DNA of 16,643 nucleotides from Erysipelotrichaceae bacterium (lineage in GTDB: Bacteria; Bacillota_I; Bacilli_A; Erysipelotrichales; Coprobacillaceae), in NCBI GenBank assembly GCA_028698185.1, contig JAQVDW010000035.1, positions 1-16,643 of the forward strand, read 5' to 3'. The notes under the pieces were generated by a model. That model made no database searches. It saw nothing but the letters and a program-made list of their open reading frames with translations, and was not told the origin of the DNA. A program made the translations under genes and the position numbers. Below are positions 1-16,643 of the stretch, one piece after another (position 1 is the first letter of the stretch; every line of letters begins with the position of its first letter).

Positions 1-696
1 GATGAACATTCCTGGAACTGAAGTCAAGGCGTTCAAAGGCGTACCTAATACATACATGAATCCTGAAGGCACGTTGAATGCTCCAGCTGTCCCGACGCTG
101 ATTGCAGTCGCGATCACTTGCAACAGGACGACACTGAAGAATAAAGGCAGGATTGAAGAGAACCCGTCTTGAAGGAATGGTGGAACCACATCCGGCATCT
201 TGATGCGGATATTGCGGTCGGCACAGAATTTTTCAATTTGAACAGATATGAATACAACGATGAATCCGACGAACATCCCTTGGGCTCCAAGGTAAGTCAT
301 GTCGATGGTAGTCAGGCCAGCTTCAGTTGTCACGATAGTTCCCGCAACAAGCAAGAAACAGATAAGCGCATCGATGGCGTTCATCACTGGTGATTTCATT
401 TTAAGGTTTTTCGAATAGTTGTAAGCGAACAATGCCACAACCCATAAAGACAATGAGTTCATGGTGAATTGGTAAGGCATGTAAATGATTTCGTAAATTT
501 TGCTATCAGCTGTGAACAGTCCCAGCATCGTTTCGCCACCGACAGCAGTGATGATTTGGGAAATGGCACCAACCATGATGACCCCCATCAGCCCCATCAT
601 TGAAGCCTGCAAGGCGCTCAGGAACTTGTTGCTGCCTAATTTTTGACCAAAATCCTGAAGCTTGATCATGGCCGAGCTTTGAAATAATTTTTCCAT
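1..696 (-). CDS. PTS lactose/cellobiose-family EIIC permease, first 232 codons; the 3' end lies beyond the left edge of the window
   Basis: Absent from the ORF track because there is no stop in the window. My minus-strand translation from ATG 696..694 reads MEKLFQSSAMIKLQDFGQKLGSNKFLSALQASMMGLMGVIMVGAI...QIEKFCADRNIRIKMPDVVPPFLQDGFSSILPLFF...GMFI and stays open to base 1. It is hydrophobic with an EIIC(Cel)-type IKMPDxVPP block. SD AAGGAGGAGA (701-710) lies 18 nt after the EIIB stop. Confidence 0.85.
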   Translation of the reverse strand, partial: MEKLFQSSAMIKLQDFGQKLGSNKFLSALQASMMGLMGVIMVGAISQIITAVGGETMLGLFTADSKIYEIIYMPYQFTMNSLSLWVVALFAYNYSKNLKMKSPVMNAIDALICFLLVAGTIVTTEAGLTTIDMTYLGAQGMFVGFIVVFISVQIEKFCADRNIRIKMPDVVPPFLQDGFSSILPLFFSVVLLQVIATAISVGTAGAFNVPSGFMYVLGTPLNALTSVPGMFI

Positions 697-714
697 TTTT
701 TCTCCTCCTTTTAA

Positions 715-1014
715 TTAAATCTCAGCATATAATTTTTTAGCAAGTTTCATAATGTTCGGACAGTTGGCGATCGCATAATCGAATGATTCGATTGCCGCAG
801 TTGGCAGTCCTGTATTTTCCTTCACTTCTTTCAAGCGGTAAGAAACCTGAGGCCCCATCATCACGATATCGAAATTTTGGTAAACATCCTGATATTCAGA
901 CAAACCTACTGCCTTGATATCCAAATTCTCACCATTTTCTTTCCAATATTTTTCCATCTTTTTCATTAAGATACTTGTTGACATTCCACCGGCACATACT
1001 AATAAGATTTTCAT
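715..1014 (-). CDS. PTS lactose/cellobiose-family EIIB component
   Basis: 99 aa. The N-terminal MKILLVCAGGMSTS carries the phospho-Cys (C7) typical of EIIB(Cel/Lac). GGAGGA SD upstream. Sits between EIIA and EIIC. Confidence 0.9.
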   Translation of the reverse strand: MKILLVCAGGMSTSILMKKMEKYWKENGENLDIKAVGLSEYQDVYQNFDIVMMGPQVSYRLKEVKENTGLPTAAIESFDYAIANCPNIMKLAKKLYAEI

Positions 1015-1028
1015 TTTCTAATTCCTCC

Positions 1029-1343
1029 CTATTTTGATTTGTAAAGCAAGATGATTTCTTTGATCAGCTCCGATGCCAGCATCGAAGTCATCAGATGGTC
1101 TTGTGAATGGACAAGCAAGACATTGACGTCCTGTCTGTTTCCATTGGCTTCCTTGACAAGCAGGTCCGTTTGCGCCCTGTGCGCCAAAGTCGCCGCCTCT
1201 TCCGATCTTGCCAGAAGCGCCTCGGCCTCGTCGAAGTTTCCTGATTTGGCTTGCTCCAAAGCTTGAAAAGCAAATGAACGCGCATCACCCGCATTAGCTA
1301 TAATTGACATTGAAACTAAATCGTTTTCGCTATCGAATTCCAT
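1029..1343 (-). CDS. PTS lactose/cellobiose-family EIIA component
   Basis: 104 aa. Contains AGDARS and the H-x-Q-D-H-L-M motif (VHSQDHLMT) characteristic of EIIA(Lac/Cel). SD GAAGGAGGG upstream. First gene of the operon. Confidence 0.9.
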   Translation of the reverse strand: MEFDSENDLVSMSIIANAGDARSFAFQALEQAKSGNFDEAEALLARSEEAATLAHRAQTDLLVKEANGNRQDVNVLLVHSQDHLMTSMLASELIKEIILLYKSK

Positions 1344-1385
1344 TTTGTTTCCCTCCTTCTGTATTACGTTTGTTAAGCTGTCTTA

Positions 1386-1414
1386 ATATTAATATACAAG
1401 AGTAAATCTGTCAA
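1386..1414 (-). promoter_or_regulatory. Sigma-A promoter of the PTS operon, TTGACA-N17-TAATAT
   Basis: On the minus strand, -35 TTGACA is at 1414..1409, a 17-nt spacer follows, and -10 TAATAT is at 1391..1386, about 43 nt upstream of the EIIA ATG. Confidence 0.65.
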
Positions 1415-1424
1415 AGCGCTTTCA
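1411..1424 (-). promoter_or_regulatory. cre (CcpA catabolite-responsive element) overlapping the -35 of the PTS promoter
   Basis: The minus strand reads TGAAAGCGCTTTGA, a 13/14 match to TGWAANCGNTNWCA (position 13 is G instead of C). It overlaps the TTGACA -35. Confidence 0.6.
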
Positions 1425-1776
1425 GACCGTGTTCATTTGTGTCTATACAGTAAACGCCTCTGATTATTTTACATTCTGAACTATAAGTGTAATATTTTAG
1501 AGCGTTTTTGCGGATATTGACCCTTGTGTATATTGTTATTGCCAAAACGCCAATTAGTGTTTAAACAAACAGGCCAAAAGTATCGAATGTACCACGCAAT
1601 ATTTTTTTATCTGATGTTACTTTTTGGGTAATATATGGTTATAAAATACCATTACTCCCCTCACCCATCTCTACATCTTATAAATGTAACCGCTTGGTTA
1701 TATACACAAGGAGATAACTTCTCTATACACTCGGTCGTTATTTTTATACTTTTATCTTTTGTTTTGAGATTCGTCA

Positions 1777-1785
1777 TGCTATAAT
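1777..1785 (+). promoter_or_regulatory. Extended -10 promoter TGcTATAAT placed 6 nt before the ATG at 1792, implying a leaderless transcript
   Basis: TG at 1777-1778 and TATAAT at 1780-1785. The predicted transcription start coincides with A of ATG 1792. There is no SD between them. Confidence 0.45.
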
Positions 1786-1791
1786 GGTCAC

Positions 1792-2283
1792 ATGAAACTA
1801 ATTAGAACCTTCGCCTTCACCAGTGATGAATTCTATGATTTTCTTGAGAGCGACCTTTTGGCGAACGCCGCAAAATGCACGAGTAGGCCTTTATGCGTTA
1901 ACGATATTAAGAAAGGATTCAAATATTCAAAGCACGACAGTAACGCACACACTCGCATCGATGTGACAATTCTTGATTACCAGCGCCATCTCCACTACAA
2001 AAGCAAAATCAAATCCATCGGCGATACCATCACAATCGAATATGAAACCCGAAACTGTGAGCAGGGTCTTGAGATAACCTTCAACCAACACTTCGAAAGT
2101 TTCGAAAGCACCAGCCACAACAAGTTCATGGAACTCTTTTCCCAAGCCGTCTATCTCGGGCGGATGACTGACACCCTTTACGACATCGAACGCAAGATTG
2201 TCAAAAGACGTGAGGGGATCTTTGATATCCCGGAGGTCAGTCCCGTCGAACACAAATGGCTGCGCAAACTGGTTTCAAAATAA
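1792..2283 (+). CDS. DUF3284-like small protein of the kind often found next to cellobiose PTS operons
   Basis: 163 aa. The N-terminus MKLIRTFAFTSDEFYDFLESDLL... and the overall length and pattern resemble DUF3284 proteins as I recall them. The context (PTS plus PRD regulator) fits. An in-frame TGA at 1765-1767 precludes any upstream start. Confidence 0.5.
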   Translation: MKLIRTFAFTSDEFYDFLESDLLANAAKCTSRPLCVNDIKKGFKYSKHDSNAHTRIDVTILDYQRHLHYKSKIKSIGDTITIEYETRNCEQGLEITFNQHFESFESTSHNKFMELFSQAVYLGRMTDTLYDIERKIVKRREGIFDIPEVSPVEHKWLRKLVSK

Positions 2284-2305
2284 AAAAAGCCCGCGGGCTT
2301 TTTTA
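2282..2305. terminator. Bidirectional rho-independent terminator shared by convergent genes
   Basis: AAAAAAAGCCCGCGGGCTTTTTT is a GC palindrome flanked by an A-run and a T-run. It overlaps both stop codons (2281-2283 and 2303-2305). Confidence 0.8.
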
Positions 2306-4921
2306 TATTTTCTTTATTATCATGATGATCGTGGCGATTTCGTCATCGTCGATGATCACCTTGAATATCTTTTCCAATGGTTTGATTATTCTGCAAACCA
2401 TCTGATAGTCCTCTTCGAAAACGGAGAGGATTTTGTTTTTGTCGCGGTTTTTGGCGGAACTTTTTCCGTCAAGCAGCCGCTCCACCAGGCAGGCTAGGTG
2501 CATGAACAACCCGCCACGCTGGTCTTCGTTCAGGTTGTAGATCACACTGAATTCGTCGATGATGTCGGGCAGGATAGACTTCAGCTTAGGAATCGAGACG
2601 TAATGGAACTGTTCCTCCAAGAAGGCATAGACCTGGCGGTAGTCGAAAGTGTGGGAATTGATCGGCTCGAACATGATAATCCGGTCAAGGTCGCTCTTGG
2701 AGTTTTCAAATATCTTGGCTATAGGGATGAACGGGATGCCGAACATCTTGGGATCGTAGGTTCCCACAAAACAATGGATCCGGTATGTCTTCTGCAGGGC
2801 CATGACTTCTTTTAGAAGCTCGTCCCGGGAAGATATCGCCAACGGAATGGTCCTGATTTTGAGTTTGGAATACTGGTCAATGTATCGCTTGAGCTGGATG
2901 GCTCCCCCTTCCCCGGTGTGGCAAAGGGTGATGATCGCTTCATTGTGCTTCTCCTCATTCGTGTACATATTGTTTAGCTCGAGGTTGGCCATATGGTAGA
3001 CGTAGTCGATATCGCTTTCCATGGCGCACTTGCGGGCGATGTCGATCCCGACTAGAGTGACGGGGATGTTTATATGGCGTATCTTGACGTCGATTTCCTC
3101 GGAGATGGTGTCAAGCATCGTCTTGATCGATCCCATGTCATATATCACAATCACACCTTGGCCCTGGTCAATTGTCTGGATCAGCTCCTTGATTTGGGCC
3201 ATGGCTTGAGTCGTGTCCATTCCTAGAGAAAGGTCGTAACTATAGGTGTTGTTGCAATGGGTCAGGCTGTTGGTCACATTCATCAACGAATGGGCCGTCA
3301 TGTCCCCGTGCATGATGTAAAGCAGGACCGGATGGCCTTGTTCGCTTGTCTCATCCGATTCGATCAGAAACATCGCGATCAGGACAACCTCCTGGATTGG
3401 CAGCTCCAAATCGAGCTCGTTTTTGACCACCTGAGAAAACTGCATACTGGAAGTATATTCCTGAGGATAGTCCTGGATGATCTTGACAATCTGGTCGTTG
3501 TCAACCCGCTGGTTTTCAAGATTCAATGTCAGCAGCGAATTGAGATGGAGGCAAAGTCCGTAAAAGACGTTGGGCTTGAAAGACCGGTTGAGATCCTTTT
3601 GGGTCACATCGAGAAATTTCCGGACAAGATCAATGACTCTCTGGTCGACAATCTTGGAAAGCTGCTCAAGGTTGTTGAGCGAGTCCATCCCCTTGTAGTA
3701 GCGGTATTTCTTGAAAAGGTTGTTGACGTGGGTGTTCATGACCTTTTCAATTGAAGCGGCATTGATCCCCAGGCTGGCAAGTTCGTTGTACTGGCGCTGG
3801 ATTTCCAGATACATCTCATCATTGAGCGGTTCGTTGATGGTTCCCTGCTTGTCGTAGACGACCGCCTCGCGGTCACCAAGCAGACTGGCTATTTCCAGGC
3901 TGCTGTATTTTAGATTCAACAGCCCTTTTTTTATCGAGCCCTTGAAGTCGTTGACACAGACGCAGATGTCCTGGCCATTCTCGTTGACCACGCGCATATA
4001 GGCATTGGCGCAGGCCGACTTGATTTCCATTGCAAGACCCTTGATATTGTAATCGATGTCCGCAAGCAGCAAGGCCTTGATCGACTCGATGGTGACCTCG
4101 ATATCCCGCTTGGAATTGGTAGCCTCAATCTGGAACAGGTGGTTGATAAGGTCAAGCCGCTCCTTCAACGGACGGGCCTTGAGCTCAGGCAGCTCGATGA
4201 TCACCGGAACAAGCCGGGCCACCGGGCTGTTGCTCGACGCGGTCGAGAGAATCAAGATGACATCCGAACAATCATAGAAGTTTGCCTGTTCGTCCAAGAA
4301 AATCTGGCCCGTTTCCAAGAAACTGTAAAGGCGGCTTAGCTGTTTGGCATCAAGAAGCTCCACATTGTCGATGAAGAGGATCCCCTTTTTCGCCTGGTAG
4401 AAGTAGCTTTTTTGGTAATTCCCATCAACCCCGAAAAGCAGCTCATCAAGAAGGGCGATATTCTTATGATAATGGCGGCAGTCGACATAGACAAAAGGAG
4501 CCTTTTGCCCGAGCACCTTTTTCTCGATCGCGAACTTATGCATCAATGATGCGAAATAGGTTGTCCCGCAACCGACCTTGGCGCTAAGAAGCACATTCAG
4601 GCTGGAATTGGGATACAGGATGGCGGCTTTGGCCAACTGGATCGCATTTTTCAAGCTGCCATTCGAGCCGATCATCTCATTGAAGCACGATTCCTCGCTG
4701 TTCTGGTATTGACTTGAAGCCAGTCGATAATATACGGGCCGGGTGTTAGTCTTGGTCAGCTTGCCTTCCTTGACTAGTTCATTCAATGTCGCACTTACAT
4801 TGGGACGGTGAAGGTTCAAAGCCTCGGCGATATCCTTGGTCTGCAGCCCTTCCTGGTTCTGGCTGTCACTGTAGATCTCTTTTTGAATGTATTCAAATAT
4901 GGTCGTTTTTACTGTTTTCAC
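2303..4921 (-). CDS. LevR-family PRD-containing transcriptional regulator (wHTH, AAA+-like, PRD1, EIIA-Man-like, EIIB-Gat-like, PRD2) with a degenerate sigma-54 activation module
   Basis: 872 aa with a GTG start and AAAGGAG SD 7 nt upstream. The N-terminal wHTH includes DIAEALNLHRPNVSATLNELV. There is LevR-like collinearity: GSNGSLKNAIQLAKAAILYPNSSLNVLL..., PRD1 FYGLCLHLNSLL (H459), EIIA-Man-like LLYIMHGDMTAHS (H538), EIIB-Gat-like ITLCHTGEGGA (C667) and PRD2 GGLFMHLACLVERL (H808). Confidence 0.85.
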   Translation of the reverse strand: MKTVKTTIFEYIQKEIYSDSQNQEGLQTKDIAEALNLHRPNVSATLNELVKEGKLTKTNTRPVYYRLASSQYQNSEESCFNEMIGSNGSLKNAIQLAKAAILYPNSSLNVLLSAKVGCGTTYFASLMHKFAIEKKVLGQKAPFVYVDCRHYHKNIALLDELLFGVDGNYQKSYFYQAKKGILFIDNVELLDAKQLSRLYSFLETGQIFLDEQANFYDCSDVILILSTASSNSPVARLVPVIIELPELKARPLKERLDLINHLFQIEATNSKRDIEVTIESIKALLLADIDYNIKGLAMEIKSACANAYMRVVNENGQDICVCVNDFKGSIKKGLLNLKYSSLEIASLLGDREAVVYDKQGTINEPLNDEMYLEIQRQYNELASLGINAASIEKVMNTHVNNLFKKYRYYKGMDSLNNLEQLSKIVDQRVIDLVRKFLDVTQKDLNRSFKPNVFYGLCLHLNSLLTLNLENQRVDNDQIVKIIQDYPQEYTSSMQFSQVVKNELDLELPIQEVVLIAMFLIESDETSEQGHPVLLYIMHGDMTAHSLMNVTNSLTHCNNTYSYDLSLGMDTTQAMAQIKELIQTIDQGQGVIVIYDMGSIKTMLDTISEEIDVKIRHINIPVTLVGIDIARKCAMESDIDYVYHMANLELNNMYTNEEKHNEAIITLCHTGEGGAIQLKRYIDQYSKLKIRTIPLAISSRDELLKEVMALQKTYRIHCFVGTYDPKMFGIPFIPIAKIFENSKSDLDRIIMFEPINSHTFDYRQVYAFLEEQFHYVSIPKLKSILPDIIDEFSVIYNLNEDQRGGLFMHLACLVERLLDGKSSAKNRDKNKILSVFEEDYQMVCRIIKPLEKIFKVIIDDDEIATIIMIIKKI

Positions 4922-4955
4922 GGACGCGCTCCTTTAATGTATGATAACTGTATTA

Positions 4956-4984
4956 ATTATATTCTATACAAAAAAGCCGTAAAA
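4956..4984 (-). promoter_or_regulatory. Candidate promoter of the regulator gene, TTTTAC-N17-TATAAT
   Basis: Good -10 TATAAT (4961..4956) but a weak -35, about 35 nt upstream of the GTG start. Confidence 0.35.
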
Positions 4985-5017
4985 ATATACAATAAAATGA
5001 AAATATGCTCAAAAGAT

Positions 5018-5938
5018 CTAGAAAAGCGTCTCGACAATATTGCTTTTTTGATCCACCTTCTTTATCTGGCTTTCCGGTTTGACCTGGCCCACAAGCATTG
5101 GAGCAGAGGGGTCATGGCTCCGGTGGTTGATTTTTACCTGATGGTAATCGGAATTGGCATAACAGTAAAGGCAGCCATGCATGCAGGTGTTGTACACGCC
5201 GATGTCGCTCCCAATCAGACAGTCACACCCCGGACGGGCCGGACTCTTCCTGCCAAGGTCAAACCTGACATCAAGCGCCTTTTCCAGGACCGCCTGAGTC
5301 ATGCACCCTGCCACATCAATTCCATATTGCCCTAGGTGGTCGCCTTCATGGCATGTCTGGATCCTGATTTGATATTTGGCAGCTATCGCCACGATGCTTC
5401 TGGCAAGATGGTGCTGGGTCTCAAGGTCGACCTCTTTTATCCCCGGGAAATTCCGCCTGGTCTTCTGGTAAAGGTCGATGAAGCTGATGACGCAGGTCGA
5501 CGTGTAGCCGGAAAGCTGCTTGGCCATCAGTCCGAAAGCCAGCAGGTGTTTTTCCACCGGCCAGCGCCGATTCACGATGATCGGATCGTAGCGCCAGACA
5601 ACCTTTTTTTTGCCGACCTTATTCGAAAGTTCCTGGAAGCTTCTGATAACTTCCTTGACCTTGGGCACATTCGGTTCGATGTCGGTCGAATAAGGCGTGA
5701 TTGTGACAAACCATAACTGATTGAACCGGCCGATTTCATCGAGACGCCCAATCATCGGTTGGGGATTCTTGGTGCAAAAACAGAGGCAGTCAACGACCTG
5801 GGGGTCGAGTTGGTACTCATATATCATCTTTTCATTGTAGGGGCTTTGGACCAGGACATATCCCTCCCTGACCCGGTTGTAGAACCACTCGCTGTAAAAA
5901 GCCGGGATGTCGGTCCGCTGGCCGGTATTGATTATCAT
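5018..5938 (-). CDS. DUF1848 domain protein with a C-terminal Cys cluster; function unknown
   Basis: The N-terminus MIINTGQRTDIPAFYSEWFYNRVREGY matches the DUF1848 signature. The C-terminal cluster is GCDCLIGSDIGVYNTCMHGCLYCYAN. I moved the start from 5953 to ATG 5938 because GGAGGA lies 7 nt upstream of it and actually overlaps the 5953 ATG. Confidence 0.75.
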   Translation of the reverse strand: MIINTGQRTDIPAFYSEWFYNRVREGYVLVQSPYNEKMIYEYQLDPQVVDCLCFCTKNPQPMIGRLDEIGRFNQLWFVTITPYSTDIEPNVPKVKEVIRSFQELSNKVGKKKVVWRYDPIIVNRRWPVEKHLLAFGLMAKQLSGYTSTCVISFIDLYQKTRRNFPGIKEVDLETQHHLARSIVAIAAKYQIRIQTCHEGDHLGQYGIDVAGCMTQAVLEKALDVRFDLGRKSPARPGCDCLIGSDIGVYNTCMHGCLYCYANSDYHQVKINHRSHDPSAPMLVGQVKPESQIKKVDQKSNIVETLF

Positions 5939-5968
5939 GATTTTATCCTCCATTTCAGTGCTTAAGCC

Positions 5969-5977
5969 ATTGTATCA
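5969..5977 (-). promoter_or_regulatory. Extended -10 promoter TGaTACAAT for the DUF1848 gene
   Basis: The minus strand reads ...AAAAGGTGATACAATGGC..., about 30 nt upstream of the start and downstream of the preceding terminator. Confidence 0.4.
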
Positions 5978-5992
5978 CCTTTTGGCTAAAGT

Positions 5993-6019
5993 AAAAAGCC
6001 GGACGTTTTCAAACATCCG
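5993..6019 (-). terminator. Hairpin plus T-run after the GyrI-like gene
   Basis: The minus strand reads CGGATGTTTGAAAACGTCCGGCTTTTT. The stop codon sits in the loop. The stem has one mismatch. Confidence 0.5.
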
Positions 6020-6488
6020 ACTCACTGGCTGCGATGACCATTTCGATTTTCGTCAAAAGAAGCTCTTGGGGAAATTTAGGTGAATTGTAGAAGTATTCGT
6101 AAGCCGGCAAGACGATCTTGTAGCCGTTGTCCGCCACCCACTGTTCTAGTTTGTTGTAAGTTTCGCCCATGCTGTCGTACGGTCCCTGGTGGAAAGCGAA
6201 GACCCGCAATCCCGGCGGTATTTCAAACAATTTGAGCAGACCTTTGCCTTGAATCCTGTTTTTTACCGGATAGCCAACGATCGCTTCGATTGCCTTATCA
6301 TCCCATATGTAGAACCCCACAAAAGAAACTCCCGAAGGCATTTCACCAATCGATTTTAGATATTCGCGGATCTCCTTGCGGCTTTGTTTCAATATTGAGG
6401 AAAATTCCCGGGGTGTGGTCTTCACATTGATGACCAGGGCATACTCGCCGCCATGATCGACCTTCAAGATATCAGTAATTTGGCCCAT
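6009..6488 (-). CDS. GyrI-like small-molecule-binding domain protein (stand-alone effector-binding domain)
   Basis: The start is taken at MGQITDILKV... (ATG 6488) with SD GAGGTGG. The ~160-aa length and the C-terminal PAYEYFYNSPKFPQELLLTKIEMVI are typical of GyrI-like/SOUL-type domains. The track's longer start at 6569 lacks an SD and overlaps the upstream ORF. Confidence 0.6.
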   Translation of the reverse strand: MGQITDILKVDHGGEYALVINVKTTPREFSSILKQSRKEIREYLKSIGEMPSGVSFVGFYIWDDKAIEAIVGYPVKNRIQGKGLLKLFEIPPGLRVFAFHQGPYDSMGETYNKLEQWVADNGYKIVLPAYEYFYNSPKFPQELLLTKIEMVIAASESDV

Positions 6489-6489
6489 T

Positions 6490-6726
6490 TCATCCACCTC
6501 GATTCTCTTTGCCTGTTTCGACCAGGCGGACTTCATCATCGACCGTATTCTTGATCGGCCCGGGATCATGCAGATCGCCGATTACAGGATCGATCCCAGG
6601 ATCCAGTTTCGAAATGGAATTCCGGCGCCAAAGCGCCCGTACTTTCTGGTTGTCTTCAACCCGGATTTTCACAACGTTGCTGCCTGGTTTGCCTGTAGCC
6701 CCCGTAACTAAATATACCACGCCCAT
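6490..6726 (-). pseudogene. Truncated NmrA/atypical-SDR-like gene, N-terminal Rossmann segment only (~78 aa)
   Basis: MGVVYLVTGATGKPGSNVVKIRVEDNQKVRALWRR...VIGDLHDPGPIKNTVDD has the TGATGxxG NAD(P)-binding start of 250-300-aa NmrA-like proteins but stops after ~78 codons. The stop overlaps the next gene's start region (TGAAATG). Confidence 0.5.
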
Positions 6727-6762
6727 TTTCATCACCTTTGCTTTTGTAGGTATAGCGAATCG

Positions 6763-6796
6763 AAAAAAATGTAAAATACGTTGGCAAAACCAACGT
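6763..6796 (-). terminator. Hairpin ACGTTGG-N5-CCAACGT followed by a T-rich tract; either a terminator for the HD operon or a leader attenuator/operator
   Basis: A perfect 7-bp stem (6778-6784 with 6790-6796) is followed on the minus strand by ATTTTACATTTTTTT. It lies between a promoter-like element and the NmrA-like start. Confidence 0.4.
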
Positions 6797-6808
6797 TTTC
6801 CCATTTCC

Positions 6809-6837
6809 ATTCTAGCACATGAAGAACCCAAATTCAA
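6809..6837 (-). promoter_or_regulatory. Sigma-A promoter TTGAAT-N17-TAGAAT with a TGc extension
   Basis: On the minus strand, -35 is at 6837..6832 and -10 at 6814..6809, preceded by TGC. It lies upstream of the NmrA-like/GyrI-like pair. Confidence 0.45.
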
Positions 6838-6966
6838 TCGTTCCTATTATCCAGAAAAGCCTTATCGGGTTGCGTCATGCGCCAAAAAACTAGAACTTCA
6901 AACAACTCCTAGCAGGATTATCAAATCACAACAAGATATAGTCTTCACTGGTTGCCCCCTGGTAAA

Positions 6967-7098
6967 TTATTCTGTTTTGGACGGTACTGTTTTGCGGTTG
7001 CCCATCAGACGATGATAGAAAGGTCCAGGTTTATTGCCGCATTCATGGTAACCATTATCGGGCATGTAGTCAGTGCCACAACCGGATTTCACATCCAT
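6967..7098 (-). CDS. Small hypothetical Cys/His-containing protein (43 aa)
   Basis: MDVKSGCGTDYMPDNGYHECGNKPGPFYHRLMGNRKTVPSKTE. An AAGGCGG SD-like element lies 5 nt upstream of ATG 7098. It sits just downstream of the HD gene. I recognise no family. The longer track ORF starting at 7167 has no SD. Confidence 0.3.
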   Translation of the reverse strand: MDVKSGCGTDYMPDNGYHECGNKPGPFYHRLMGNRKTVPSKTE

Positions 7099-7191
7099 TG
7101 TTCCGCCTTGATTGTCCTGAAATTTCAAAATGAAAAATATCATGAATATTATCCATGCATCACACATTTAAAACAGTCGGCCAGGATTATT

Positions 7192-7686
7192 TTAGACCCG
7201 ATTAAGGTAGATCGAATCCAAAAGGGCCAGCCCGGTCGATGTTTTGAAAACATTCTTTCTGATGGAAAGGATCTGGTCACCGGTCATTTTTCCTTCGTCG
7301 AAATTCACCAAGAAATCGGCTTCTAGGAGGATCTGGTAGTCGACATTGTCAACCTTTGTGAAAGTATGATGATGACCCACCAGGAAGCTGACCCGGTCGC
7401 AGACCGCACTGTTGTAGCCAAGCCCGTCAAGAAAATCGTAGGCCAGCTTTTCACCTTCTATTTCCTGATATTTGCCGTTGGTGTTTCCGTACTTTTCCCG
7501 GCACAAAGGACAGGCAATGTCGTGGACAATCGCCGCCAATTCCACATAGAGCTGCAACTCAGTGGCCAGACATTCTTTTTGTCCGATCAGCCGCGCGAAG
7601 CTGTGGACCTTGAGAAAATGACTGATGTCATGGGTGTTTCCTTTTGAATATTCAATCATCCTGATTATTGTATCGTTGATCTCCAT
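7192..7686 (-). CDS. HD-domain metal-dependent phosphohydrolase
   Basis: 164 aa. Shows the H...HD...HHH...D pattern (KVHSFA, IVHDIA, LVGHHHT, LEADFL). AAGGAG SD 7 nt upstream. Confidence 0.8.
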   Translation of the reverse strand: MEINDTIIRMIEYSKGNTHDISHFLKVHSFARLIGQKECLATELQLYVELAAIVHDIACPLCREKYGNTNGKYQEIEGEKLAYDFLDGLGYNSAVCDRVSFLVGHHHTFTKVDNVDYQILLEADFLVNFDEGKMTGDQILSIRKNVFKTSTGLALLDSIYLNRV

Positions 7687-7708
7687 ACCTATACTCCTTA
7701 TTTGACTT

Positions 7709-7738
7709 ATTATAACCCAAATGTCGAAGACATGCCAA
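7709..7738 (-). promoter_or_regulatory. Sigma-A promoter TTGGCA-N18-TATAAT for the HD gene
   Basis: On the minus strand, -35 is at 7738..7733 and -10 at 7714..7709. Confidence 0.5.
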
Positions 7739-7803
7739 ACATGATAATGTCATATTTCGCAATGGAAACGGTTACATTTTGGATATCGGTAGCCGTTGTT
7801 TCA

Positions 7804-7812
7804 TGTTACAAT
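7804..7812 (+). promoter_or_regulatory. Extended -10 promoter TGtTACAAT for the lipoprotein gene
   Basis: Located about 33 nt upstream of ATG 7845. A strong GAGGAGGAAG SD follows. Confidence 0.45.
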
Positions 7813-7844
7813 TATGTTACTTTATGTGAGGAGGAAGTATTTCA

Positions 7845-9152
7845 ATGAAAAAATCAAGATTGATTTTATCAAGTTTTTTGGCACTGGGCTTGGTCGCCTG
7901 CTCCAGTGGTGACACCGGGAGCGACACCATCGCAGGAACTTACAGTTACCAGGTAACCGGATATGACTGGGGTGCCGGGGTGAACAAAGCCGTCCTGGCA
8001 CTGGACCACAAGTTGACCCAGATTGACGCGCAGGATCTAAACGTTGTCGAAACCAAACAGGTGACCGATTGGTCGGATTCGACATTTCCGGTTAACGTGG
8101 TCGACATCGACCGGACAATCACCGATGTCTATCTTTGCGACGCCGATGGAAACAAGGTCGAAGGCGACAGCAAATATGTGGCAGTGGAAATGTACGTCAG
8201 CCCCAATGACGGCTCACCGCTTCTTTACTCGATGGCGACATCACGCAACACCTGGTCTGATCCATACACGCTGGCTTTCACTTTAAGCGAAGGGGCTACT
8301 GTCGATTCGTTGGGAACAACAGTTACGGCATTCACCGTGGAGGGCGCAGCGACAACTTACACAACATCGGCCAGCATGTTTGAAGAAGGTTCTTATGAAA
8401 CAGAATCAGGTCAGACTTATGGCTACGTTACTTACGAACCGACTGAAAAATCAGATACCCTGTTTGTCTGGCTTCATGGTGGCGGAGAAGGTGCCATCGA
8501 AGGTTCCGATGTCTATATCCCTGTGCTCGCAAACAAGGTGACCGCTCTGGCAGGCGAAGAATTCCAGACCGCCATCGGAGGAGCTGCAATCCTTGCTCCC
8601 CAATCGCCTACTTTCTGGATGGACAGCGGCGATGGCACTTGGACCGGTGACAACAAGACAATGTACACTGAAAGCCTGATGCAGCTCATCGACAACTACA
8701 AAACCGAATACGGTGCTACCAAAGTTGTCGTAGCCGGATGTTCGAACGGCGGATTCATGACTCTTGACCTTATGATGAATTACCCGGATTACTTCACTGC
8801 CGGAGTTCCTATCTGTGAGGGAAAACTTGACGCAGCTGTGACCGATGAACAGATTGCTGCCTTGAAAGATCAGGCAATGTTCTTCATCTACGCGGAAAAC
8901 GACACAACTTTGGACCCTAGTATTTATTCTGAGCCGACAATCGCAAGATTGAAAGAAGCCGGAGCGACCAACCTGATGGTGGCATCACCGGATACGGTTA
9001 TCGACACTTCAGGTACATACAAAGACGCCGATGGCAATCCTTATTCCTACGCGGGTCACTGGTCTTGGATCTACTTCGACAACAACGAAGCTTTCGACGA
9101 CACAACCGGAAAAGACTCATGGTCTTGGATCGCTGACCAATTGAACAAATAA
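7845..9152 (+). CDS. Secreted lipoprotein with a C-terminal alpha/beta-hydrolase (esterase) domain
   Basis: Signal peptide with lipobox MKKSRLILSSFLALGLVAC (C19). Nucleophile elbow VVAGCSNGGFM (G-x-S-x-G). Candidate Asp in YAENDTT and candidate His in YAGHWSW. The HGGGEG segment is oxyanion-region-like. The N-terminal ~190 aa is unassigned. Confidence 0.75.
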   Translation: MKKSRLILSSFLALGLVACSSGDTGSDTIAGTYSYQVTGYDWGAGVNKAVLALDHKLTQIDAQDLNVVETKQVTDWSDSTFPVNVVDIDRTITDVYLCDADGNKVEGDSKYVAVEMYVSPNDGSPLLYSMATSRNTWSDPYTLAFTLSEGATVDSLGTTVTAFTVEGAATTYTTSASMFEEGSYETESGQTYGYVTYEPTEKSDTLFVWLHGGGEGAIEGSDVYIPVLANKVTALAGEEFQTAIGGAAILAPQSPTFWMDSGDGTWTGDNKTMYTESLMQLIDNYKTEYGATKVVVAGCSNGGFMTLDLMMNYPDYFTAGVPICEGKLDAAVTDEQIAALKDQAMFFIYAENDTTLDPSIYSEPTIARLKEAGATNLMVASPDTVIDTSGTYKDADGNPYSYAGHWSWIYFDNNEAFDDTTGKDSWSWIADQLNK

Positions 9153-9216
9153 TCTTTCCTTTTGAATCCTATTCCTTTATCTTCTATTCCATACCAATAA
9201 CCTATAATCCAATTTG

Positions 9217-9243
9217 AAAAAGATGGCTCCGGCCATCTTTTTT
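9217..9243. terminator. Bidirectional rho-independent terminator
   Basis: AAAAAGATGGC-TCCG-GCCATCTTTTTT lies between the convergent lipoprotein and permease genes. Confidence 0.8.
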
Positions 9244-9252
9244 CCTTCCCGA

Positions 9253-9783
9253 TCACAACGATTGGGTTTTTTCATATAATCGTTCGATCTCGCTATCCGG
9301 GATAAAGCGGGTCAAAGTAAAGGCGATGGCCACGATTCCTGGAATGTCCACCAGCAAGCGGACCAGGGCGAATTTCAATCCCAACGCCGACATCTCGAAC
9401 AGAAGCAGAGGAATCTTGGTCGTCGACCATGCCCCCACAAATATCAGCACATTGGAAAACTTGACGCCCTTTTTCATGAACACCGCCGCAACAGGAAACG
9501 CCCCGTACAACGGTCCGGCCGCTACCGAACCGACAACAAAGGAAAGAACGATACCCTTGATACCTGAACCCGGTCCCATGTAGCGAGCCATTGTTTCCTT
9601 GGACACCCAGACATCAAGCAAGCCAAGCAGGATAAATACCGGCGGGATGATCAAAAGCATCTCCTTGAGGGAATAGACAGTCACCCCCACCGCTTTTGCG
9701 CCCAGCTCCCGGTTGATCAGGTAAAGACCAATCATCAAAACCAGTGAGCCCAATACAAAACGATATCTTTTCAACATATTCAT
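9253..9783 (-). CDS. Half-size permease subunit (ArsP_1/DUF318-type repeat unit), second gene of a split pair
   Basis: 176 aa and polytopic. GSVAAGPLYGAFPVAAVFMKKGVKFSNVLIFVGAWS resembles the repeat unit of the 334-aa permease at 13384..14388. Its start is 3 nt after the upstream stop, with a GGTGGTG SD inside the upstream gene. Confidence 0.65.
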   Translation of the reverse strand: MNMLKRYRFVLGSLVLMIGLYLINRELGAKAVGVTVYSLKEMLLIIPPVFILLGLLDVWVSKETMARYMGPGSGIKGIVLSFVVGSVAAGPLYGAFPVAAVFMKKGVKFSNVLIFVGAWSTTKIPLLLFEMSALGLKFALVRLLVDIPGIVAIAFTLTRFIPDSEIERLYEKTQSL

Positions 9784-9786
9784 TAT

Positions 9787-10260
9787 TTACACCACCAATC
9801 CGATAATCAAAGCCACAACAAAAGAAAACAGGAATGCCAACAGGTTGCGGGCAAAGGTAAGCCGTTTGCCAAAATATTTGATTTCCACCGGGATGGTGAT
9901 TACCCCGACCATCATCAGCGCCGAAACGAAGGCCCCGATCTGCATGTATCCCGCCCCGTTTTCCAGAAGCATGGCAGCCATGGGAAAGGCGACGAAACCG
10001 GGAATCAGCGTAACCGCCCCGGCCAGGACGGCGATGACCACACCAATCCAACCAGATGATGCCCCTATAAGGCTCGAGATCGCCTTGCTGTCAAACAGCG
10101 ACAGCAGGATTCCAACCATGACGATCACCCCGAGAAACTGGGGCAGGATATTCTCGAACGAGCGCCATGATTTTTTCAAAGCCATTATTGTCCTATTCTT
10201 ATCCTTGAAAACGGACAAAGCCAAAAGCCCGAAGGCTGTTCCATATAGAAATACATTCAC
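9787..10260 (-). CDS. Half-size permease subunit (ArsP_1/DUF318-type repeat unit), first gene of a split pair
   Basis: 157 aa with a GTG start and AAGGAGGA SD 6 nt upstream. GAVTLIPGFVAFPMAAMLLENGAGYMQIGAFVSALMM parallels VPVYADIFGTIPVAEALLAKGAQLGVVLAFMMA of the full-length paralog. Confidence 0.65.
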   Translation of the reverse strand: MNVFLYGTAFGLLALSVFKDKNRTIMALKKSWRSFENILPQFLGVIVMVGILLSLFDSKAISSLIGASSGWIGVVIAVLAGAVTLIPGFVAFPMAAMLLENGAGYMQIGAFVSALMMVGVITIPVEIKYFGKRLTFARNLLAFLFSFVVALIIGLVV

Positions 10261-10290
10261 ACCAAATCCTCCTTAAGCAATATCGGGTAT

Positions 10291-10319
10291 ATATTATTGA
10301 CTTAAGTCGATAATGTCAA
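10291..10319 (-). promoter_or_regulatory. Sigma-A promoter TTGACA-N17-TAATAT with a palindromic operator in the spacer
   Basis: On the minus strand, -35 is at 10319..10314 and -10 at 10296..10291. The spacer holds ATCGACTTAAGTCAAT, a 14/16 palindrome with a perfect GACTTAAGTC core. Confidence 0.6.
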
Positions 10320-10331
10320 TATATATGCACC

Positions 10332-10356
10332 AAAAAATCACAGGTTGCCCCGTGAT
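10332..10356 (-). terminator. Rho-independent terminator after the ferritin-like gene
   Basis: The minus strand reads ATCACGGG-GCAA-CCTGTGAT followed by TTTTTT: an 8-bp stem with one G.U pair and a GNRA loop. It begins directly after stop codon 10357-10359. Confidence 0.8.
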
Positions 10357-10659
10357 TTATTCCAGATCTTCGATTTCTTCCTCGACTTCTTCGCGGCCCT
10401 CTTGATAGAAAGCTTCTTCATCAGGTTCGAGCTCCCTCAACAACCGCAAAAATTCACCGGCATGGACCCGCTCTTCATCGGCGATGTCCTCAAGAACCGC
10501 AATCGCCAGCTTGTTGTCGATTGATTCGGCCAACTGCATATACATCTGGATCGCTTCGTATTCGGCCGCGACCATGAACCGGATGGCTCTGATCAACTCG
10601 GCATCACTCAGTTTCCGGTCATTGGCCAGTCCGGAAAATGGGCTTGCAAACTCAGGCAT
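10357..10659 (-). CDS. EncFtn-like two-helix half-ferritin (rubrerythrin/ferritin-like superfamily) with no recognisable encapsulin-targeting tail
   Basis: 100 aa starting MPEFASPFSGLANDRKLSDAELIRAIRFMVAAEYEAIQMYMQLAES...DIADEERVHAGEFLRLL. E33-x6-Y40 and E63-x-x-H66 have the spacing of the EncFtn di-iron ligands. The acidic tail is EEVEEEIEDLE. GGAGGTGA SD upstream. Confidence 0.65.
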   Translation of the reverse strand: MPEFASPFSGLANDRKLSDAELIRAIRFMVAAEYEAIQMYMQLAESIDNKLAIAVLEDIADEERVHAGEFLRLLRELEPDEEAFYQEGREEVEEEIEDLE

Positions 10660-10696
10660 TCAAATCACCTCCACTATCATGCCTATCTACATAAAC

Positions 10697-10725
10697 ATTC
10701 TACCATTTTTTGAAAGCGCTAACAA
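10697..10725 (-). promoter_or_regulatory. Sigma-A promoter TTGTTA-N17-TAGAAT with a TGg extension, for the ferritin-like gene
   Basis: On the minus strand, -35 is at 10725..10720 and -10 at 10702..10697, preceded by TGG. Confidence 0.55.
10711..10724 (+). promoter_or_regulatory. cre box with a perfect consensus match
   Basis: TGAAAGCGCTAACA matches TGWAANCGNTNWCA at 14/14 positions. It overlaps the -35 and spacer of the ferritin-like promoter and ends 17 nt upstream of the -35 of the divergent ABC promoter. Confidence 0.6.
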
Positions 10726-10740
10726 GTATTTAGAATTTGT

Positions 10741-10769
10741 TTGACATATGTTCATAATGATTTTACAAT
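10741..10769 (+). promoter_or_regulatory. Sigma-A promoter TTGACA-N17-TACAAT for the ABC operon
   Basis: -35 at 10741-10746 and -10 at 10764-10769. Because the promoter covers the track's ATG at 10748, that start is unlikely. Confidence 0.65.
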
Positions 10770-10798
10770 TTTATTATAAACAGACAGGAGGCCTAAAC

Positions 10799-11764
10799 AT
10801 GGACATCATCAGCGTTTCCAATTTGAGCAAGCAATTTGGCGACTTCAAAGCCGTAGACAACATAAGCTTTACCGTTAAAAAAGGGGAAATATTCGGATTC
10901 CTCGGTCCCAACGGCGCCGGCAAGACCACGACAATAAATATGTTGATCGGTTTGATGAAACCCGGCACCGGAGCCATCAAAATCGCCGGTTATTGCGGCA
11001 TTCGAAAAATCAAAAAAATCCAGGAGATAATCGGGGTTGTCCCGGACGAAAGCAATCTCTATGATGATCTTTCCGGTTACGAAAACCTGGTTTTTGTCGC
11101 CTCATTATACGGTCTTGATAAAAAAAACAGCCACGAAAAGGCCATCAGCCTGCTGGCAACATTCGATCTGCTGGAAGCCAAAGACCGCCTTTTCAAAGCA
11201 TACTCCAAAGGTATGAAAAGGAAACTGACAATGGCGGCAGGAATCATTCATGATCCTGAAATCTTGTTTTTAGATGAGCCGACTACCGGCATTGACGTCA
11301 TGAGCGCCCGGAAAATCCGCGAGATGATCAAGGATTTGAACCGACAAGGAACAACAATTTTTTTGACGACCCATTACATCGAAGATGCGCAACGGCTTTG
11401 TGATCGCATCGGGTTCATAGTTGCCGGCAAAATAGTCGCGATCGACAGACTTGATTCATTAATGGCCCAACCCCCCGGTGAAAACATCATGGAAATAACC
11501 AGTGAGTCCGATTTGGCGGTTGCCGCCACTAAAATCCCGATGATATTTCCAGGCATGGAAATTGTCCAAGCCGGCCATAAATCAATCCGCATAAAGGCAC
11601 CCTTTGAAATTGAACTGTTGCCATTGCTGGAATATTTCGCAGTTCAAGGGCACAAAATAAAAGAAGCCCGGCTTGTGGCCAGGACTCTTGAAGATGTCTT
11701 CGTTCAGATAACCGGCACTGCCTTGTCAAATCCATCTAACAACCAGGGAGGGAAACGCAAATGA
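10799..11764 (+). CDS. ABC transporter ATP-binding protein (ABC-2/DrrA-type exporter subfamily)
   Basis: The start is moved to ATG 10799 (MDIISVSNLSKQFG), with AGGAGG 7 nt upstream. Walker A GPNGAGKT, signature YSKGMKRKL, Walker B ILFLDEPTTG and H-loop LTTHY. The stop overlaps the next start (ATGA). Confidence 0.9.
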   Translation: MDIISVSNLSKQFGDFKAVDNISFTVKKGEIFGFLGPNGAGKTTTINMLIGLMKPGTGAIKIAGYCGIRKIKKIQEIIGVVPDESNLYDDLSGYENLVFVASLYGLDKKNSHEKAISLLATFDLLEAKDRLFKAYSKGMKRKLTMAAGIIHDPEILFLDEPTTGIDVMSARKIREMIKDLNRQGTTIFLTTHYIEDAQRLCDRIGFIVAGKIVAIDRLDSLMAQPPGENIMEITSESDLAVAATKIPMIFPGMEIVQAGHKSIRIKAPFEIELLPLLEYFAVQGHKIKEARLVARTLEDVFVQITGTALSNPSNNQGGKRK

Positions 11765-12495
11765 AGAAGATGTCCGCCTATTTGAGTATCTTGAAAAAGG
11801 ATATGAAAAACTATTATCTCAAACCACCGAACCTTAGCTGGGGCATCATTTTCCCAATATCATGGAGCCTGATGTTCTTCCTGCGGTCAACCAGCGCCCT
11901 GGATTATCGGGAGATACTGCCGGGAATCATGGCCCTTTCAATCCTGTTTGGAACCACCTCGATGCTTGCAGTCACGATAACCTTCGAAAGGAAAAGCCGC
12001 TCCTTTGACCGGCTTTTGATTGCACCAATTTCCCTGAACCTCTTGATGTTTGCCAAAACTACCGGTGCCATTCTTTTTGGGGTGGTCAATGCATTTGTCC
12101 CAGTTGTCCTGGCATCGTTTATCTCGAGCCTGGATGGGATAAACTGGCTACTTGTTTTCGGGGGCGTACTGTTAATCGCCATAACCTCAGCCTTCTTGGG
12201 CCTGGCCATTGCCGTATCCGTCAGCGAAGTTTTTGAAGCGCAGACTTTTTCCAATTTTTTCCGTTTTCCGATGATGTTCCTGTGCGGTCTTTTCATACCG
12301 ATTTCCACTCTTCCCTCGCTGCTCTGGCCCTTGTCGTACATGCTGCCCCTGACTTATGGCGTGGATATCCTCAAAGCCGCCATCAACAGCGACAATCATC
12401 TTAATGTGTTTTTTTGCGTCGCTGTCCTGGTAGTTTTCGCCTGGCTGCTATTTGCCATCAGCACATCAAATATCAAGAAAAAGTGGATCCGTTAG
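11761..12495 (+). CDS. ABC-2 type transporter permease
   Basis: 244 aa with about 6 TM segments. Its start is translationally coupled to the ATPase stop. ABC-2 family layout. Confidence 0.85.
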   Translation: MKKMSAYLSILKKDMKNYYLKPPNLSWGIIFPISWSLMFFLRSTSALDYREILPGIMALSILFGTTSMLAVTITFERKSRSFDRLLIAPISLNLLMFAKTTGAILFGVVNAFVPVVLASFISSLDGINWLLVFGGVLLIAITSAFLGLAIAVSVSEVFEAQTFSNFFRFPMMFLCGLFIPISTLPSLLWPLSYMLPLTYGVDILKAAINSDNHLNVFFCVAVLVVFAWLLFAISTSNIKKKWIR

Positions 12496-12581
12496 AGGAT
12501 GCGCTTTTCCCTGCAACGGTTCTAGTCATTTTGAATCATCCCGGACACGGTGGCTGTCGAAGCTTGTTTAAGTCCGGTGCC

Positions 12582-12617
12582 AAAACAACCGCAAGCATAA
12601 TTGCGGGCCCTACTTTT
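12582..12617. terminator. Hairpin CCGCAA-N6-TTGCGG between convergent genes, with T-rich tracts on both strands
   Basis: The stem pairs 12589-12594 with 12601-12606. On the minus strand it is followed by TTGTTTTGG, and on the plus strand by GCCCTACTTTTT, which overlaps the methyltransferase stop. Confidence 0.45.
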
Positions 12618-13254
12618 TCTTGAAAGTGATATAGCGATAGTCGTTGTGATAGACGACCTCCAACCCCGACTTTGCCCCAAGAAATGCGAATGCCTTGGGA
12701 CTAAACAAAGAGATATGGGTCCTGTCGCGGATATAGTGCCAGTCGAGAAAATCAGCTTCGTTGTCGGGATGGAACAGGGTCATCAGCGCCAGAAGGCTGT
12801 CCTGTTTCATCAAACCGGCAAGCAGGTCGAAATATTCCTGGGGATTTTCGAGATGTTCGATGACTTCGGTGCAGGTTACAAGGTCATATTTTTTCCCCAG
12901 GTAAACCTTTTCCGGGGCGTAGTTGAGGTCGTAAATTTCCATCTCGATGCCGTAGTCGCGCTCAAGGATGGTTGCCAGGACCGGGCTTGGTCCGCTGCCA
13001 AAATCAAATCCGGTCTTGAAATTCCTGCCGGTTGCGACAATCGCCTCATCGATGAACTTCTTGAAATAGGCGACATAGCGGGGATCGTCAATTGAGTTAT
13101 TATGGTTGTTGTAGATTTTCAACTCCTCATCGCGGGTCACATAATCCTGGGGATCCTTGAAAATGAAATCACACTGTTCGCACCAGTGAAAAGTCCCGAA
13201 CTTTTCGTGGCGGATCACCCGGGTATTGCCTCCGCATATTTTGCACTTTTCCAT
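12610..13254 (-). CDS. Class I SAM-dependent methyltransferase with an N-terminal CxxC...CxxC zinc ribbon
   Basis: 214 aa. The Zn ribbon is MEKCKICGG...WCEQCDF. SAM motif I is FDFGSGPSPV. The post-I acidic residue is in EIYDLN, and TCTEVIEHLENP is motif-II/III-like. AAAGGAGAAG SD upstream. Confidence 0.85.
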   Translation of the reverse strand: MEKCKICGGNTRVIRHEKFGTFHWCEQCDFIFKDPQDYVTRDEELKIYNNHNNSIDDPRYVAYFKKFIDEAIVATGRNFKTGFDFGSGPSPVLATILERDYGIEMEIYDLNYAPEKVYLGKKYDLVTCTEVIEHLENPQEYFDLLAGLMKQDSLLALMTLFHPDNEADFLDWHYIRDRTHISLFSPKAFAFLGAKSGLEVVYHNDYRYITFKKK

Positions 13255-13313
13255 CGCCTTCTCCTTTTATCTGCATTGCTTTTAGTCACATTTTGAATGA
13301 TCTTTGCTTAAGC

Positions 13314-13322
13314 ATTATAACA
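13314..13322 (-). promoter_or_regulatory. Extended -10 promoter TGtTATAAT for the methyltransferase gene
   Basis: The minus strand reads GATGTGTTATAATGC, about 60 nt upstream of the ATG and downstream of the preceding terminator. Confidence 0.5.
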
Positions 13323-13353
13323 CATCAGAACCGATTAGCCAAAACCGGGAAGT

Positions 13354-13377
13354 AAAAAACCGCCCATATTCAGGCGG
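13354..13377 (-). terminator. Rho-independent terminator after the ArsP_1-type permease gene
   Basis: The minus strand reads CCGCC-TGAATATG-GGCGG followed by TTTTTT. Confidence 0.6.
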
Positions 13378-13383
13378 GTGAAG

Positions 13384-14388
13384 CTATATCAGGAATGATT
13401 GCATCAGGTTGAAAAGGTAACCTACCACAATTATTCCGAATGTGCAGATTGCGATAAATGTCCCAAGCAAACGGGGCTTGATCGCCTTTTTGAGCATGAC
13501 CAGCGAAGGCAAAGACAAAGTTGTCACAGCCATCATGAAAGCCAGCACGACTCCCAGCTGGGCTCCCTTTGCCAGCAGGGCTTCGGCCACCGGAATCGTC
13601 CCGAAAATGTCGGCGTATACCGGTACCCCCAGCACCGTGGCCATGATCACCCCGAACGGGTTCTTGTTGCCAAGCACCGCGGTGATCCATCCGGTCGGGA
13701 TCCAGTTGTGGATGAGTGCTCCAATTCCGACCCCGACAATGATGTAAGGGAACACTTTTTTGAAAGTCTCCCCAACCTGTTCTCGGGCATAATCGATACG
13801 CTGCTTGACATCCATGCTCGCAGCCTCAACCTCATTCATCTTCGCCGATTTGATGAAGTCCTCGACATAATCGTCCATTTTCATCTTCTCGATCAAAGTT
13901 CCGCCAATAACCGCGATGACCAGGCCGACCACCACATAAACCAGGGCAACCTTGTAGCCAAAGATGCTCATAAGCAGGATCAGCGAACCCAAGTCGACCA
14001 TCGGCGAGGAGATCAAAAACGAGAATGTCACCCCCAAAGGCAATCCGGAGCTGGTGAAGCCAATAAAAAGGGGAATCGACGAGCAGGAACAAAACGGGGT
14101 TACCGTCCCGAGCAAGGCCGCCATGATATTGGCCCTGAGGCCCGAAAACCGTCCCATGATCTTCTTGCTTTTCTCTGGTGGAAAATAGCTTTGGATATAT
14201 GAGATGACGAAAATCAGGGTGCAAAGCAAAATGACAATCTTGATCACGTCGTAGAGGAAAAACTGGATACTTCCACCAATACGCGTGGTGATATCGATAT
14301 TCAACCTCCCCAACAAATCGCCGATAAGCGAGTTGAGCCATTTCATCGCCAATATTTCATTTTGTATGAACAACCATATGTTTTCCAT
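13384..14388 (-). CDS. Full-length ArsP_1/YraQ-family permease with a vicinal-Cys motif
   Basis: 334 aa and polytopic. TVTPFCSCSSIPLFIGF carries the C-x-C pair known from ArsP-type permeases, and a C-terminal repeat unit is present. GGAGGTAA SD upstream. Confidence 0.75.
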   Translation of the reverse strand: MENIWLFIQNEILAMKWLNSLIGDLLGRLNIDITTRIGGSIQFFLYDVIKIVILLCTLIFVISYIQSYFPPEKSKKIMGRFSGLRANIMAALLGTVTPFCSCSSIPLFIGFTSSGLPLGVTFSFLISSPMVDLGSLILLMSIFGYKVALVYVVVGLVIAVIGGTLIEKMKMDDYVEDFIKSAKMNEVEAASMDVKQRIDYAREQVGETFKKVFPYIIVGVGIGALIHNWIPTGWITAVLGNKNPFGVIMATVLGVPVYADIFGTIPVAEALLAKGAQLGVVLAFMMAVTTLSLPSLVMLKKAIKPRLLGTFIAICTFGIIVVGYLFNLMQSFLI

Positions 14389-14430
14389 AAATTACCTCCA
14401 AATTCGATGCCTTAGGCTTCTTGTACTTGA

Positions 14431-14459
14431 AGTATAATCGATATATCGATGGATGTCAA
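14431..14459 (-). promoter_or_regulatory. Sigma-A promoter TTGACA-N17-TATACT with a perfect 14-bp palindromic operator in the spacer
   Basis: On the minus strand, -35 is at 14459..14454 and -10 at 14436..14431. The spacer contains ATCGATATATCGAT (14437-14450). Confidence 0.6.
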
Positions 14460-14466
14460 TATGAAA

Positions 14467-15303
14467 TCAGCTGTTTACCAGCCGAATGCCCGCCAGGATC
14501 AACACGACACCTGCAATCGCGACTAGACCGAGCATTTCTTGCAAGAACAGGTAGCTCGAGACCAGACCGACAACCGGAACGAGGAGCAAAGCTGTCGAAG
14601 CCTTCGATGCGGGTATTTTCGTCAGGATGTTGCTCCAGAGCACAAAGGCGAAAGCGGAGGCAACCACTCCCGAGAACAACAGGTACCCCACGGCTGCAAC
14701 GTTTGCAGTCACTTTGATATTCTCAAAACCAAAGGCATAGCCAAACAGGATCACGGTTCCAATGATCATCTGCCAGGAAGTGAACTGGATCTTGTTGCAA
14801 TCCTGAAGTTTTGTCTTTATGATCAGATTGGCGATGGCCCAGGAAACCGCCGATGACAACCCAAGAACAACATAGGAAAAGTCGCCCGCGAAACCGGTGA
14901 TGTTCAACGCCAGACCCAGACCGATCATCCCCAGGACGATACCGCAAAACTTCAAAGGTGTGAGTCGTTCTCCCGGGATGAAGAAATGGGCCAGGATCGA
15001 GAAAAACAGCGGCATCGAATACGTCAGCACCGAAACCAATCCGGCGTTGAGGTATTTCAAGGAAACCTGGATGGCCAGATTGAAATATGCGGTCTGGAAT
15101 ATCCCTACCAGGACAAACCACTTGACCTTCGACTTTTCGACCCGGGGCACCTTGGCAAACAGACCCACGCCAAAGAGCACCATCGAACCGACCAAAAAAC
15201 GCAAGGCGGCGAACATGACCGGGGAGAATAAACCATTCGCCTGTTTCATTATGACAAAATTGAATCCCCAGATCAGACATAACAATACCAGCAGGAAATT
15301 CAT
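14467..15303 (-). CDS. EamA/DMT-family transporter
   Basis: 278 aa with about 10 TM segments and two EamA-like halves (starts MNFLLVLLCLIWGFNFVIMK). The start is 4 nt after the GH1 stop. Confidence 0.85.
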   Translation of the reverse strand: MNFLLVLLCLIWGFNFVIMKQANGLFSPVMFAALRFLVGSMVLFGVGLFAKVPRVEKSKVKWFVLVGIFQTAYFNLAIQVSLKYLNAGLVSVLTYSMPLFFSILAHFFIPGERLTPLKFCGIVLGMIGLGLALNITGFAGDFSYVVLGLSSAVSWAIANLIIKTKLQDCNKIQFTSWQMIIGTVILFGYAFGFENIKVTANVAAVGYLLFSGVVASAFAFVLWSNILTKIPASKASTALLLVPVVGLVSSYLFLQEMLGLVAIAGVVLILAGIRLVNS

Positions 15304-15307
15304 GGCA

Positions 15308-16527
<1,220 letters not shown>

Positions 16528-16643
16528 ATAGCGATAGGTAAGATTTTGATGTCATCTCCATCTTTTCCCCCGCTCCACACCGTGCATGCGACTTTCACCG
16601 CACACGGCGTTCCATCTAATTCTCTTTTAATCAATTTCAGTTA
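16528..16643 (-). mobile_element. Group II intron, 3' terminal part (end of domain IV, domain V at 16610..16577, domain VI at 16574..16530, 3' end at 16528); the rest lies beyond the right edge
   Basis: Domain V is ACGCCGTGTGCGGTGAAAGTCGCATGCACGGTGT: 34 nt, GAAA loop, 2-nt bulge and a basal CGC triad containing a G.U pair. Domain VI is a helix with a bulged A at 16535, 7 nt before the 3' end, which reads ...CGCTAT. The intron is on the same strand as the interrupted GH1 gene. Confidence 0.85.

Follow-up and report, generated by a model that had tools for sequence, protein, structure and literature searches.

A LevR-type regulator with a degenerate sigma-54-activator module, encoded beside a lactose/cellobiose-family PTS operon and probably acting without sigma-54

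In the textbook view, the PTS of Gram-positive bacteria is connected to sigma-54 by LevR, CelR and ManR. A regulator of the same architecture, 872 amino acids (aa) in length, is encoded in a contig of an Erysipelotrichaceae bacterium (the window, i.e., the whole analysed stretch of 16,643 nucleotides), and the question raised by this locus is how such a protein may act on transcription if its sigma-54-activating module is degenerate. According to the original prediction, the protein has kept its PRD/EII sensing and lost the ability to remodel sigma-54 holoenzyme, a view that is supported by the loss of motifs, their conservation as degenerate motifs in a clade, the type of promoter and the fold of the protein. 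The regulator gene and its domains are:

2303..4921, minus strand: gene of the 872-aa LevR-architecture regulator, GTG start at 4921, stop at 2303-2305 (open reading frame list and translation; Pfam and NCBIfam domains)
4718..4921, minus strand: N-terminal winged helix-turn-helix (wHTH), aa 1-68 (Pfam, alignment, pLDDT)
3932..4672, minus strand: degenerate AAA+ module of the sigma-54-activator type, aa 84-330 (Pfam, Foldseek, conservation)
2306..3661, minus strand: regulatory half with PRD1 (H459), EIIA-Man-like (H538), EIIB-Gat-like (C667) and PRD2 (H808) (Pfam, alignment)

An entry identical to the regulator is contained in a public protein collection (P0001). Pfam recognizes two PRDs, an EIIA-man domain, the N-terminal wHTH and Sigma54_activat; aa 14-68 are matched by several wHTH models, align with the DNA-binding domain of canonical CelR and are modelled by AlphaFold with a pLDDT of ~80-86. 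Past the AAA+ module, the order PRD1, EIIA-Man-like, EIIB-Gat-like and truncated PRD2 is that of LevR-type proteins, the EIIB-Gat-like part being suggested by alignment and by an alpha/beta model, with no Pfam match. The same domain order, from wHTH to PRD2, is found in the canonical LevR-type EBPs (LevR of B. subtilis; CelR of C. acetobutylicum, L. monocytogenes, B. thuringiensis and E. faecalis; ManR), and the regulator is collinear with B. thuringiensis CelR over its full length, at an identity of only ~28%, and with the NCBIfam DagR model over residues 73-866. Pfam and alignment thus agree with the predicted collinearity with LevR-type activators. The predicted phosphorylation residues are likewise all present: H459, H538, C667 and H808 are invariant within the clade (alignment A1), correspond to the phosphorylatable His, His, Cys and His of canonical LevR, CelR and ManR, and align exactly with H467, H546, C682 and H822 of B. 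thuringiensis CelR, for which mutational data have been published (PMC10864463). The MtlR/LicR architecture, consisting of HTH, Mga, PRD, PRD, EIIB-Gat and EIIA-Mtl (PMC3478281), does not apply; the regulator has another domain order and an AAA+ module, and neither a Mga nor an EIIA-Mtl domain is matched by Pfam.

The degeneration concerns the alpha/beta subdomain of the AAA+ module (4142-4669, corresponding to aa 85-260), where three motifs are affected:

4559..4585, minus strand: Walker A remnant SAKVGCGTT, aa 113-121 (aligned to GESGVGKE of NtrC1 and GETGVGKS of CelR)
4394..4435, minus strand: shortened L1 region FGVDGNYQKSYFYQ, aa 163-176 (GAFTGA loop deleted in alignments)
4364..4381, minus strand: Walker B remnant ILFIDN, aa 181-186 (opposite FLDE in the alignment with canonical proteins)

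All strings and positions on which the prediction was built, including three flanking blocks, are present in the protein, and alignment with NtrC1 and three canonical LevR-type proteins (B. thuringiensis CelR-like, C. difficile and L. sakei) bears out each of the three proposed losses. T120 stands in place of the P-loop Lys, with the first Gly replaced by Ala (AKVGCGTT); a gap of ~6-7 residues lies opposite GA[FY]TGA; and N186 occupies the position of the catalytic Glu of Walker B, where N, Y, S, K, H or G is found within the clade. No intact Walker A, Walker B or GAFTGA is located in the protein by profile or pairwise alignment, and a string search for G..G.GK[ST] or a GAFTGA-like motif elsewhere in the 872 aa retrieved none. 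The proposal of targeted substitutions in an otherwise homologous module holds for the replaced motif residues and the retained homology, but deletions have also occurred, one in the L1 loop and a second one of five residues in the segment before the sensor, just ahead of the RRIP block. Directly after this second deletion, R236 ("ARLVP") lies opposite the first Arg of "RRIP" in the canonical proteins, at a position that varies in the clade (NR, NQ, QR). Hence, the AAA+ determinants may not all have been lost: Walker A, Walker B and GAFTGA are gone, but R236 may correspond to the Arg finger. The Sigma54_activat profile still scores 40.8 bits on the regulator (profile positions 2-122 of 168; cut-off 20.2), compared with 132-138 bits on canonical LevR-type proteins. 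Descended from sigma-54 activators, the regulator has neither the Lys of Walker A nor the Glu of Walker B, nor does it have a GAFTGA loop.

The fold itself has been kept. The AlphaFold model of the AAA+ module has a pLDDT of 85-92, and its top Foldseek matches are PspF, NtrC1, FleQ, ZraR and LuxO (TM 0.68-0.76), the match to PspF, NtrC1 and FleQ (TM 0.70-0.76) indicating that the AAA+ fold of bEBPs is retained; VpsR, also among the Foldseek matches, is the best sequence match in the PDB. Conservation of the module equals that of the wHTH and the PRD domains; its majority-residue frequency is 0.69, compared with 0.71 in the wHTH and 0.39 in linkers. The P-loop remnant GCGT[TS] is strictly conserved in the close clade, its Cys being nearly invariant. 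As judged from the sequences, the clade with degenerate motifs, including the region of the nucleotide pocket, is under purifying selection.

This clade is large. GAFTGA and the Walker B Glu are missing in all 115 full-length homologues (52-89% identity) and in each of the 65 intact relatives found in named Firmicute genomes, so that neither chance nor sequencing error can account for the degenerate motifs. Nothing intermediate occurs among the best 150 cluster representatives: 90 are "dead", each without the GAFTGA loop, and the canonical or near-canonical ones number 65; the full GxxGxGK[ST] is still carried by 28 of the 90 dead ones. In a tree built from the C-terminal domains only, one pure clade unites 66 of the 68 dead sequences of full length that were included. 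A scan of genome contigs for the regulator family found relatives in Streptococcus as well. Our search of the literature retrieved no description of a LevR-type family with a dead ATPase.

The genes next to the regulator gene point to its probable target. They are arranged as follows:

1..1343, minus strand: PTS operon of the lactose/cellobiose family (Pfam PTS_IIA, PTS_IIB, PTS_EIIC; conserved synteny)
1029-1343, minus strand: EIIA (Pfam PTS_IIA)
715-1014, minus strand: EIIB (Pfam PTS_IIB)
1-696, minus strand: EIIC, running past the window edge (Pfam PTS_EIIC)
1792..2283, plus strand: DUF3284 gene, 163 aa, CelI-type accessory protein of a cellodextrin PTS (Pfam PF11687, 67.7 bits)
2283..2304, both strands: hairpin resembling a bidirectional terminator, where the regulator and DUF3284 genes converge (terminator scan)

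The DUF3284 gene is convergent with the regulator gene and occupies the same position in ~40 related loci; CelI of E. faecalis is a DUF3284 protein that is required for the use of cellotetraose (PMC11976118). The layout regulator, DUF3284 gene and EIIA-EIIB-EIIC recurs in ~45 genomes of Clostridium, Erysipelotrichales, Lactobacillales and Lachnospiraceae, and among the related loci compared there is no canonical EBP gene as a conserved neighbour. Canonical LevR, CelR and ManR are also linked to a lactose/cellobiose-family PTS operon and a DUF3284 (CelI-type) gene. The regulator is thus encoded beside a PTS operon, which it seems to control.

A difference from the canonical systems lies in the predicted target promoter, which is of the -35/-10 and not of the -24/-12 type. 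The relevant elements are:

1386..1414, minus strand: predicted sigma-A promoter of the PTS operon, TTGACA-17-TAATAT (promoter scan, 10/12 matches)
1411..1424, minus strand: cre-like (CcpA) site TGAAAGCGCTTTGA, overlapping the -35 hexamer of the predicted PTS promoter
4956..4983, minus strand: TTTACG-16-TATAAT, predicted sigma-A promoter for the regulator, with box-like TGTATA / CATACATTAA on its flanks (promoter scan)
1344..1791, no strand: divergent control region between DUF3284 gene and PTS operon, with all three exact TATACAC of the window and near-copies
1526-1532, minus strand: exact TATACAC box
1701-1707, plus strand: exact TATACAC box
1724-1730, plus strand: exact TATACAC box

A scan for -24/-12 elements (TGGCAC-N5-TTGCA, at most two mismatches) upstream of the PTS operon found none in the window and in 34 related loci, while it yielded TGGCAT-N5-TTGCT and TGGCAC-N5-TTGCT in the two canonical control loci, L081 and L082; the rest of the window has no -24/-12 promoter either. 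A sigma-54 promoter in the locus, which would speak against the original prediction, was thus not found by a scan that detects both controls. Across the loci, the core PTS promoter agrees with the consensus at 10-12 of 12 positions, TTGACA being perfect in most, and a predicted sigma-A promoter with at least 10/12 matches and a 17-bp spacer is present in 25 of the 35 loci, in 23 of these with a box abutting the -10 element. A cre-like site similar to that of the window (cre consensus TGWAANCGNTNWCA; PMC10864463) occurs in 17/35 loci.

The boxes are strongly concentrated. In the whole window, TATACAC occurs three times (0.67 expected), always in the control region, which also holds a perfect 12-nt inverted pair (1522-1533 and 1700-1711) and near-copies at 1554-1564 and 1443-1453. 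TATACAC is found in 34 of 35 control regions, at a density of 7.6 per kb inside versus 0.13 per kb outside, i.e., a 57-fold enrichment over the 35 loci. Relative to the predicted PTS start site, the boxes take fixed predicted positions at ~-181, -150, -69 and -16; the spacings of 31, 81 and 53 bp are not all whole helical turns. Boxes 100-200 bp upstream of the promoter together with a cre site are known from canonical LevR, CelR and ManR likewise, but the box at ~-16 is an addition. The promoter-proximal box of the window is a one-mismatch copy in reverse orientation, and a box-like TTGTATA adjoins the -10 element within the spacer. At the regulator's own promoter, the boxes of the window are degenerate (near-matches at 4934-4944 and 4985-4995); directly upstream of the regulator gene, exact boxes occur in 22/46 related loci, often in tandem (GTGTATAAT), and in related genomes a box overlaps TATAAT there. 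From this co-occurrence, the TATACAC(TA) boxes are probably the operator of the regulator.

Taken as a whole, we consider it rather probable that the protein is a sigma-54-independent, PTS-controlled regulator, which binds the boxes and uses a dead AAA+ scaffold for repression or switching by DNA looping. A sigma-54-dependent ancestor of the LevR/CelR type would have given rise to a regulator that uses neither sigma-54 nor ATP hydrolysis, whose wHTH would bind the repeated TATACAC(TA) boxes in the control region and at its own promoter. The dead AAA+ shell would most likely serve oligomerization and act as an architectural scaffold, and the oligomer may hold several wHTHs on distant boxes, forming a DNA loop. 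The bound regulator would repress the PTS operon and, by negative autoregulation, its own gene; this sign of regulation is suggested by the box abutting or overlapping the -10 element and the box over TATAAT at its own promoter. When the sugar is present and glucose absent, PTS phosphorylation would relieve or re-arrange the binding, with H538 and C667 (HPr/EI side) and H808 (EIIB side) as the relevant residues; activation from the -69 site may also occur. As to the other mechanisms that had been suggested together with the loss of sigma-54 remodelling, the layout of the cis-elements favours direct action at a sigma-A promoter, as repressor or switch, over sequestration.

The characterized PRD-containing DNA-binding regulators (LevR, CelR, ManR, MtlR, LicR) are all activators (PMC10864463, PMC11976118), so that a repressor role would be unusual, and a possible though less likely explanation is that of a classical sigma-A activator like MtlR, LicR or VpsR, which would bind the -181, -150 and -69 boxes and recruit or stimulate sigma-A RNA polymerase when HPr-phosphorylated and PRD2-dephosphorylated, the -10 box being incidental. 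A box at ~-69 is in a typical class I activator position, those at -150 and -181 are arranged like the UAS of canonical LevR/CelR, and VpsR, a dead EBP homologue, does activate sigma-70 RNA polymerase (PMC6158489). Yet a near-consensus core promoter should make an activator unnecessary, and the conserved box at the -10 element as well as the boxes over TATAAT have a geometry which usually means occlusion. Compatible with the preferred looping regulator, but in itself rather unlikely, is a role of the degenerate pocket as a non-hydrolysing sensor of a nucleotide, second messenger or sugar phosphate. There are precedents in TyrR (ATP) and in FleQ and VpsR (c-di-GMP), purifying selection extends to the pocket region, a full Walker A persists in part of the dead representatives, and the Arg at the Arg-finger-equivalent position together with the conserved GCGT[TS] would make some ligand binding possible; against this, the phosphate-binding Lys and the first P-loop Gly are lost in the clade of the window, the genomic context suggests no ligand, and signal input is already given by the PRD and EII domains.

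An indirect role in sigma-54 transcription, in which the protein would join a canonical LevR/CelR paralogue in mixed rings or sequester it (poison subunit or anti-activator) or serve as the DNA-binding partner of an active ATPase, appears highly improbable. Ring interfaces are conceivable since the AAA+ fold is kept, the Arg just mentioned remains, and sigma-54 as well as canonical PRD-type EBPs are frequent in the Clostridium species that bear the clade (PMC6615313), but the regulator has its own conserved wHTH, boxes and a linked PTS operon with a sigma-A-type promoter, no canonical EBP gene is conserved next to it in the related loci compared, and relatives exist in Streptococcus, of which S. 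agalactiae is listed with neither sigma-54 nor an EBP (Francke et al.). That the gene is a decaying, functionless relic of a sigma-54 activator has next to no probability: catalytic motifs are lost and the reading frame is interrupted in three related genomes (L009, L056, L062), but the frame is intact in the window and in the full-length homologues, conservation of the AAA+ module matches that of the other domains, and synteny and cis-elements are conserved across orders. The pseudogene reading is effectively refuted by this conservation.

The dead regulator is comparable to VpsR, TyrR and DhaR. VpsR of Vibrio cholerae is an EBP homologue without the residues for sigma-54 binding and ATP hydrolysis that works at a sigma-70 promoter (PMC6158489); unlike the regulator, it belongs to the proteobacterial response regulators, has a REC domain and carries its HTH at the C-terminus, and it is an activator controlled by c-di-GMP and not by PTS domains. 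TyrR, DhaR, HupR, the NtrC of Rhodobacter and YplP of B. subtilis (Francke et al. 2011, PMC3162934), as well as the NtrC of Caulobacter, are sigma-54-activator homologues that also lack a functional GAFTGA and work, or are predicted to work, with a sigma-70-type holoenzyme. These, however, have other sensory domains, a C-terminal Fis-type HTH and no PRD/EII, and several of them still bind ATP. TyrR is both a repressor and an activator. As regards signal input, the preferred reading resembles MtlR, LicR, B. subtilis ManR and streptococcal CelR, which are DNA-binding regulators of PTS operons controlled by PTS phosphorylation without sigma-54, the pneumococcal CelR regulating a cellobiose locus in which EIIA, EIIB and EIIC are encoded as well (PMC3478281); but MtlR/LicR-type proteins have no AAA+ module and another domain order, and the N-terminal 350 residues are not homologous.

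In a more tentative extension, a largely monophyletic Firmicute lineage of LevR-type EBPs, comprising at least 90 clusters at 50% identity, may have switched its sigma factor. ATPase and sigma-54 contact would have been lost jointly, -24/-12 would have given way to a strong -35/-10 promoter with a box at ~-16 where sigma-54 sat, and the dead ring would have become a PTS-controlled looping scaffold, switching the promoter in an AraC-like manner from a repression loop to an open or activated state and back. A large, conserved sister family of LevR without ATPase and sigma-54 contact, at sigma-A promoters, would show the co-evolution of regulator and promoter upon sigma factor exchange and provide a natural experiment on the use of an AAA+ ring in a transcription factor after the loss of catalysis; TATACAC(TA) would be a simple cis-element for predicting beta-glucoside/cellodextrin regulons, and regulon predictions would have to be corrected for many gut Firmicutes (Clostridium, Erysipelotrichales, Lactobacillales, Lachnospiraceae). 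The LevR architecture is often labelled as sigma-54-dependent activator in databases, as exemplified by the JGI name for clade members, "LevR / regulator with AAA-type ATPase domain"; the NCBI name is "PRD domain-containing protein", not sigma-54-dependent regulator.

The AAA+ segment at 4142-4669, originally predicted to be catalytically dead, lies within the gene of a LevR-architecture regulator with the following make-up, as assigned by Pfam:

2303..4921, reverse strand: regulator ORF, GTG start, 872 aa, enclosing 4142-4669
N-terminal end of the regulator: winged helix-turn-helix domain (wHTH)
aa 84-207 of the regulator: Sigma54_activat, 40.8 bits only, profile positions 2-122 of 168
further domains of the regulator: two PRD domains and one EIIA-man domain

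The peptides and residue numbers originally quoted for this protein all agree with the translation, and an identical protein (P0001) is present in the public protein collection, from run assemblies only. Among NCBIfam models, the LevR-type regulator DagR ranks first; its score of 255 bits, below the cut-off of 1400, marks the protein as a distant relative and not an equivalog.

The AAA+ module was aligned with NtrC1 (PDB 1NY6) and with three canonical LevR-type proteins from annotated plasmids—a CelR-like protein of B. thuringiensis, a regulator of C. difficile, and a regulator of L. sakei adjoining rpoN. The alignments bear out the predicted loss of the Walker A Lys, the Walker B Glu and GAFTGA, and homology with the canonical proteins is evident in the flanking blocks:

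Walker A: GE[TS]GVGK[ES] in canonical proteins; AKVGCGTT in the regulator, with T120 at the Lys position
Walker B: FLDE in canonical proteins; FIDN in the regulator, with N186 at the Glu position
L1 loop: GA[FY]TGA in canonical proteins; missing in the regulator, leaving a 6-7-residue gap
segment before the 'RRIP' block: full length in canonical proteins; five further residues missing in the regulator

R236 is aligned opposite the first Arg of RRIP. While canonical relatives score 132-138 bits with Sigma54_activat, the regulator reaches 40.8 bits. Intact motifs elsewhere in the protein, which would have spoken against the original prediction, were not found: a scan of all 872 aa returned no intact Walker A, Walker B or GAFTGA-like string. 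The string 'IALLDE' (aa 155-160) was considered as a hidden Walker B motif and ruled out, being located in the helix before L1, off the Walker B strand. The AlphaFold2 model is confident over the whole AAA+ module (pLDDT 85-92), and the best PDB matches of the modelled module are PspF, NtrC1, FleQ, ZraR and LuxO (TM 0.68-0.76), with VpsR and NtrX also among the matches. Taken together with the motif losses, this indicates that the AAA+ fold has been retained while its chemistry is gone; judged by its sequence, the regulator cannot work as a conventional sigma-54 activator.

The PTS-sensing residues are conserved, as is the fold. H459, H538, C667 and H808 are invariant within the clade and align exactly with H467, H546, C682 and H822 of B. 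thuringiensis CelR, in agreement with the claim that all regulatory PTS-phosphorylation residues are present. Activity of B. thuringiensis CelR requires H546 and C682; H822 is the conserved PRD2 histidine, the counterpart of the inhibitory site in LevR and in C. acetobutylicum CelR, but the inhibitory effect in the B. thuringiensis protein comes from H839, not H822 (PMC10864463).

The regulator is one member of a large family. A search of the 90%-clustered protein collection gave 355 matches, the best 120 of which, at 52-100% identity, are from Clostridium, Dielma, Anaerorhabdus, Erysipelothrix and many other assemblies; all 115 full-length homologues among these 120 carry G[CS]G[TS] and FID[NYSKH] and are devoid of GAFTGA. 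In species-representative genomes, 78 loci of the family were found. The closest, in a Coprobacillaceae MAG (OY776328.1), encodes a regulator of 93% protein identity and is collinear with the window at ~80% nucleotide identity. Further loci are from Clostridium, many Erysipelotrichales, Lachnospiraceae and Oscillospiraceae, and, within Lactobacillales, from Trichococcus, Pediococcus siamensis, Schleiferilactobacillus, Lactiplantibacillus nangangensis, Ca. Enterococcus testudinis and several Streptococcus. Neither GAFTGA nor the Walker B Glu occurs in any of the 65 intact relatives from these genomes, so that the orthologue survey proposed with the original prediction finds both losses shared by all 65; GxxGxGK[SA] is still kept in the more distant ones (29-41% identity). 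In Caproiciproducens sp. MSJ-32 (L009), Streptococcus sp. oral taxon 056 (L056) and Lactobacillus colini (L062), the regulator frame is broken early, with stops after 49, 219 and 95 codons, respectively, while tblastn similarity runs on along the gene; these are possibly pseudogenes or assembly frameshifts.

Within the close clade, the majority-residue frequency is 0.69 for the AAA+ module, 0.71 for the wHTH, 0.67 for the PRD domains and 0.39 for a linker. Conservation of the AAA+ module thus matches that of the wHTH and the PRD domains; on this evidence, a pseudogene reading is rejected, and the module is taken to be a functional pseudo-ATPase rather than a decaying one.

When the N-terminal 345 aa were searched exhaustively with HMMER, 1516 clusters reached E <= 1e-3, of which 355 were at E <= 1e-30. 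For motif classification, the top 150 cluster representatives (P0121-P0269) and the reference sequences were combined into a set of 155, in which 61 are fully canonical with all three motifs present, four deviate by a single-residue variant in one motif, and 90 are without both GAFTGA and the Walker B Glu. The P-loop Lys is kept in 28 of these 90, and the class lacking GAFTGA while keeping the Glu is absent among the 155, i.e., the two losses are perfectly coupled. This pattern suggests an order of decay in which sigma-54 contact and hydrolysis were lost first and nucleotide binding later. In a neighbour-joining tree of the C-terminal PRD/EII half, a crude method with midpoint rooting, 66 of the 68 full-length dead sequences form one pure clade. 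A LevR-architecture 'PRD domain-containing protein' on the L. plantarum plasmid pLp1 (L080:4944-7472) is likewise without GAFTGA and Walker B Glu (GTGKL, CIKN); proteins of this type are also found on Pediococcus plasmids (hits H11, H12, H23, H33), the plasmids are mobilisable, and the gene adjoins a mannose-family PTS. In the C-terminal tree, the pLp1 protein is not part of the main dead clade; it may represent an independent loss of the motifs.

The genomic surroundings of the regulator gene comprise the following features:

2283-2304, both strands: bidirectional terminator directly downstream of the regulator
1792-2283, forward strand: DUF3284 gene, convergent with the regulator
1344-1791: divergent control region of 448 bp
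1411-1424, reverse strand: cre-like CcpA site TGAAAGCGCTTTGA, overlapping the -35 hexamer of the PTS promoter
1414-1386, reverse strand: predicted sigma-A promoter of the PTS operon, TTGACA-17-TAATAT
1029-1343, reverse strand: EIIA of a lactose/cellobiose family PTS
715-1014, reverse strand: EIIB of the same PTS family
1-696, reverse strand: EIIC of the same PTS family, partial

This layout of regulator, DUF3284 gene and EIIA-EIIB-EIIC operon is found again in ~45 related loci. E. faecalis CelI, which along with two other small proteins is needed for cellotetraose uptake via CelC2, belongs to the DUF3284 family (PMC11976118). The CelI-type gene is preceded by an extended -10 promoter TGCTATAAT (1777-1794, forward strand) which ends 6 nt before the ATG, and its start lacks a Shine-Dalgarno sequence; TGnTATAAT-N6-ATG is kept in ~31 of 35 related loci (L001-L061). 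The gene is probably expressed as a leaderless mRNA across several Firmicutes orders, and its transcript in the window is expected to begin at the ATG (1792, forward strand).

By consensus prediction, on which all promoters and start sites given here are based, the promoter of the PTS operon is of the sigma-A type, with transcription expected to start near 1379 (reverse strand). In 25 of 35 loci, such a promoter with a 17-bp spacer matches the consensus at 10 or more of 12 positions, and its distance to the EIIA start codon is 36-77 nt in all but one of these. A -24/-12 promoter is found neither in the 448-bp region of the window nor, allowing for at most two mismatches at the right place, upstream of the PTS operon in any of the 35 loci; the same scan recovered TGGCATATAAGTTGCT and TGGCACGATTATTGCT in two canonical control loci. 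Sites similar to TGAAAGCGCTTTGA occur in 17 of the 35 related loci, and CcpA catabolite repression seems to be layered over control by the PRD regulator. Antitermination or riboswitch control of the PTS operon is unlikely given the absence of Rfam matches at the locus and the short predicted leader, which measures only about 36-70 nt in every locus except one.

The most widely shared k-mer in the control regions is TATACAC(TA), found in 34 of 35. Relative to the predicted start site, the boxes are located at -181 and -150 (forward), -69 (reverse), -16 (forward), and sometimes ~-86, with the -16 box of the related loci abutting the -10 hexamer. All three exact boxes of the 16.6-kb window are in the control region (0.67 expected window-wide), which also contains a perfect 12-nt inverted pair ATATACACAAGG with its copies 166 nt apart; the window's own -16 copy is reverse, with one mismatch. 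Control regions contain 7.6 boxes per kb, compared with 0.13 per kb across the rest of the loci. Many boxes of the latter kind immediately precede the regulator gene, as seen in 22 of 46 loci; they frequently form a tandem GTGTATAAT that overlaps a TATAAT resembling a -10 hexamer, and the window has degenerate copies only at this place. The box accompanies the regulator at fixed positions of both the target promoter and the regulator's own promoter. A few other boxes are ahead of additional PTS genes. Extra clusters, apart from the main control region, are present at 17083-17092 in L014, where a second EIIB gene follows after ~300 bp, at 13613-13978 in L020 and at 16960-17021 in L055, which suggests that, in some genomes, the regulon takes in additional PTS or glucosidase operons.

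We consider it highly probable that the regulator is a sigma-54-independent, direct regulator of the cel-type PTS locus. The TATACAC(TA) box would be the operator of its wHTH, and the dead AAA+ shell would supply oligomerisation, by which several wHTH domains could bridge boxes that are far apart. The geometry points to a repressive bound state at the PTS promoter and at the autoregulated promoter: the core promoter comes close to the consensus, and both promoters have a box that abuts or overlaps their -10 hexamer. PTS phosphorylation would relieve or rearrange this bound state; we give a repressor or switch of this kind an even chance or marginally better. The -69 site could add activation, and a pure activator is conceivable but rather improbable. 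Sequestration of, or mixed rings with, a canonical sigma-54 enhancer-binding protein (EBP) are unlikely because the regulator has its own candidate operator and its own operon, and because relatives occur in Streptococcus; sigma-54 is present in only some Firmicutes, and S. agalactiae is tabulated with neither sigma-54 nor EBP by Francke et al. (PMC3162934).

A sigma-54-independent mode of action has precedents on two sides. GAFTGA-less EBP homologues working with sigma-70 are known—TyrR, DhaR, HupR, VpsR and probably B. subtilis YplP (PMC3162934)—and VpsR, without the residues for sigma-54 binding and ATP hydrolysis, activates sigma-70 RNA polymerase (PMC6158489). PRD regulators of the MtlR/LicR type, including streptococcal CelR, are likewise sigma-54-free, but without an AAA+ module. 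CelR of S. pneumoniae and S. agalactiae has been termed 'LevR-like' (PMC11976118); pneumococcal CelR is, however, of the MtlR/LicR type (HTH-Mga-PRD-PRD-EIIB-EIIA; PMC3478281) and was rejected as a LevR-like precedent in a genus listed without sigma-54. In surveys of Clostridiales EBPs, GAFTGA was checked, but PRD-type proteins lacking it went undiscussed (PMC6615313). The combination of LevR architecture with a dead AAA+ module is apparently undescribed in the literature searched, which was mostly non-subscription, and may be noted elsewhere.

Two further observations concern the remainder of the window. The adjacent half-size ORFs at 9253-9783 and 9787-10260 (both reverse strand; 176 and 157 aa) each align with the N-terminal half of the ArsP_1 profile and may be either a permease split into two genes or a paralogue that has been disrupted; a full-length ArsP_1 'predicted permease' gene (334 aa, 13384-14388, reverse strand) is 3 kb away. 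At 16528-16612 (reverse strand), domains V/VI of a Group II intron are matched (RF00029, 61.4 bits), and immediately 3' of it is a GH1 ORF of the phospho-beta-glucosidase type (15308-16504, reverse strand), the Pfam match of which begins only at position 70 of the profile. The arrangement has the appearance of a truncated GH1 gene into which, or directly ahead of which, a group II intron has inserted; the remainder is past the window end.
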